Positions 1 to 64,000 of a stretch of DNA of 64,000 nucleotides are shown piece after piece. Within the stretch, counting starts at the first letter, position 1; each line of letters opens with the position of its first letter. The notes beneath the pieces are model-generated. The model searched no databases. It was not told the origin of the DNA and worked only from the letters and a program-made list of their open reading frames with translations. Origin of the DNA: Alphaproteobacteria bacterium (GTDB lineage: Bacteria > Pseudomonadota > Alphaproteobacteria > SHVV01); assembly GCA_965261735.1 (NCBI GenBank), contig OZ253470.1:1568001-1632000 (forward strand). Direction: 5' to 3'. A program made the position numbers and the translations under genes.

Positions 1-708
1 AGCGGCAACTTGGTCTTTCGCGCTACGAGACGGCCTTTCAAATTCTCCACAAGCTCCGCTCGGGCATGGTGCGGCCCAACCAAGACAGGATCGGTGGACA
101 GCCCAAGAACCATGTTGAGGTGGACGAAACCTGGGTTGGCGGGCGAACGCGTGGGGAAGGCCGTGGTGTTCACCACAAGGTTCCCGTCTCCTGTGCCATC
201 GAGGTGCGTCATCGAAAGCCGGGCACCAAGCTCGACAACCGGAAAGACGGACGCTATGCCGGACGCGTTCGGCTCGCCGTCGTGCTCGACCGTAGCGCCG
301 AGTCGCTCTGTGGGTTCGTCGAGAGCACCGTCGCGCCGCGATCGCTGATCGTTACTGACGATTGGAGCGGCTATGCTGGCCTCGGTAAGCGCGGCTATGA
401 GCACTTCGCTGTTGCCGAGTGTGGTGATCCAGAGGTTGCCGAGCAATACCTGCCGATCATCCATCTGGTTTTCGCCAACCTGAAGACGTGGCTGATCGAT
501 ATCCACCACGGCGTTAGCCACCAGCACCTACAAGCCTACCTCAACGAGTTCACCTTCCGCTTCAACAGGCGGTTCTACCCGTTCAACGCCTTCCGCTCAT
601 TGCTCGGCATCGCGGGCGACACCTCTGCTCCAACCTATGCCGAGCTTTACTCGGGAGAGTGGCGGCACCCTACATGTAGCGGTCATGGGCGTTAACCGGA
701 TAGGCAAG
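1..708 (+). mobile_element. IS1595-family element, copy 1 (5' part outside window); transposase ends at 695
   Basis: EVDETW/TDDW/YLNEF DDE motifs; near-identical to copies at 6835, 39142 and 45875; terminal IR AACCGGATAGGCAAG ends at 708. Confidence 0.93.
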
Positions 709-759
709 CATCGATTTTATCGAGATTCGCGATGTCCTAGCAGGGTGCTGAAAAAGTCA

Positions 760-921
760 TCATTGCCGGGCCTTGAACTCGGATTCATCGCCGAAATGAA
801 ATGAGATTTCGTGTCTTAGGGTGAAACCGTCTTCAATCTCGACCGATCCGATGCCCTGGGCTTCGTCCAGTTCGATGATCTGCCACTTTGCGGTCAGCGG
901 CGTGCCGGTATCGCCCGTCAT
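760..921 (-). CDS. Small IS passenger ORF (53 aa), possibly internally deleted
   Basis: ATG overlaps the transposase stop (ATGA, 918-921); lies inside the IRs. Confidence 0.5.
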   Translation of the reverse strand: MTGDTGTPLTAKWQIIELDEAQGIGSVEIEDGFTLRHEISFHFGDESEFKARQ

Positions 922-2054
922 GTTGGCGCCTCCGCCAGCAGTCTGGGTAGTCGGACGAGGTTGTAGGCGGCCAAGGCCAGGGTGAACGAAGCGTCGACCC
1001 GGTGGCGGCCCCGGAATTTGGTCTTGCTCAATCCCGCGCTCGTCTTGACCCAGCCGAAGACCTCCTCGATGCGCTTGCGGCAACGTTGGCTGACGCCGTA
1101 ACCGGGATGGCGCGTCGTGCGCCCGTCTATCTTGGTCTTGCGCCGCTTGCCGGTCTTGGTGACGTGGTCCTGGACGGCGATATGGGGGGTCACCTTGCGG
1201 TGCCGCAGTTCCTCGACAAAATCCGCGACGTCAAAACCCTTGTCCCCGCCCACCGTGATCCGACGCCGCCCGCCTCTACTCTCCACCGGGCGATGCCTGT
1301 CGATCAGATCAAGGGCGGCTTCGCGTTCCGCCGTGCCCGACGCAATGGTCACGCCGCCGCCGACTGCCAGACCATGGCGGTTCTCCGTCAGCGCATGGCC
1401 CATGTAACACAGCTTGCTTTCCCGGCCATTACCCTTGCGATAAAGCCGGGCGTCCGGATCAGTGGTGCTTGCATGGGTCGCGTTCGAGCGTTTCTCGCCA
1501 TGAAAATCCCGCGCGGCGTTGCGCCCCGATCCCCCGTCGCCATCGTCCTCACCTTTGGGACGAAAGCTCTTCATCGACGCCCAGGCCTCGATCAATGTTC
1601 CGTCTACCGAAAAATGATCCCGGCTCAATAGTCCCCCTACCTTGTGGTGCTGGATAACCCCCGCAAGCAGCTGCCCCGAAACCTCCGCCTCCAGAAGACG
1701 GTCCCGGTTGTGGCAGAACGCGCTGGCGTCCCACACGCCATCGTCCAGCCCAAGCCCCACAAACCAGCAAAACAGCATGTTGAAGTTTAGCTGCTCCATC
1801 AGCTGACGCTCCGAGCGGATCGAATAAAACGCTTGCAACAGTAACGCTCGAAGAAGCTTCTCCGGCGGGATCGATGGGCGACCCATGTGGGAATAAAGCG
1901 TCTCGAACTCCGAAGATAGAGACCCCAATACGTCGTTCACGATCTCACGGATCAGACGCAGCGGATGATCATCCGGAACACGCTCTTCCAAGTCTACGTA
2001 GCTGAATAAATTGCCACTGCTTTGATCTCGACCCCGCATGCCATCCTCCATCAC
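918..2054 (-). CDS. IS5/IS1182-family DDE transposase
   Basis: GRPSIPPEKLLRALLLQ..YSIRSERQL N-terminus, SVDGT, GDKGFD, RKRIEEVFGW. Confidence 0.92.
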   Translation of the reverse strand: MMEDGMRGRDQSSGNLFSYVDLEERVPDDHPLRLIREIVNDVLGSLSSEFETLYSHMGRPSIPPEKLLRALLLQAFYSIRSERQLMEQLNFNMLFCWFVGLGLDDGVWDASAFCHNRDRLLEAEVSGQLLAGVIQHHKVGGLLSRDHFSVDGTLIEAWASMKSFRPKGEDDGDGGSGRNAARDFHGEKRSNATHASTTDPDARLYRKGNGRESKLCYMGHALTENRHGLAVGGGVTIASGTAEREAALDLIDRHRPVESRGGRRRITVGGDKGFDVADFVEELRHRKVTPHIAVQDHVTKTGKRRKTKIDGRTTRHPGYGVSQRCRKRIEEVFGWVKTSAGLSKTKFRGRHRVDASFTLALAAYNLVRLPRLLAEAPT

Positions 2055-2113
2055 TCGAAGGAATCACAGAATCATGTCACAACTGCAAAGGCGAGGACTT
2101 TTTCAGCAGCCTG

Positions 2114-2263
2114 CTAGCCCAACCCTAAACCGGAACCGCGATGGCCTCCGCTGTGGATAGCCGGCTTGCCTACGCCAGACTCTCGGCGGTCGCTACGGCA
2201 AGCCGCCTACCCACAGCTAACAGAGGCTCCAACAACTCCTACACCACGTCCTGGGACACGACC
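2114..2263 (-). mobile_element. Isolated left end of IS256 type A
   Basis: Matches 29246-29395 and 53464-53613, including the terminal IR ...GGGACACGACC. Confidence 0.92.
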
Positions 2264-2432
2264 TGACTGTCCCAGACAACCAAGTTTGGAAGTTATCAGA
2301 GAACAGGATCGTTTGATCGCGCATTTTGTTGCCGGCACGACAGCACGAACGGCAGCGCGTCTATGTGGTCTGAACCGCAAGACGGAGGCTTTCTATTTCC
2401 ACCGGCTTCGCGAGATCATCGCCCTTGAGCTG
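2264..2432 (+). pseudogene. IS1016-like (IS1595 family) transposase N-terminal fragment
   Basis: QDRLIAHFVAGTTARTAARLCGLNRKT..FYFHRLREII. Confidence 0.7.
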
Positions 2433-2610
2433 GTCGTTCTTGCCGTGCATGAGTTCTGGTCGGGTCGGTCTTCCGTTCGGCCGGTTTCGACTGCACGGAC
2501 GCTTTCATTCGAAGCTCTTGCCCACGAGCCGGGATCGTCGGGTCGCGTCTTCGTTCCCGATGAGAATGCGCTGGCAGATCTGCTGCTCAAGATCGAGGAG
2601 GCAAACCGCG
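2433..2610 (+). pseudogene. DUF4007-like protein C-terminal fragment
   Basis: EFW...TLSFEALAHEPGSSGRVF..DENAL resembles the DUF4007 C-terminus. Confidence 0.55.
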
Positions 2611-2735
2611 GCTCGGCAGGATATCGAAGATGGGCCAGCGCGATCTCAAGTGCCTCATGATCACGGGCGCCATGGCTGTCGTCAACTGGGCCGTCCGGCG
2701 CGACGAGACGACGGACCCCTGGCTGGACAGGGAGG
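2611..2735 (+). pseudogene. IS110-family transposase fragment
   Basis: KMGQRDL..LMITGAMAVV.WAVRR....DPWL. Confidence 0.65.
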
Positions 2736-2864
2736 CCCGTGGTTGCGCGATCTGGAGATCATGGACAAGGCGACCCATCCGCCGCCACGCTGCAAGGAGG
2801 GCGCTTTGGTCGAGGCGATGCAACATCGGTGGTGCTCGCCGATCCCCGATGGCATTCTCGCGCG

Positions 2865-3524
2865 ATGAGCGAGCCCACTCCGGTGCAAAACGCGGTGCAG
2901 GCGCAAAAAGTCGCGGCCATTACCATCGCGGAATATGACCGTATGGCAGCGGCTTACCGTCGCGGCACGGCCGACCACGACGTCAGCCAGAACATCGCGG
3001 CCCTGCTCGAAGCAATCGAAGGCGCGGCGCCCCACATCATTCTCGATCTAGGCTGCGGGCCCGGCCGGGATCTCCGCCGGTTCACCGCGCTCGGCCACGA
3101 GGCGCTCGGCCTCGACGGATCGGCCGAGCTCGCCGCCATGGCGCGCGCCAAGACGGATTGTGAGGTGCTGCACCAAGACTTTCTCGCGCTTGACCTGCCA
3201 TCCGCCCGCTTCGACGGGATCTTCGCAAATGCCTCGCTGTTCCACGTGCCGAGCAGCCAGCTGGCCCGGGTCCTTGGCGACCTCGCCGCGACCCTCAAAC
3301 CCAGCGGTGTCCTGTTCTGCTCGAACCCGCGGGGCGACAACGAGGAAGGCTGGGCCGGTGGGCGCTACGGCTGCTTCCATGATCTCGAAACGTGGCGCGC
3401 CTACGTCACCGCCGCGGGCTTTCTGGAACTACACCACTATTATCGCCCGCCGGGCCGGCCGCGGGCGCAGCAGCCGTGGCTCGCCACGGTCTGGCGCAAG
3501 AGCTCGGTGAATCATGCCCAATAG
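2865..3524 (+). CDS. Class I SAM-dependent methyltransferase
   Basis: ILDLGCGPGRD motif I, FDGIFANASLFHVP. Confidence 0.9.
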   Translation: MSEPTPVQNAVQAQKVAAITIAEYDRMAAAYRRGTADHDVSQNIAALLEAIEGAAPHIILDLGCGPGRDLRRFTALGHEALGLDGSAELAAMARAKTDCEVLHQDFLALDLPSARFDGIFANASLFHVPSSQLARVLGDLAATLKPSGVLFCSNPRGDNEEGWAGGRYGCFHDLETWRAYVTAAGFLELHHYYRPPGRPRAQQPWLATVWRKSSVNHAQ

Positions 3525-3554
3525 CGGCCCGTCACGCCGATGACAACCGACGCG

Positions 3555-3713
3555 ATTCCCACCACCCATGCTGCCGTCGGGTGTGCCGTCACGCCAAAGT
3601 GAACGCTCTGCCTGCGTTCGTGGTGCAAAACGATGAAGACCATGAGAAGCCGGAACGTGGCGGTCGGCAAGACGAAGAAATCGATCGAAGCAAGAGCCTT
3701 CGAATGGTTGTCC
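3555..3713 (-). pseudogene. Integrase-core (rve) transposase fragment
   Basis: Minus strand reads NHSKALASIDFFVLPTATFRLLMVFIVLHHERR..VHFGVTAHPTAAW. Confidence 0.65.
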
Positions 3714-3753
3714 GATGTAGGGTCGTCGTCAGGAACGGTCGAAGAAGGGACGG

Positions 3754-4602
3754 GTGATGGACGGCAAGCTGTGCATCGTCACCGGCGCCACGGACGGAAT
3801 CGGCCGAGTCACGGCACGGGTACTGGCGGAGAGGGGGGCCGAAGTCGTACTCGTCGGGCGGACCGCGGACAAGGGCGCGGAGGTCTGCGAGGCGATCCGG
3901 CGGCCTTCGCGCAACGGCCGGGTGCGCTTCGAGCAGGCCGATCTCTCTAGCCAAGCCGAGATCCGAGCACTGGTGGAGCGCCTTACCGCGGGCAGCGCGG
4001 CGATCGATGTTCTCGTCAACAACGTGGGCGCCGTTTTCACCGACCGTCGCGAGAGCGTCGACGGGATCGAGATGACTTTCGCGCTCAACCATCTAGGCTA
4101 TTTTCTGCTGACCGGGCTGTTGCTAGAGCGTCTGCAGGCGAACGGCGGCGGGCGCATCGTCAATGTCGCCTCCGAGGCCCATCGCGGCGCGCGGATGGAC
4201 CTGGAGGACCCGCAAGGGAGGAAGCGCTATAGCGGTTGGCGCACCTACCGGCGGAGTAAGCTCGCCAACATTCTCTTCACCTATCGCCTCGCGGCGCTGC
4301 TAGTGGATAGGTCGGTCACGGTGAACTGCCTACACCCCGGTTTCGTCGCCAGCAGGTTCGGCCACAACAATGGCTGGCTCTTCGTCGCGGCGCTAAAAGC
4401 TGCGATGCGGTTGTCTGCGATCGACACCGAGGCCGGCGCACGCACCAGTGTCCATCTTGCGACGAGCGCCGATGTAGCGGGCGTGTCTGGCCGCTATTTC
4501 GACGAGTGCCGCGCGACTGCGAGTTCACCCGCCTCTCACGATGAGGAAGTCGGTCGGCGACTGTGGGACATGAGTGAGAGCCTAACAGGCCACCGCTACT
4601 GA
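3754..4602 (+). CDS. SDR-family oxidoreductase (retinol dehydrogenase-like)
   Basis: TGATDGIG, NNVG, YRRSK catalytic motif, HPGFV. Confidence 0.93.
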   Translation: MMDGKLCIVTGATDGIGRVTARVLAERGAEVVLVGRTADKGAEVCEAIRRPSRNGRVRFEQADLSSQAEIRALVERLTAGSAAIDVLVNNVGAVFTDRRESVDGIEMTFALNHLGYFLLTGLLLERLQANGGGRIVNVASEAHRGARMDLEDPQGRKRYSGWRTYRRSKLANILFTYRLAALLVDRSVTVNCLHPGFVASRFGHNNGWLFVAALKAAMRLSAIDTEAGARTSVHLATSADVAGVSGRYFDECRATASSPASHDEEVGRRLWDMSESLTGHRY

Positions 4603-4683
4603 CCGTGCGTCACTTTATTCAGGGATTTATATCGGATAGTGCCGAGCGGCCATGCCGGTCGTGGTCCGGCCATAGCTTCTTCG

Positions 4684-5022
4684 TTACGGCCGACACCGCA
4701 ATGAAAACGGATCGTCGACGGGCCCTGGCAGTGGATCGAACCTCCGGTCGTTGGGAAATGGATCGTACCTGTACTGCCGCCGCGACAACGGATGACCGCC
4801 GGTGCCCCAGGTCACTTCGTCGCGCCAGGGGCCGTCCTGCTTGTAAGAGTAAAACTCGCTTGAGACTGGGTGCTTCCCGCTCCCGAGCGTGATCTTGAAC
4901 CCGACACCCTCCCTGTCCGCGCCAAGCCCAACGTGGACGAACGACAGCGACAGCACCACCACCACGGCCAGGAGCGCTGGCAGCAGGCGCTTCATAACCA
5001 TGAGCATCTGCTTCTGTGCCAT
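4684..5022 (-). CDS. Hypothetical exported protein
   Basis: GGAGGAG RBS upstream; hydrophobic signal-like N-terminus. Confidence 0.55.
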   Translation of the reverse strand: MAQKQMLMVMKRLLPALLAVVVVLSLSFVHVGLGADREGVGFKITLGSGKHPVSSEFYSYKQDGPWRDEVTWGTGGHPLSRRQYRYDPFPNDRRFDPLPGPVDDPFSLRCRP

Positions 5023-5120
5023 ATGATCTCCTCCCTATGGCACGACATGGCGACTCAGCCTGAATCCCCTCAAGGCACTATCGTATAAAATTCCCTAACG
5101 AATGGGAGCAGGTCAACCAC

Positions 5121-5903
5121 GTGTTCTTTCCCTATCGAGACGACAACCCTCGCCATCACGGTCTACCACTGGCAACGCTCGCCATCATTGGCATCAGCAC
5201 GGCGGTTTATGTGCTGGTTCAACTCCCGCTGGGACCGTATGAAGGGCAAGCCTATGCGCTGAGCTTCGGCTTCATTCCAGCCGTGTTCTTTGGAGAGGCC
5301 GAATTAGTCAGCGAACTGTCGCGGGTTCCCTCTACGGCCACGCTGTTCACCAGTATGTTCTCGCATGGTGGGCTGATGCACCTAGTAGGCAACATGTGGT
5401 TCCTCTGGCTTTACGGCGACAACGTCGAGGATGCCATGGGGCGGTTCCGCTACCTGCTCTTCTACTTGATATGCGGCTGCGTTGGAACGCTCGCCCATGC
5501 AGGGTTGAACCCGGCCAGCCAAGTTCCCCTGGTTGGTGCTTCCGGTGCTATTAGCGGCGTGATCGCTGCCTATATCCTGATCTGGCCCCGCGCCAACATC
5601 CGCGTATTTTATTGGTTTTTCATCTTCATCGGCACGATCAGTGTGCCTGCCTTCGTGGTGCTCGGCCTGTGGTTCGTCGAACAGATTATAGCTCTGCCGG
5701 CGGCGATGAAGGCTCAGGGGGGCGTCGCAATCCTTGCCCATCTGGGCGGTTTTGCCGCCGGGCTTGCCCTGACCCCGTTTCTTAAACGCCGCGGCGTCAC
5801 GCTGTTTCAATCACCGCACAGCACTGCCTTCGCCTACAGTCGGGCTGGAACCATCCGGCGAAGGAGCGGGTCCGTGCCCGAGACGCGACGAAAGCGAGAC
5901 TGA
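5121..5903 (+). CDS. Rhomboid-family intramembrane serine protease
   Basis: HGGLMHL.GNM, GASGA, AHLGGF; multiple TM helices. Confidence 0.93.
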   Translation: MFFPYRDDNPRHHGLPLATLAIIGISTAVYVLVQLPLGPYEGQAYALSFGFIPAVFFGEAELVSELSRVPSTATLFTSMFSHGGLMHLVGNMWFLWLYGDNVEDAMGRFRYLLFYLICGCVGTLAHAGLNPASQVPLVGASGAISGVIAAYILIWPRANIRVFYWFFIFIGTISVPAFVVLGLWFVEQIIALPAAMKAQGGVAILAHLGGFAAGLALTPFLKRRGVTLFQSPHSTAFAYSRAGTIRRRSGSVPETRRKRD

Positions 5904-6136
5904 GCCGGCGACATCAGTATCCCCACAATTGCTCATCTGAACGCTCGAAGCTCGTAGCCGCCGAGCAGCGGCGATATCGCATGGGGTCATGTCGCCCGAA
6001 CTCCCGCAGCGTAAAGGTTGGTCCGTGGAGCACGTTGCGAGACATGATGGGCAAAGCGAAGATTCCCTTGCTTGGCCGGTGCGTTTACTTCTGCCCGCCA
6101 CCTTCGGCGACTATTGGAACTGGAGCGCCCGGCGTC

Positions 6137-6803
6137 CTATCCGTCCATGGCCTGCTTGAGAGACGATGCGATGCGCTCCGATGCTTTCTGCAGGGGATCG
6201 TCGGCGAGATGGGCGTAGCGCGCGGTGGTCTGGGCCTGGGTGTGGCCGAGGATTCTCCCAACCATCGGCAAGCTCTCGCCCCCCATCACCGCCTCCGAGG
6301 CAAACGTGTGTCGGAGATCGTGGATGCGCACATCGCCGAGCCCGGCCGCCTTGCGCACCCGCCGCCACGGCTTCTGCAGATCGGTCAGATGCGCGCCTTC
6401 GGCGGTCCCGGTGATGACATAGGGATTACCCTCGACCCGCTTGGCAGTAGCCAGCACCTCGAGCGCAGGCCGGTTGAGGGGGATCGTCTTGGCGCCGGTC
6501 TTGGAATCAGGCAGGTGGATGCGGTCTCCCCGGATATGCTCCCACTTCAGGGTCTGAATCTCCATCAGACGCGCCCCGGTGTAGAGCAGCAGCCGGAACG
6601 CCGTCACCGCCGAAGGGGCAAAGGACTCCTCCTCGTCCAAGGCCCCGCCCAGACGCGCCAGCTCTTCCGCCGTCAGGAACCGCTCGCGCTTGCGCTCCTT
6701 GTACTTGCGGATGTGGTAGCAGGGATTGGAGCGGTCCGGCCGCAGGCCCCAGGCTTCGGCCAGGTTCATCATCTTGGACACTACGCCCAGCGTCCGGTTG
6801 CGG
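6137..6803 (-). pseudogene. Tyrosine recombinase/integrase, catalytic domain only
   Basis: TGAR, DSKTG, HDLRH, LGH..RYAH; N-terminal domains missing. Confidence 0.85.
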
Positions 6804-6834
6804 AGCGACTGCTACGTCACTTCGAGGATCAGTC

Positions 6835-7939
6835 CTTGCCTATCCGGTTAACGCCCATGACCGCTACATGTAGGGTGCCGCCACTCTCCCGAGTAAAGCT
6901 CGGCATAGGTTGGAGCAGAGGTGTCGCCCGCGATGCCGAGCAATGAGCGGAAGGCGTTGAACGGGTAGAACCGCCTGTTGAAGCGGAAGGTGAACTCGTT
7001 GAGGTAGGCTTGTAGGTGCTGGTGGCTAACGCCGTGGTGGATACCGATCAGCCACGTCTTCAGGTTGGCGAAAACCAGATGGATGATCGGCAGGTATTGC
7101 TCGGCAACCTCTGGATCACCACACTCGGCAACAGCGAAGTGCTCATAGCCGCGCTTACCGAGGCCAGCATAGCCGCTCCAATCGTCAGTAACGATCAGCG
7201 ATCGCGGCGCGACGGTGCTCTCGACGAACCCACAGAGCGACTCGGCGCTACGGTCGAGCACGACGGCGAGCCGAACGCGTCCGGCATAGCGTCCGTCTTT
7301 CCGGTTGTCGAGCTTGGTGCCCGGCTTTCGATGACGCACCTCGATGGCACAGGAGACGGGAACCTTGTGGTGAACACCACGGCCTTCCCCACGCGTTCGC
7401 CCGCCAACCCAGGTTTCGTCCACCTCAACATGGTTCTTGGGCTGTCCACCGATCCTGTCTTGGTTGGGCCGCACCATGCCCGAGCGGAGCTTGTGGAGAA
7501 TTTGAAAGGCCGTCTCGTAGCGCGAAAGACCAAGTTGCCGCTGAAACTGCACGGCGGACATGCCGGGCGTCTGACTGGCGACCAGATAAGCGGCCCAGAA
7601 CCAGACGTTCAGCGGAGTGTGGCTACGCTCCATCACTGTTCCCACCGTCAGCCCGGTGTTCTGGCGGCACTTGCGGCAGCGCAGGACGCCAGGGCGGTTT
7701 TCAAAGTGGAACGGCTCTCCCGCCGTGCCGCAGTGCGGGCAGGCAAAGCCGTCTCCCCAGCGGGCTTTCTCCAGGTAGGCGGCGCAGGCCGCATCATCGG
7801 GGAAAAGTCGCTGGAACTCGGGTAGCGAATGCGGGAATGGGAGATCGGCGCGGTCGAGAACATCCATGGCGCGCTCCCCTATATCCGGGTTGCGCCCATT
7901 CTAGCCCTAGTGGGTGTGGGTGTAAACCGGATAGGCAAG
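6835..7939 (-). mobile_element. IS1595-family element, copy 2, complete (transposase 6848-7867)
   Basis: IRs CTTGCCTATCCGGTT; 8-bp TSD GATCAGTC at 6827-6834 and 7940-7947; Zn-ribbon plus DDE transposase of 339 aa. Confidence 0.96.
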
Positions 7940-8875
7940 GATCAGTCATTCAAGGCTAAGTTGCTGGGCACGGACCGGCTGCGGGAGATGGCAAATCCAG
8001 GGCAGCTCGGACGCTCGTATGGTGACCACTTCGCCGCTGGATACCCGAAGAGCAGCTTCGAGCACCTGCGCCAGGCGGGCGGGGAAGGATCGGGCGTCGA
8101 TACCTTTCTGTTGCTTGAAGACAGACTGGACCTCCGCATCCGCGTTGAAGCGACGCTGAGCCCTCTCTTCGACCGCGACGTAGTGCTGGACTGGGATTCC
8201 GGTAGCCTCGTGCCGAAGGCGGCGATGCGGAAAAGTGGAGAGTCTTATCGCCTAGATCGTGACGAGTGTCACGGCATTAAGGAGCTCTTGGTTCTTCTCA
8301 CGCACTTGTACGATGAGCGGCACGACTACCTGATCGTCGATGAGCCGGAACTCAATTTGCATCCGCAGTATCAAACGTTCTTCATGCAGGAGGTGCGCAA
8401 GGTTACCCAAAAGCAGGATGCGAGCGGAACCGCGAAAATCGTCTTCCTGATCACGCACTCGCCGTTCATACTGGTTTTGCGGTCGCACGATGACGTCAAG
8501 TCCGTGATATCGTTCGATCTCTAATATTCCGTCCCCAGGCAGGTTGTCCGTAGGAGCCCCGACGTGGCTTCGGAGTTGGTCGCGACCGGGCGACTGAACG
8601 CGCACCACAAACAGCTCTTCTTCTCGGACGATCCCATATTCGTGGAAGGGCACCACGACGCGCTGATGATCGAGTCTCTAATGGAGGCACGCGGCGTCTC
8701 GGCCGCAGCTGCCGGTAGCTGCATCATCGAATGTGGGGGCGTAGAGGAAGTAACCCACTACCTGAAGCTCTGGCAAGCGCTAGGGAAGAGGGCTCATTTC
8801 GTCTATGACCTTGACAGCCTCTTCAAAGGCCGACTTCGGTCGTGTATTGGCAATGACAACATCGATACCCTGACC
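7940..8875 (+). pseudogene. OLD-like ATP-dependent nuclease (ABC ATPase + TOPRIM), IS-interrupted, in-frame TAA at 8522-8524
   Basis: IVDEPELNLHP, ITHSP, VEG..D, YDLD; reading frame continues from 6805-6834 across the TSD. Confidence 0.8.
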
Positions 8876-9150
8876 GCTGAAGGCGACGAAAGGCGTAGCA
8901 ATGCTTGCCCTTCAGGTGGGCTGCTGGGCTGGTGACCTCCAACTATTGTAACTAGCCTTGACCTAACATTGCCTCCGAAATCCGGATCAGGTCGTTCTTC
9001 AGCTATGCGGCTTGACCGATGGTCATGTCCCGAATCTCACTGTCGGTGTGGTTCAGAGAAACTACCAATCTATGCTGCAGAAGTTGCATAGCTTTGCGTT
9101 GCTGACGCACCGGGATCCCGCGGTGCCAGCCTGTTGATAATGATCGCGTT

Positions 9151-9471
9151 CTATTCGATCGAAACCTGCGTTTTGGCTTCCTCGAGCAGGCGGGTCATCT
9201 CGTGACGCACTTTGTGCTCGTCCGTTGCGATCCCTTTGTCGGTCAGGTCGCCGAGCACCTTCCGCAACACATCGGCATCTCCCGGCTCTTCAAAATCGGC
9301 GATCACGACCTGCTTGGCGTAGGCTTCGGCATCCGCGCCTGAAATGCCCATTTGCTCCGCTGCCCACAGGCCGAGCAGCTTGTTGCGCCGCGCGATGGTC
9401 TTGAACTGGAACTCCTGATCATGCGCGAACTTGGCTTCGGCGGCTGTTTTGCGGTCATCAAAGGCGGTCAT
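9151..9471 (-). CDS. DUF1476 domain protein
   Basis: MTAFDDR...EAKFAHDQE..FK..ARRNKLLGLWAAE, EEPGD.DV.RKV. Confidence 0.88.
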   Translation of the reverse strand: MTAFDDRKTAAEAKFAHDQEFQFKTIARRNKLLGLWAAEQMGISGADAEAYAKQVVIADFEEPGDADVLRKVLGDLTDKGIATDEHKVRHEMTRLLEEAKTQVSIE

Positions 9472-9803
9472 CGATTGGGCTCCTCAACTTCAGAAGACGG
9501 GGTCCACGCTTTATCCGCCTTTTCATTCTTGTATGCGATGAAGCCCGACGCACCCTTGCCTTTGGCGCGGCGTAATGTGTACCCATGATTGCCGAGTTTG
9601 AACTTCGGGTCATTCTCAAAGCCCGCGAGAGCCTCAACGATCTTCATCGCCACGGGATCTGGCTTGCTCTTGGCTTGTGAGGCAGCCTCCCGCGCCAGCC
9701 ACCTTGCGAAGACCTCTTCGGCGAGGTCGTCGCCGACAGATTTTCGAAGCGCGTTCAATTTTCTCACCAGACCTTTTGTGAATCCGGTCTCATCGATAGC
9801 CAT
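9468..9803 (-). CDS. Hypothetical basic protein
   Basis: Clean ORF with GAGG RBS; ATGA overlap with the DUF1476 gene. Confidence 0.7.
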   Translation of the reverse strand: MAIDETGFTKGLVRKLNALRKSVGDDLAEEVFARWLAREAASQAKSKPDPVAMKIVEALAGFENDPKFKLGNHGYTLRRAKGKGASGFIAYKNEKADKAWTPSSEVEEPNR

Positions 9804-10000
9804 TTCCTGAACCTCGCATTTCAAGCCTCTTATACTGTCGCGTGGCCCGGCTGGTGCAACTGATTTCCACTGTTACACGCCAGCTTGCCGTTTCCCTTTT
9901 CACGTCGTTCTACTTGAACCGATGTGCTGGATGTATTCTACCGCCAAACCAAGTTAATCGCCGCCGGCGCCGATAAGGGAAATTTACAGGCCATTGCCTG

Positions 10001-10285
10001 ATGTTCACCGTAGTCACCCCCACGACGAGTCTTAGCCTCGACGATCATTTCATAAAGCGTCCTGCGGCGACATTCTTTGTCACGGTCGAGGGCGGCGGCA
10101 TGGCCGAACACGGGATCCTTGCCGGCGATACCCTGATCGTCGACCGTTCACGTACGCCAGGCACGGGTTCCATCGTCATCGCGGTAATCGTGGGCGAGTT
10201 GACCACCCGTCCGTTCGCCGCCCTCGATGGCGAGGAGGCCCACGTCTGGGGCGTCGTCGCCGGGGTGGTGCGGAGCCTGCCATGA
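10001..10285 (+). CDS. umuD: UmuD-like S24-family protein (short, degenerate)
   Basis: ATFFV.V.G..M...GI..GD.LIVDRS, VWGVV; coupled to the umuC-like gene; usual catalytic Ser/Lys not evident. Confidence 0.7.
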   Translation: MFTVVTPTTSLSLDDHFIKRPAATFFVTVEGGGMAEHGILAGDTLIVDRSRTPGTGSIVIAVIVGELTTRPFAALDGEEAHVWGVVAGVVRSLP

Positions 10286-11500
10286 GCATCTACGGACTGG
10301 CCGATTGCAATAACTTCTTCGTCTCCTGCGAGCGGGTCTTCCGGCCAGCCCTCGAAGGCCGTCCCGCCGTGGTCCTGTCGTCGAACGACGGCTGCATCGT
10401 CGCGCGCAGCGACGAGGCGAAGGCGCTCGGCGTCAAGATGGCGCAGCCGGCGTTCCAGGCGAAAGACCTCATCGAGAGGCATAGCATTGCCGTCATCAGC
10501 GGCAACCTCCAGTTCTATACCGACATGAGCAACCGGGTGATGCAGGTCTTCGGGGAACTGGTCCCGGCGGTCTCGCGGGAATACCGCAAGAGCTCACGGC
10601 ATTCTGCCAGGACCTGAAACGCACCGTGCGGCAATGGACCGGGCTGCCGATCAGCATCGGCATCGCCGAGACCAAGACCCTTGCCAAGATCGCCAACCGC
10701 CTCGCGAAGACCTCCGCCAAAACGGACGGCGTTCTCGATCTCACCGGAACGCGCTGGCGCGACAAGGCGCTGGCGTCAACGGAAGTCGGCGATGTCTGGG
10801 GCATCGGCAGGCAGTACGCCAAGAAACTCAACCGCAACGGTGTCATGACGGCCCTCGATCTGACGAGCCGTCCCGATGGCTGGGTGCGCAGGGCGTCGGC
10901 GGGCTGAAGACGGTGCGGGAATTGCGCGGCGAAGACTGTATAGGCTTCGACGACATGCCCCAGCCCAAGCAAACGACGATGGTTTCGCGATCCTTCGGCA
11001 CGGAAGTGCGCGACTACGACGAGTTGACCAATGCGATCGCCATGTTCGCGACCGATGCGGCACGATCGATCCGCAGGGCCAATCTCGTCTCAACCTCGGT
11101 GAGCGTGTTCATCGAGACCAACCGTTTCGGCAAGAGCCCGCACCACGCTCCCTCCTGCTCGGAAGCACTGTCGCCCGCGACCAATAACACGAAGCATGTC
11201 GTGCGAGCCGCGCTGGCCGCTCTGAAGCACATCTACCGCGAGGGGCTGGCGTACAAACGCGCCGGGGTGATGCTGCTCGACCTCGTAGAAGCCGGCCGGG
11301 CGCCAATCTCGCTATTCGATACGCAGGATCCAAGGGACGACAAGCTGATCGAAGCGTTCGACGCCATCAACGACCGGCTGGGGCCGGGAGCGATCCAATT
11401 CGGCCCCGCGGCGCAGGCCGCGGCCTGGCGATCGAGCAGCGCGTTCCGCTCGCCCAACTACACAACCCGTTGGGAAGACATCCCGAAGGTTAAAACCTGA
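10282..11500 (+). pseudogene. umuC: Y-family DNA polymerase V subunit, deleted and frameshifted into three pieces
   Basis: LADCNNFFVSCER, SNDGC, TKTLAK.AN, C-terminal SPNYTTRW; the SIDE motif is missing. Confidence 0.9.
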
Positions 11501-11679
11501 GCCTCGGCAGACCCGGGCGTCGATCCGGGCAGCGGTCCACAAGCAGAAAGTTACACTACGGGCGCACTGCCTCCGCCAGAACCTGGCGCGCCGGCGAGAG
11601 AATGAGGCCGGGGCCTTTCGGGCGGCGGGAACGAGGGCGAGAGAACGGCTCTCGCCGCCCCGCCGGGAGCCCTCGATTG

Positions 11680-12165
11680 ACCCATTCGAAGACGGCGGCG
11701 ATCGGGACGGCGATCGCGGTAATCGCGGCGCTGTTTCTCGCCGGTTACATGACCGGCGATCATGGGGTGAAGCGGATGGACGGCGCGCGGGCTCGGCGAC
11801 ATCGCCGGGGGGGGGGGGCCCAGGTCCACAGCCGGAAGCGGCAAGCACGGGATCGCGGCCATGGTAGCTGGAACCATGGCGGGGCTGTTTCCCGGTAGCG
11901 GGATCGGCGCCTCGCTCGACAAGCTGTGTGCGGCCCGCACACGGCAAGCGGCGCTGGAGACCGGTCCAAGCGTGGTGCCCTTGCGCTGGCGCAATCGCAA
12001 CACCGATAACGCAGGGGCGATTACACCGACCCGCACCTACAGATCGGCCGCCGGAATCTACTGCAGGGAATACCAACTCACCGCGACCGCCGGCGGGCGC
12101 ACCGGGCAAGCCCACGGCAGCGGCTGCCGCCAGCCCGACGGCTCGTGGCGAGTATCGAACCAGCA
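11680..12165 (+). pseudogene. RT0821/Lpp0805 (17-kDa surface antigen-like) glycine-zipper lipoprotein, frameshifted
   Basis: WRN..T..G..TPTRTY.....YCREY...G..CRQPDGSW; lipobox-like LAGY lacks Cys. Confidence 0.7.
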
Positions 12166-12365
12166 CCGCGCCTGCCCATGGCGACCTGCCCGGCGCTGGA
12201 ACGGCGGCGATCGATTCAACTGTCCTTGCACGGTCCAGCCGTTCCGGCTCCATCCGGTTCCGTTACGCCGGTGAGAGCCAGAGCTTGAGCCGAAGGCGGG
12301 CGAGGGCGGATGCCGAAGAGGGTGTCCCCGCCCGGTTCCGCATTCACGCAATCCCGGAGACCGAC

Positions 12366-13657
12366 ATGCACGACCCCGAACGCGATATCCGCGACATCCC
12401 GCTGTCCCAACTCGAACTCTCGCCCGGCAATGTGCGCAAGACGCCGGCCGATGCTTCAGCCTTCACCGAGCTCAAGGCCTCGATCGCTGCCCACGGGTTG
12501 CTCGAGAACCTGATTGCCCGCGCCATGGAACCCGGCACCGATTATGTCGTGCGCTACGCGGTGATCGCCGGCGGACGGCGGCTTGCCGTGATGCAGGCGC
12601 TGGCCGCCGAAGGCGCGCTGGACGAGGACCACCCCGTGCCCTGCCGCATGATCGGAAGCATCGTGGCGGCCGAAGAAGTTTCGCTGGCCGAGAACAGTGT
12701 CCGCGCCGCCATGCACACGGCCGATCAGGTCGAGGCATTCCGCCGCCTGGCCGATGCGGGCAGCACGGCGGGCGCCATCGCGGCGCGTTTCGGGGTCTCG
12801 GAGCGCACCGTGGAGAAGCGCCTGCGGCTCGGCAACGCCGCACCAGTGCTGCTCGAGGCCTACCGAGCAGGCGAAATCGATCTGGACACATTGATGGCCT
12901 TCGCCGTCACCACGGATCATGCGCGCCAGAACGCGGTCTGGGCGGCGGTGAGCCAACAGGGCTACCGTCCCGGCGCCTGGCAGATCAAGCGCCTGCTGAC
13001 CGAGGACCGGGTTCCGGCCACGTCCGCCATCGCGCGTTTCGTCGGCATCGAGGCTTACGAGGCGGCGGGCGGCAGGATCGATCGCGATCTGTTCGCCGAG
13101 GAGGACGAGCGGGGGATCTGGTTCGACGATCCCGAACTCTTGAACAAGCTCGCCATGGACAGCCTCCAGGTCGCGGCGAGGGAACTGGAGACGCGCTGGA
13201 AATGGGCCGAGGCGCGGCTCGACGTGGACTGGAGCGCCACCGCGAGCTTCGGGCGGGTGCGTCCGCAACCGGCCGAGCCGACAGACGGGGAGAAGGCCGA
13301 GATCGAACGTTTGAGGACCCGCAACGACGAACTCGCCAACATGGACGACGACGGCTGGACCGAAGAATTGGTCGAGGAAGCCGATGCCAACGAGACGCGC
13401 CTGGACGAGATCGAGGCCGCGATCGACGCCCGCGCGGTCTACCGGCGCGAGGACATCGCTATCGCCGGGTGCATCGCCACCGTCGGCAACGACGGCGAGC
13501 TCAAGCTGATCCAGGGCCTGGTCAGGCCCGAGGACATGCCCGCGCGCGAACCCAACGATGCGAACATGGCCGGACAAGACGATACCGGCGACGGGGAGAG
13601 CGCCAGTTCCAGCATCGAGGCTCCCACACTTGCGGCTCCCCCCGCTTCGCCCGGCGA
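12366..13657 (+). pseudogene. ParB/RepB/Spo0J-family protein of ICE/plasmid type, C-terminally truncated
   Basis: NVRK, IAGGRRL, SLAEN, HTH FGVSERTV..RLRL, GG....DLF. Confidence 0.88.
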
Positions 13658-13812
13658 AGGACAAGTTCGCCGGTATCGAGCCGGACGCCTTGCGCCCGTC
13701 GGGGCGCTTCGATCCCAACCTCCGCAGGCAGGTCAAGCGCGACGCCGATGCGCTCACGGCGCAATTCGCGGGCTACTTCGCGCCCGCCGCCGCGGACAGG
13801 GAAGCAGCCTGA
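13658..13812 (+). pseudogene. C-terminal remnant of the gene originally upstream of the vWA gene
   Basis: Alternative frame KDKFAGIEPDALR...DREAA* ends in TGATG overlap with 13812. Confidence 0.55.
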
Positions 13813-15164
13813 TGGCCGCCCATGCCCGCTCGGAATCCGCCCGGCGCGTCAGCGACTGCATGACCACGCTGCTGCGCGACCAGCCCTTCTTCGGCAGCCT
13901 GGCGTTAAGGCTGCCGATCCGCCCCGACGAAACCCGCGAGACCCTGGCCAGCGATGGCAAGGACATCCGCTACGCGCCCCAGTGGGTGGCGGACACCGAT
14001 GCCGATCAGATCAAGACCGCGCTGGCGCGCGTGGTCCTGGCCTGCGCGTTGAAGCATCATACGCGGCGGGGCAGCCGCGACCCGGAGCGCTGGCAACGGG
14101 CCTCGCAGTTGGTCACCCACGGCCTGCTGCGGGACGCAGGTTTTGCACTGCCGCCCGGCGCAGAGGCCTGGGACGCCATCAGCGCCGAACAGGCCTACGA
14201 CCGGCTTCCGGAACCGCCGGACGATGCAGAGAATCCGGGCGATGCGTCTTCATCCAGCGATGTGGATGACAGTGGCAGCGCTGCCGGCCCTCGATGCGGT
14301 GACGGCGACGAAGACCAAAGCGCTCCGCCAAATCCAACCGATGACAACAGTCCGCAAGAGCAGGACGCGCCGGGATCGGGCAGCAATAGCGCGGGCTCGA
14401 AACCATCCGGGCAGACGCCCGCCAGCCACGACCCTTGCGGCACCGGCGAGGTCATGGACGCGGACGAGCGTTGCGACGCCACCGGCCAGTCCGGCGAATC
14501 GCCTCTGGACACACCCGCCGAGGAGCAGGCGTGGGACGAAGCCATGCACCAGGCCGCCAATCTCGCGCGGGCGCAAGGCAACGCGCCTGGCGCCGTCGAG
14601 GAGACGATCCGGCAAGCGCATCGCAGCATCCTCGACTGGCGGTCGCTGTTGCGCCGCTACATGACCGATGCCGCGCGCCGCGATGATAGCTGGAGCGTCC
14701 CCAACCGGCGTTTCATCGACAGCGGCCTCTATCTGCCCTCGATGCACTCGGAGGGCATCGATGCCATCGCCATCATCATCGACACCTCCGGATCGCTGCC
14801 GGGCGAAACGCTGGCCCTGTTCTGGGCCGAGGTCCGCGAAATCACCGCCGAACTGCAGCCGGACAGCATCTATGTCCTTCAGGTCGACGCGGTGCTGCAG
14901 GACGCAGCCCGGTATCCCGCCGGGGAACTACCGGACAGCATCACGATCAAGGGACGCGGCGGGACCGATTTCCGGCCAGGCTTCGCATGGCTTCATGAGC
15001 ATGGGGTGCGCCCAAGCTGCTGCCTCTACCTGACCGACATGGAATGCGACAGCTACCCCGAGGCCGAGCCTGGCTATCCTGTAATTTATTGCAACTGGGG
15101 GCCGCCGCCGGGGACAAGGAACCGCGAGCCCTGGGGCGAGCGCATCGACATCGGACCGGCATGA
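13812..15164 (+). CDS. DUF2201-type metallopeptidase-like + vWA domain protein
   Basis: PFFGSLAL, LDWRSLLRRY, PNRRF...YLPS, MIDAS DTSGS, GRGGTDFRP, LTD. Confidence 0.88.
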   Translation: MAAHARSESARRVSDCMTTLLRDQPFFGSLALRLPIRPDETRETLASDGKDIRYAPQWVADTDADQIKTALARVVLACALKHHTRRGSRDPERWQRASQLVTHGLLRDAGFALPPGAEAWDAISAEQAYDRLPEPPDDAENPGDASSSSDVDDSGSAAGPRCGDGDEDQSAPPNPTDDNSPQEQDAPGSGSNSAGSKPSGQTPASHDPCGTGEVMDADERCDATGQSGESPLDTPAEEQAWDEAMHQAANLARAQGNAPGAVEETIRQAHRSILDWRSLLRRYMTDAARRDDSWSVPNRRFIDSGLYLPSMHSEGIDAIAIIIDTSGSLPGETLALFWAEVREITAELQPDSIYVLQVDAVLQDAARYPAGELPDSITIKGRGGTDFRPGFAWLHEHGVRPSCCLYLTDMECDSYPEAEPGYPVIYCNWGPPPGTRNREPWGERIDIGPA

Positions 15165-15613
15165 CACCGCGGCTAGTTGCCGCCGGCCGCCGGCCGGGCG
15201 GGATGCAGCAGGTAATCCGGTTCACAGCTCTCCAACAGGGAAGAGGTTCGATCTTCCAGCAGCAGTTCAATACACAGGTTTTCCGCCCTGCGGCCCTCCT
15301 GCCATTCATCCCACTCGAACACCCAAACCCTGAACCGCGGAAACTTGCGCGCCGCCTTGAGCCCGGCCGAATGAAGCTTTTGGAGAAGAGGGTCCGTGTC
15401 CACGCCATCCGGCGGCCAGTCTTCGAACGTGAGGATCAATCCCTTGGCCTTGGAACTGCCCTGGCCGAATCCGGAAGGGATTTCATCGGCGAGAGGACCG
15501 ATAGAGAAGAACACGGACAATGCAACGAAGATGACGAAAGTTCGGTTCATCCAGGTTCCTGTCCGCCAACCCCGGGGCAAGCGCATCGGCATCGGACCGG
15601 CCTGATACCGCGG
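15131..15613. repeat. Imperfect ~42-bp direct repeat (15131-15172 and 15572-15613) duplicating the vWA gene 3' end
   Basis: CTGGGGCGAGCGCATCGACATCGGACCGGCATGACACCGCGG vs CCGGGGCAAGCGCATCGGCATCGGACCGGCCTGATACCGCGG. Confidence 0.85.
15173..15550 (-). CDS. Hypothetical secreted protein between the direct repeats
   Basis: Signal peptide-like MNRTFVIFVALSVFFSIGPLA; visibly lower GC than the flanks. Confidence 0.65.
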   Translation of the reverse strand: MNRTFVIFVALSVFFSIGPLADEIPSGFGQGSSKAKGLILTFEDWPPDGVDTDPLLQKLHSAGLKAARKFPRFRVWVFEWDEWQEGRRAENLCIELLLEDRTSSLLESCEPDYLLHPARPAAGGN

Positions 15614-15796
15614 GCCGCACGCCCGTAATCCTCCATATCCGTGCTCCCGCCCGCAAGGAGGCGGGTTGCGCTGAGGCCGGGTGAACCGGGGCCGGGAGAG
15701 CGAGGACACCGGCTTCCGGCATCACCCGGCCCTTCGACGGAGCCGTAAGGCCCGGGCCACGGTTCCGGCCCGCCCTTTCCAATTGGGAGATCATTC

Positions 15797-18700
15797 ATGC
15801 TCGACGCCCAACCGGCGGCGACCGCGCCCGCGCGTCCGCCTGCCATCCAGCAGCTTCAACCATCCCCAGCGATTGCCGATACCACAGGCGTTCGCTCCAA
15901 GCCTGCCGCGTTGCTGGCCGCGGCAACCGCTCTGCTTCTTGAGCTGGAGGTGGGCCGGGCGCTCGATCCAAAGACCTTGCGCGAAGCCATGAGCGCGGCC
16001 TTCGGCGCCAATGACACGCAAGGAGCCTGGGTCTGGAAGGACGCCTACGAAGCGGCCGAAGCCGCGATGGTGCTGTTCATCCAGCGCTACGGCCGCCTCA
16101 TGCGCCGCGAGGCGGGCGCCGGACCCGGATCGGCCGCCGCCATGCTCGCCATGCTGGAGACCCTGGCGGCGCTGGAGCCGTCCCAGACACGGCGGTCGGA
16201 GGAACAGCTTGCCCTGCAACAGTTCTCCACTCCCTTGCCGCTCGCCTACGCCGCGCTGCAGGCCGCCGCCATCCGGCCCGGCGACATCGTGCTGGAACCC
16301 TCGGCCGGCACCGGCATGCTCGCCGTCATGGCCGAATGCGCCCTCGGCAAGCGCACCGATGACGCGCGATCGGGGGATCCCCTGCACCTGAACGAGATTG
16401 CCGCCGTTCGCGCCGGGTTGCTTGCGCGATTGTTCCCAGATTCGCCGGTCACCCGTCATAACGCCGAGTCCATCGCCGATTATCTGCCGGACCTGCGTCC
16501 CACCGTGGTGTTGATGAACCCGCCCTTTTCGGCGAGCCCCGGGGTCCAGCGCATCCGCCATGACGCGGATTTGCGCCATCTTCATTCCGCCTTCTCCATG
16601 CTCCCGGCGGGCGGGCGGCTGGTGGCCATCACGTCGGCCGGCTGCATCCCGGGCGATACCGCCTGGAGCCGCGCCTTCGAGCGCCTCGATCCACCGCCGC
16701 GCACCGTCTTTTCCAACGCCATCGACGGGCGCGCCTACGCACGGCGCGGCACGACCTTCGATACCCGGCTGACCGTAATCGACCGTGATCCCGCCAATGC
16801 CCAGGGCGTTCCGGTCGACGCGCGGGAATCCGTCCCCACCGCTGCCGGGTTGCTTGCAGCTATCGCCGCCAATGTGCCGCAGCGGCAGGCGGTCGTGCCA
16901 ATAGCCGCGGCCCTTGTTCCGGCCGGCGATCTGTTCGGCCATGCCGCTGCACGGCCGGCCCCGCGTAAGTGGGCAGCGGCCACCGCGCCCAACACCAGAT
17001 CCGCAGACCCGCAAGTCCGCGATTGGGGGCCGGTGGCCGAACTCGACTACGAAATTTCACCCGCCAACCCTGAAGGCAAGGTAAGCGAACCGGAGGCCAC
17101 CCATGCCGGCGTCTACGAGCCCTGGTGTCCCCGGACCGCGCGCATTCCCGGCGCCTGCGAACATCCGACGCCGCTGGTGCAATCCGCCGCCATGGCGGCG
17201 GTGCCCCATCCCGTGCCGTCGTACCGCCCGATGCTGCCCGTGCATGTCGTGACGGACGAACTGCTGTCCGACGCCCAGCTCGAAAGCGTCATCCTCGCCG
17301 GTCAGGCGCATGAGCGCCATCTTTCCGCGCACTACCGCATCGGCGAGGGGTGGGAGACCGTCGCGCGTGTCGCCGACAATGAAGATGACAACAGCGATGA
17401 CGGCAAAAACGACGAGACAATTCACTCTGATCCCGAACCCGCCACCGATGCTACCGGCGATGGCGAAGCCCTGTCCGCGCCGGTGCGTTTCCGGCGCGGC
17501 TGGATGCTGGGCGACGGCACCGGCTGCGGCAAGGGCCGCCAGGTCGCCGCCATCATTCTCGACCACTGGCTGCGCGGCCGCCGCCGGGCGCTGTGGCTGT
17601 CCGCCTCCGACAAGCTGCTGGAAGACGCGCTCCGCGACTGGGCCGCGGTCGGCGGCAGCGAGGCCGACCTCATCCCATTGGGTAAGTTCCGCCAGGGGGC
17701 CGAAATTCCACAAGAGGCCGGTATCCTGTTCGCCACCTATGCAACCTTGCGCTCGCCCGCCCGCCAGGGAAAGCGCTCGCGCCTCGAACAGATCGTGCGC
17801 TGGCTCGCCGATGGCATGGACGAAGACTCCCGCCATGCCTTTGGCGGCGGGACCGCGCGGCGATACCGCCCCCTCGCAGCAGGGGCGCGCCGGATTGCGT
17901 TTGCAGAACGCCTTGCCGGATGCCCGCATCCTCTATGTCTCCGCCACCGGTGCCACCACGGTGCCCGGACTTGCCTATGCGCGGCGCCTCGGCCTGTGGA
18001 GCGGCGCGGATTCGGGCGGCGAGACGCCCTTCAAGCAACGCACCGATTTCGTCACCGCCATGGAGGCCGGCGGGGTCGCGGCGATGGAGGTGGTGGCCCG
18101 CGATCTGAAGGCCCTCGGGCTCTACCAGGCCCGTGCGCTCAGCTATGACGGGGTCGAGGTCGAGCTGCTCGAACATCCGCTGACGCCCGAGCAGCGGCGC
18201 ATCTACGACGCCTATGCCGGGGCCTTCAAGGTGATCCACCGCAATATAGAAGACGCCCTGAAAGCCACCGGCATCATGGAAGGCGATGCCACCCTGAACA
18301 AGAACGCCAAGTCCGCCGCGCTGTCGGCTTTCGAGGGCGCGAAGCAGCGTTTCTTCGGCCATCTCCTGACCGCAATGAAATGTCCCTCGCTGATCCGGTT
18401 CGTGGAGGCCGATCTCGAGGCAGGTCATGCCTGCGTCATCCAGCTGGTCTCCACCGGCGAGGCTTTGCTGGACCGGCGCATCGCCGATATCCCCGTCTCG
18501 GAATGGGACGATATCTCCGTCGACCTGACGCCGAGGGAGGCGTGCCTTGAATATCTGGCGCACGCATTCCCTGTGCAGTTGCAGGAGCCATTCACCGACG
18601 ACGAGGGCAATCTCATGAGCCGGCCCGTGACCGACGCCGAGGGCAACCCGGTCTTGTGCCAGGAAGCAGTCGCTGCCCGCGACTCTCTGATCGAGAAGCT

Positions 18701-20333
18701 CGCGGCGTTGCCGCCGGTGCAGGCGGCGCTCGACCAGATCCTGCACCGTTTCGGCGGCAAGGCCGTCGCCGAGGTCACCGGCCGCTCGCGCAGGGTCCTG
18801 CGCATCGCCGATGCGTCAAGCGAGCGCCTGGCGCTGCGCAACCGTCCTGCGTCGGCCAACCTCGCCGAGACCGCCGCCTTCATGGCGGGCGACAAACGCA
18901 TCCTCGTCTTCTCCATGGCCGGCGGCACCGGGCGCAGCTATCACGCCGACCTTGGCTGCGGCAACACTGCGCGGCGTATCCATTACCTGCTGGAGCCGGG
19001 CTGGCGGGCCGACCAGGCGATCCAGGGACTGGGCCGCACCCATCGAACGCACCAGGCCTCGGCCCCCTTGTTCCGCCCCGTCACCACGGATGTGAAGGGC
19101 GAGCGGCGGTTCATTGCCACCATCGCGCGGCGTCTCGACAGCCTGGGCGCCATCACCCGGGGACAGCGGGACAGCCAGACGGCCATGGGCGGCGGCGATG
19201 CCACCCTGTTCCGGGCCAGCGACAATCTGGAGAGCCCCTACGCCAAGGTGGCGCTGCGTCAGTTCTACATCGCGCTGTGGCGCGGCAACATTGCGGGCTG
19301 GTCCATGGACCGTTTCGAGGACGCCACCGGGCTGAAGTTGATCTGGGAAGGCTCGCTCAAGGAAGACCTGCCGCCGATGCCCCGGTTCCTCAACCGGCTG
19401 CTGGCCCTGCCCATCGCCGAGCAGAACGAGTTGTTCGCCGAGCTGGAAACCCGCATCGAGGCCAACATCGAACAGGCCATCGAGGCCGGGACCCACGAGC
19501 AGGGTGTCGAGACCATCCGGGCCGACTCCCTCACCGTGGCCTCGCGCGAGACGGTTCACGTTCATGAAGCCTCGGGCGCCGCCACCGAGCTTGTCGAGAT
19601 CGTCCGCCGCGACCGGCTCGTGCCGCTGGCGGCCGACGATGCGCTCGCCATGCGGGACGGGCGTCCCGTCGTCAACACCCGCTCGAAGCGCGCCGCCGTG
19701 GTCCTGCCCGCGCCGTCGCGGATGTTCGAGGACGGCGGGGTCGAGGCCCGGGTCCGCCTGGTCCGTCCCGCCGCCCGCGAGCCCATGGCCGCGGCCGAGC
19801 TTGCCGCCTCGAACTGGGAGGATTCCGGCGAAGATCGCTGGCGCGTGTTGTGGGATGCGGAAATCGAGGGGCTGCCCAGCCACACCGAATCCCGCCTGTG
19901 GCTGGTCACCGGCCTGCTGCTGCCCATCTGGGACCGATTGCCGGGCGAGAACATGCGGGTGCGCCGGCTTGCGACCGATGCCGGGGAAAGCCTGCTCGGC
20001 CGGGTTCTGACGCCCGAGCAGGCGCACGCCTTCCGCGACGCCTTCGGACTGGCCGGCGGACCGGTCATGAGCCCGGCCGAGATGCACGAGGCGATTCTGA
20101 TCCGCGGCGCGTCCTTCGATCTCGCCAACGGCTGGCGGCTTGCAAGGCGGCGCCTGATGGGCGCCGGCCGCGTCGAGATCGAAGGACCGGCCGATAACGA
20201 CCTCGCGGCGCTCAAGCGCATGGGGTGCGCCACCGAGATCGTCTCGTGGCGCACCCGTGTGTTCGTGCCCCAATACATCGACCTCGGCCGCATCCTCGAT
20301 CGCTGGCCGCTCGCGGATGCGAACCCGGCGTAA
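15797..20333 (+). pseudogene. Strawberry-notch-family methyltransferase/helicase, broken by a deletion/frameshift near 17845
   Basis: LEPSAGTG and MNPPF (MTase), GDGTGCGKGR, SATGA, QGLGRTHR; Walker B segment absent at the frame change. Confidence 0.9.
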
Positions 20334-20473
20334 ACCCGCACTCTCCCGCCCGGCATCCGGCACGGGGGCGTGCCAACCCTTGGCTCCGCCCGCTACGCGC
20401 GCTTCCGGGAAATTGCGCCTCTGTGCCGCCCGCGGGCACGAACAGTCCAACCCGCCATATGGAAGATATCGTC

Positions 20474-20731
20474 ATGACATCTCATACGCTGCCCGACGAT
20501 CCCGTCTACGCGTTTTGTCCCGCTTATGACTTCGACAACATGCCGCAGCAAATACGAATCGTGTTCGATTCGATGCCGGGCTACGTCCCCACGGCGCTGG
20601 TGGCGCTCAGCCTCGACGATGCCTTGCGAATCTGCGACCGACTCAACGCCCGCATCGGCCTCGACCGCAATGCCTGGTCCGCCATCGCTGCCCGCGCCAT
20701 GTCCGCCACTCGCGATGAAGCCACCCATTGA
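20474..20731 (+). CDS. Hypothetical protein (ICE-associated)
   Basis: GGAAG RBS; co-oriented after the strawberry-notch gene. Confidence 0.65.
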   Translation: MTSHTLPDDPVYAFCPAYDFDNMPQQIRIVFDSMPGYVPTALVALSLDDALRICDRLNARIGLDRNAWSAIAARAMSATRDEATH

Positions 20732-20846
20732 ACCCAACAAGATGTAGAGGCCGAGGGCAGCACGGCAGGGGTGATTCAGGCGGTGTACGGGAGGCAATTT
20801 TCCCGGAATCGCCGCCATTCTGTCATGCAATCCACGGAGGAACCCG

Positions 20847-21161
20847 ATGTTCGACACCCTCACACCACGCTCCACGACCGGTGAGTTCAAAACCATGTCC
20901 TCCGCCCGGCCCGATCCCGGCGGGTTCCTGCCGGAAGCGCGGACCGGCACACGCGAAGCTGCAGCTCACATGAAGGATCTGGCGGAACGCTTCGCCGAGC
21001 TGCGGAACGCCATCATGCGTCTGCCCGGCAACCCGTCCTGCGACGACCGCGCCGGGCTCCGCCACCGGCTTCTCCATCTCGAACACACCTTGATGAACGC
21101 GAGGGGCAGCCTCGACGACGCCGTCATCGCCATCATGGACGCCAACGACGCGGTCCTTTGA
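20847..21161 (+). CDS. Hypothetical helical protein
   Basis: GGAGG RBS; GC3-biased codons. Confidence 0.65.
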   Translation: MFDTLTPRSTTGEFKTMSSARPDPGGFLPEARTGTREAAAHMKDLAERFAELRNAIMRLPGNPSCDDRAGLRHRLLHLEHTLMNARGSLDDAVIAIMDANDAVL

Positions 21162-21366
21162 CAACCCGCACGGCGGTTGCCGGGCAAAATCGTGCCAACG
21201 GTTGCCGCCGGTCACGGTCAAGCTCCTGAAGGATCTGTCCCGCACTGCCGAGAAAGAACTCCAGATCGTGGTGCCCTCCTGCAACCGGGCGTGGCGGCAA
21301 GGTCTCTCGACGTTCGCCACGGGCGAGCCGACGATCCACTGATCATCAGCCGTCGGTTGTCGATAA

Positions 21367-23658
21367 CTACCATCGCGCGCCGCTTGCTGGGTCAGCAGCC
21401 GGAAGAGAGAGAGCAACCCCGCTGCCTGCATTGCCGACACTCGGTTCGCCGAGCCACTCGTTGAGCTTCGACCAGCGCCGCCGTCCCGAGACATTGCGCA
21501 CGGCAATGGCCACCGCCTTCTTTTGTCCGACCAGCACGACCAGCCGCTTGCCGCGCGTCACGCCGGTGTAGAGCAGGTTCCGCTGGAGCATCGCGTAGTG
21601 CTGCGTCAGGACGGGGATGACGACCGCGGGATACTCCGAGCCCTGGCTCTTGTGAATCGTCGCGGCGTATGCCGGAACCAGGGTGTCGAGTTCGCCGAAA
21701 CCATAGGTGAGCGCGCGCCCGTCGAAACGTGCGGTCAGTTCGCCTTCATCGGGATCGACATCGTCGACATAGCCGATGTCACCGTTATAGACCTCCTTGT
21801 CGTAGTCGTTTTCTATCTGCATCACCTTGTCGCCGGGCGCGAAGGTCCAGCCGAAGCGCTCGACCTTGCGCTCGCCGGCGGGATTGAGGGCGGCCTGAAG
21901 CTCGATGTTGAGCGAGCGGGCGCCGGCGCCGCCGCGGTTCATCGGGCACAACACCTGAATGTCGCGCACCGGGTCGAGCCCGAAGCGCTTCGGGATGCGC
22001 GTCCTTACCAACTCGATGATCATAGGGACCGCGGTTTCCGGATCGTCCGCCTGCACGAAGTAGAAGTCGCTGTCGCCCTCGGGTTTGGAAAGATTGGGAA
22101 TGGCGCCCCGGTTGATCCCGTGCGCGCTGGTGACGATCCGGCTTCGCGCCGCCTGACGGAATACCTCGGTCAGCCGCACGACGGGGACCGCGCCGGAAGC
22201 GATGATGTCGGCCAGCACCTGGCCCGGACCGACCGACGGTAGTTGGTCGATGTCGCCGACGATCAACAGAGCGGCTTCGTCGGGAACCGCCATCAGCAAT
22301 GCCCGCATCAGCATGACATCCACCATCGAGGTCTCGTCGACGACCAGAAGCCCGCAGTCGAGCGGATTGTCGGCGTTGCGCTTGAATCCCCCGCCCCTGG
22401 GATCGACCTCAAGCAGCCGATGGATCGTCATGGCCTCGAACCCGGTGGCCTCCGTCATTCGTTTGGCGGCACGGCCGGTCGGCGCGCAGAGCAGCAAGGT
22501 CACGCCCTTGGCGTCCAGGATGCGCAGGATGGCGTTGACGATGGTCGTCTTGCCCACGCCCGGCCCGCCGGTGATGACCATGGCCTTGGAGTTCAGGGCC
22601 AGGCGAACCGCATCGGCCTGGCTCGCCGCAAGCGACAGGCCGGTCTTTCCCTCGACCCACGGTAGCGCCTTTGCGGCATCGATATCCGGCCAGGGGAGCC
22701 TGCCGCCCGCGATCTTCATAAACCGTTCGCCGATCGCCCGTTCGGCCCGGTACAGGCCACCAAGGAATATACAGGGCGTTCCGGCGACCGTGTCCGCGAC
22801 AACCGTTCCCTCGGCCAGTTCGAAGTCCAGAGCGGTTTGAACCAACTCATTCGGGACTTCCAGCAATTCAACGGAGAGCGGCGCAAGCTCTTCGGCGGGA
22901 AGGCCGCAATGGCCGTCGTCCATCGCCTCGGTCAGCGCATGGGAAATCCCCGCGCGCACCCGGATCATTGCTGTTTTCTCGATGCCGAGCTTCATGGCGA
23001 TCGCGTCGGCGGTCTTGAACCCGATGCCGCGAATGTCGCGGGCAAGGCGGTACGGGTTCTCGGTCATGACCTGAACGGCATCCACGCCGTAGGTCTTGTA
23101 GATCCGCACCGCCCGCGCCGTGCCGACGCCATGGCTGTGCAGGAACACCATGATCTCCCGGATGACCTTCTGCTCGGCCCAGGCGTCGGTGATGCGTTTG
23201 GCGCGCACCCGGCCGATGCCGGTTACCTCGCGCAGCCGTTCCGGCTCCGCCTCGATGATGTCGAACACCTTCTCGCCAAACGCCTTGACCATCTTCCCGG
23301 CATAGACCGGCCCGATGCCGCGGATCATGCCGGAGCCGAGGTATTTCTCGATGCCCTCGATCGACGAGGGCTCCGAGGTGCGCATGAAGCGCGCCTTGAA
23401 CTGCTGACCATGGGTGCGGTCGTTGATCCATTCCCCCGATGCGGTTATCCACTCCCCGGCCGAGACCATGGCAGCGTGGCCGACGACCGTGACCAGATCG
23501 CGATGGCCCCGGGCCTTTGTTCTCAGAACGCAGAACCCGTTATCGGGATTGTGGAACGTCACACGCTCGACCAGGCCGGCCAGAACCTCTCGGTTCGGCG
23601 ATGGCCCGAGCGGGTTCGCCGGCCGATCTTTCACGCCACCGGCAAGATTCGGCGTCAT
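21367..23658 (-). CDS. recD2: ATP-dependent RecD2-like DNA helicase
   Basis: VERVTFHN, HhH repeats GIG, TGGPGVGKTT, VVDETSM, TIHKSQGSE. Confidence 0.93.
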   Translation of the reverse strand: MTPNLAGGVKDRPANPLGPSPNREVLAGLVERVTFHNPDNGFCVLRTKARGHRDLVTVVGHAAMVSAGEWITASGEWINDRTHGQQFKARFMRTSEPSSIEGIEKYLGSGMIRGIGPVYAGKMVKAFGEKVFDIIEAEPERLREVTGIGRVRAKRITDAWAEQKVIREIMVFLHSHGVGTARAVRIYKTYGVDAVQVMTENPYRLARDIRGIGFKTADAIAMKLGIEKTAMIRVRAGISHALTEAMDDGHCGLPAEELAPLSVELLEVPNELVQTALDFELAEGTVVADTVAGTPCIFLGGLYRAERAIGERFMKIAGGRLPWPDIDAAKALPWVEGKTGLSLAASQADAVRLALNSKAMVITGGPGVGKTTIVNAILRILDAKGVTLLLCAPTGRAAKRMTEATGFEAMTIHRLLEVDPRGGGFKRNADNPLDCGLLVVDETSMVDVMLMRALLMAVPDEAALLIVGDIDQLPSVGPGQVLADIIASGAVPVVRLTEVFRQAARSRIVTSAHGINRGAIPNLSKPEGDSDFYFVQADDPETAVPMIIELVRTRIPKRFGLDPVRDIQVLCPMNRGGAGARSLNIELQAALNPAGERKVERFGWTFAPGDKVMQIENDYDKEVYNGDIGYVDDVDPDEGELTARFDGRALTYGFGELDTLVPAYAATIHKSQGSEYPAVVIPVLTQHYAMLQRNLLYTGVTRGKRLVVLVGQKKAVAIAVRNVSGRRRWSKLNEWLGEPSVGNAGSGVALSLPAADPASGARW

Positions 23659-26069
23659 CCTGTTCGATCCAACTCGGCCAATCGTTCGATCAACCGTGTC
23701 TTGCGTTCGTGCCGTAGCCGAAGCGCGTTCAGGTGACCGGAGAAGGTCGCCATCGCATCGTCCTCCTCGGCCAATGCCCGCAAGTCGACAAGCAAGGCTG
23801 TCGCACGGTCGTAACCATTGGCGTTACGCTTCTCGATCTCGCTTTCGATCTCGCGCCACACGTCCTTCCCCCGCAGCCTGAGGACATCAAGACGCGCACG
23901 CCGCGCCTCCTCCGTCTCGCGTTCCCGACGCACCCGCTCGGCCTCTCGCCGTTCCACTTCGGCGGCCTCGCGCCCCTCGCGGATCGCCGCCGCGCGGACA
24001 CGCAGAGCGGATACCGTCCGAAGGCCCGCCTGCATGCCTCCGGCCGCCGGCGGTACAGCCTCTCGGACACGATTGCGAACCTCCGCCGCCACATGAGGGT
24101 CGCCCTCGGCGAGGCGATGAAGCAACGCCGCCTTCTCGGCTGCCGGGATGGCCGCAACAGCGGCACGGATAGCTTCGGACGAAAGCGCCTGACTTGCGGC
24201 ATTGGCGGCCGCTTCGGCGGCCGCCTGCACGAGATCGGAGTCGATGCGGAAGAAGCCGGCGAAGGCTTCGAGGCCGCCGGTCAGAGGGCCGATGCCCGGA
24301 ATCGGCTCCCGTTCTTCGTCCCGCAGGCTCCCGTTGTCCACTGCCGCGAGCCAGATGAGATAAGGCAGGCGCCAGTCACCAGAAATCAGTTCGGCCCGCA
24401 GTGGCGCCAGCGCGCCGAGCCAACCGGAGCCGTCGTCCCAGTCATCGTATTCGGGCGGATCGCAGTCGTCGTAAATGTCGAGGATCAGATACTCACCCAA
24501 CTCCATGACTTCCGCCAGATCGCCGCCGCGCAGGAAGACGTCGAGCCGGGTGCGGTCGACAAGCCGTTTAGGCAGCCGGATCATCAGCCGGCGCGTTCCC
24601 CAGTTGGCGAGATAGAGATGCAGGTCGAACCAGCGCTCCATGAGTCGCTGCGGATCGCCCTTGAAGTCGCCCCATTCATAGTGATTGGTGAAACTCGTGG
24701 CCGTAATCCGCGCCCGCGTCGACAACGTCCGCAGCGCTTCCCTGTCCGCCTCGCCGAGCGGGCGGCCGGCGATGAATTGATGGAGCTTGAAGGCGAATAG
24801 CGGCTCGCCGTTTCCATCGGGTACACCGCGCAAGTTCTCCGGCGTGCTGAAGCCGATCAGGGCGTTCCGGAGAGCCACCGCGCAGTCTTCTTCGGAAAGC
24901 CCGCAATCCGCTGCCAGCGCTGCAGCAGCCCGCTCACGCGAAACGGGGCTCGCCCGCTCGGGCTTGTGATCGACATTCTTCAAGCCGATCCGTGTCTCGA
25001 TCCAGATGGCCAGATCGTCCTGCGCCAGATCGACGTTCGTGCGCCCGTGGCCGACATTGCCCTTCAGGGCGGCCTCGACCGCCGCCGCGAGCCCGGGCAA
25101 TTCGCGTTCGCCGCTCCTGGACGCGTCGGTCACACGGCGGAGCGTTTCCGTAACGACCGCGTCCGCCCCGATCCGGGCACTGAAGATTTTCGAGGCAACT
25201 TGGGCTACCGCGGCGTTCTTCTCTTCCGTGTCGCCCTCGCTTGCCATGGTCGCGGATGTGCCGACGCAGACCGGCGGGTGCTTCGGATCGCCGATCCGCG
25301 CTTTGAGGCGGCGCATCAGCATCGCCACGTCCGCGCCCTGGCGCCCGCGGTAGGTGTGCAACTCATCGAGCACGACGAACCGCAGGCCGCGGCAGTTCTC
25401 GATGACCTTCCGGTCGAGATCGTTCTGCCGCGTCATCAGCAGTTCGAGCATCATGAAGTTGGTGAGCAGGATGTCCGGCGGGTTGTTCTTGATGCGCTCG
25501 CGTTCGTCGGCGCCTTCCTGGCCGGTGTATCGCGCGAAGGTTGGAGTATGGGGGTGGCCCGCACCGAGATAGCGCCGCAGCTCTTCCATCTGGCTGTTGG
25601 CAAGCGCGTTCATCGGATAAATGACGATGGCGCGGGTTCTGGGAGCGTCACCCGCTTTCCGCGCCTTGATCGCGGCGTCGATGATGGGAATGAAGAAACA
25701 CAGCGACTTCCCCGAGCCGGTGCCGGTCGTGACGGCGTAACTCTGATTGCTCAGGGCATAGCCGACCGCCTGTTGTTGGTGCTTGCGGAGCTTGAGCGTT
25801 CGATCCCGGTCGCTGCCGGAGACGGAGAGGTCCCGAAACACTTCAGCGCATTCCGGTTCCAGGTCGCCGGCGTCGATGAAATCCTGTATCGAGCCGCCGC
25901 CGGCGTAGTGCGGATTGAGCTGGATCAGCGGCTCTGGCCAGAATCGCTTGGCCGCGTACAGTTCATCGACCTTCGCGTTCAACTCCGGCGAGCGGATGTT
26001 GGTAAATGAACGCGCGAAAGCCTTGTAGCGATCGATGACGGTTTTATCGAGATCAAATACGTCCATCAC
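23655..26069 (-). CDS. In-frame chimera: N-half of a large DEAD/DEAH helicase (26069-~24770) fused to a conserved hypothetical protein lacking its first residues
   Basis: TGTGSGKS, LDELHTYRG, GTSAT, then abrupt switch to RPL..ADREALR.LSTRARITATSF. Confidence 0.8.
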   Translation of the reverse strand: MMDVFDLDKTVIDRYKAFARSFTNIRSPELNAKVDELYAAKRFWPEPLIQLNPHYAGGGSIQDFIDAGDLEPECAEVFRDLSVSGSDRDRTLKLRKHQQQAVGYALSNQSYAVTTGTGSGKSLCFFIPIIDAAIKARKAGDAPRTRAIVIYPMNALANSQMEELRRYLGAGHPHTPTFARYTGQEGADERERIKNNPPDILLTNFMMLELLMTRQNDLDRKVIENCRGLRFVVLDELHTYRGRQGADVAMLMRRLKARIGDPKHPPVCVGTSATMASEGDTEEKNAAVAQVASKIFSARIGADAVVTETLRRVTDASRSGERELPGLAAAVEAALKGNVGHGRTNVDLAQDDLAIWIETRIGLKNVDHKPERASPVSRERAAAALAADCGLSEEDCAVALRNALIGFSTPENLRGVPDGNGEPLFAFKLHQFIAGRPLGEADREALRTLSTRARITATSFTNHYEWGDFKGDPQRLMERWFDLHLYLANWGTRRLMIRLPKRLVDRTRLDVFLRGGDLAEVMELGEYLILDIYDDCDPPEYDDWDDGSGWLGALAPLRAELISGDWRLPYLIWLAAVDNGSLRDEEREPIPGIGPLTGGLEAFAGFFRIDSDLVQAAAEAAANAASQALSSEAIRAAVAAIPAAEKAALLHRLAEGDPHVAAEVRNRVREAVPPAAGGMQAGLRTVSALRVRAAAIREGREAAEVERREAERVRRERETEEARRARLDVLRLRGKDVWREIESEIEKRNANGYDRATALLVDLRALAEEDDAMATFSGHLNALRLRHERKTRLIERLAELDRTG

Positions 26070-26208
26070 AGGCTCTCGGCGAAAGCGGTTCGCGCAGGCC
26101 GCTTTCGTAGAATTGTCCGTCGGTCTTGCGGCCGGCGTGCCGATGGATCGTCATCAAGGCTGAGGCGTTTCAGCATCCCCTGGAGCGGTGCTTTGCGGAT
26201 GACGCCCA

Positions 26209-27390
26209 TCAGGCTTTTTCCTGTCCTTCGAACCGCCCAAGCATCTCGCCCAGAGCAGTCAGCGGAACCACCTCTCCGTCTCGCCGGGATTGACGATCCG
26301 AACCTCCATAGACGACAGCCCTGGCCGCGATTTGCGGAAGCGATTTCGCTACACGGCTGAGCGAATCGAACCAGTCGGAGGCGACCGTCGCGCCCGACTT
26401 GATCTCGATGGCTCCCATGCCGTTGCCATTCTCATAGAGGAGGTCGCACTCCAAACCGTGGATATCGCGGAAAAAGGACAGATTGGATCGGCGGCCCCGA
26501 TTGAAACGGTGCTTGAGGACCTCCACCACGACCGCATTCTCGAACAGCGGCCCGCGAAGCGGATGGGTGCTCAGCTGTCCGGCATGTTCGATGCCGATGA
26601 GGTGGCTCGCCAGCCCGACATCGTAGAAATAGAGCTTGGGCGTCTTGACCAGCCGCTTGCGGATGTTGGCGTGAAACGGTGGGAGCCGGAAAACGACGTA
26701 GCTTGCTTCCAGGACCGTCAGCCAATGGCCTGCCGTGGTGTGGGAGACGCCGGCATCCGCGCCCAGGGAAGAAAAATTGGCCAGTTGCCCGACGCGCCCG
26801 GCGCACAAACGGACAAACCGGCGGAAGTTTGCGAGATTGCGGATCTCCCCGATCCGGCGCACATCGCGCTCAACATAGGTCTCGAAATAGTCGCCGAGCG
26901 CCTGCCGGGGGTCAAGCTTTCGGTCGTGAATCCGGGGATAGAAGCCGGAATACAGGATGTCGTCGATGCTGTCACTCGCGCCCGTCCGCTGGCGTTCGGC
27001 AAGCGAGAACGGCAGCAGGCGGAGCAATGCCGTGCGCCCGGCGAGCGATTGGCTTATGGCATCGGAGAGCCGGAACTGCTCGCTGCCCGTCAGCACGAAG
27101 AGGCTGTTCCGTCCCAATTCGTCGGCCAATACCTGCAGGTAGGACAGGAGTTCGGGGACGCGCTGAATCTCATCCAGGATGGCGCCTTCGCCCAAACGTG
27201 CAAGAAAGCCCCTTGGATCGGATTCGGCGAATTCCCGCTGGTCGGGCGCTTCCAGATTGACGTATTCGAGATGCGGGAAGGCCGCGCGGCACAGCGTGGT
27301 TTTGCCGGACTGCCTTGGACCGGTCACGGTGACAAATGGATACTGCTCGAACAGCCCGGTCAGGCAGGGGGTAATCTCGCGCTCAATCAT
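26209..27390 (-). CDS. AAA_14 ATPase with DUF4143 domain
   Basis: GPRQSGKTT, LDEIQ, LTGS, LAGR, PKLYF.DVG, E.D....IEIK. Confidence 0.92.
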   Translation of the reverse strand: MIEREITPCLTGLFEQYPFVTVTGPRQSGKTTLCRAAFPHLEYVNLEAPDQREFAESDPRGFLARLGEGAILDEIQRVPELLSYLQVLADELGRNSLFVLTGSEQFRLSDAISQSLAGRTALLRLLPFSLAERQRTGASDSIDDILYSGFYPRIHDRKLDPRQALGDYFETYVERDVRRIGEIRNLANFRRFVRLCAGRVGQLANFSSLGADAGVSHTTAGHWLTVLEASYVVFRLPPFHANIRKRLVKTPKLYFYDVGLASHLIGIEHAGQLSTHPLRGPLFENAVVVEVLKHRFNRGRRSNLSFFRDIHGLECDLLYENGNGMGAIEIKSGATVASDWFDSLSRVAKSLPQIAARAVVYGGSDRQSRRDGEVVPLTALGEMLGRFEGQEKA

Positions 27391-27789
27391 GGGCGCACCG
27401 TAGTGTGGCGATGATGTAATTGCAAACCACACTTGCAATCAATGCGAAAAGCGCTCAGTTATGAGTGGCCTCTCTGCCACCGGCGTAATGGCGCTGGGCT
27501 CTACAGGGCAGGCCCAGAAATACCCAATCCGGGTTGTGAACAGCCGCTTGCAAATCTTCTTGAGAAGGCCGTTCGATGGTCAGTCCGTTCGTTACTGCCT
27601 TCGCAAAAAGCAGATCGAGCGCGACCCAGATCGTCATCTTGATCTGGCATTCATAACGCACGTTTCCGGTTCGCTCTTTGGAGGATACAGGAGCATCAAG
27701 GTTTGCAGCTGCTCGACCCGGTTTTTCCCTTTCGGTTTCCCTGCGCCTTCGTATTGCCTTTTTCCGTCACGGCCCGTCGCCTTCAGGAT

Positions 27790-27953
27790 CATGCAGATGA
27801 ACGCGATTAGGCGTCCAAAGAGATAGTCGACCTGTTCGAGGAATCACAGGCCTTCCTGCGTGGTTTCGGAATGCCGGATACGAAAGCCGTTGCTGATCTT
27901 TAGAAAGCGCTGGGGACACCTTGAGTTTCAAGCTCTGGTGCGGCGTTGGATGA
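27790..27953 (-). pseudogene. Decayed Abi-like protein C-terminal remnant
   Basis: SNGFRIRHSETTQE...EQVDYLFGRL, with stops nearby; lower GC. Confidence 0.35.
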
Positions 27954-27961
27954 CGGGTCAT

Positions 27962-29395
27962 GATCGTGTCCCGCGGAGTGGTGTAAGAGCGTTGCGCTCT
28001 ACGCGGCTCCCGGCGTGTAGGGCCGGGACGTTCAGGCTGCCACGGTGGGCAGCGTGATGGGGACACCATCGCTCAGCGGAGCGATGGATTCCAGCGTCAT
28101 GTATCTCCTTGAGACGGCCCACTCGTCGTTCTGCTCGAGAAGGATGGCGCCGACGAGCCGTGTGATGGCGGCTTCGTTGGGAAAGATACCGACGACGTTG
28201 GTGCGACGCTTGACCTCGGCATGGAGCCGTTCGATCGGGTTTGTGGAGTGCAATTTCTGGCGGTGCTCCCTGGGGAAGCTCATGTAGGCGAGGACGTCGT
28301 GCTCGGCTTCGTCCATGAGAACTGCCAGCTTGGGCACCTTGGGCCTGAGCTGGTCGGCGACCTGGCGCCACTGGACCTTCGCGCTGTCGGCGTCCTCCTG
28401 GGCGAAGGCGGAGACGACGCGCCGGCCCTGGCGGCCGGCATGGGCCAGCAGGTTGCGGGCGAAGTGCACGCGGCAGCGCTGCCATGTGGCGCCGAGGATC
28501 CGGGTCGCGGCGGCCTTCAGGCCCTTGTGGTCGTCGGAGATCACCAGCTTCACGCCGCGCAGCCCGCGCCGGGCCAGCGAGCGCAGGAACTCGGTCCAGA
28601 AGGTCTCGGCCTCCGACGCGCCGATCGCCACGCCCAGGACCTCGCGGCGGCCTTGGTCGTTGACGGCCACAGCCACGGTCACCGCGACCGAGACGATGCG
28701 TCCGATCTGGCGCACCTTCACGTAGGTGGCGTCGAGCCACAGATAGGGCCAGTCGCCCTCCAGCGGTCGATCGAGGAAGCCGGTGACCTTATCGTCGATC
28801 TCGCCGCACAGCCTGGAGACCTGGCTCTTGGAGGCGCCCGACATCCCCATCGCCTGAACCAGATCGTCGACCGAGCGGGTCGACACCCCCTGGATGTAGG
28901 CCTCCTGGATCACCGCAGCCAGCGCCTTCTCGGCCATCCGCCGCGGCTCCAGGAAGCCCGGGAAGTAGCTTCCCTTCCTCAACTTCGGGATCTTCAGCTC
29001 GACCGTGCCGGCCCGCGTCTCCCAGGACCGGTCGCGGTAGCCGTTGCGATGGGTGATACGATCCGCCGAGCGCTCGCCGTGCCCGGCGCCGGTCAGGCCC
29101 TCAACCTCCAGTGCCATCAGCCGCTCGGCCGTGAAGCCGATCATCTCGCAAAGCAGATCGGCATCGGAGCTCTTCTCCAAAAGCGCGCGCAGGGTCATCA
29201 TGTCCTGGGTCATCGTGGTTCTCCTTCGGGTCAGGTTGGTTTGCACTAGCCCAACCCTAAACCGGAACCGCGATGGCCTCCGCTGTGGATAGCCGGCTTG
29301 CCTACGCCAGACTCTCGGCGGTCGCTACGGCAAGCCGCCTACCCACAGCTAACAGAGGCTCCAACAACTCCTACACCACGTCCTGGGACACGACC
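27962..29395 (-). mobile_element. IS256-family element type A, copy 1 (transposase 28032-29246)
   Basis: IRs GATCGTGTCCC/GGGACACGACC; 8-bp TSD CGGGTCAT; RNGYR, WLDATY, QRC.VHF, TNPIER. Confidence 0.96.
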
Positions 29396-29916
29396 CGGGT
29401 CATTATAATGAAGAACTTGAAGACCTCTGCCTTGTTACGCGACGTTGGTGAAATCATCTGGATTTGAAAATGCCGCTCAATGACGGCTGTTCTAGTTGCC
29501 CGGGTTGGGCCATTGCCCATGAAACCGGCGTGAGAGGGTGTAAATTTCTCCACACGCGCGGCGGCTCTGCAGCTGGAGCTTTTGTTGTTCAGCCGCCCGC
29601 TTGATTCGATGCACATATGCATCGTAGCCGCGCGCCGATTGCGGCGCGCCTGGGGATGGAGATTCTCGAATGCGTCGAGATCCTCGCGCCCGATGCCGCT
29701 GTGTTCGGGGAGCAGAGAGGCGAAGTCGCCCGGCCTGGTGCGGAAAGTATCGGCCTGTTTCAACAGCACAGTGTGGTCCTGAACGACGGCTATCGCGATT
29801 TCGTCGCCAGCACGATCAGGCCGGACTAGCTAGATACGCATGCTCCAATGCCGGCCCTTGCTCTGCTGCTGCCTTTCAGCCTTGTGCTCGGCGCGCTGTT
29901 GCCGCAACTCCCGGAG

Positions 29917-30105
29917 CTACGGAATTTCGCTATCAACCACCGTCGCGGCGGTTTCGGCGGCAGGCACGGTCTTGCCGTTTATCGCCGGCGCGCCGTTGCC
30001 GTTCGGCTTGTCCAAGAATTGGACCCGGCCGCCGGGGACCAGAAGGATCTCGGTCGAGAACCGGTCGCTGTCCTCGCCGTCCTTGCGCCACTTGCGGGTC
30101 CTTGC
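29917..30105 (-). pseudogene. ssb: Single-stranded DNA-binding protein C-terminal fragment
   Basis: RTRKW.KDG..DRFSTEI, acidic tip DSEIP* (terminal Phe lost). Confidence 0.75.
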
Positions 30106-30546
30106 GCGGTGGGATGACGGCCGTGGTTCCGCGTTCTGCCAGCCAGTCGCGCAGGGCTTTGCTGTCATAGCCCTTGTCGGCGACGAGTTCGGCGGCGGGC
30201 GGCATGGCTTCGATACAGCGTTGGGCGACCTTGGAATCATGGACGTTTCCTGGTGTCAAGAGCAGGACGAGGGGCCTGCCTTTCGCATCGCAGACAGCGT
30301 GGAGCTTGGTGTTGCGGCCCCCCTTGGTGCGGCCGATGCCATGGGCCAAGGCCCCCCTTTTCCGCCGCCGGCGCAGCGATGAACCTTGATGCAGGTTGAA
30401 TCGATGAACAGCCGGTCGGGGGCGTCTTCGCCGCCCGCCAGCGCGCTGAATATCCGTTCCCAGATGCCGCGCGTATCCGTCGGCAAAAGCGGCCCAATCC
30501 GAGCCCATTGCGCATCCGAAAACCAAAAGAAATCCGACATTTCCAT
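30100..30546 (-). pseudogene. IS5-family (IS427 group) two-ORF transposase, internally deleted and truncated
   Basis: SDAQW.RI.PLLP, IDST.IKVHR.A.GGKGG frameshift site, GRTKGG.NTKLH, ADKGYDS. Confidence 0.85.
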
Positions 30547-30993
30547 CGCCTCCGGGAGCCAAGGTTCTCACGCCGCGAGTCGACGCCCTGAGCAGTTCAG
30601 CCGTTCACCACCTCAATTCGTCCGGGCCAGCACGGGTTGTCGGAGTTGTCGGAACGGTTGTAAAGGTTCGGTCGGGCCGGTATAGGGCGCGAAGGCGTCG
30701 TGGAATCGGATCCAGCGGGCGATCGGGATCTCCTGGAGGAGTGTCTCCGTTTAACGGATATTCCGATTTTGACACCGGTGTCAATTGCGACTGAAAATTT
30801 CCCACTTTTGTCGATCGAAAATTTCTCACTTTGAGCGTTCGGTCGTACCCCCAGACGCGGTGTTTGGGGTGTCGGACTTGGTCGAGCTGTAGGTAACCGG
30901 GTTGGCGCAGCGACCGCCAAGAGTCTGGCGGCGACAACCCGGTTATCCACAGCGGGCGGGTGTCACCGCTCCTGTCTCCGTTTGAGCCGGCGA

Positions 30994-31791
30994 TCACGCG
31001 GCGGCTCTTTTCCTGCGTCGATCCGAGCCGGACTGCAGCAGGTTCTGATGCTCCTTCATCCGGTAGCTGTTGCCCCGGATGTTGACGATGTGGCAGTGGT
31101 GCACAAGGCGGTCGATGAGAGCCGCCGCCATGACCTCGTCGCCGAGCACGCCACCCCAGTCCTCGAAACCCTTGTTCGACGTCAGCACAGTCGACGCCCT
31201 CTCGTGCCGGGCGTTGATGAGCTGGAAGAAGAGCACGGCGCCGTCCTGGTTGACCGGCAGGTAGCCGATCTCGTCGACCACCAGCAGGGCCGGATGGGTG
31301 AGCACGCGCAGCCGCCGGGTCAGATTGCCGGCGGCCTTGGCCTCGGTGAGGGACTCGATCAGCGCCGCGAGCGTGCCGTAGTAGACGCGCCGGCCGGCCT
31401 CGGCCGCCGCGATCGCGAGGCTGATCGCCAAGTGCGTTTTCCCGACGCCTGGTGGGCCGAGCAGGATCACGTTCTCGCCGCGGTCCAGGAAGCCGAGCTC
31501 GTGCAAGCTCTCGATCTGCTCGCGCTTGATGCTGGGCTGGAAGGCGAAGTCGAACTGATCGAGCGTCTTCACAGCCGGCAGCCGCGAAGAGCGCATGGCG
31601 GTCTGGAGACGGCGGTTGTTGCGCAGCACGATCTGGGCGTTCAGCAACTGCTCGATGGCCTCGGCCGCCGAGATCGTGCCGCCGTCGGCGTCCGAGAGGA
31701 TGCCGTCGACGGCCTCCAGCGCGCCCGGCATCTTGAGGTCCGCCAGCATTGCCCGCAGCCGGTCGCGCCGGGCCGGCGCCGGAGCGTTCAT
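30994..31791 (-). CDS. istB: IS21 helper AAA+ ATPase
   Basis: GPPGVGKTHLA, VVDEIGY, IDRLVHH, GNSYR. Confidence 0.95.
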   Translation of the reverse strand: MNAPAPARRDRLRAMLADLKMPGALEAVDGILSDADGGTISAAEAIEQLLNAQIVLRNNRRLQTAMRSSRLPAVKTLDQFDFAFQPSIKREQIESLHELGFLDRGENVILLGPPGVGKTHLAISLAIAAAEAGRRVYYGTLAALIESLTEAKAAGNLTRRLRVLTHPALLVVDEIGYLPVNQDGAVLFFQLINARHERASTVLTSNKGFEDWGGVLGDEVMAAALIDRLVHHCHIVNIRGNSYRMKEHQNLLQSGSDRRRKRAAA

Positions 31792-32810
31792 TGCAGCGCC
31801 TCCGCATAGACACTAAGCGGTCGCTGCTCGACCTTCACGGTTGCCGGCAGTCGCCGCGGCGCGGGCTCCGGAGCATGCCGGACGCCGAGACGTCGATAGG
31901 GATGGTTCGCCAAGGGGAGAAGCACCGCTCGCTCGTCGCGCTCGAAGCGGTCGACAGGACGCTCCCCGGTCGTGGCATGCCGGCGGACGTTGGCTGTGCC
32001 CTCCAGCCAGCGCACGGCCTGCTCGTTGAGATCGTTGTCATTCGCAAACGAGCGGCCGTAGAAGAAGCTCTCGCGGATGTAGCGGATCGGGCGCTCCACT
32101 TTGCCCTTGGTCTGGGCCCGATAGGGTCGGCACGAGCGCGGCATGAACCCCCAGTGCGCGGCGAACCGCAGAAACTCCTCGTTCAGCACCAGGCCGCCGC
32201 CGGCCCCGCGGTCGTCGGACAGCACCACGGCGCGCATCTGGTCGAACAGCAGCTCCTCCGGAACCCCGCCGAACCGGTCGAAGGCGCTCTCCAGACCTTC
32301 CATCAGGACCGGCATGGTCTGCCGAGTATAGAAGTGCAGCCACAGCAGCCGGGTGAAGCCGAGGACGATCACCAGGGCATGGCGCCGGCCCCAGGGCAGC
32401 GTGAACGTACCGAAGTCCACCTGGCCCTGACGCCCCGCCGGCGTCTCGAACCGGACCAGCGATTCAACCGGTTCGCGCGGTCGCGTCGCCCGCACGTAGT
32501 CGTTCACGCGAGAGTAGCAGCCCGGGTAGTCCGCAGCGCGGACCTCATCGAAAAGCCGCTTCGCCGACAGCTTCGGGAACGCCTCAAGACGGGCGTCGAT
32601 GATCGCCTTGTAGGGGTCCAGCTTGTGGGCCACCGGCGGACGGGGCGAATACCCTCGCGCACCGGCCGCCAGATCCCGGTCCAGTTGGCCGGTATCGACC
32701 CAATTGTGGATCGTCCGACGGTTCACCCCGAACCGCCTCGACAGCTCCGCCTTCGAGACACCCCGGTCCAGATAGTGCTTCAACAACATCCTGGTCTCCC
32801 ATTTGTACAT
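31788..32810 (-). CDS. istA: IS21 transposase
   Basis: HTH, RFETPAG.Q.QVDF, GGVP..L.DQM, TKGKVER. Confidence 0.95.
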   Translation of the reverse strand: MYKWETRMLLKHYLDRGVSKAELSRRFGVNRRTIHNWVDTGQLDRDLAAGARGYSPRPPVAHKLDPYKAIIDARLEAFPKLSAKRLFDEVRAADYPGCYSRVNDYVRATRPREPVESLVRFETPAGRQGQVDFGTFTLPWGRRHALVIVLGFTRLLWLHFYTRQTMPVLMEGLESAFDRFGGVPEELLFDQMRAVVLSDDRGAGGGLVLNEEFLRFAAHWGFMPRSCRPYRAQTKGKVERPIRYIRESFFYGRSFANDNDLNEQAVRWLEGTANVRRHATTGERPVDRFERDERAVLLPLANHPYRRLGVRHAPEPAPRRLPATVKVEQRPLSVYAEALQ

Positions 32811-32999
32811 CCGCGCACCGATCCCGCTCTGTTGGCAAAGCCAACAGAGCGGCCCGGGACGCCTTCAGCGACAAGCCCAAAGTGAGAAATTTTGGGTCGT
32901 TACAAATGGGAAATTTACGGTCGCTACCAACACAGGCGGGTTTTTTGGATCTTCGGACCGGCGGATAAAGGCCATTCCGATCTGAGGGTCTCGGATGCT

Positions 33000-33140
33000 G
33001 CGCTATTCCGCTGCGTCGAGGTCTCGGTCGATGCTGTCTCCGATGCGCGCGGCGGAAGCCTTGACGGTGTCGCGGGCAAGATGGGCGTAACGGGCGGCCG
33101 TCTAGACCTGCGTGTGTCCCAGCAATTTGCCAATCATGGG
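33000..33140 (-). pseudogene. Tyrosine integrase C-terminal remnant
   Basis: MIGKLLGHTQV*TAARYAHLA. Confidence 0.75.
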
Positions 33141-33232
33141 TGTTGACCGGCGTCGAATGTTGACCCCTCATAGTCACGTAATATCAAAACATTAGCGCGC
33201 CGATCGGCGTCGAATGGGCGCGCCGATCAACA
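33141..33232. mobile_element. 92-bp IS21-like miniature element (two ends, no ORF)
   Basis: TGTTGACCGGCG...CGCCGATCAACA with internal repeat CGGCGTCGAATG. Confidence 0.7.
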
Positions 33233-33253
33233 GCCGGGAGGAGGCGGTTCCCC

Positions 33254-34279
33254 ATGTTCGAGAAACTGGGGTTCGAGGAACTGACACCGATCACAGCCTC
33301 GGTCGTGCTGGGTCTGGTGCTTGGCTGCGCCTATGGCGCCTTGGCGCAGCGCAGCGCTCTCTGCCTGCGCCGCGGCCTGGTCGGACGGTGGAGCGATTGT
33401 CTGCCGGCGCTGGGCGCCTGGGCGATGGCACTGGCGTGTGCGATTGCCGGAACCCGGCTGGCCGTTGCCACCGACCTGATCTCCTTCGAGGCGCACCGAT
33501 TTCTCGCGTCCGACGTGCCGGTCGCTTCCGCGCTGTTGGGCGGCGCGCTATTCGGCGCCGGAATGGTGCTGACGGGAGGCTGCGTTTCGCGCCTTACGGT
33601 GCTGCTCGGCACAGGTAATTTGCGCGCCCTGTTCGTCCTGCTCGTCTTCGCCGTCACCGCCCATGCGGTGATGAAAGGTGCGTTGGCGCCAGTGCGTGAG
33701 GCGCTCGGCGCCGCAACCATTCATGGTGGAGAGGCAACAGCGCTCACGGTACTGCCCGGCGGCGAGGTCTGGCCGCTCGTCCTTGCGGCCGCAGCAGCAA
33801 CTCTTGCCTTCTTCTCCGGCGCTCGAATCTCCCATCTGGCAATGACGGGCGCGATCGGGTTGCTGGTACCGCTTGGCTGGATCGGCACGGGGTTTCTGCT
33901 GCTGGACGATTTCGACCCGATTCCCGTGCAGTCGATGGGCTTCACGGGACCGATGGCCGACACGCTGTTCTGGACCGTGGCGGCGACGTCGATTCCGGCC
34001 GGCTTCGGCACAGGCCTTGCTGCGGGCGTCTTAGTCGGCAGCTTGGTCGCGGCTCTGGCGGCCGGCGAGTTCCGCTGGCAGAGCCTGGAAGGGCCGCGGC
34101 AGACCGGGCGCTACCTTGCCGGCGCCGTGATGATGGGCGTGGGCGGCGTGCTGGCGGGCGGCTGCACTGTCGGCGCCGGACTTTCCGGCGTTTCGACGGC
34201 AAGTTTCGCCGCCTTGCTCGCGCTCGCCGCAATGGCGGCTTCGGCGAGAGCCGTCGGGGTGCTCCTCGCCGCTCGGTAG
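33254..34279 (+). CDS. YeeE/YedE-family sulfur-compound (thiosulfate) transporter
   Basis: QRS.LC, FG.GMVL.GGC, GGVLAGGCTVGAGLSG; multi-TM; GGAGG RBS. Confidence 0.9.
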   Translation: MFEKLGFEELTPITASVVLGLVLGCAYGALAQRSALCLRRGLVGRWSDCLPALGAWAMALACAIAGTRLAVATDLISFEAHRFLASDVPVASALLGGALFGAGMVLTGGCVSRLTVLLGTGNLRALFVLLVFAVTAHAVMKGALAPVREALGAATIHGGEATALTVLPGGEVWPLVLAAAAATLAFFSGARISHLAMTGAIGLLVPLGWIGTGFLLLDDFDPIPVQSMGFTGPMADTLFWTVAATSIPAGFGTGLAAGVLVGSLVAALAAGEFRWQSLEGPRQTGRYLAGAVMMGVGGVLAGGCTVGAGLSGVSTASFAALLALAAMAASARAVGVLLAAR

Positions 34280-34333
34280 CGCGGTGCAGCCGCTACAGCG
34301 CTTTCGACCGGAGCGGAAACCTTGTCCCCGGGA

Positions 34334-35641
34334 TCAGCTAAACATGTCCCCGGTAATGGCGGCGTACCAGCCGAGCGACTCCTCATAGGTCGCCTTGCGC
34401 AGCTCCGCGCTTTCCCCGGTCTGGGAAATGAAGCCGTCGGTCTTGGCGATCTTCTCGTCGGTCGCTTCGTAGGAGGCACCGACCTTGACGCCGTCATCGG
34501 TGCCGATGAGCGACCAGCACGTGTTGGAGTAGCGCGGTGGGAACACCGTGGATCCGGTGAGCGCCCCGCGCACCGCCATGGCGCAGACCTTCGCCTGACT
34601 GTTGGCCGAGAAGCCCGACTTCGGCATATCGCCCTGCAGCGCCGCGTCGCCCAGCACATAGATATTGGCGTCCGCCCGGCTCTGCATGGTGTGCGGCACG
34701 ATCGGCGCCCAGCCGGAGTCGTCGGTGATGTCCGCAAGGGCTGCGATGCGTCCCGCCCGCTGCGCGGGGATGACGTTGCAGACATCCACCTTCATCGCCT
34801 CGCCGTCCACCACGACTTCCATGGTGTCGGGCCGCACCTCGACCTTATCGCCGCCGAAGTCCGGCCCGATGCGCTCGACCATGCCGGGGTAGTGGCGCTG
34901 CCAGCCGTCCTCGAACAACCCTTGCTTGGAGAACTTCTCCTTGGGGTCGACGATCAGGATCTTCGCCGTCGGATTGGCCTGTTTCAGAACATGGGCCACC
35001 ATCGAGATGCGCTCATAGGGCCCCGGCGGGCAGCGGAAGGGGTTCGGCGGCGCCACCATGCAATAAGTGCCGCCTTGCGGCAGGGCCTCGATCTGCGCCT
35101 TGAGAAGCTGGGTTTGCGAGCCGGCCTTGTAAGCGTGCGGCATGCGGTTCTGCTGCGACAGGTCCCATCCGGGAACGGACCCCGGCCGGAAGTCGATGCC
35201 CGGCGACAGGACGAGGCGGTCGTAAGCGAGGCTGGCCCCGCCCGCGAGCCCCACGCTCCGCTTGTCGCGGTCGATGGAGACCGCCCAGTCGTGCACGACG
35301 TTGATCCCATGCCGTGCGGCGAGGGCGCCGTAACTGTGACCGATTGAAGCGAATTCGCGGAAGCCGCCCAGATAGAGGTTCGAGAAGAAGCAGGTGTAGT
35401 AGGCTCGGCTCGGCTCCACGAGCGTTACATCCACAGCGCCCTTCGAATCCTTGGCGATATAGCGTGCCGCCGTCGTACCACCCGCGCCGCCGCCCACGAC
35501 CACGACGCGCGGGCGCCCCTGTGCGAGCACCGTCGGCGCCCAGAGCGCCGTCGTCGCCACGGCCGCTGACGCAAGGAAATGCCGTCGGCTCAGGCCGCCT
35601 TTTCTGTTTCGCTGGTTCATGACGTGTTTCCCTTGGTTCAC
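34334..35641 (-). CDS. soxF: Flavocytochrome c sulfide dehydrogenase flavoprotein (SoxF/FccB-like)
   Basis: Tat signal SRRHFL, GGGAGG, RCPPGPYER, MPKSGFSANSQ, NTCWS. Confidence 0.92.
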   Translation of the reverse strand: MNQGKHVMNQRNRKGGLSRRHFLASAAVATTALWAPTVLAQGRPRVVVVGGGAGGTTAARYIAKDSKGAVDVTLVEPSRAYYTCFFSNLYLGGFREFASIGHSYGALAARHGINVVHDWAVSIDRDKRSVGLAGGASLAYDRLVLSPGIDFRPGSVPGWDLSQQNRMPHAYKAGSQTQLLKAQIEALPQGGTYCMVAPPNPFRCPPGPYERISMVAHVLKQANPTAKILIVDPKEKFSKQGLFEDGWQRHYPGMVERIGPDFGGDKVEVRPDTMEVVVDGEAMKVDVCNVIPAQRAGRIAALADITDDSGWAPIVPHTMQSRADANIYVLGDAALQGDMPKSGFSANSQAKVCAMAVRGALTGSTVFPPRYSNTCWSLIGTDDGVKVGASYEATDEKIAKTDGFISQTGESAELRKATYEESLGWYAAITGDMFS

Positions 35642-36432
35642 GGGTCGTCTTCCGCCCTCTGGAAGTGCGCGGCGAGAGCGGCGATCTCCTCGTCCGACAA
35701 GCGCCCGGCTACAAGCTGCATGATGGGATGGACCCTCTTTCCGCGCTTGTAGGCGTGCAATGCTATCACGAAGTCATCAGGTGGCCATCCCACGATTGAG
35801 GGGATTCCCTCGTCCGCCGCGTCGCTCTGGTGGCAGATGGTGCATTCGCCCGCGAGATAGGCGCCGTACTCGGGGTCACCCCGGATGGTGAGGAGCTGAG
35901 GGTCGAGGCCGTATTCCTCGGGCGTGGCGGTCGGCTCCGCCGGCGAAAGATCAGGGCGGGTGCCGGAGAAGCCGCGCAGCCATGCCAGCAGGTCCGTTCT
36001 GTCGTTCGTTCCCGGCATGCCGTCGAAACTCATGCGCGAGCGAGGCACGAGAGCGGGCGGGTCGGAGAGAAATGCGTCGAGGGTCGTCGCGGTCCAGACG
36101 AGGCCGCCGGACCCGGCAGCCTTCATCGCTGCGGAATAGCGAAAATCCGCGAGCGAGCCGGCCGCGCGACCGAAGACATCGTTGAGCTGCGGCCCGATCC
36201 GATGCTCCGCGCCGCCGCCCACCTGATGGCAGCGTTTGCATTGGCCGAAGAGCGCCTTGCCGAGCTCGTCATCGGCGCTCCATGCGCTGTTGGCCGGGAG
36301 AATCAGCAGCAGTGCCGCGGCGAGCAGCCCGAAGGCGAGACATGCCGCAAGGCCGGCCGGCCGGGATCGGTGTCGCCCGAAGGCTCTAGTCGACCTCAAT
36401 CCGTTTGCTGAGGTTGTACACGGAGCCGTCAT
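35638..36432 (-). CDS. soxE: Di-heme cytochrome c (SoxE-like); start uncertain
   Basis: CKRCH and CTICH heme motifs; signal peptide; GTGA overlap with soxF. Confidence 0.82.
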   Translation of the reverse strand: MTAPCTTSANGLRSTRAFGRHRSRPAGLAACLAFGLLAAALLLILPANSAWSADDELGKALFGQCKRCHQVGGGAEHRIGPQLNDVFGRAAGSLADFRYSAAMKAAGSGGLVWTATTLDAFLSDPPALVPRSRMSFDGMPGTNDRTDLLAWLRGFSGTRPDLSPAEPTATPEEYGLDPQLLTIRGDPEYGAYLAGECTICHQSDAADEGIPSIVGWPPDDFVIALHAYKRGKRVHPIMQLVAGRLSDEEIAALAAHFQRAEDDP

Positions 36433-36712
36433 CGTCGATCCATTGGAACTCCAGAAGGCCCGACTTCGGGACGGCCATCTCGAACTGGATGTAGGGATCG
36501 GCCGAGACCGCCGGTTCCAGATCGACAGAAATCGCCACCTCGCCGTTATAGCTTACCACGAAGCGGTTGATGATCTGGCGGGGCACGAGCTCGCCCTCGC
36601 TGTCGTGGCGCTGCCCCGTATGCATCGGATGGGTGATCCGGGTCTTGACCGTGAAGGGAACGCCCGCCGCCACCGACTTCGGCAGCTTCACGCGCGGCTT
36701 GGGTTCCGCCAT
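36386..36712 (-). CDS. soxZ: Sulfur carrier complex protein SoxZ
   Basis: HPMHTG.R.D..G..VPR..IN.F, SADPY..F, W.DDDG. Confidence 0.92.
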   Translation of the reverse strand: MAEPKPRVKLPKSVAAGVPFTVKTRITHPMHTGQRHDSEGELVPRQIINRFVVSYNGEVAISVDLEPAVSADPYIQFEMAVPKSGLLEFQWIDDDGSVYNLSKRIEVD

Positions 36713-36722
36713 CGCCCGCTCC

Positions 36723-37142
36723 TCAGCCGCAGCCGCCGACCGTCACCGCAATCTTCTGGGAGGCCTGGCGGAACGTGCCGTCCGCCATCTCCGCCACCGC
36801 ATACACGTTCTGGCTCCCGGCAAGCCGGATGCGGATCGTGGCTTCTGGTGGCACCAGCCTCCCGAACTTGAAAACGGCGACGCCCGGATTCGGGTTTCCG
36901 TCGTTGAAGAGCGCGATGCGCCTGGCGCCCTCGGCAACGACCCGGATCGGCACAGCGCCGCCGTTGTCGAAGATCTCCGGCGCATCGAGAAGCACACCGC
37001 CTTCCAGGCGCAATGCGCCCCCTGTGAATTCATCGATGGCCTGCCAAACGCCGTTCGAGGCCTCGGCCGTACCGGCAGGAAGCAGCGCGGCCGCGGTGGC
37101 GGAGGCACCGAGCAGCAATACATCCCTGCGTGTTGGAGCCAT
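36723..37142 (-). CDS. soxY: Sulfur carrier protein SoxY
   Basis: Tat signal TRRDVL, APEI..NG..VP, NPNP, C-terminal VTVGGCG. Confidence 0.92.
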   Translation of the reverse strand: MAPTRRDVLLLGASATAAALLPAGTAEASNGVWQAIDEFTGGALRLEGGVLLDAPEIFDNGGAVPIRVVAEGARRIALFNDGNPNPGVAVFKFGRLVPPEATIRIRLAGSQNVYAVAEMADGTFRQASQKIAVTVGGCG

Positions 37143-37260
37143 GACACGGCCTCCTCCCGCTCGCCAGGCAACTAGCGATATTGCTCCCCGTGGCGGGCCC
37201 GTCAAGCCCCCCGTTGCGCGCGTATCGGTAACACAAGATATGTCCGGTCCATGTACCAGA

Positions 37261-37315
37261 TGTTGATCGGCGTGGAACATTGACCCCCTATCGGGGGTGA
37301 TCGGCGTCCAATATT
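37261..37315 (+). mobile_element. Isolated IS21-like end
   Basis: TGTTGATCGGCGTGGAACATTGACCCC, related to 33141. Confidence 0.7.
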
Positions 37316-37316
37316 G

Positions 37317-37526
37317 GGTCTGACTCACTTTCGATGACGTTTCGTCATGCAGCGGCGACGAGGCGTGCTCGCAGCAGGTCGAGGTTGGCGCGTCCATACA
37401 TCTGGCGCTTGAGGGCCTTCAGCATGTTGATCTGGCCTTCTGTTTGCCCGTTGGACCACGGCTCGCGAAGGGCAGCTAGAACGGCATGCTTGTCGGCGTT
37501 CAGACCACGGGCGAGGGATGCGAGAA
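37317..37526 (-). pseudogene. ISL3-family transposase C-terminal fragment and right end
   Basis: WSNGQTEGQIN.LK.LKRQMYGRA..DLLRAR. Confidence 0.85.
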
Positions 37527-38615
37527 GGCTTTGGTGCATGGACCTGAGGATTAGTATATCTGGCTCCGCTTCCGTCTTTGAGAGTTTGTCATGCCTTTCA
37601 AGTTCCACGCATCGCGTCGCCACCATATCCCCAGAGCCAAGTACCGGGTCATGAACTGGCCGGATTATGACCGTGGTTTGGTTCGGCGCGGCGACATTCG
37701 TTTCTGGATTGATGAGAGCGCTCTGGAGCAATGGGACGCAGCCAAGCGGCGAACTCCTGGTGGCCAGCGGCGGTTTTCAGAGTTGGCGATTTCCACGACA
37801 CTGATGCTGGGGGTGGTCTTCAGACTGCCGCTGCGCGAGACGGAAGGCTTTGTGCGTTCCCTCGTGGACTTGATGGGGTGCGATCTGCCGGTGCCGGATC
37901 ACACCACGCTGTCGCGGCGGCGGCGAACGGTGGATGTCGTTGTGGAAACCAGCACGAACAAGCGGTCTACGGATATCGTGCTGGATTCCACGGGCCTGAA
38001 ATTCTTTAGCGCTGGCGAGTGGGCTCGCGCCAAGCACGGTGAAACGCGGCGCTCGTGGCGCAAGCTGCATATCTCGGTTGACCCGGCCAGCAGCGAGATC
38101 CGGACGCATGAACTGACCGGTGACGACACGGCCGATGCGACGATGGCGGGACCGCTGGTCGCCGGTTCCGGTGGGATGATCCGGCGCGTGTTTGCCGACG
38201 GCGCCTATGACGGGGAGCCCGTGACAAAAGCGATCCGAGAAGCTCGGCCACCGAATTCACCACCTGAAATCATCATCCCGCCACGCGCCACATCCATTCC
38301 TCCCCCGGACACGCCTCATGGCGGATCGGAACGGGAGCACCATGCGGCGGAGATCGCGTCGAAGGGAAGGATGAACTGGCAGAAACGACAGGGCTACGGA
38401 TTGAGAGCGCTTGGCGAAACAGCCATGGCTCGCGTCAAGAGGCTCAACGGCGGCAAGCTCAACGCTCGCACATTCCAATACCAACAAACCGAAATCGCCA
38501 TGCAGATCGACGTACTCAATCGCTCTATCCGTGCGGCGAAACCAAACACAATCAGGATCCGCTAACCAACCGGGGAATGGGCGATCACACCATTGCGGCT
38601 CCATGCACCAAAGCC
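37527..38615 (+). mobile_element. IS5-family IS903-group element (transposase 37591-38565)
   Basis: Perfect IRs GGCTTTGGTGCATGGA; NW..Y..GL..RG, DSTGLK, WRKLH, ADGAYD; no TSD. Confidence 0.93.
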
Positions 38616-39118
38616 TCTCCTACGCCTTCGGCGAAGATGTCCTTGTTGGCGTATTTGAACCTTTCGCCCGCTTGAACCTTAATTGATTTCGTCCCTGGCT
38701 CCGTGCCCGCAATGACCTTGGCATACCGATTCCAATCCTCTTCCCTATATCCCCCGTAATTGCTGAAATCCGGCTTTTTCTTCTTTGCACCAGAGTCCCA
38801 GAAATGCAACACCATAAAATGGTCTATGAGTGCATTGAAGCCGTCGAGGTGATCCATATCAGGGTGAGAGAGGATGAAACGCCAAATCTCTTGGTGCCCC
38901 AATTTGACCAGATAGTCGAGAGGGTTGGTCGGATGATCGCACATCCGAAAATTCCCCTTTGCAAGAGCAATTTCGTGTTTGGCGAGGGCTTCCATTAGCG
39001 TCCCTTGAGTCCTTGCGGTGTTTCCAGCCGATATGTCGAACACAGTTACTCGCCCAGAAAGGTGTTCGAGAATGATGCAATCGCCTTGATTGACGTTTAG
39101 AAGGTGAACTTTCGGCAT
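38616..39118 (-). pseudogene. ComEC/Rec2-like MBL-fold hydrolase, 3'-truncated by IS
   Basis: LNVNQGDC, SHPDMDHLDG; low GC. Confidence 0.82.
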
Positions 39119-39141
39119 TTCCTATCTCGCTCTACTTCTTC

Positions 39142-40246
39142 CTTACCTATCCGGTTTACACCCACACCCACTAGGGCTAGGATGGGCGCAACCCGGATAT
39201 AGGGGAGCGCGCCATGGATGTTCTCGACCGCGCCGGTCTCCCATTCCCGCATTCGCTACCCGAGTTCCAGCGACTTTTCCCCGATGATGCGGCCTGCGCC
39301 GCCTACCTGGAGAAAGCCCGCTGGGGAGACGGCTTTGCCTGCCCGCACTGCGGCACGGCGGGAGAGCCGTTCCACTTTGAAAACCGCCCTGGCGTCCTGC
39401 GCTGCCGCAAGTGCCGCCAGAACACCGGGCTGACGGTGGGAACAGTGATGGAGCGTAGCCACACTCCGCTGAACGTCTGGTTCTGGGCCGCTTATCTGGT
39501 CGCCAGTCAGACGCCCGGCATGTCCGCCGTGCAGTTTCAGCGGCAACTTGGTCTTTCGCGCTACGAGACGGCCTTTCAAATTCTCCACAAGCTCCGCTCG
39601 GGCATGGTGCGGCCCAACCAAGACAGGATCGGTGGACAGCCCAAGAACCATGTTGAGGTGGACGAAACCTGGGTTGGCGGGCGAACGCGTGGGGAAGGCC
39701 GTGGTGTTCACCACAAGGTTCCCGTCTCCTGTGCCATCGAGGTGCGTCATCGAAAGCCGGGCACCAAGCTCGACAACCGGAAAGACGGACGCTATGCCGG
39801 ACGCGTTCGGCTCGCCGTCGTGCTCGACCGTAGCGCCGAGTCGCTCTGTGGGTTCGTCGAGAGCACCGTCGCGCCGCGATCGCTGATCGTTACTGACGAT
39901 TGGAGCGGCTATGCTGGCCTCGGGAAGCGCGGCTATGAGCACTTCGCTGTTGCCGAGTGTGGTGATCCAGAGGTTGCCGAGCAATACCTGCCGATCATCC
40001 ATCTGGTTTTCGCCAACCTGAAGACGTGGCTGATCGGTATCCACCACGGCGTTAGCCACCAGCACCTACAAGCCTACCTCAACGAGTTCACCTTCCGCTT
40101 CAACAGGCGGTTCTACCCGTTCAACGCCTTCCGCTCATTGCTCGGCATCGCGGGCGACACCTCTGCTCCAACCTATGCCGAGCTTTACTCGGGAGAGTGG
40201 CGGCACCCTACATGTAGCGGTCATGGGCGTTAACCGGATAGGCAAG
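39142..40246 (+). mobile_element. IS1595-family element, copy 3 (transposase 39214-40233)
   Basis: Near-identical to copy 2; left IR has one substitution; flanks ACTTCTTC/GTTTCTTC match only 6 of 8. Confidence 0.95.
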
Positions 40247-40341
40247 GTTTCTTCATGTACTGCGGGACTTATTTCCACATCCGATGCTACGACCAAAACA
40301 GTGCGCAAAAAAACGTACGCAGTAGTGCGGGGGCTGAAGTC

Positions 40342-41735
40342 GGTTGTGTCTCGAAAGTGGTGGAAATTGGTTTTGGCGCCTCTCCGAGCGGGTTGAGTTT
40401 TGCGGCGGTCAGGCTGCGCGGTCAAGGGTTTCGTCGGCGATTAGCTGATCGAGGGTTTCCCATCCATCGACTTTGCGCATCTGGATTTGGCCGGAAGCGA
40501 GGAGTGCCCAGAGGAGCATCGGCACTGTTTCGGGACACGGCAGCACGGTCTGTGTTTTGATCCGGCGCTTGAACTCCTCGTTGAGACGCTCAATGGCGTT
40601 GGTCGTTCGGGCTGATTTCCATTGGCTCTTGGACAGGCGCGTGAAGGTAAAGAGCTTGTCGCCCGCTTCTGCGAGGCTGTCCGCGACGGCCCTGCATTTC
40701 AGCCGCCACTTGCGGACAAACGCCTTGCGGCGGGTTTCCACCTCGGAGGCAGTGTCGGCATAGATCATATCGCGGTAATCTTCGCTCAGCTCGTCATGCA
40801 TGTGTTTGGGAGCATGACCCAGAAGGTTGCGGTGCTTGTGCACGGTGCAGCGTTGAACGGGAAGGTCATCGCCCCAAAGCGCCGACAGAGCCGCCTCCAG
40901 TCCCGGCGCGCCATCGACGATGACAAACCCGGGCCGTTTCAGTCCACGCGCATCAAGGTCGTCGAGGAACTGGCGCCACGCCGCCTGGCTTTCTCCGCCC
41001 ATATTCCCGATCGAAAGCAAGACCTTCTGGCCATCCCGGCGCACCCCTATAGCCGCGAGAACCGAGATGTTGGTGGCCTTGCGGTCCAGTCGGGTCTTGA
41101 TCACAGTGCCGTCAAGGATCAGCCGAACGATATCCTCATCCGCGAGGCCACGGCTGCACCAGGCGTCCCAATCGACCTTCACCTTGCGCCACGCCCGGCT
41201 CACAACGTCCTTGCTCACAGCACCCCGGAAGAGCCCGAACAGCGCGCGTTTCACCCGCCGCGTGTTGGTTCCGGACAGATACACCGAAGCGATCAGCGCC
41301 TCGGCCTTTCTGGTCAGCCGCTGGTAGCGCGGCAGCGCCCGCGAACGCCATTCCGACGCCCGACCGTCTTCCTCAACGATCCGCGCACGCGGCACGCTCA
41401 CCCTCTCGGTCCCGAATGTCCCCGTCAGTTGCCGCTCCCGGTGCCCGTTCCGATACCCTTGCCGAAGCGCGTCCTCTCGACCGTATCGGCAGCGCCCGAG
41501 AAACTGCGCAAGTTCCTCCTCAAAAACGGCCTCGATCGTGGATCTGATGTTCTCCCGCAGCCGGTCCTCGAGCGGATCATAGCCGGCGTCATTGGCCAGT
41601 AGCGAAAGCGCGGAAGTCTCGGTAGTGTTCTTCATGGCGTGATCTCCTTGGCGGTGCTAGCCGCCGATTGGGTGGTTGTCTTGTCACCCGGAGATTACGC
41701 CATCCTCAAATTTCCACCACTTTCGAGACACAGCC
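40342..41735 (-). mobile_element. IS256-family element type B (transposase 40409-41635)
   Basis: IRs GG(T/C)TGTGTCTCGAAAGTGGTGGAAATT; 8-bp TSD CTGAAGTC; ILDGT, QRCTVHK, TNAIER. Confidence 0.95.
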
Positions 41736-41770
41736 CTGAAGTCATCAATAGCGGTCTCAATTCAGCGAGC

Positions 41771-42151
41771 TCACAAGCTGGAATAGTTGCGGAGCCTAGC
41801 GCGGATTTCTACCTGGGGCAGCCGGCAGCGAGGATGTTCGGCGATTCGCCGGAGGCCCTCGGTCAAGGCGTCCTGGTCAAGCATCCGATTCCCATGCAGG
41901 TGATCGACCAGCCATAGGACGCCGTGGCATTCGACGTTTTCTTCGAGTGCCAGGGCGCGCAGCGAGCCGTCTCCGGAAAGCAGCGTCCACGAACGTGTCT
42001 TGGAGAGGGCGAGCGCGAAGCTGTCGGGAAGCGAAAGACTGCGCCGCGCGCGGCGGTACGCCAGCGCGAGGGTGACTCCTGCGCCATCCAGTTCTTCCAA
42101 GCGGAGCCCCAGGTCGATTAGTGTGGGCCCACCGTGATCCCTGAGTTCGCG
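41771..42151 (-). pseudogene. PIN-domain protein, 5'-truncated by IS1595
   Basis: LSLPD..ALALA-like, LLSGD..LR..A...VECHGVLW. Confidence 0.72.
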
Positions 42152-42370
42152 CTTGCCTATCCGGTTAACGCCCATGACCGCTACATGTAGGGTGCCGCCA
42201 CTCTCCCGAGTAAAGCTCGGCATAGGTTGGAGCAGAGGTGTCGCCCGCGATGCCGAGCAATGAGCGGAAGGCGTTGAACGGGTAGAACCGCCTGTTGAAG
42301 CGGAAGGTGAACTCGTTGAGGTAGGCTTGTAGGTGCTGGTGGCTAACGTCGTGGTGGATACCGATCAGCC
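42152..42370 (-). mobile_element. IS1595 copy 4, right-end fragment
   Basis: Sequence identity to 6835-7053. Confidence 0.92.
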
Positions 42371-43112
42371 GATCGGCGCGCCGCCCATCTCCTGGCGCCA
42401 GTAGACCCAGGCGCCCAGGGGATCGCGGTCGCGCACGAAGGCGAGATAACCGGCGTCGGGACGGATGGTCTCGGCAATCGCCATCTGTTCGATGTAGCCG
42501 TTCCAGGCCCGGGCGGCGACAGCGCCGCCACCCTCGCGCCGGCACCGGGGACAGCCCCAGGGGTTGCGGTAGCGGACCGCCCCGTTGCCGCGCAGACGTG
42601 CGGCCAGATTTTCCGGGGCAACGCGTCCCTCGGCGTTCCGCTCGAGCGCGCAGTCCGGGCACAGGAGCGGCAGCAGGGTCTGCTTCATCAGCAGCGCGAC
42701 ATTGCCGGGCTTGGTCACCTCGGCCACGCCGACGCCCATGTCGATCAGCCGGAACAGGATGGCATTGGCCGAATGGACGTGGATCGTGGTCCACACCTGG
42801 TGGCCGGTATCGATGAACTGCATCACCTGGCGGGCGGCGTCGGCGTCGCGGATCTCGGAGACCATGCCGCTGGCCGGGTGGACCCGGCAGAAATGCATCA
42901 GCGCTTCCTTGAAATGCCCGGCCCGCTCATCGCCCAGGGCCGACGTCGGCACGGCGATCTGCACCGCGCCAGGGATGCGGTATTCGACCGGGTCCTCGAT
43001 GGTCACGAGATTGAGCTGGCCGTCGAACTCCGCCATCTGCAGGGCGAGATTGGCCGCCAGTGTGGTTGACTTGCCGTCGCCCGCGGTGCCGCCGATGAAG
43101 ACGCCGCCATGG
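42365..43112 (-). pseudogene. GspE/PulE/PilQ-type pilus secretion ATPase fragment
   Basis: GGTAGDGKSTT, TIEDPVEY, EIRD, TGH.V.TTIH, two CxxC motifs. Confidence 0.82.
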
Positions 43113-43239
43113 GGCGCCCAGATAGGCTTCCTGGAAGAGCTCGAAGAACTGCGCCGGCTTGCCGTTCAGCGACGGAATGTCGGCCGACAGCACCCGCGAG
43201 ACCGCGCCCGCGCTGTTCAATGCCCGCACCGTCGCTGAC

Positions 43240-43825
43240 AGTGCAGGAACATGTTCATCCGCGCCAGCGCCCAAGTAGCGACGTCCATTTCCTGGCCGTA
43301 GACTGTGATGCCGCGCGGCGCTTGGTCGGCAGCCTTGAGGAGTAGCGAGCCGGAACCGCAGGTGGGATCGTAGATGGTCTGGTCTTGGCGTGTGTCGGAG
43401 CCGATGCCGACCACCTGCGCCATGATGCGCGAGACCTCCGCCGGAGGTGTAGAATTGTCCCTTGCTCTTGCCGCTCTCGGTCGCGAAATGGCGCATCAGA
43501 TATTCGTAGGCATCGCCCAGGAGGTCGTCGCCTTCGGCACTGTTGGCGCTGAAGTCGAGGCCGTCGAAGATGGCGACCAGTTTCGAGAGCCGATCCTGCA
43601 TCTCCTTGCCCGTACCGAGCTTGCTCTCGTCATTGAAGTCGGCTTGGTCGATGACGCCCTTGAGATCGTTGGCCTCGGCGAGGAGGCCGATGATCTTATT
43701 GATCCTGTCGCCGATCTCCTTGTCGCCCTTGGACTTCACCATGTCCGCAAAGCCGCCGCCGGCGGGTACTTCGATCAACGCTCCGGGCTTGCCGGCGTAC
43801 TTGTCTGATACGTATTTCGTGAACA
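43240..43825 (-). pseudogene. hsdM: Type I restriction-modification M subunit fragment, frameshifted
   Basis: KYVSDKY, DDLLGDAYEYLMRHFATESGKSKGQFYT, YDPTCGSGSLL, LARMNM.LH. Confidence 0.88.
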
Positions 43826-44232
43826 AGATCATTCACACGCTTCACCACGCCCTGCGCAACCCGCAGCAACGCGGCGACGAGTTGTTCGTCTACGTCCATC
43901 GCGCCTTCGTACTCGGCAAGATTGCGCTTGCGGTGGGCCTGGTCCAGCACTCGCCACTGTTCCTGAGGCAGGCCGATGGTGTGCTGCAGGCATTGAAAGA
44001 CCAGATAGCGCGAATCGGAGCGATAGCCTTGCGCCCGCAAGGCCGCGAGCGCCAGCGCATGGGCCGCGTTGTAGCCGAGGTCGAAGCGGCTCTCCAGGCT
44101 CAACTCCTTGCGCTCGGCATCTTCCAGACGGCGCTCGCCCGAGCGCAACAGGCCCTCGATCTCCCCCTCCGCGGCCGGCTCCGTCTTGAGTTGGCCGATG
44201 CGCACCAGGTTATCGAGCTGCGGATGCGTCAT
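43826..44232 (-). CDS. HEPN-like protein (putative toxin); stop lost, reads into the hsdM remnant to 43696
   Basis: Y.AAH..ALAAL...GYR, R.RN.AEY.G; overlaps the MNT gene. Confidence 0.72.
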
Positions 44233-44875
44233 CTTCTCTTCCAATGAGGACCAGATGTTCGCCAGCGAGCACGCGGCTCAGGAATGTGTTTCCGGCCGAT
44301 CGACGCGCGTTGAACTCCTGCACCGTGTAAAGCGTGGGGCTGATCTTGCGGTCCAGGTTCGTCTCCACCGGCGCGAGCGCTGTGTAGAGTTCTTCCAGCA
44401 TCACGCCGTCGGCGGTGACGAGCAGATCGATGTCGCTGGCTGCCGTATCCGTACCATGCACGACAGAACCGTAGATCATGGCCAGCTCGATGCGGTCGGC
44501 GAGCGGGTCCAGCGCCTGCCGGATCGGCTCAACCATGGCGACTGTCTTGCGTACGATGCCGATTAGTTCGTGATACACGGGACAATCGGGATTGGCCTGG
44601 TAATGCTTCTGCGTTCCGATATAGGTAACGCTCACCAGACCGCTCGACGCGAAGCGCTGGAGTTCGCGCTGCACGGCCCCGGAACCGGATCCGGTCAGCC
44701 CGATCAACTCGCTGGCAAAAAAGCTTCGGTTGGGCTGGCCGAACAGTAGGGCTAGAACCCGCTGCTGGGTTGTGGTGAAAAGCGCATCGGCGAGACCGGT
44801 GGGTGTGCCGACATGCTTGGCCGCCGCCTTGCGGCGGGCCGGTCGAGACAGGCGTGTTGGAGTTTGTGTACTCAT
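44210..44875 (-). CDS. HTH + minimal nucleotidyltransferase (putative antitoxin)
   Basis: wHTH G.VQREL..F..SGLV; YGS..G.D...SDIDLLV. Confidence 0.85.
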   Translation of the reverse strand: MSTQTPTRLSRPARRKAAAKHVGTPTGLADALFTTTQQRVLALLFGQPNRSFFASELIGLTGSGSGAVQRELQRFASSGLVSVTYIGTQKHYQANPDCPVYHELIGIVRKTVAMVEPIRQALDPLADRIELAMIYGSVVHGTDTAASDIDLLVTADGVMLEELYTALAPVETNLDRKISPTLYTVQEFNARRSAGNTFLSRVLAGEHLVLIGREDDASAAR

Positions 44876-44976
44876 AACAGGCATTTTAATGCTCGATTTG
44901 GGTAATGTGCAATGATGATTCCGGTTTTGCCTGTGCTCCGGGACCCCGCGACCATTGGTGACGATCGCCGCCGCCT

Positions 44977-45440
44977 TCACATCCGCCTCAAGGTCCAGAG
45001 GACCTTTCCGACGATGTGGGCGTCCTGGGCGAGGCATGTGTAGGGCTCGTACGCGGGGTTGGCGGAGATTAGCCTGAGCCTGGGCGGCTCGGTGTTGGGC
45101 AGAACTTCGACCCGCTTGACCACGAGGCCGGTGCCGTCCCACAGCACCGCCGTCTCGCCGGTGCCGGGGGCGCGGCGGGTAACGTCGACCAGCAGCCGGT
45201 CGCCGTCGGAGACCAGAGGCTCCATGGAGTCGCCGCGCGCGCGCAGGACACGGAGATTGCCGGGTTCGGCGTCGCCCTCGTGACGGATCATGCCCTCGGG
45301 CAGGTACCAGCGCGCTTTCTCGGTGGCGAATTCCTCGCCTGCCGCCCCCGCCCCGGCGGCGGCCTCGACCGCCATCTCGGGGATAGCGGCGAGTGGAGCG
45401 CCGGGAAGAGCGGCCGGCGGGGTGCGCCGCCCACAGTCAT
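44977..45440 (-). pseudogene. CI/LexA-like repressor, S24 peptidase domain (N-terminus lost)
   Basis: GDSMEP..DGD.LLVD, VVKR, LISANP.Y. Confidence 0.8.
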
Positions 45441-45874
45441 CATCCGGGAGTTTGCCGGCGCGGCAAACTCCTCCTTGTCCCCGATCATAGTCAACCCGTC
45501 GAAGCGATGGCAAATTTGACGCAGTCGCCGACCGGGGATGAGGAATGGGCTGTCCAGAGAGCCGGTTACATGACACTCGAATCCATTGCTCCGGTGAGCG
45601 ACATTGACTCCATAGAGCTGCCCGCAGTGGGAGACTGAGCGTCCGAGCCCAGACCGCCGGAAACCTTGTAGAGTGCAACGCTCCCACACCACTCCCGGGG
45701 ACACGATCCCGTCGTATGGCGAGACAAAGTCAGCGGACACTAGAAATCTACAGCCAGCATAGGGAACTTCGAAGAATATTGCCGGTGACCTGTCCTCTTC
45801 ATCGCCCTCTCGCCCAAGAATCCAATCAATCCAGGCAACCACACTCGGCGTACCCATAAGGGCGAAGTTGGAAC

Positions 45875-46904
45875 CTTGCCTATCCGGTTTACACCCACAC
45901 CCACTAGGGCTAGAATGGGCGCAACCCGGATATAGGGGAGCGCGCCATGGATGTTCTCGACCGCGCCGATCTCCCATTCCCGCATTCGCTACCCGAGTTC
46001 CAGCGACTTTTCCCCGATGATGCGGCCTGCGCCGCCTACCTGGAGAAAGCCCGCTGGGGAGACGGCTTTGCCTGCCCGCACTGCGGCACGGCGGGAGAGC
46101 CGTTCCACTTTGAAAACCGCCCTGGCGTCCTGCGCTGCCGCAAGTGCCGCCAGAACACCGGGCTGACGGTGGGAACAGTGATGGAGCGTAGCCACACTCC
46201 GCTGAACGTCTGGTTCTGGGCCGCTTATCTGGTCGCCAGTCAGACGCCCGGCATGTCCGCCGTGCAGTTTCAGCGGCAACTTGGTCTTTCGCGCTACGAG
46301 ACGGCCTTTCAAATTCTCCACAAGCTCCGCTCGGGCATGGTGCGGCCCAACCAAGACAGGATCGGTGGACAGCCCAAGAACCATGTTGAGGTGGACGAAA
46401 CCTGGGTTGGCGGGCGAACGCGTGGGGAAGGCCGTGGTGTTCACCACAAGGTTCCCGTCTCCTGTGCCATCGACGTCGTGCTCGACCGTAGCGCCGAGTC
46501 GCTCTGTGGGTTCGTCGAGAGCACCGTCGCGCCAGGATCGCTGATCGTTACTGACGATTGGAGCGGCTATGCTGGCCTCGGTAAGCGCGGCTATGAGCAC
46601 TTCGCTGTTGCCGAGTGTGGTGATCCAGAGGTTGCCGAGCAATACCTGCCGATCATCCATCTGGTTTTCGCCAACCTGAAGACGTGGCTGATCGGTATCC
46701 ACCACGGCGTTAGCCACCAGCACCTACAAGCCTACCTCAACGAGTTCACCTTCCGCTTCAACAGGCGGTTCTACCCGTTCAACGCCTTCCGCTCATTGCT
46801 CGGCATCGCGGGCGACACCTCTGCTCCAACCTATGCCGAGCTTTACTCGGGAGAGTGGCGGCACCCTACATGTAGCGGTCATGGGCGTTAACCGGATAGG
46901 CAAG
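45875..46904 (+). mobile_element. IS1595 copy 5 with a 75-bp in-frame deletion (transposase 45947-46891)
   Basis: 8-bp TSD GTTGGAAC; 314 aa versus 339 aa. Confidence 0.95.
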
Positions 46905-46994
46905 GTTGGAACGATGACTTGCCAACGCGAGTGAAGTTGGCGTTGCCTCCGGGTTGTATTGTCGGTCCCGATCCAGAAGTACCTTTTTTCGTTC

Positions 46995-47048
46995 CGCTCG
47001 GCTTTGCGCGAAAAGCTCGTCAAGATCGGCGCGAAGATCGTCCGCCAC
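46995..47048 (+). pseudogene. IS1380-like transposase scrap fused to an integrase
   Basis: LREKLVKIGAKIVRH. Confidence 0.55.
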
Positions 47049-47909
47049 TGGCAACTGCGTCCCCTTGACAGCATCACCCGGCGGGACGTGGAGGATCGTT
47101 TCAGCCGCCTCACGGAAGATCACGGCTGGGCCTGCGCCAACCGGGGAATATCGCTCCTGGGTTCGATATACCGTCGGCCATGCGTCGATTTCGAGGGCCT
47201 GCGCAACCCGGTCGAGCTGTGGCGCGCCGGAGGCGGCAAGTATCATCGCCCGAAACGGCGCAAGATCTCCGCACCCGCCGAGGTGCTGCCGCGCTGGCGG
47301 GCGGGCATCGAAGCGGTGGTGGCGACGCCGAAGGTCCGGGATGCATTCTGGTTCGGGCTCTATACGGGAATGCGCCTCAACGAGGTGCTGTCCCTGCAGT
47401 GGGAACGAGTGGACATGGCGGGGCTTGTCTTCCGGGTCGAGGAGACCAAAACCGGTGAGCCCCTGGAACTGCCCATCACCCGGCAACTGGCGGCCATCCT
47501 CGAACGCCGCAACCGGGAGAGCGAAACGCTACCGGGCGATCTTCGCGGCTGGGTGTTCCCGTCCTCAGCCAGAGCAGGCCACATCTCTGACCTCAGTCAA
47601 TTCTATGCGCGAATCGGAACGGCGGGCGGTGCGAAGTTCTGGTACCACGCACTGCGGAATTGTTTCATTACCGTCGCCGAGCGCGACCTGCTGCTGCCGC
47701 TGTCCTTGACCAAACGGCTTGTCAACCACGCCCGGCCCAACGACGTCACCGAGGGCTACGCCGCCGACTGGATAATCGGGCAACTGCGGGAACCGGCGCA
47801 GCGCATCGCGGATCGGATCGAGGCACTGATGAACGATTGCCCGGCCAAATCGGCCACGGCAAGCTCCATCGGCAGGCCCCGCGTGCCGCACTGGATCAGT
47901 CCGGAATGA
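47049..47909 (+). pseudogene. Tyrosine integrase, N-terminally truncated paralog of the next gene
   Basis: TGMR, ETKTG, HALR, VNH, EGY. Confidence 0.85.
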
Positions 47910-49189
47910 CGAAACCCTCCGGAAAACGTATCGCGCTGAACAAGCTGTCCTTGACCAAACGCACTGTCGAGGCGCTGAAGCCCGCCGCCAAGTCCTGGAT
48001 CGCCTGGGATGACACCTTGACCGGGTTCGGGGTCCGGGTGCAGCCCACAGGCCTCAAATCCTACATCGTCAACTACCGCGCAGGCGACGGTGGACGAAAG
48101 GCGCCCAACAAGCGCGTCGTTCTTGGCCGCCACGGCGGGATAACGGCAGCGCAAGCCCGGCATATGGCGCAGCGGGTGTTGCGTGAAGCCGCCACCGGCG
48201 ACGGTCCGGCGGGCGGGCGCGCCGAGGCGGGCGGCATGCCACTGCTCGAGCAAGCCTTCGATGACTATATGGCGGTCAATCCCAAACGAACCACGCGCAC
48301 CAATAAGCACTATCGCAACATATTCGGCTATCTCGCCGACTGGCGCATGCGTCCGCTCGACGCCATCGGCCGCCGGGATGTAGAGGACCGTTTCAACAGC
48401 CTCACCCGGAATAACGGTTGGGCGCCGGCCAACATGTCGATATCGCTCCTGGGTTCAATCTATCGCCGGCCCTGCGTCGATCTCGAGGGCCTGCGCAACC
48501 CGGTCGAGCTGTGGCGCGCCGGCGGCGGCAAGTATCATCCCCCGAAGCGGCGCAAGATCTCCGCTCCGGCGGAGGTGCTGCCGCGCTGGAAGAAAGGCAT
48601 CGAGGCGGAGGCCATCGCGCCGGTTGCCCGGGACGCGTTCCGGTTCGGGCTGTATACCGGCATGCGCCTGAACGAGGTGTTGCCGCTTAGGTGGGAGCGC
48701 GTGGACATGACGGAGCTTGTCTTCCGCGTTGACGAGACCAAGACCGGGGCGCCCCTGGAACTGCCTATTACCCGGCAACTGGCCGCCATCCTCGAACGCC
48801 GCCGGGCAGAGATCGGGACCCTGCCGGGCGGGCTTCGGGACTGGGTGTTCCCGTCCTCCGCAAGCGCCTCGGGCCATGTCGTCGACCTGGCTCATTTCTA
48901 CGGGCTGATCGGCGAGACGGGCGGCACGAAGTTCTGGTACCACGCTTTGCGGAATTGTTTCATCACGGTGGCAGAGCGCGACCTGCTGCTGCCGCGCACT
49001 TTGACCAAGCGGCTGGTCAACCACGTCCGGCCCAACGACATCACCGAGGGATACGCGGCCGACTGGACCATCGGGCAACTGCGCGAACCCGCGCAGGGCA
49101 TCGCCGACCAGATCGATGCCTTGATGAACGCACCCGTAGCGGCTGCTCCGGCAAACTCGCTAAAGGTGGGAACAAATCATCAAATGTAG
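47906..49189 (+). CDS. Tyrosine integrase with arm-binding (DUF4102-like) domain
   Basis: LTKR.V....WD..L.GFGVRV...G.KS; R-K-H-R-H-Y catalytic set; ATGA overlap with the upstream paralog. Confidence 0.9.
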   Translation: MTKPSGKRIALNKLSLTKRTVEALKPAAKSWIAWDDTLTGFGVRVQPTGLKSYIVNYRAGDGGRKAPNKRVVLGRHGGITAAQARHMAQRVLREAATGDGPAGGRAEAGGMPLLEQAFDDYMAVNPKRTTRTNKHYRNIFGYLADWRMRPLDAIGRRDVEDRFNSLTRNNGWAPANMSISLLGSIYRRPCVDLEGLRNPVELWRAGGGKYHPPKRRKISAPAEVLPRWKKGIEAEAIAPVARDAFRFGLYTGMRLNEVLPLRWERVDMTELVFRVDETKTGAPLELPITRQLAAILERRRAEIGTLPGGLRDWVFPSSASASGHVVDLAHFYGLIGETGGTKFWYHALRNCFITVAERDLLLPRTLTKRLVNHVRPNDITEGYAADWTIGQLREPAQGIADQIDALMNAPVAAAPANSLKVGTNHQM

Positions 49190-49224
49190 CGCGAGTTCCA
49201 CTTCGGCGAGGCCCTGGCTCGGGG

Positions 49225-49577
49225 CGCCGAGACGGTGCCGGTCACGGGGCTGGAAGTTCTGGCCTCGGCCAAGCGCGTCGAGGGCAATCCACATGTCATA
49301 GTTGGGACCGCCGAGGGGGGCGCATCTTACAGACCTTAAAGAGCCCTGGCGGCGCGTGCGGAAGGCGGCGGAGCTCGACGATGTGCGGATCCACGATTTA
49401 AGGCATTCGTTTGCCTCGGAGGCGGTGATGGGGGGCGAGAGCCTGCCGATGGTGGGTCGAATCCTCTGCCACACCCAGGCTCAGACCACCGCCCGGTACG
49501 CCCATCTCGCGGACGATCCCCTGCAGAGGGCGTCGGAACGCATCGCGTCCTCTCTCAAGCAAGCCATGGATGGGTGA
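49225..49577 (+). pseudogene. Tyrosine integrase C-terminal remnant, close paralog of 6137-6803
   Basis: HDLRHSFASEAVMGGESLPMVG...LKQAMDG. Confidence 0.85.
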
Positions 49578-49704
49578 AGAGCGAGGCCACCCGGGCTCCG
49601 AAACGAGACTTGTTGTTCGGAGCTCGGCATGACATCGCGGCATAACCTGCACGGCCATTCATCGTGCACGCCGTGAGACTTCATCGCAAGGCGCGCATCC
49701 GGCC

Positions 49705-50511
49705 TCAGAACCCGTAGCGCAGAGACAGGCGGAGACCATGGCTCCTCAACTTTGCCCGCGTCGGGGCGAGCTTGAGCGGCAGCGGCTCCCGGCTCCCGTC
49801 CCGCCAGACGACCCGGCCTCTGCCTTCGCCGGTCTCGACCGGGCCGAGATCCGTGTAACGCCAAGCGAGTTCGAGCGTCGTGTTGTCACCCAGAGATGTC
49901 GCGACCCCCGCCGTCAGCATCCAGGCGAGGTTGACACGACGCGCGCCCGGAACGATGGTCGTCGTCCTCGGAAACGCCATGCGGGTTTCTCCGATCTCGA
50001 CCCGGACGGCTCCGGCGCCGCCTCCGAGAAACGGGCTGAAACGACCCAGCCTCGGCACGCCCAGTTCCGGCAAGTCCACGTAAGCGGCCAGCATGCCCGA
50101 CAGGGAGGACAGGTCCGCCGAGACCGACTGTCGACGCGCGGGATCCAGGAAATTGGCGCGGCCATCGAAAGCGAAGCGCGGCCGGTATCCGACTAGGACT
50201 TCGACCCGCGTGGCGCGCGTGAGTATATGGCCGACCCCGAACTCAACGCCGGCCACCGTCCCAAAATCGCCTAGCGAACGCAGAGGCGCACCGTCGCCGC
50301 CCGTGCCGCAGCCATACAGTGCCGCCCGAGAAACGCTTGAACAATCCTTGTCCATGAACCGGGTCTCGGCGGGGCGGTCGAAACCAATCCCGGCTCGCAG
50401 ATAGACGTCGTCCGCGATCCCGACCCCTGGGACCATGGTTGCCGCGATACCGACCAGGGTCGCCGCCAAATGGAGGCATTTCACCCGCAACGGCGCCGTG
50501 CATGCCAGCAT
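49705..50511 (-). CDS. Outer-membrane beta-barrel protein (opacity/OmpW-like); start uncertain
   Basis: Amphipathic strands, PFLGGGAG, WRYTDLG, C-terminal LRYGF. Confidence 0.85.
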   Translation of the reverse strand: MLACTAPLRVKCLHLAATLVGIAATMVPGVGIADDVYLRAGIGFDRPAETRFMDKDCSSVSRAALYGCGTGGDGAPLRSLGDFGTVAGVEFGVGHILTRATRVEVLVGYRPRFAFDGRANFLDPARRQSVSADLSSLSGMLAAYVDLPELGVPRLGRFSPFLGGGAGAVRVEIGETRMAFPRTTTIVPGARRVNLAWMLTAGVATSLGDNTTLELAWRYTDLGPVETGEGRGRVVWRDGSREPLPLKLAPTRAKLRSHGLRLSLRYGF

Positions 50512-51081
50512 GGCAGATGGAGAGCCGGTACTGTCTTTCATGCTCGACGGGCAATCGCGACCGCCAGCTCGCATCGATCTGCTTTGCATGATCGTGGTGA
50601 GTGCCTTCGGCATTCGCCTGTGGCGCAATTCAGGCAATTCCTGGTGATTGTTCAAATTGGCTCGGCGCACGGCCATCCTTTCCAGTCTGCTGACTTCTTC
50701 CGATTTGCACCCGCAAGCTTGTTCGATTCCTACGGGCGCAGTTTCGTGACGCGGCCTCTATCTAGCGCGGCGGATCATCGCGGGGATATAGAGAATATTG
50801 TTCGGTTCGTCACGTCTAACGACGGCGTCGGGGCCGAAGACGGAATTCTGGCCCGTGACACGCCCGCAAGCTGCTCAAAGCGCTCTGGCGGTTCTCGAGA
50901 CCGGCCTCGTGCCGACTGGCGCCACGCTCGCCTGATCGCGAGACCGCGCTGTTCCAGACCGGCCGGACGCGGTCGGGGCTGGGCCGGGTGGCGTGTGGCC
51001 GAGCCTCTGACGGGCAGAAAGACGCCGACTGAGAGATGGGCCCCGCCTCCGGAACGCTGCGCCCGCAGCAAGCGGGATCGG

Positions 51082-51371
51082 TGTAGGTGACGGTCAAAAA
51101 CTGCGCTTATTTGCTGAAACTAGATGTGGCACTGGACAAGGGAGATTCGGTTGATCCTGCGAATCTGGTCGCGACAGCCGGAAGTCCCCTTCCGGCCATG
51201 GAAAGCCCATTGCACCTGGGGTTGCGGCGCGTCACCCGAAGGGCCGTAGCGAAGCGAAGAAGCCGCGAAGCGGCTTGGCGCGTCGTGGCGCCAGGTGCCC
51301 AGTCATACATCTAGTGGCTGGCGGCCCAGCGGACTTCAGCAAATAAGCGCACTTTTGCACCGTCGCTAACA
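51082..51371. mobile_element. 290-bp MITE-like element with TGT...ACA ends
   Basis: ~38-bp imperfect IRs with perfect core TGCGCTTATTTGCTGAA, plus inner IR ACTAGATGT. Confidence 0.75.
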
Positions 51372-51662
51372 CGAGGGATGGTTCCGGCGCTCCGTCGCCG
51401 AAAAACCTCCCGGATAAGAGTTGGGTATGCGCACAAGCGCGACCGATGCGAAAAGCGTTCCGACCTGGCCACAAGGCAAACCAACCGTCAATCCGACCAA
51501 CCCAGAAAGCGAGTTCGCCATGCAGTAAACCCAACCAACTTCTCCGCTTGACTGCGTGTGCCCTCATAAGAGTCCGAGCTTGGCCGGGAGGCGGGCGGCG
51601 GATGGACACCCGAGAGAGCGCCCCCGCCGTTCGCAACCACAGACCCACGGGAGACGGCACAA

Positions 51663-51986
51663 ATGCAGATGGCCACAATGCTACGCCGCAGCACGCGCAC
51701 TTTCCTCACACACTTATTCGGCCCGGGCCTCAATGACGACCGCTACGTGATTGAGCGGTTCCAGTCGAAGGCCGACGGCGAGATCCTCCCCCGGCACGGC
51801 AAAGGGGCCTCGAAGAAGGGCCGGGGCAAGGCTTCCCGCGAGATCGTCTCCCTGAGCACCGTCCAGCGGATGAGGCCCGAGCGCGACGAGATCATCATCT
51901 GCACGGGCCTCAACTGCTCCAACCTCGGCGTTCAATATTGGGGTAATCGAGCGGTGGGCCTGTTCGTAAACGCCAAATATCGCTGA
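51663..51986 (+). CDS. Hypothetical small basic protein
   Basis: GGAGA RBS; TTGACT at 51548 as a possible -35. Confidence 0.45.
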   Translation: MQMATMLRRSTRTFLTHLFGPGLNDDRYVIERFQSKADGEILPRHGKGASKKGRGKASREIVSLSTVQRMRPERDEIIICTGLNCSNLGVQYWGNRAVGLFVNAKYR

Positions 51987-52067
51987 CCTGCGGTCGCCGG
52001 GGACGTCCGGCAGGGCTTCGCCGGCCGGACGTCCTTCGCCGGGACTACAACCGCGGAAGGAAGGAAC

Positions 52068-52179
52068 ATGCCATACAAAGATCCCGAGAAAGAACGCGCA
52101 TGCGGGCGTCGGCGTTATGAACGCATCACCGCCGAGCGGATCGCCCGCGGCATGTGTCCGAGGTGCGGGAAGTCGAGGC
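52068..52179 (+). pseudogene. Arg-rich CxxC protein N-terminus, truncated by IS256
   Basis: AAGGA RBS; MPYKDPEKER...RIARGMCPRCGK. Confidence 0.6.
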
Positions 52180-53613
52180 GATCGTGTCCCGCGGAGTGGT
52201 GTAAGAGCGTTGCGCTCTACGCGGCTCCCGGCGGGTAGGGCCGGGACGTTCAGGCTGCCACGGTGGGCAGCGTGATGGGGACACCATCGCTCAGCGGAGC
52301 GATGGATTCCAGCGTCATGTATCTCCTTGAGACGGCCCACTCGTCGTTCTGCTCGAGAAGGATGGCGCCGACGAGCCGTGTGATGGCGGCTTCGTTGGGA
52401 AAGATACCGACGACGTTGGTGCGACGCTTGACCTCGGCATGGAGCCGTTCGATCGGGTTTGTGGAGTGCAATTTCTGGCGGTGCTCCCTGGGGAAGCTCA
52501 TGTAGGCGAGGACGTCGTGCTCGGCTTCGTCCATGAGAACTGCCAGCTTGGGCACCTTGGGCCTGAGCTGGTCGGCGACCTGGCGCCACTGGACCTTCGC
52601 GCTGTCGGCGTCCTCCTGGGCGAAGGCGGAGACGACGCGCCGGCCCTGGCGGCCGGCATGGGCCAGCAGGTTGCGGGCGAAGTGCACGCGGCAGCGCTGC
52701 CATGTGGCGCCGAGGATCCGGGTCGCGGCGGCCTTCAGGCCCTTGTGGTCGTCGGAGATCACCAGCTTCACGCCGCGCAGCCCGCGCCGGGCCAGCGAGC
52801 GCAGGAACTCGGTCCAGAAGGTCTCGGCCTCCGACGCGCCGATCGCCACGCCCAGGACCTCGCGGCGGCCTTGGTCGTTGACGGCCACAGCCACGGTCAC
52901 CGCGACCGAGACGATGCGTCCGGTCTGGCGCACCTTCACGTAGGTGGCGTCGAGCCACAGATAGGGCCAGTCGCCCTCCAGCGGTCGATCGAGGAAGCCG
53001 GTGACCTTATCGTCGATCTCGCCGCACAGCCTGGAGACCTGGCTCTTGGAGGCGCCCGACATCCCCATCGCCTGAACCAGATCGTCGACCGAGCGGGTCG
53101 ACACCCCCTGGATGTAGGCCTCCTGGATCACCGCAGCCAGCGCCTTCTCGGCCATCCGCCGCGGCTCCAGGAAGCCCGGGAAGTAGCTTCCCTTCCTCAG
53201 CTTCGGGATCTTCAGCTCGACCGTGCCGGCCCGCGTCTCCCAGGACCGGTCGCGGTAGCCGTTGCGATGGGTGATACGATCCGCCGAGCGCTCGCCGTGC
53301 CCGGCGCCGGTCAGGCCCTCAACCTCCAGTGCCATCAGCCGCTCGGCCGTGAAGCCGATCATCTCGCAAAGCAGATCGGCATCGGAGCTCTTCTCCAAAA
53401 GCGCGCGCAGGGTCATCATGTCCTGGGTCATCGTGGTTCTCCTTCGGGTCAGGTTGGTTTGCACTAGCCCAACCCTAAACCGGAACCGCGATGGCCTCCG
53501 CTGTGGATAGCCGGCTTGCCTACGCCAGACTCTCGGCGGTCGCTACGGCAAGCCGCCTACCCACAGCTACCAGAGGCTCCAACAACTCCTACACCACGTC
53601 CTGGGACACGACC
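52180..53613 (-). mobile_element. IS256 type A, copy 2 (transposase 52250-53464)
   Basis: Near-identical to 27962-29395; no TSD. Confidence 0.95.
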
Positions 53614-54409
53614 GCTTCGCGTTCCGCCGTGCCCGACGCAATGGTCACGCCGCCGCCGGCTGCCAGACCATGGCGGTTCTCCGTCAGCGCATGGCCCATG
53701 TAACACAGCTTGCTTTCCCGGCCATTACCCTTGCGATAAAGCCGGGCGTCCGGATCAGTGGTGCTTGCATGGGTCGCGTTCGAGCGTTTCTCGCCATGAA
53801 AATCCCGCGCGGCGTTGCGCCCCGATCCCCCGTCGCCATCGTCCTCACCTTTGGGACGAAAGCTCTTCATCGACGCCCAGGCCTCGATCAATGTTCCGTC
53901 TACCGAAAAATGATCCCGGCTCAATAGTCCCCCTACCTTGTGGTGCTGGATAACCCCCGCAAGCAGCTGCCCCGAAACCTCCGCCTCCAGAAGACGGTCC
54001 CGGTTGTGGCAGAACGCGCTGGCGTCCCACACGCCATCGTCCAGCCCAAGCCCCACAAACCAGCAAAACAGCATGTTGAAGTTTAGCTGCTCCATCAGCT
54101 GACGCTCCGAGCGGATCGAATAAAACGCCTGCAACAGTAACGCTCGAAGAAGCTTCTCCGGCGGGATCGATGGGCGACCCATGTGGGAATAAAGCGTCTC
54201 GAACTCCGAAGATAGAGACCCCAATACGTCGTTCACGATCTCACGGATCAGACGCAGCGGATGATCATCCGGAACACGCTCTTCCAAGTCTACGTAGCTG
54301 AATAAATTGCCACTGCTTTGATCTCGACCCCGCATGCCATCCTCCATCACTCGAAGGAATCACAGAATCATGTCACAACTGCAAAGGCGAGGACTTTTTC
54401 AGTAGCCTG
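53614..54409 (-). mobile_element. IS5/IS1182-like copy 2, truncated by IS256
   Basis: Near-identical to 1318-2113; CTAG flank at 54410-54413. Confidence 0.93.
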
Positions 54410-54413
54410 CTAG

Positions 54414-54650
54414 ATCAATTTGATGTTCGTTCCGGAGAACCGAGCCGTCGTTGGGAGGGCCGATGCAATAAATAGAAGGGACAACTGGCCGCGTCAGCAC
54501 GAATGGTTAGCCGCACATCTCAATGACCTGCATCGGGTTTTCGCGAACCGGGTCCGGGTACTCGATGCCGATGCTTGGCAGGACAACGACGACATAGAGG
54601 TGCTGCCGGAGCATCCAAAAGACCGGGGGAAAGAGAACGAGGCCGAGTGA
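54414..54650 (+). pseudogene. DUF4268-like C-terminal fragment
   Basis: NWPRQHEWLA..LNDLHRVF..RV. Confidence 0.6.
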
Positions 54651-54976
54651 GTAAGGCATTCTTCTTTTGTCTCACTAGTCGGCCGCGCACCGCGAGGGCC
54701 GCATAACTCCCGGCAAGGTCGCGCACCGCGCGGCCCGCCTGGCGGCCGCCGGAAGGTGGTGTTGCAGGGGGAAACGGCCCCGGGCGCGGATCCGAGGCCA
54801 GCGGTTTCATTGAGCTTCGTCCGGGTGCATGGCGGAGGGTATCGTCCGCTGGCCTGATCCCGGGGGGCATTGCCATGAAACAGTCGGCGGCCGGGTCTCG
54901 CGGCGAATGGCCGCTCAGACAGCGAGGGCGCAATTCGGGTGCGGTCCGGTTGTGCGGCCTGGACCCCGCAGCCGGG

Positions 54977-55189
54977 ATGCTCATACTCGACTGCGAGCCG
55001 TGCGGCCGCCATGGCCGCTACCGGCTGAAGGCGCTGATCGAGGTTTATGGACCCCGGGCCGGGCTTCCCGACATACGCCGCGTCCTCGTATCCAGGGGCG
55101 AATGCCATGGCTCCACCGATCCGCCGCGGCCATGTCATGCGTGCTTCAAGGGTCTTCATGATGCCCGCAGGCCGAGCCCATCCTGTTGA
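54977..55189 (+). CDS. Small Cys-rich hypothetical protein
   Basis: CEPCGR.GRY....LI..YG....LPD; start uncertain (54875 possible). Confidence 0.5.
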   Translation: MLILDCEPCGRHGRYRLKALIEVYGPRAGLPDIRRVLVSRGECHGSTDPPRPCHACFKGLHDARRPSPSC

Positions 55190-55218
55190 GACAGACGGAC
55201 TCTCCAGCCCCCGCCCGG

Positions 55219-55317
55219 CCGCCCGCACGGCGTTGGCGCCGACGCCGTCGGCCACGCGCCCGTGGCTCACGGTGGCGCCGCCGTGCGTTGCCACGGTCGC
55301 CAACGCCGTGCGGGCGG
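55219..55317. repeat. GC-rich hairpin with a 20-bp perfect stem
   Basis: CCGCCCGCACGGCGTTGGCG (55219-55238) and its reverse complement (55298-55317). Confidence 0.85.
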
Positions 55318-55507
55318 GCGGCGGGGGTCGATCCCGGCCTCAATGCCGCGTGCACCGCGAGCTCCGCAGACGCCCGGCGGCCGCATAACTCCTGCTGTTC
55401 CTGCTTGACCGGAATTGCCCTCTATCCCAACCGCCGGGTCTGGAAGAATCGCGCGTCCCGCGGCGGTGCCGCGTGCCCGCCCTCGCAATCGTCACAAGGA
55501 CACGGTC

Positions 55508-56362
55508 ATGATCGAAGTGATTCCCAACGGCAAGGCGCTAGGGGCCGAGATTCGCGGCGCGGATCTCTCCCGGGGGCTCGGCCCCGCGGACGTCCGCACG
55601 ATGCTGGACGCCTGGTCCCAACACCTCGTCCTGCTGTTCCGCGATCAGTTCATCTCCGACCCGGAACTGATCGGTTTAAGCCGCTCCTTCGGCGACCTGG
55701 ACCTCTGTCCGCCCAACGCGACGGGAAAACAGTACTCGGCGGAGCATCCGGAACTCATCATCGTTTCCAACGTCGTCGTCGACGGCGAGCCCCTGGGCAG
55801 CTTGGGCGACCGAGAGCTGCGCTGGCACACGGACATGTCCAACCACGCCGTGCCGCCCCAGGCCAGCATCCTGCATGCCCTGGAAGTGTCGTCGGAGGGC
55901 GGCGAGACCGAATTCTGCAACATGTACGCGGCCACGGCGGATTTGCCCGGGCGCTTGCGGGCGGCGGTCGAAGGCAAATGGGCACGTCAGGACGGCACGT
56001 ACGACAGCGCCGGCGCCCCTCAACGCGCGGTAGAGGTGGTGGGGGTGCGGACAGAGTCGCCGCACGCGCGGCATCCGCTGATGCGCAGGCATCCCGACAC
56101 GGCCCGGACGGTTCTCTATCTGGGGCGCCGTCCCAAGCAGTACGTGGTCGGCCTGGACCCGGAGGACAGCGAGGAACTGCTCGACGCGCTGTGGGCCCAT
56201 GCCACCCAACGGAAGTACGTGTGGACCCATGAGTGGCGGGTAGGCGACCTGATCGTCTGGGACAACCGCTGTGTCATGCACCGCCGGAATGCGTTTCCCG
56301 CGCACTCGCGCCGGACGATGCACCGAACTCAAGTGACCGGAAGCGCGATCGTCGCCGCCTGA
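55508..56362 (+). CDS. TauD/TfdA-family 2-oxoglutarate dioxygenase
   Basis: WHTD, GGETEF, W..GD..VWDNR..MHRR. Confidence 0.92.
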   Translation: MIEVIPNGKALGAEIRGADLSRGLGPADVRTMLDAWSQHLVLLFRDQFISDPELIGLSRSFGDLDLCPPNATGKQYSAEHPELIIVSNVVVDGEPLGSLGDRELRWHTDMSNHAVPPQASILHALEVSSEGGETEFCNMYAATADLPGRLRAAVEGKWARQDGTYDSAGAPQRAVEVVGVRTESPHARHPLMRRHPDTARTVLYLGRRPKQYVVGLDPEDSEELLDALWAHATQRKYVWTHEWRVGDLIVWDNRCVMHRRNAFPAHSRRTMHRTQVTGSAIVAA

Positions 56363-56814
56363 GACGGCCGTCCCCGCGGCCCGCCGTGCAGATCTACAAC
56401 GCCAACCTGCCGCGTGGTTTCCAGCTCTCCGTCGACCCCGCCCCGTCCCGGCCGCCGCCTCCTGGGCCGGGGACGCCGTGGACACCCTGCCTCCCGGCCA
56501 GATCCTGATCCAATACGCCGCCCGCGCGGACTGGCACGGCATCTCCAACCCCAGTCCGACCGCCCAGGGCCAGGCGAGGCTCTTAATATCTCGATACCGC
56601 TGGCGAGATCTTCACGACCCGGGTCTGGGTCGACTCCACCCGGCACCCCCGCGGCGACACCCTCGATAACGGGCTGGGTGTACCCCAGGTCAGGCCGCGT
56701 TGCGGCCCCTCATTGCCTCGCGCAGATCAGAGAGGTAGGGCCTGAAGGAACTGGGGACAACGTATCGAACTTTCATCCGCCTTTACGGTTCAATCTGCCC
56801 AGCCCGCCGATGGG

Positions 56815-57501
56815 TCAGCCCGAGAGTCTCACGTTCTGCGGGAACATGTTGCGCCGGGCCTCGTCATCCATCTCCGCCTTGAACGCGTGGCGGTCCTTCA
56901 GGGCGATCGCCCGCTCGGCTGCGGGACGCGCACTGATGTGATCCACCAGCCGTTTGAGGTTAGGCATTTTGGGAAAGGCGTCCTCGCCCAGGACAACAGG
57001 CACCAAGCGAGCCCAGCCCCACACCGCCATGTCGACAATCGTGTACGTCTCGCCCAGCATGTAGGAATTCTCTCCGAGATGCCGGTCGAGAATTCCGTAA
57101 TGACGTTCCGCTTCGAAGTTGTAGCGATTGATGGCGTAGGGAAGTTTCTCCGGCGCGTGATTCTTGAAATGAACGGCCTGTCCCGAATAGGGACCCACGC
57201 CCGTGGCTACGAACATCAGCCAGGACAGTAGCCGCGCCCGCATTTCCGACGTGTCTTCCGGCAGGAATTTTCCCGTCTTCTCGGCCAGATACAGAAGGAT
57301 GGCGTTGCTGTCGAACACAGTAACGCCGTCATCGACGATAGCTGGCGCCTTCGCATTCGGGTTGATTGCAAGGTATTCTGGCTGGTGCTGATCGCCGAGC
57401 CGGGTGTCGAGCGGGACCGGCTCATAGGCCAAGCCCGACTCTTCGAGGAACAAGGCCACCTTCATCGGATTGGGAGCGGCGTTATAGTAGAATTTCAGCA
57501 T
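56815..57501 (-). CDS. Glutathione S-transferase (YfcG-like)
   Basis: PNP.KV..FLEE, INPN.K.PAI.D, DSNAIL.YLAEK. Confidence 0.92.
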   Translation of the reverse strand: MLKFYYNAAPNPMKVALFLEESGLAYEPVPLDTRLGDQHQPEYLAINPNAKAPAIVDDGVTVFDSNAILLYLAEKTGKFLPEDTSEMRARLLSWLMFVATGVGPYSGQAVHFKNHAPEKLPYAINRYNFEAERHYGILDRHLGENSYMLGETYTIVDMAVWGWARLVPVVLGEDAFPKMPNLKRLVDHISARPAAERAIALKDRHAFKAEMDDEARRNMFPQNVRLSG

Positions 57502-57635
57502 GTCTAACCTTTCATTTTTTCTGGCTCGTTTGAAAGAACCCGGCGGGTTTCTCCGGATGCATCTTGGATAATACAACCTACTGTCGGTGGGACATCGATG
57601 TCAGTGATTCCACCAAGGCATGTCGGAGGACTTGA

Positions 57636-57911
57636 ATGTCAGAAATTGAATACTCCTGCTCAGCCCGTTCAGCGTATGCCTATCTCGGCTCAGCGCGCTT
57701 CATGGAGATCGCCCGCGCGGCGGGACGATGCATCGTCCATAAGCCCGTCGATTTGGACAAGGTTCTAGAGGGTGTTGGATATGCACCCTTTGTGAAACGC
57801 AAACCCAATCAGCGCGCCTACTTCTTCGCGGACGCGATCGCGGCGGCGGGCGTCGAACCGCTCACGCCCGCCCAGCTCAAGCTGGGCTACGGCGCGGCGA
57901 TCGCAGATTGA
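57636..57911 (+). pseudogene. 2-hydroxychromene-2-carboxylate isomerase/DsbA-like N-terminal fragment fused to an unrelated tail
   Basis: IEY.....S.YAYLG..R....A......KPVDL. Confidence 0.6.
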
Positions 57912-57913
57912 CC

Positions 57914-59062
57914 ATGACGCTCTCGACGCCGCCGTTCACGATCGGTATTGAAGAGGAATACTTCCTCGTCGATCCTGTCACGCGCGACTTGGCGACCGGG
58001 GTACAGCAAGCGGTCATCGAAGACTGCACGGACAGCCTCGACAGCGAAGTCGGCGGGATCGTCCCGGAGTTCCTACGTAGCCAGGTCGAGGTGGGAACGG
58101 CCGTCTGCCGATCCATGGCCGAAGCGCGCGAGAAGCTTTCCGCGCTTCGTCGCGCGGTCGCGGTAGCTGCCCGCAATAATGGCGTGGAACTGCTGGCCGC
58201 ATCGACCCACCCGATCGCAGACTGGAACAGGCAGGACCATACCGACAAGGAGCGTTACAACGTTCTGGCCGAGAACTTCCAGACGCTCGCGCAGCGCCTT
58301 CTCATCTGTGGAATGCATGTCCATGTCGGTGTCGAGGACAACGATCTGCGCATGGATCTGCTTGGCCAGATCACCTATTTCCTTCCGCATCTTCTGGCCC
58401 TGAGCACATCGTCGCCGTTCTGGCGGGGCCGAAACACCGGCCTGTTGTGTTACCGCCTGGCGGTGTTCGACGAACTGCCGCGCACCGGGCCGCCGGAGCG
58501 GTTCGAGAGCTGGGGCGAATACGAACGCCACGTCGGCATTCTTGTGAACGCGGCGCTGATCGAGGACGCCACAAGGATCTGGTGGGACATCAGGCCGCAT
58601 CCCATCTTTCCGACGCTGGAGATGCGGATTGCGGACATCGGAACGCGGATCGACGACACACTGACCGTCGCAGCCCTGTATGCGTGCGTGATCTCGGCGC
58701 TCCGGCGCCTTCGGCGCGGCAATCAACGCTGGCGGCAATACAGCAACATGCTGATTCGGGAGAACCGCTGGCTGGCCCAGCGCTACGGGTTCTCGCGCGG
58801 ATTGGTCGATTTCGGGATCGGCAGGGTCGTACCCTATGCGGACTTGTTGGAAGAGCTCATCGATCTGGTCCGCGAGGACGCCGAGGAGCTCGGTTGCATC
58901 GACGAAGTGCTGAACGCGCGCGAGATACTCGTGCGGGGAACCAGCGCGCACATGCAGGTGCAGGCCTACAACGAGGCGTTGTCACAGGGTGCGAGCGAGG
59001 CAGAAGCATTGCGCGGGGTCGTCGACCTTCTGCTCAAGGAGACCCTGAGGGGGCTCGAATAA
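57914..59062 (+). CDS. ybdK: Carboxylate-amine ligase / glutamate-cysteine ligase GCS2
   Basis: TIGIEEEY, CGMHVHVG, LALS.SSPFW.G, WWDIRP...PTLEMR. Confidence 0.9.
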   Translation: MTLSTPPFTIGIEEEYFLVDPVTRDLATGVQQAVIEDCTDSLDSEVGGIVPEFLRSQVEVGTAVCRSMAEAREKLSALRRAVAVAARNNGVELLAASTHPIADWNRQDHTDKERYNVLAENFQTLAQRLLICGMHVHVGVEDNDLRMDLLGQITYFLPHLLALSTSSPFWRGRNTGLLCYRLAVFDELPRTGPPERFESWGEYERHVGILVNAALIEDATRIWWDIRPHPIFPTLEMRIADIGTRIDDTLTVAALYACVISALRRLRRGNQRWRQYSNMLIRENRWLAQRYGFSRGLVDFGIGRVVPYADLLEELIDLVREDAEELGCIDEVLNAREILVRGTSAHMQVQAYNEALSQGASEAEALRGVVDLLLKETLRGLE

Positions 59063-59275
59063 ACCGCACGCTTGCCCGGCGGAGATCATGACCATCCATC
59101 CCGTGAGCACCCTCGTTAACAAGCCCACGAACGACGACCGCCGATGCGTCGAGCCCGTCGCCGCCTGAAGCCGGACGACGAGGCAGCTCACATGAGTTTG
59201 GTGAATCGCTGCCTGTCCGTGCTGATGTTGACCCTCCTTGCTGTGCCGCTGGCTCGGGCTGAACCACTGGCGCTA

Positions 59276-60424
59276 GTGGATTGATCGGAACGAAAGAGTC
59301 CGATTTGAGATTCCGTATTGTGCGGTGTCATGCGAGTCTGTGCTATGCGCACCGGCATCCATTTTACTGTCACGTCTGGCGACCGTCAGCGATTGCAAGC
59401 TATCGTCGCGGACCCGAAGAGCTCGCAGAAACATGTCTGGCGGGCGCGGATCATCCTGAAGAGCGACGAGGGGCTCGGGAACTCGTCGATCATGGCCGAG
59501 ACCGGCAAGTCCAAGACCTGTGTCTGGCGCTGGCAGGAGCGGTTCATGCACGAGGGTGTCAACGGCTTGCTTCGCGACAGGTCCCGTCCGCCTGGCAAAG
59601 CGCCGATCCCGCCGGAGCGCGTCGCCGAGATCGTCCGCCTGACCCAGCAAGCGCCGCCGCACGAGGCGACCCACTGGACGCTGCGCGCGATGGCGAAGGT
59701 TGCTGGCGTCGCGGCGTCGACGGTCCAAGCGATCTGGAAGGCCCATGGCCTCAGCCCGCACCGCTGGCGGCACTTCAAGCTCTCCAATGATCCCGCCTTC
59801 GCCGAGAAGCTCACAGATATCGTCGGCTTGTATGTCGATCCGCCGGCCCATGCCGTGGTGCTGTCGGTTGATGAGAAATCACAGATCCAGGCGCTCGACC
59901 GCACCCAACCCGGCTTGCCGATGAAGAAGGGCCGCGCCGGTACGATGACCTATGATTACAAACGGCATGGCACGACGACGCTGTTCGCCGCGCTCAACGT
60001 GCTGGACGGTACGGTCATCGCACAGAACATGCAGCGCCACCGCCATCAGGAGTTCATCCGCTTCCTCAACCGCATCGAGCGCGAGGTGCCGACGGACAAG
60101 GCCGTCCACGTCATCCTCGACAACTACGCCGCGCACAAGAAGGACAAGGTCCGCGCCTGGCTCGCCCGCCATCCACGCTGGACCTTCCACTTCACGCCAA
60201 CCTCGTGCTCGTGGCTCAATGCCGTCGAGGGCTTCTTCGCCAAACTAACGCGGCGCAGGCTCAAATACGGCGTCTTCCAATCCGTCGTCGACCTTCAGGC
60301 CGCCATCAACCGATTTGTCCGCGAATACAATGACGCAAACCCAAAACCCTTCATCTGGAAAGCCGACCCCGATCATATCATCGCCGCACGAAACAGAGGG
60401 TTCCAAACGTTGGAATCAATCCAC
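59276..60424 (+). mobile_element. IS630-family element (transposase 59345-60427)
   Basis: IRs GTGGATTGAT/ATCAATCCAC in CTAG context (TA duplication); VDEKSQIQAL, LDNY, SWLN.VE. Confidence 0.94.
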
Positions 60425-60607
60425 TAGGCCGGTTCTCAGCCGGCATCACCGAAGGCTGGCAAACGCGTGAATTCGAGGTGAGACCAGCTACCGGATCATG
60501 AAGCTGGACGGGCGGCGAGTGCTTGAGGGCGACAGCGTTTCTTCTGCCTCGAGCTTCTACCTCGAACGGGAAATCGATCTCGCGGCGACAAACAGGTGAC
60601 CCAGACC

Positions 60608-60805
60608 ATGCCCGACGCCAAGCCCAAGCGACACTCGGCATTTGTGCCAGCGAAGGACCGGCCCACAGTAGATGTTGTCGATTACGGCTACCAGCCGTCA
60701 AAAACCGAACTTTCAAAAGACTTGCGGTTTGAAGGGTCGTTGGAGAAAGCGGCCAAGGCTCTAGTGCAGCCCGTGAACGTCCGCCGGATCACGAGGCCGC
60801 GCTAG
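60608..60805 (+). CDS. Small ORF resembling IS1595 passenger genes, followed by a TATATAAGCCC end-like sequence (60829-60839)
   Basis: YQPSK.EL..D.....S.E..A.AL motif. Confidence 0.5.
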   Translation: MPDAKPKRHSAFVPAKDRPTVDVVDYGYQPSKTELSKDLRFEGSLEKAAKALVQPVNVRRITRPR

Positions 60806-61027
60806 GTAGAAAGTTTCGTCACTTTCGTATATAAGCCCCTTTTGATAACATCTACGCCACTATGTTGTCGGTCGCAGCCCTCGCTGATGAAAATACAACC
60901 ATTGTGCAAATGGTCGCGTTCTCGGATCATTCTTGGCAACTCGAACGTAACTACCCAGGTCTGATTGGCCCGAGCGTTTGTATGTGAGGGATCGTGGGGG
61001 TCCGGGCTGGTAGCGGTGCCGGTGTTC

Positions 61028-62566
61028 TCAGAGGCGCAGTTGGGGGATTAGTTGCATCGGATCGGGATGCACCAGGGTCTGGAGGACGTTCCAGCCTTGC
61101 TTTCGGGCGGTGGCGATGACGGCACGCATTCTGGCGAAGTTGCAGGCACCCCTCTCGGAGCGGAAGCCACCGGAGATCTTCTGGCGCAGCTTGGCCATTC
61201 GGAGGTCACGTTCGGCCTCATTGTTCGTAAACGGCGTGCGCGGGTCGGTGAGGAATCGCAGGCATCCCTCCTTGTGCTTGCGGAGGCGGAGCGCGAGGTT
61301 ATGACCGATGCGGCGTTTCTTTCGTCCGCGCTTGCCGGTCCGGAGCGGCGGCTGCGCCTCGTGGAAGGCGATGGCGTGGTCGAGGATGCGGGCCCAGGCC
61401 CGCGAGATCCGGGCCACCAGGGAGGCGGGCGCGTCGCGGCCGTTCTCACGGGAGAAGCGGGTAGCCCTGTGTGCGCGCTCAAGGAGGCGGTGCATGCTCT
61501 TTGCCCAGTCTTCCTTCTCGATGTCGATCAGGGCCTGGAGTTCGCGCAGGTGATGGGCGTTGCAGGCGCCGTGGCGCACGCCCTTGAGGGTGAAGTAGGC
61601 GGCGTAATCGTCATGGATGAGGATGCCTTCGAGGTCCTTTTCGACATCGCCGCGTCCCGCGCCGATGCGCAGGACGGTCAGGAATGGGGTGCACAGCACG
61701 TGGAGCCAGCGGGTACGGGCGGCGATCCGCAGGCCGGTTTCGTCGAGGTGCTTGACCGGGACCGCTGTGCGGATCACGTCTGCGACATGGGCGAGGAAGG
61801 GCTCGAAGCGCCTGGCGGTTCGCCGGCCCATGGCGGTGATCGTGGCTGTGGAGATGGACACTGCGAAGAGGTCGCTCATGAGTTCGGCCAAGCGCTTCTC
61901 GGGAACGAACTGGGCGTACAGCAGGTAGCTCACCCAGGCGGTGATGCGTGGCCCGTACTGGACCGGGGCGGTCACGCCGTCCGCGAAGACGGCTCCTGTC
62001 ACGGTGGCGCAGGCGCCGCAGAGGCAGCGATGGGCGCGGTGTTCGGTGACCTCCAGGGGGCGTGGCTCGGGCACATCGAAGACCTGTCGACAGACGGGCG
62101 CGCGGTGACGGTCGGCGTCCGACAGCGGTGCGCCGCAGCCCGAACAGGCGGAGGGGTCATGATCCACAACATGGTCCGGGCTCTCGGTCCGCGCCAGCGT
62201 CGTTCCCTTGTGGCCCGGCTGGCCGCCGCTTGGCCTGCCGGACTTGCCGCGCTGGCTTCGGGTGCGCCTCTGGGTTCGGCTCTTCTTGCGCAGGCCGTCG
62301 CTGGCGGGCGGCTTGCTGCTGGTGGTGCTGTCAAGCGCCGCGCTCCGCTCGAGCTCGGCGATGCGGTCCCGCAGGGTCGCGTTCTCCCGCTCGAGCGCGG
62401 CATTCTCCCGGACGAGCGCCGTGGCCAGGCGCAACAGCCCCTGGCCCCATTCCCCGAAGGCCTTGACGACTGTGGTTGCGAAGGATGAGGGGTCAAGAAG
62501 ATCTTGCAGGCACGCGAAGGCCTCGTCATGGGCGGCGAGGTCCTCGTGCCAGCGCGACAGCGTCAC
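61028..62566 (-). CDS. IS66-family (ISBst12-like, single ORF) DDE transposase
   Basis: Coiled coil, SSKPPASD, GGQPGHKG, Zn finger, DETG, C.AH..REL, TNN.AERDLR..K..QKISG. Confidence 0.94.
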   Translation of the reverse strand: MTLSRWHEDLAAHDEAFACLQDLLDPSSFATTVVKAFGEWGQGLLRLATALVRENAALERENATLRDRIAELERSAALDSTTSSKPPASDGLRKKSRTQRRTRSQRGKSGRPSGGQPGHKGTTLARTESPDHVVDHDPSACSGCGAPLSDADRHRAPVCRQVFDVPEPRPLEVTEHRAHRCLCGACATVTGAVFADGVTAPVQYGPRITAWVSYLLYAQFVPEKRLAELMSDLFAVSISTATITAMGRRTARRFEPFLAHVADVIRTAVPVKHLDETGLRIAARTRWLHVLCTPFLTVLRIGAGRGDVEKDLEGILIHDDYAAYFTLKGVRHGACNAHHLRELQALIDIEKEDWAKSMHRLLERAHRATRFSRENGRDAPASLVARISRAWARILDHAIAFHEAQPPLRTGKRGRKKRRIGHNLALRLRKHKEGCLRFLTDPRTPFTNNEAERDLRMAKLRQKISGGFRSERGACNFARMRAVIATARKQGWNVLQTLVHPDPMQLIPQLRL

Positions 62567-63228
62567 GGGTCCTCGGCATCGACGGCCATCATGGCGGCCA
62601 GCACCGCGAGGCGTTCGCCCGCCGGCAAGGCCTTGTAACGCCGGCCCCAGTTGGCCGCCTTACGCTTGATGCGCTGGCGGTCGGTGAAGTTCCGGCCTGC
62701 GTAGCTCGCCCAATGCACCCGGTCGGGCGCGAAGTTGAACCACACGACCTCGGTCCGCACCTGGGCCTGGGTCGTCACCTGCAGCGCCAGACTGCGCCAG
62801 CCCGCCAGCATCTCGTCATAGAGCGCCGAGGGATGGCCCGAGACCATCACCTGGCAGGGCAGATCCTTGAGCAGGTCCAGGAGCGCGACATGGTCGACCT
62901 CCTCGAAGTCGAAGCGATAGCGCCGTGCCGAACGGCGGGTCGCGTGCAGATAGGGGGGATCGCTGTAGACCAGCTCCGGGCCCAGAAACGGGAACGAGGC
63001 CAAAAAGGCATGGGCACAGCCATGCACCAACTCGACCGGGTAGTCACAGGCAAAGGCCTCGAGCGCCTGCGCATCGCGGTCGATGCCGATCGAGCGCACG
63101 CCCGTTGGCTTGCGCTTCATCAGCGCACCGCCCCCCAGGTGGCTCTCGATGTAAACGCTGTGCGGCGGCATCAGCGCAATCAGCGCCTGGCACAGACCGC
63201 TCGTCGCCTTCGACCCGAAATATCCCAC
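62563..63228 (-). CDS. Small D12-class N6-adenine DNA methyltransferase
   Basis: Y.GSK, YIE.HLGGGA (motif I), VYSDPPY (motif IV); GTG start with GGAG RBS; GTGA overlap with the transposase. Confidence 0.88.
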   Translation of the reverse strand: MGYFGSKATSGLCQALIALMPPHSVYIESHLGGGALMKRKPTGVRSIGIDRDAQALEAFACDYPVELVHGCAHAFLASFPFLGPELVYSDPPYLHATRRSARRYRFDFEEVDHVALLDLLKDLPCQVMVSGHPSALYDEMLAGWRSLALQVTTQAQVRTEVVWFNFAPDRVHWASYAGRNFTDRQRIKRKAANWGRRYKALPAGERLAVLAAMMAVDAEDP

Positions 63229-63377
63229 GCGCCGCTCCCGTCACACGAGAGCGCAACCCATAGACGCCCGATTCTATGGAGTCAAGAGACGATCAACGAC
63301 GCGGCGGCGGAAACCCGGCCCCGGCGACCACCTACATCATCCTCTCGCGGTCAGGAGCGGGGTACCTGGGTAGTTAC

Positions 63378-63615
63378 ACTCGAACGCTACCTCGAAACCA
63401 TGGCGGAGGCCGGTCTGTCGGAGGTCCTGCTGCCGACCCTGCGGGGCGAGGCCGACGGTCGGCTATGGCGTTCGGTGCCAAACCGGCGTTGGTATTCCAA
63501 GCAACGGGGCGAGACGCCTGGCAGCCACGAGGTCGTGCTGATCCACCGCAAGACGGAGGATGCCGTTACGCAGCCTCGCCAGCAGTCGCGGACAGAGGCT
63601 CGGCCATCCCAGTGA
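63378..63615 (+). pseudogene. C-terminal remnant of a probable DNA methyltransferase gene (continues from 60840-60946) split by the IS66
   Basis: Frame VQMVAFSDHSWQLE|RYLETM...RLWRSVPNRRWY...EVVLIHR is continuous across the TSD. Confidence 0.55.
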
Positions 63616-63890
63616 TCCGAGAGAGGCTGTCGACGAGCGGCAGCAGGAACGGAGCGATTGCGCTCGTCACCTCTGCCACCATTTCCCGCACATCCGGCCT
63701 CTGATCCTCCTCCTGTTTGTCTTCGGCCGGCTGCTCCTGCTTGCGGGCCTCGAGGTCGTGCCGGATCACCGCAAGCGCAATCAGCGTCATACCGAACTTG
63801 TAGCGGTCGCGGATCTCGTGCACCCGCCGCGGTTTCTCCTTTACCGCCTGCTCGATGAAGACGTTGTTCATGTTGATCGCATAGTCGAAC
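63566..63890 (-). pseudogene. Hypothetical protein C-terminal part, truncated by IS1595
   Basis: Open frame runs up to the IS end. Confidence 0.55.
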
Positions 63891-64000
63891 CTTGCCGGTT
63901 AACGCCCATGACCGCTACATGTAGGGTGCCGCCACTCTCCCGAGTAAAGCTCGGCATAGGTTGGAGCAGAGGTGTCGCCCGCGATGCCGAGCAATGAGCG
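63891..64000 (-). mobile_element. IS1595 copy 6 right end (runs off window); IR has a 5-bp deletion
   Basis: CTTGCCGGTTAACG versus canonical CTTGCCTATCCGGTTAACG. Confidence 0.9.

Follow-up and report, generated by a model that had tools for sequence, protein, structure and literature searches.

A methylase-like gene with its own promoter in IS66-family elements: a candidate self-repressing cassette

The 64,000-nucleotide window analysed here, from an alphaproteobacterial genome, contains an IS66-family unit in which a gene resembling DNA adenine methylases precedes the transposase gene. What does such a gene do in an insertion sequence (IS)? The original prediction described an adenine methyltransferase that travels with the element and might shield it from restriction, gate transposition by methylating the element's ends or alter the host methylome with copy number. 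We compared the element with its genomic and metagenomic relatives, and the protein with solved folds and its one studied relative. The reading we favour, at a confidence evenly balanced between acceptance and doubt, is a self-repressing cassette that would throttle transposase synthesis of an ISBst12-like IS66 element. Between a self-repressor and an ordinary DNA methylase, we consider the former more likely.

A recently mobile IS66-family element

The unit measures 2,431 bp (60947–63377) and carries two overlapping minus-strand genes between perfect 14-bp inverted repeats (IRs); the target duplication is 8 bp long (Table 1). This confirms the structure first proposed. Three full copies, mutually 100% identical, are present in the 5.03-Mb genome. 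A count of copies and duplications had been suggested as a check, and the duplications around these three all differ (GATAATTC, ACTCGAAC and CCTCCTGG). A fourth copy is partial, comprising element positions 1–2375 only. The empty site is preserved in a contig of sponge-metagenome DNA run X1, which joins 60938 to 63378, skipping 2,439 bases, and retains one copy of the duplication. The three identical copies with distinct duplications, together with this contig, indicate recent mobility. Both ends were located in 72 of 80 related loci; 50 of those 72 are flanked by identical 8-bp duplications, a different sequence at each copy. The repeats, the duplication and the identical genomic copies far exceed chance expectation, and the element is a genuine, recently active IS66-family insertion sequence.

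Table 1 Features of the element and its flanks
Feature	Positions	Strand	Details
Target-site duplication, left copy	60939..60946		8 bp, ACTCGAAC; empty-site contig of DNA run X1 agrees
Terminal IR, transposase-distal side	60947..60960		GTAACTACCCAGGT; equivalent ends in 72/80 related loci
IS66-family DDE transposase, 512 aa	61028..62566	-	GTG start overlaps upstream stop codon
Transposase domains (Pfam)			DUF6444 residues 58-123; zf-IS66 138-186; DDE_Tnp_IS66 202-474
Upf31-like, Dam-fold methylase-like protein, 221 aa	62563..63228	-	GTG start
Methylase-like protein, motifs			HLGGGA residues 30-35; D50; DPPY 90-93
Methylase-like protein, C-terminal helices			Residues ~181 to 218; Y176, F181 and W194 assigned to region
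Predicted 5'-UTR hairpin	63234..63252	-	3' arm with GGGAG Shine-Dalgarno; weak evidence
Promoter-like site	63257..63286	-	CTTGAC(T) 63286-63280, 17-nt spacer, TATGGG 63262-63257; sequence only
Palindrome CATAG-N10-CTATG, candidate operator	63259..63278	-	Right half overlaps -10 element
Terminal IR, promoter-proximal side	63364..63377		Reverse complement of GTAACTACCCAGGT
Target-site duplication, right copy	63378..63385		8 bp, ACTCGAAC; empty-site contig agrees

The element is multi-copy in sponge-associated bacteria. It was found in 20 runs, 8 of which are recorded as RNA; the RNA-run contigs extend to both IS ends and therefore give no evidence of transcription or of where a transcript starts. 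Its inspected neighbours are further IS transposases and GCS2 and GST genes, apparently whole. The statement that the unit holds only two intact open reading frames (ORFs) stands for the sense strand, and has to be amended for the antisense strand, where long ORFs of 478 aa (61052–62488) and 379 aa (62476–63615) are also present; Pfam returned no match to either.

In the IS66 family the IRs start GTAA and the target duplication is 8 bp long; both features are found here. The transposase matches PF03050 (2e-41) and NF033517 (285.7 bits; cut-off 180), which bears out the family assignment. The canonical three-gene organization, with tnpA and tnpB upstream of tnpC, is not present: there are only two sense ORFs, sharing 4 nt (GTGA), and neither is tnpA or tnpB, the contrast originally drawn. 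None of the PF05717 (tnpB) matches in this genome falls within the element; two flank copy 3. ISBst12-type elements are the transposase-only subgroup of IS66. With these the element shares a DDE_Tnp_IS66 domain with DUF6444 and zf-IS66, GTAA ends, the 8-bp duplication and the lack of tnpA and tnpB. Its transposase is not the sole gene, however: it differs by a second conserved gene of 221 aa, with its own promoter and candidate operator, that precedes and overlaps the transposase gene. Compared with the IS66 element of the Geobacillus plasmid pHTA426, which Table 4 of PMC8024623 gives as IS66/ISBst12 by ISsaga, the transposase shows 35.7% identity across 89% of its length; an affinity to the ISBst12 group appears loosely supported.

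A Dam-fold protein of the Upf31 family

Among 104 distinct proteins of the methylase-like family, DPPY is present in all 104 and HLGGGA in 102. Alignment shows no variation at E28, D50, D90, P91 and P92. Among solved folds, EcoDam and DpnM come nearest (4rtl_A, E 2.9e-7, TMq 0.53; 2dpm), the alignments to EcoDam extending over about 250 columns for 221 residues; a sequence search of the PDB returned DpnM alone (E 0.012). With Dam and DpnM the protein has in common the Rossmann methyltransferase fold, an N-terminal GxK, the SAM loop and DPPY. It differs from these D12-class enzymes in lacking a target-recognition domain between motifs III and IV, in carrying about 50 extra C-terminal residues and in scoring under family thresholds. 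No Pfam family reaches threshold, PF02086 included, and TIGR00571 matches residues 85–155 only, with 25.3 bits against a cut-off of 114.85. In the alpha-group order, the target-recognition domain is inserted ahead of DPPY. Here just 40 residues lie between D50 and D90, indicating that Dam's domain is absent, in keeping with the early remark that little room was left for one. Likewise, what had been seen as an extra basic C-terminal helix is a basic C-terminal helical domain. As for the name adenine methyltransferase, the SAM glycine loop and DPPY are there; the activity itself is read from motifs only, in a protein that misses the family thresholds. A predicted homodimer (two copies, alignment A1) scored 0.27, the mark being 0.42.

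Both genes are subject to purifying selection. Over 36 pairs, the dN/dS check that had been called for gave 0.08–0.30 for the methylase-like gene and 0.15–0.51 for the transposase gene.

The sole studied relative of the protein is Upf31 of the IncP-1beta plasmids pBP136 and R751. Identity to pBP136 Upf31 is 43% over the full length (residues 1–218, E 5e-64), C-terminal domain included, and the Upf31 aromatics Y180, F185 and W198 align with Y176, F181 and W194, placing the protein in the Upf31 family. Stand-alone homologues on conjugative plasmids are 45–55% identical. According to the passages of PMC11997246 on this protein, Upf31 represses its own promoter and thus is an autorepressor, repression requires Y180, F185 and W198, and a protein-binding role is predicted for the C-terminal domain, with KorB as partner. 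The same passages report negative outcomes for GATC methylation (DpnI/MboI) and for a SMRT signal in a methylase-free host. The analogy is bounded by its source, one study, in E. coli, of a protein at this level of identity. Upf31 and the IS-borne protein share DPPY, HLGGG, the basic C-terminal domain and the three aromatics, as well as a palindrome between the −35 and −10 elements of the gene's own promoter. They differ in setting: Upf31 is a plasmid backbone gene in the KorA/KorB network, whereas the element has no KorB, carries another operator-like sequence and has its methylase-like gene tied to a transposase.

A shared cassette and its promoter palindrome

The methylase-like gene is not a one-off capture, an outcome that the original prediction had left to be checked. 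All 80 close genomic relatives have a transposase gene directly 3' of it, with a few of these loci broken up by other insertions, and the 4-nt overlap of both genes is kept in 72 of the 80 (W-type) loci. Metagenomes contributed 80 further loci, 17 of them too short downstream to decide; the transposase gene follows in all 63 decidable ones. The gene also lies inside the IRs and so travels with the element, as had been claimed. Elsewhere in the phylum, 400 sampled genomes gave 7 matches at E ≤ 1e-10, all at most 47% identical, indicating a patchy rather than phylum-wide distribution.

The partners of the gene vary. A cassette protein at least 67% identical stands ahead of four IS66 transposase lineages that are mutually 23–29% identical. 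The nearest relatives of the element's own transposase (51–55% identical) belong to transposase-only sister elements, without the cassette, within the same metagenome-assembled genomes. The cassette, again with a protein at least 67% identical, also lies within an IS1634-family element whose left end adjoins three different flanks. Simple nesting inside an IS66 element that was still intact was rejected as the origin of this linkage: the IS66 transposase there survives only as fragments, and the whole block is enclosed by IS1634-type inverted repeats. On sequence grounds, the methylase-like gene and the promoter in front of it form a portable cassette common to several unrelated transposases. 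The cassette nature of gene and promoter was missed in the original prediction. In titles and abstracts on IS66 elements with a methyltransferase or a passenger gene, we did not find this architecture described.

The promoter-like site precedes the methylase-like gene and would place the transcript start near 63250. The arrangement CTTGAC-N17-CTAT resembles the consensus alphaproteobacterial promoter; the element's own −10 sequence, TATGGG, lacks the usual final T. Of 92 distinct upstream regions, 88 have the CATAG-N10-CTATG palindrome placed between the −35 and −10 elements; the conserved pattern reads TTGAC-N3-ATAG-N10-CTA[TG], with invariant spacing, and the remaining spacer varies. Genome-wide, the operator pattern has 7 sites, of which 4 are in the IS copies (genome positions 1631259, 2586197, 3749272 and 4381938), and a reversed control pattern has 1. 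Of the plasmid homologues, the closest two also have the motif upstream, L087 with one copy and L086 with two in tandem; ATAG-N10-CTAT is absent from the plasmid homologues L181, L182 and L183, and the Upf31 clade has another palindrome at the equivalent promoter position. Because the palindrome's right half falls on the −10 element of a near-consensus promoter, the argument for an operator rests mainly on the conserved left half. This ATAG half sits where sigma-70 has no sequence requirement.

Neither the IRs nor the terminal ~100 nt of the element contain a copy of the conserved palindrome, so nothing points to action at the ends, and the proposed gating of transposition by end methylation was not borne out. 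The predicted hairpin (sequence from L006) folds at −11.9 kcal/mol (z −1.5), single-sequence folds of 78 distinct leaders show no unusual stability (median z −0.5; 7 of 78 below −2), and RNAalifold over 74 leaders gave no consensus structure.

Self-repression and its alternatives

In the reading we favour, the cassette would drive a single operon and consist of a consensus-type promoter, the CATAG-N10-CTATG operator and an Upf31-family gene. The Upf31-like protein would bind its own operator and repress the methylase–transposase operon. Such a repressor acts in trans, so each copy would yield less transposase as the number of copies rises, and through the GTGA overlap translation of the transposase would be tied to translation of the repressor. 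That the SAM-binding and DPPY motifs are strictly kept suggests SAM binding, adenine flipping or even methylation; if an adenine is targeted, it is probably in a rare site such as the operator and not in a frequent genome-wide motif. We infer DNA binding, repression and any methyl transfer by the IS-borne protein. The near-complete conservation of DPPY and HLGGGA fits an active enzyme, and a pure repressor needs neither.

Repressors or inhibitors encoded by IS elements include IS1 InsA, Tn5 Inh and IS3-family OrfA. The logic proposed here is alike, in that a trans-acting product of the element, made before the transposase, restricts how much transposase is synthesized or how active it is. Their folds, by contrast, are unrelated to the methyltransferase fold of the cassette protein, the cassette spans unrelated IS families, and its candidate operator lies in the promoter and not in a terminal repeat.

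That the protein has an epigenetic role, as an active orphan N6-adenine methyltransferase whose target is short and frequent, is in our estimate rather unlikely. Host Dam hemimethylation times IS10 and IS50 transposition to replication, and an orphan enzyme could act through similar hemimethylation timing, through restriction protection or through copy-number-linked remodelling of the host methylome. The invariant motif residues, the kinship in fold with EcoDam and DpnM and the purifying selection all agree with such an enzyme, whereas the missing target-recognition domain, the subthreshold family scores, the ends free of the palindrome and the absence of a methylation signal reported for Upf31 (passages of PMC11997246) do not, and the conserved promoter palindrome is left unexplained. 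For shielding from restriction we found no support.

We regard as unlikely a portable epigenetic switch, in which the enzyme would bind its own CATAG-N10-CTATG operator and also methylate one of the adenines there at N6. The methylated or hemimethylated state of the element's own promoter would in that case govern transposase expression, independently of host Dam. Unrelated IS families, namely four IS66 lineages and IS1634, would have taken up the module again and again because with it any transposase becomes self-limiting, whatever the host.

A transposition cofactor, whose C-terminal domain would bind the transposase or the transposon or target DNA and so replace TnpA/TnpB, seems very unlikely. 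The gene does fill the accessory slot, its translation is coupled with that of the transposase in most W-type copies, and the predicted protein-binding domain of Upf31 (passages of PMC11997246) would suit this role. Yet one conserved protein serves highly divergent IS66 transposases and the unrelated IS1634 transposase, a diversity hard to reconcile with a specific protein–protein fit, and the sister IS66 elements transpose without the gene. Least probable is a passenger with no role in element biology, kept for host benefit or by hitch-hiking: homologues do stand alone on conjugative plasmids, but here the gene has a fixed place directly upstream of the transposase gene, shares one promoter region with it, is under purifying selection at least as strong and stayed intact after transposase replacement.

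An IS is usually described as a transposase and its ends. Here there is a third conserved part, consisting of a promoter, a candidate operator and a putative regulator of methyltransferase fold, which behaves as a module acquired by different transposases. If the protein is an autorepressor, the copy number of the element would be controlled through transposition in a new way, and a function would be at hand for a large group of genes named 'DNA adenine methylase' in databases; if the operator is methylated as well, the cassette would be a transposon-borne epigenetic switch. Through the link to Upf31, a plasmid-fitness gene that lacked an explanation is connected with a far larger family of probable mobile-element regulators.

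Structure and mobility of the element

The original prediction described inverted repeats, a target duplication and two overlapping open reading frames (ORFs), and this description matches the window sequence. The setting of the 2,431-bp element is an IS-dense stretch (52250–60427), beside which lie GCS2 and GST genes. Long antisense ORFs are present, with no match in a Pfam search.

Features of the element and its surroundings in the window
Feature	Position	Strand	Detail
Terminal inverted repeats	60947–60960 and 63364–63377		GTAACTACCCAGGT and its inverse copy
Target duplication	Both flanks of element		ACTCGAAC
221-aa ORF	62563–63228	minus	GTG start, TGA stop
512-aa ORF	61028–62566	minus	GTG start overlaps TGA of 221-aa ORF
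Palindrome, candidate operator	63259–63278		
IS630-like DDE_3 transposase	59318–60427		Near element
IS256-type (Transposase_mut) gene	52250–53464		Near element
DUF772 fragment	53589–54350		Near element

The 512-aa transposase matches DDE_Tnp_IS66 (2e-41), DUF6444 and, weakly, zf-IS66, scoring 285.7 bits against NCBIfam transpos_IS66 (cut-off 180). The closest plasmid-borne transposases are 36–48% identical and include that of the IS66 element of Geobacillus pHTA426, for which Table 4 of PMC8024623 gives the ISsaga class IS66/ISBst12. The window element lacks tnpA and tnpB, and the four TnpB_IS66 matches of its own genome all lie elsewhere. The element differs both from canonical IS66, which has tnpA/tnpB, and from the ISBst12 group, which has a single gene.

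The genome (5.03 Mb, single contig C1) holds three full copies with 100% identity and distinct 8-bp duplications (GATAATTC, ACTCGAAC and CCTCCTGG). Two of the four TnpB_IS66 matches flank the third (C1:4379400–4382129, L003), one on each side, and place it inside the tnpB of a canonical IS66 element. A fourth copy (C1:2583885–2586259, L004) comprises element positions 1–2375 only; the final 56 nt (promoter-proximal inverted repeat) are absent, and unrelated sequence starting GGTAAACAG follows the break. Both ends were located in 72 of the 80 closest public-genome loci, and 50 of these 72 carry identical 8-bp duplications on the two sides, each distinct from the others. The element occurs in 20 sequencing runs from 8 studies (at least 81% of its sampled words), the runs without a coded organism being labelled sponge metagenome. 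In X1, a sponge-metagenome DNA run, one contig of low depth (2.69) fuses 60938 to 63378, skipping 2,439 bases. This contig represents the uninterrupted target site, indicating that the window insertion is polymorphic in that community.

Linkage of the methylase-like gene to transposases

In all 80 closest genomic loci, an IS66 transposase lies directly downstream of the methylase-like gene, with a few loci interrupted by other insertions and the 4-nt overlap of the two genes retained in 72. The encoded methylase-like proteins are 85–100% identical to that of the window, and the assemblies, often with many copies per genome, are labelled Alphaproteobacteria, Dehalococcoidia, Longimicrobiales and Tectimicrobiota. 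Another 80 loci, with proteins 67–73% identical to the window protein, came from a metagenome scan in which a 71%-identical homologue served as seed. Leaving out 17 loci with <280 nt downstream, the next gene was a transposase in 63 of 63 (IS66 family, 56; IS1634 family, 7).

The IS66 transposases next to the cassette (gene, promoter and candidate operator) fall into four lineages, namely W, that of window-type copies, and X, Y and Z, with only 23–29% identity to the window transposase. The same genomes contain transposase-only IS66 elements that are 51–55% identical to the window transposase and group with it (FastTree support 0.993). As these cassette-less sisters are closer than the other cassette-bearing lineages, the cassette has passed from one IS lineage to another and did not merely diverge along with a single one. 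In the methylase-like protein tree, the proteins linked to W make up a single clade (support 99). IS1634-linked proteins sit among X-linked ones at three places, although only one change is forced by well-supported branches.

In three metagenome loci (L136, L126 and L142), the methylase-like gene is separated from an IS1634-family transposase (NF033559, 8e-74) by fragments of an X-type IS66 transposase. A 16-nt inverted-repeat pair in L126 (16–31/3177–3192) encloses both genes, with an internal IS66-type end, GTAACTACTCACCC. The different contigs L126, L130 and L136 share the left boundary CTTACTTTCCGCGCAT with three different flanks, which indicates that the intact cassette, having outlasted its first transposase, is now carried by another transposon family. 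The IS1634-family element with the cassette spans L126:16–3192 and is also seen in L130, L136, L142, L161, L174 and L141; the cassette is linked to a second IS1634 lineage as well, whose transposase is ~50% identical. Separately, Sphingobium plasmid pCFD-1-3 (L182:1495–3654) carries a homologue with 49% identity that has the annotation 'DNA adenine methylase' and recurs on many sphingomonad plasmids, with an IS1380-like ISSp1 transposase gene ~200 nt further on; here a third transposase family may adjoin the gene. In the literature covered by full-text searching, no IS66 or IS1634 element is described as carrying such a gene.

The methylase-like protein and its relationship to Upf31

The 221-aa protein has no Pfam match, and its match to the Dam model TIGR00571 is below threshold and confined to residues 85–155. 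Among 5.8 billion proteins searched, 3,790 relatives of ~220 aa were found, some named 'DNA adenine methylase' at source. E28, L31, G32, G34, D50, D90, P91 and P92 are invariant in a 26-sequence alignment; all 104 distinct full-length IS-borne proteins have DPPY, and 102 of them have HLGGGA. D50 and D90 lie only 40 residues apart, so the Dam target-recognition domain is absent. The AlphaFold2 model (mean pLDDT 76.3, pTM 0.72) has a Rossmann core and, after it, two C-terminal helices predicted with low confidence (181–200 and 203–218). Foldseek ranked E. coli Dam (4rtl_A, E 2.9e-7, TMq 0.53) and DpnM (2dpm) at the top, and a PDB sequence search returned DpnM only (E 0.012). Across 36 W-clade pairs, dN/dS is 0.08–0.30 for the methylase-like gene and 0.15–0.51 for the transposase.

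Upf31 of the IncP-1beta plasmid pBP136 is 43% identical to the window protein across residues 1–218 (E 5e-64). In PMC11997246, Upf31 is reported to leave GATC unmethylated in a dam-negative host, to give no SMRT signal in methylase-free ER2796 and to repress the upf31 promoter ~50-fold, repression being abolished by Y180A, F185A or W198A. These residues align with Y176, F181 and W194 of the window protein, which belongs with Upf31 and not with bona fide Dam enzymes.

A candidate operator and proposed self-repression

We compiled 92 distinct upstream regions, drawn from the 154 loci whose upstream sequence is 110 nt or longer. TTGAC-N3-ATAG-N10-CTA[TG] occurs in 88 of them with an invariant 10-nt spacing, while the spacer and the sequence around the motif vary freely. 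The consensus, CTTGACa.cATAG..........CTATgct, can be read as −35 and −10 elements separated by a 17-nt spacer, and the putative operator palindrome CATAG-N10-CTATG overlies the spacer and the −10. CTTGAC-N17-CTAT resembles a consensus alphaproteobacterial promoter and the right half-site is the −10 element, so the case for an operator comes mainly from the conserved left half. The genome contains seven palindrome sites, four of them in IS copies, compared with one for the reversed control pattern. A solitary CATAG-N10-CTATGCTG site with no −35 element upstream (L184, C1:1264474–1264493) may have been left behind by another cassette or have arisen by chance.

Among plasmid-borne homologues, the closest two have the motif upstream as well and three more distant ones do not; one of the two, a stand-alone homologue on the conjugative Xanthomonas plasmid pCIX2779_1 (L086:3900–4000), is preceded by two tandem copies of ATAG-N10-CTATGCTGCAGG. 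In the Upf31 clade, the corresponding position is occupied by another palindrome. In the leader (window 63234–63252, minus strand; equivalents in L006–L179), a possible 5′-proximal hairpin holds the Shine–Dalgarno sequence in its 3′ arm, with arms differing between W-type (CTCTC/GAGAG) and X-type (GATCCAA/TTGGATC); leader folds showed no unusual stability (median z −0.5).

Less likely readings make the protein an orphan methylase with frequent sites, a cofactor of the transposase or the product of a mere passenger gene. Our preferred reading is that the cassette represses its own expression, which would explain why the gene keeps its position, why the palindrome is conserved and how the cassette can serve unrelated transposases. 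Self-repression leaves the invariant SAM and DPPY motifs without explanation, and the protein may therefore also flip or methylate an adenine at some rarely occurring site, for example its own operator; the negative SMRT result of Upf31 would agree with such a rare target. With self-repression, the window element would work as an IS66 of the ISBst12 type that has gained a regulator. Binding of the protein to its own palindrome would shut off the operon and limit transposase output in trans, so that output per copy would fall as copies accumulate.
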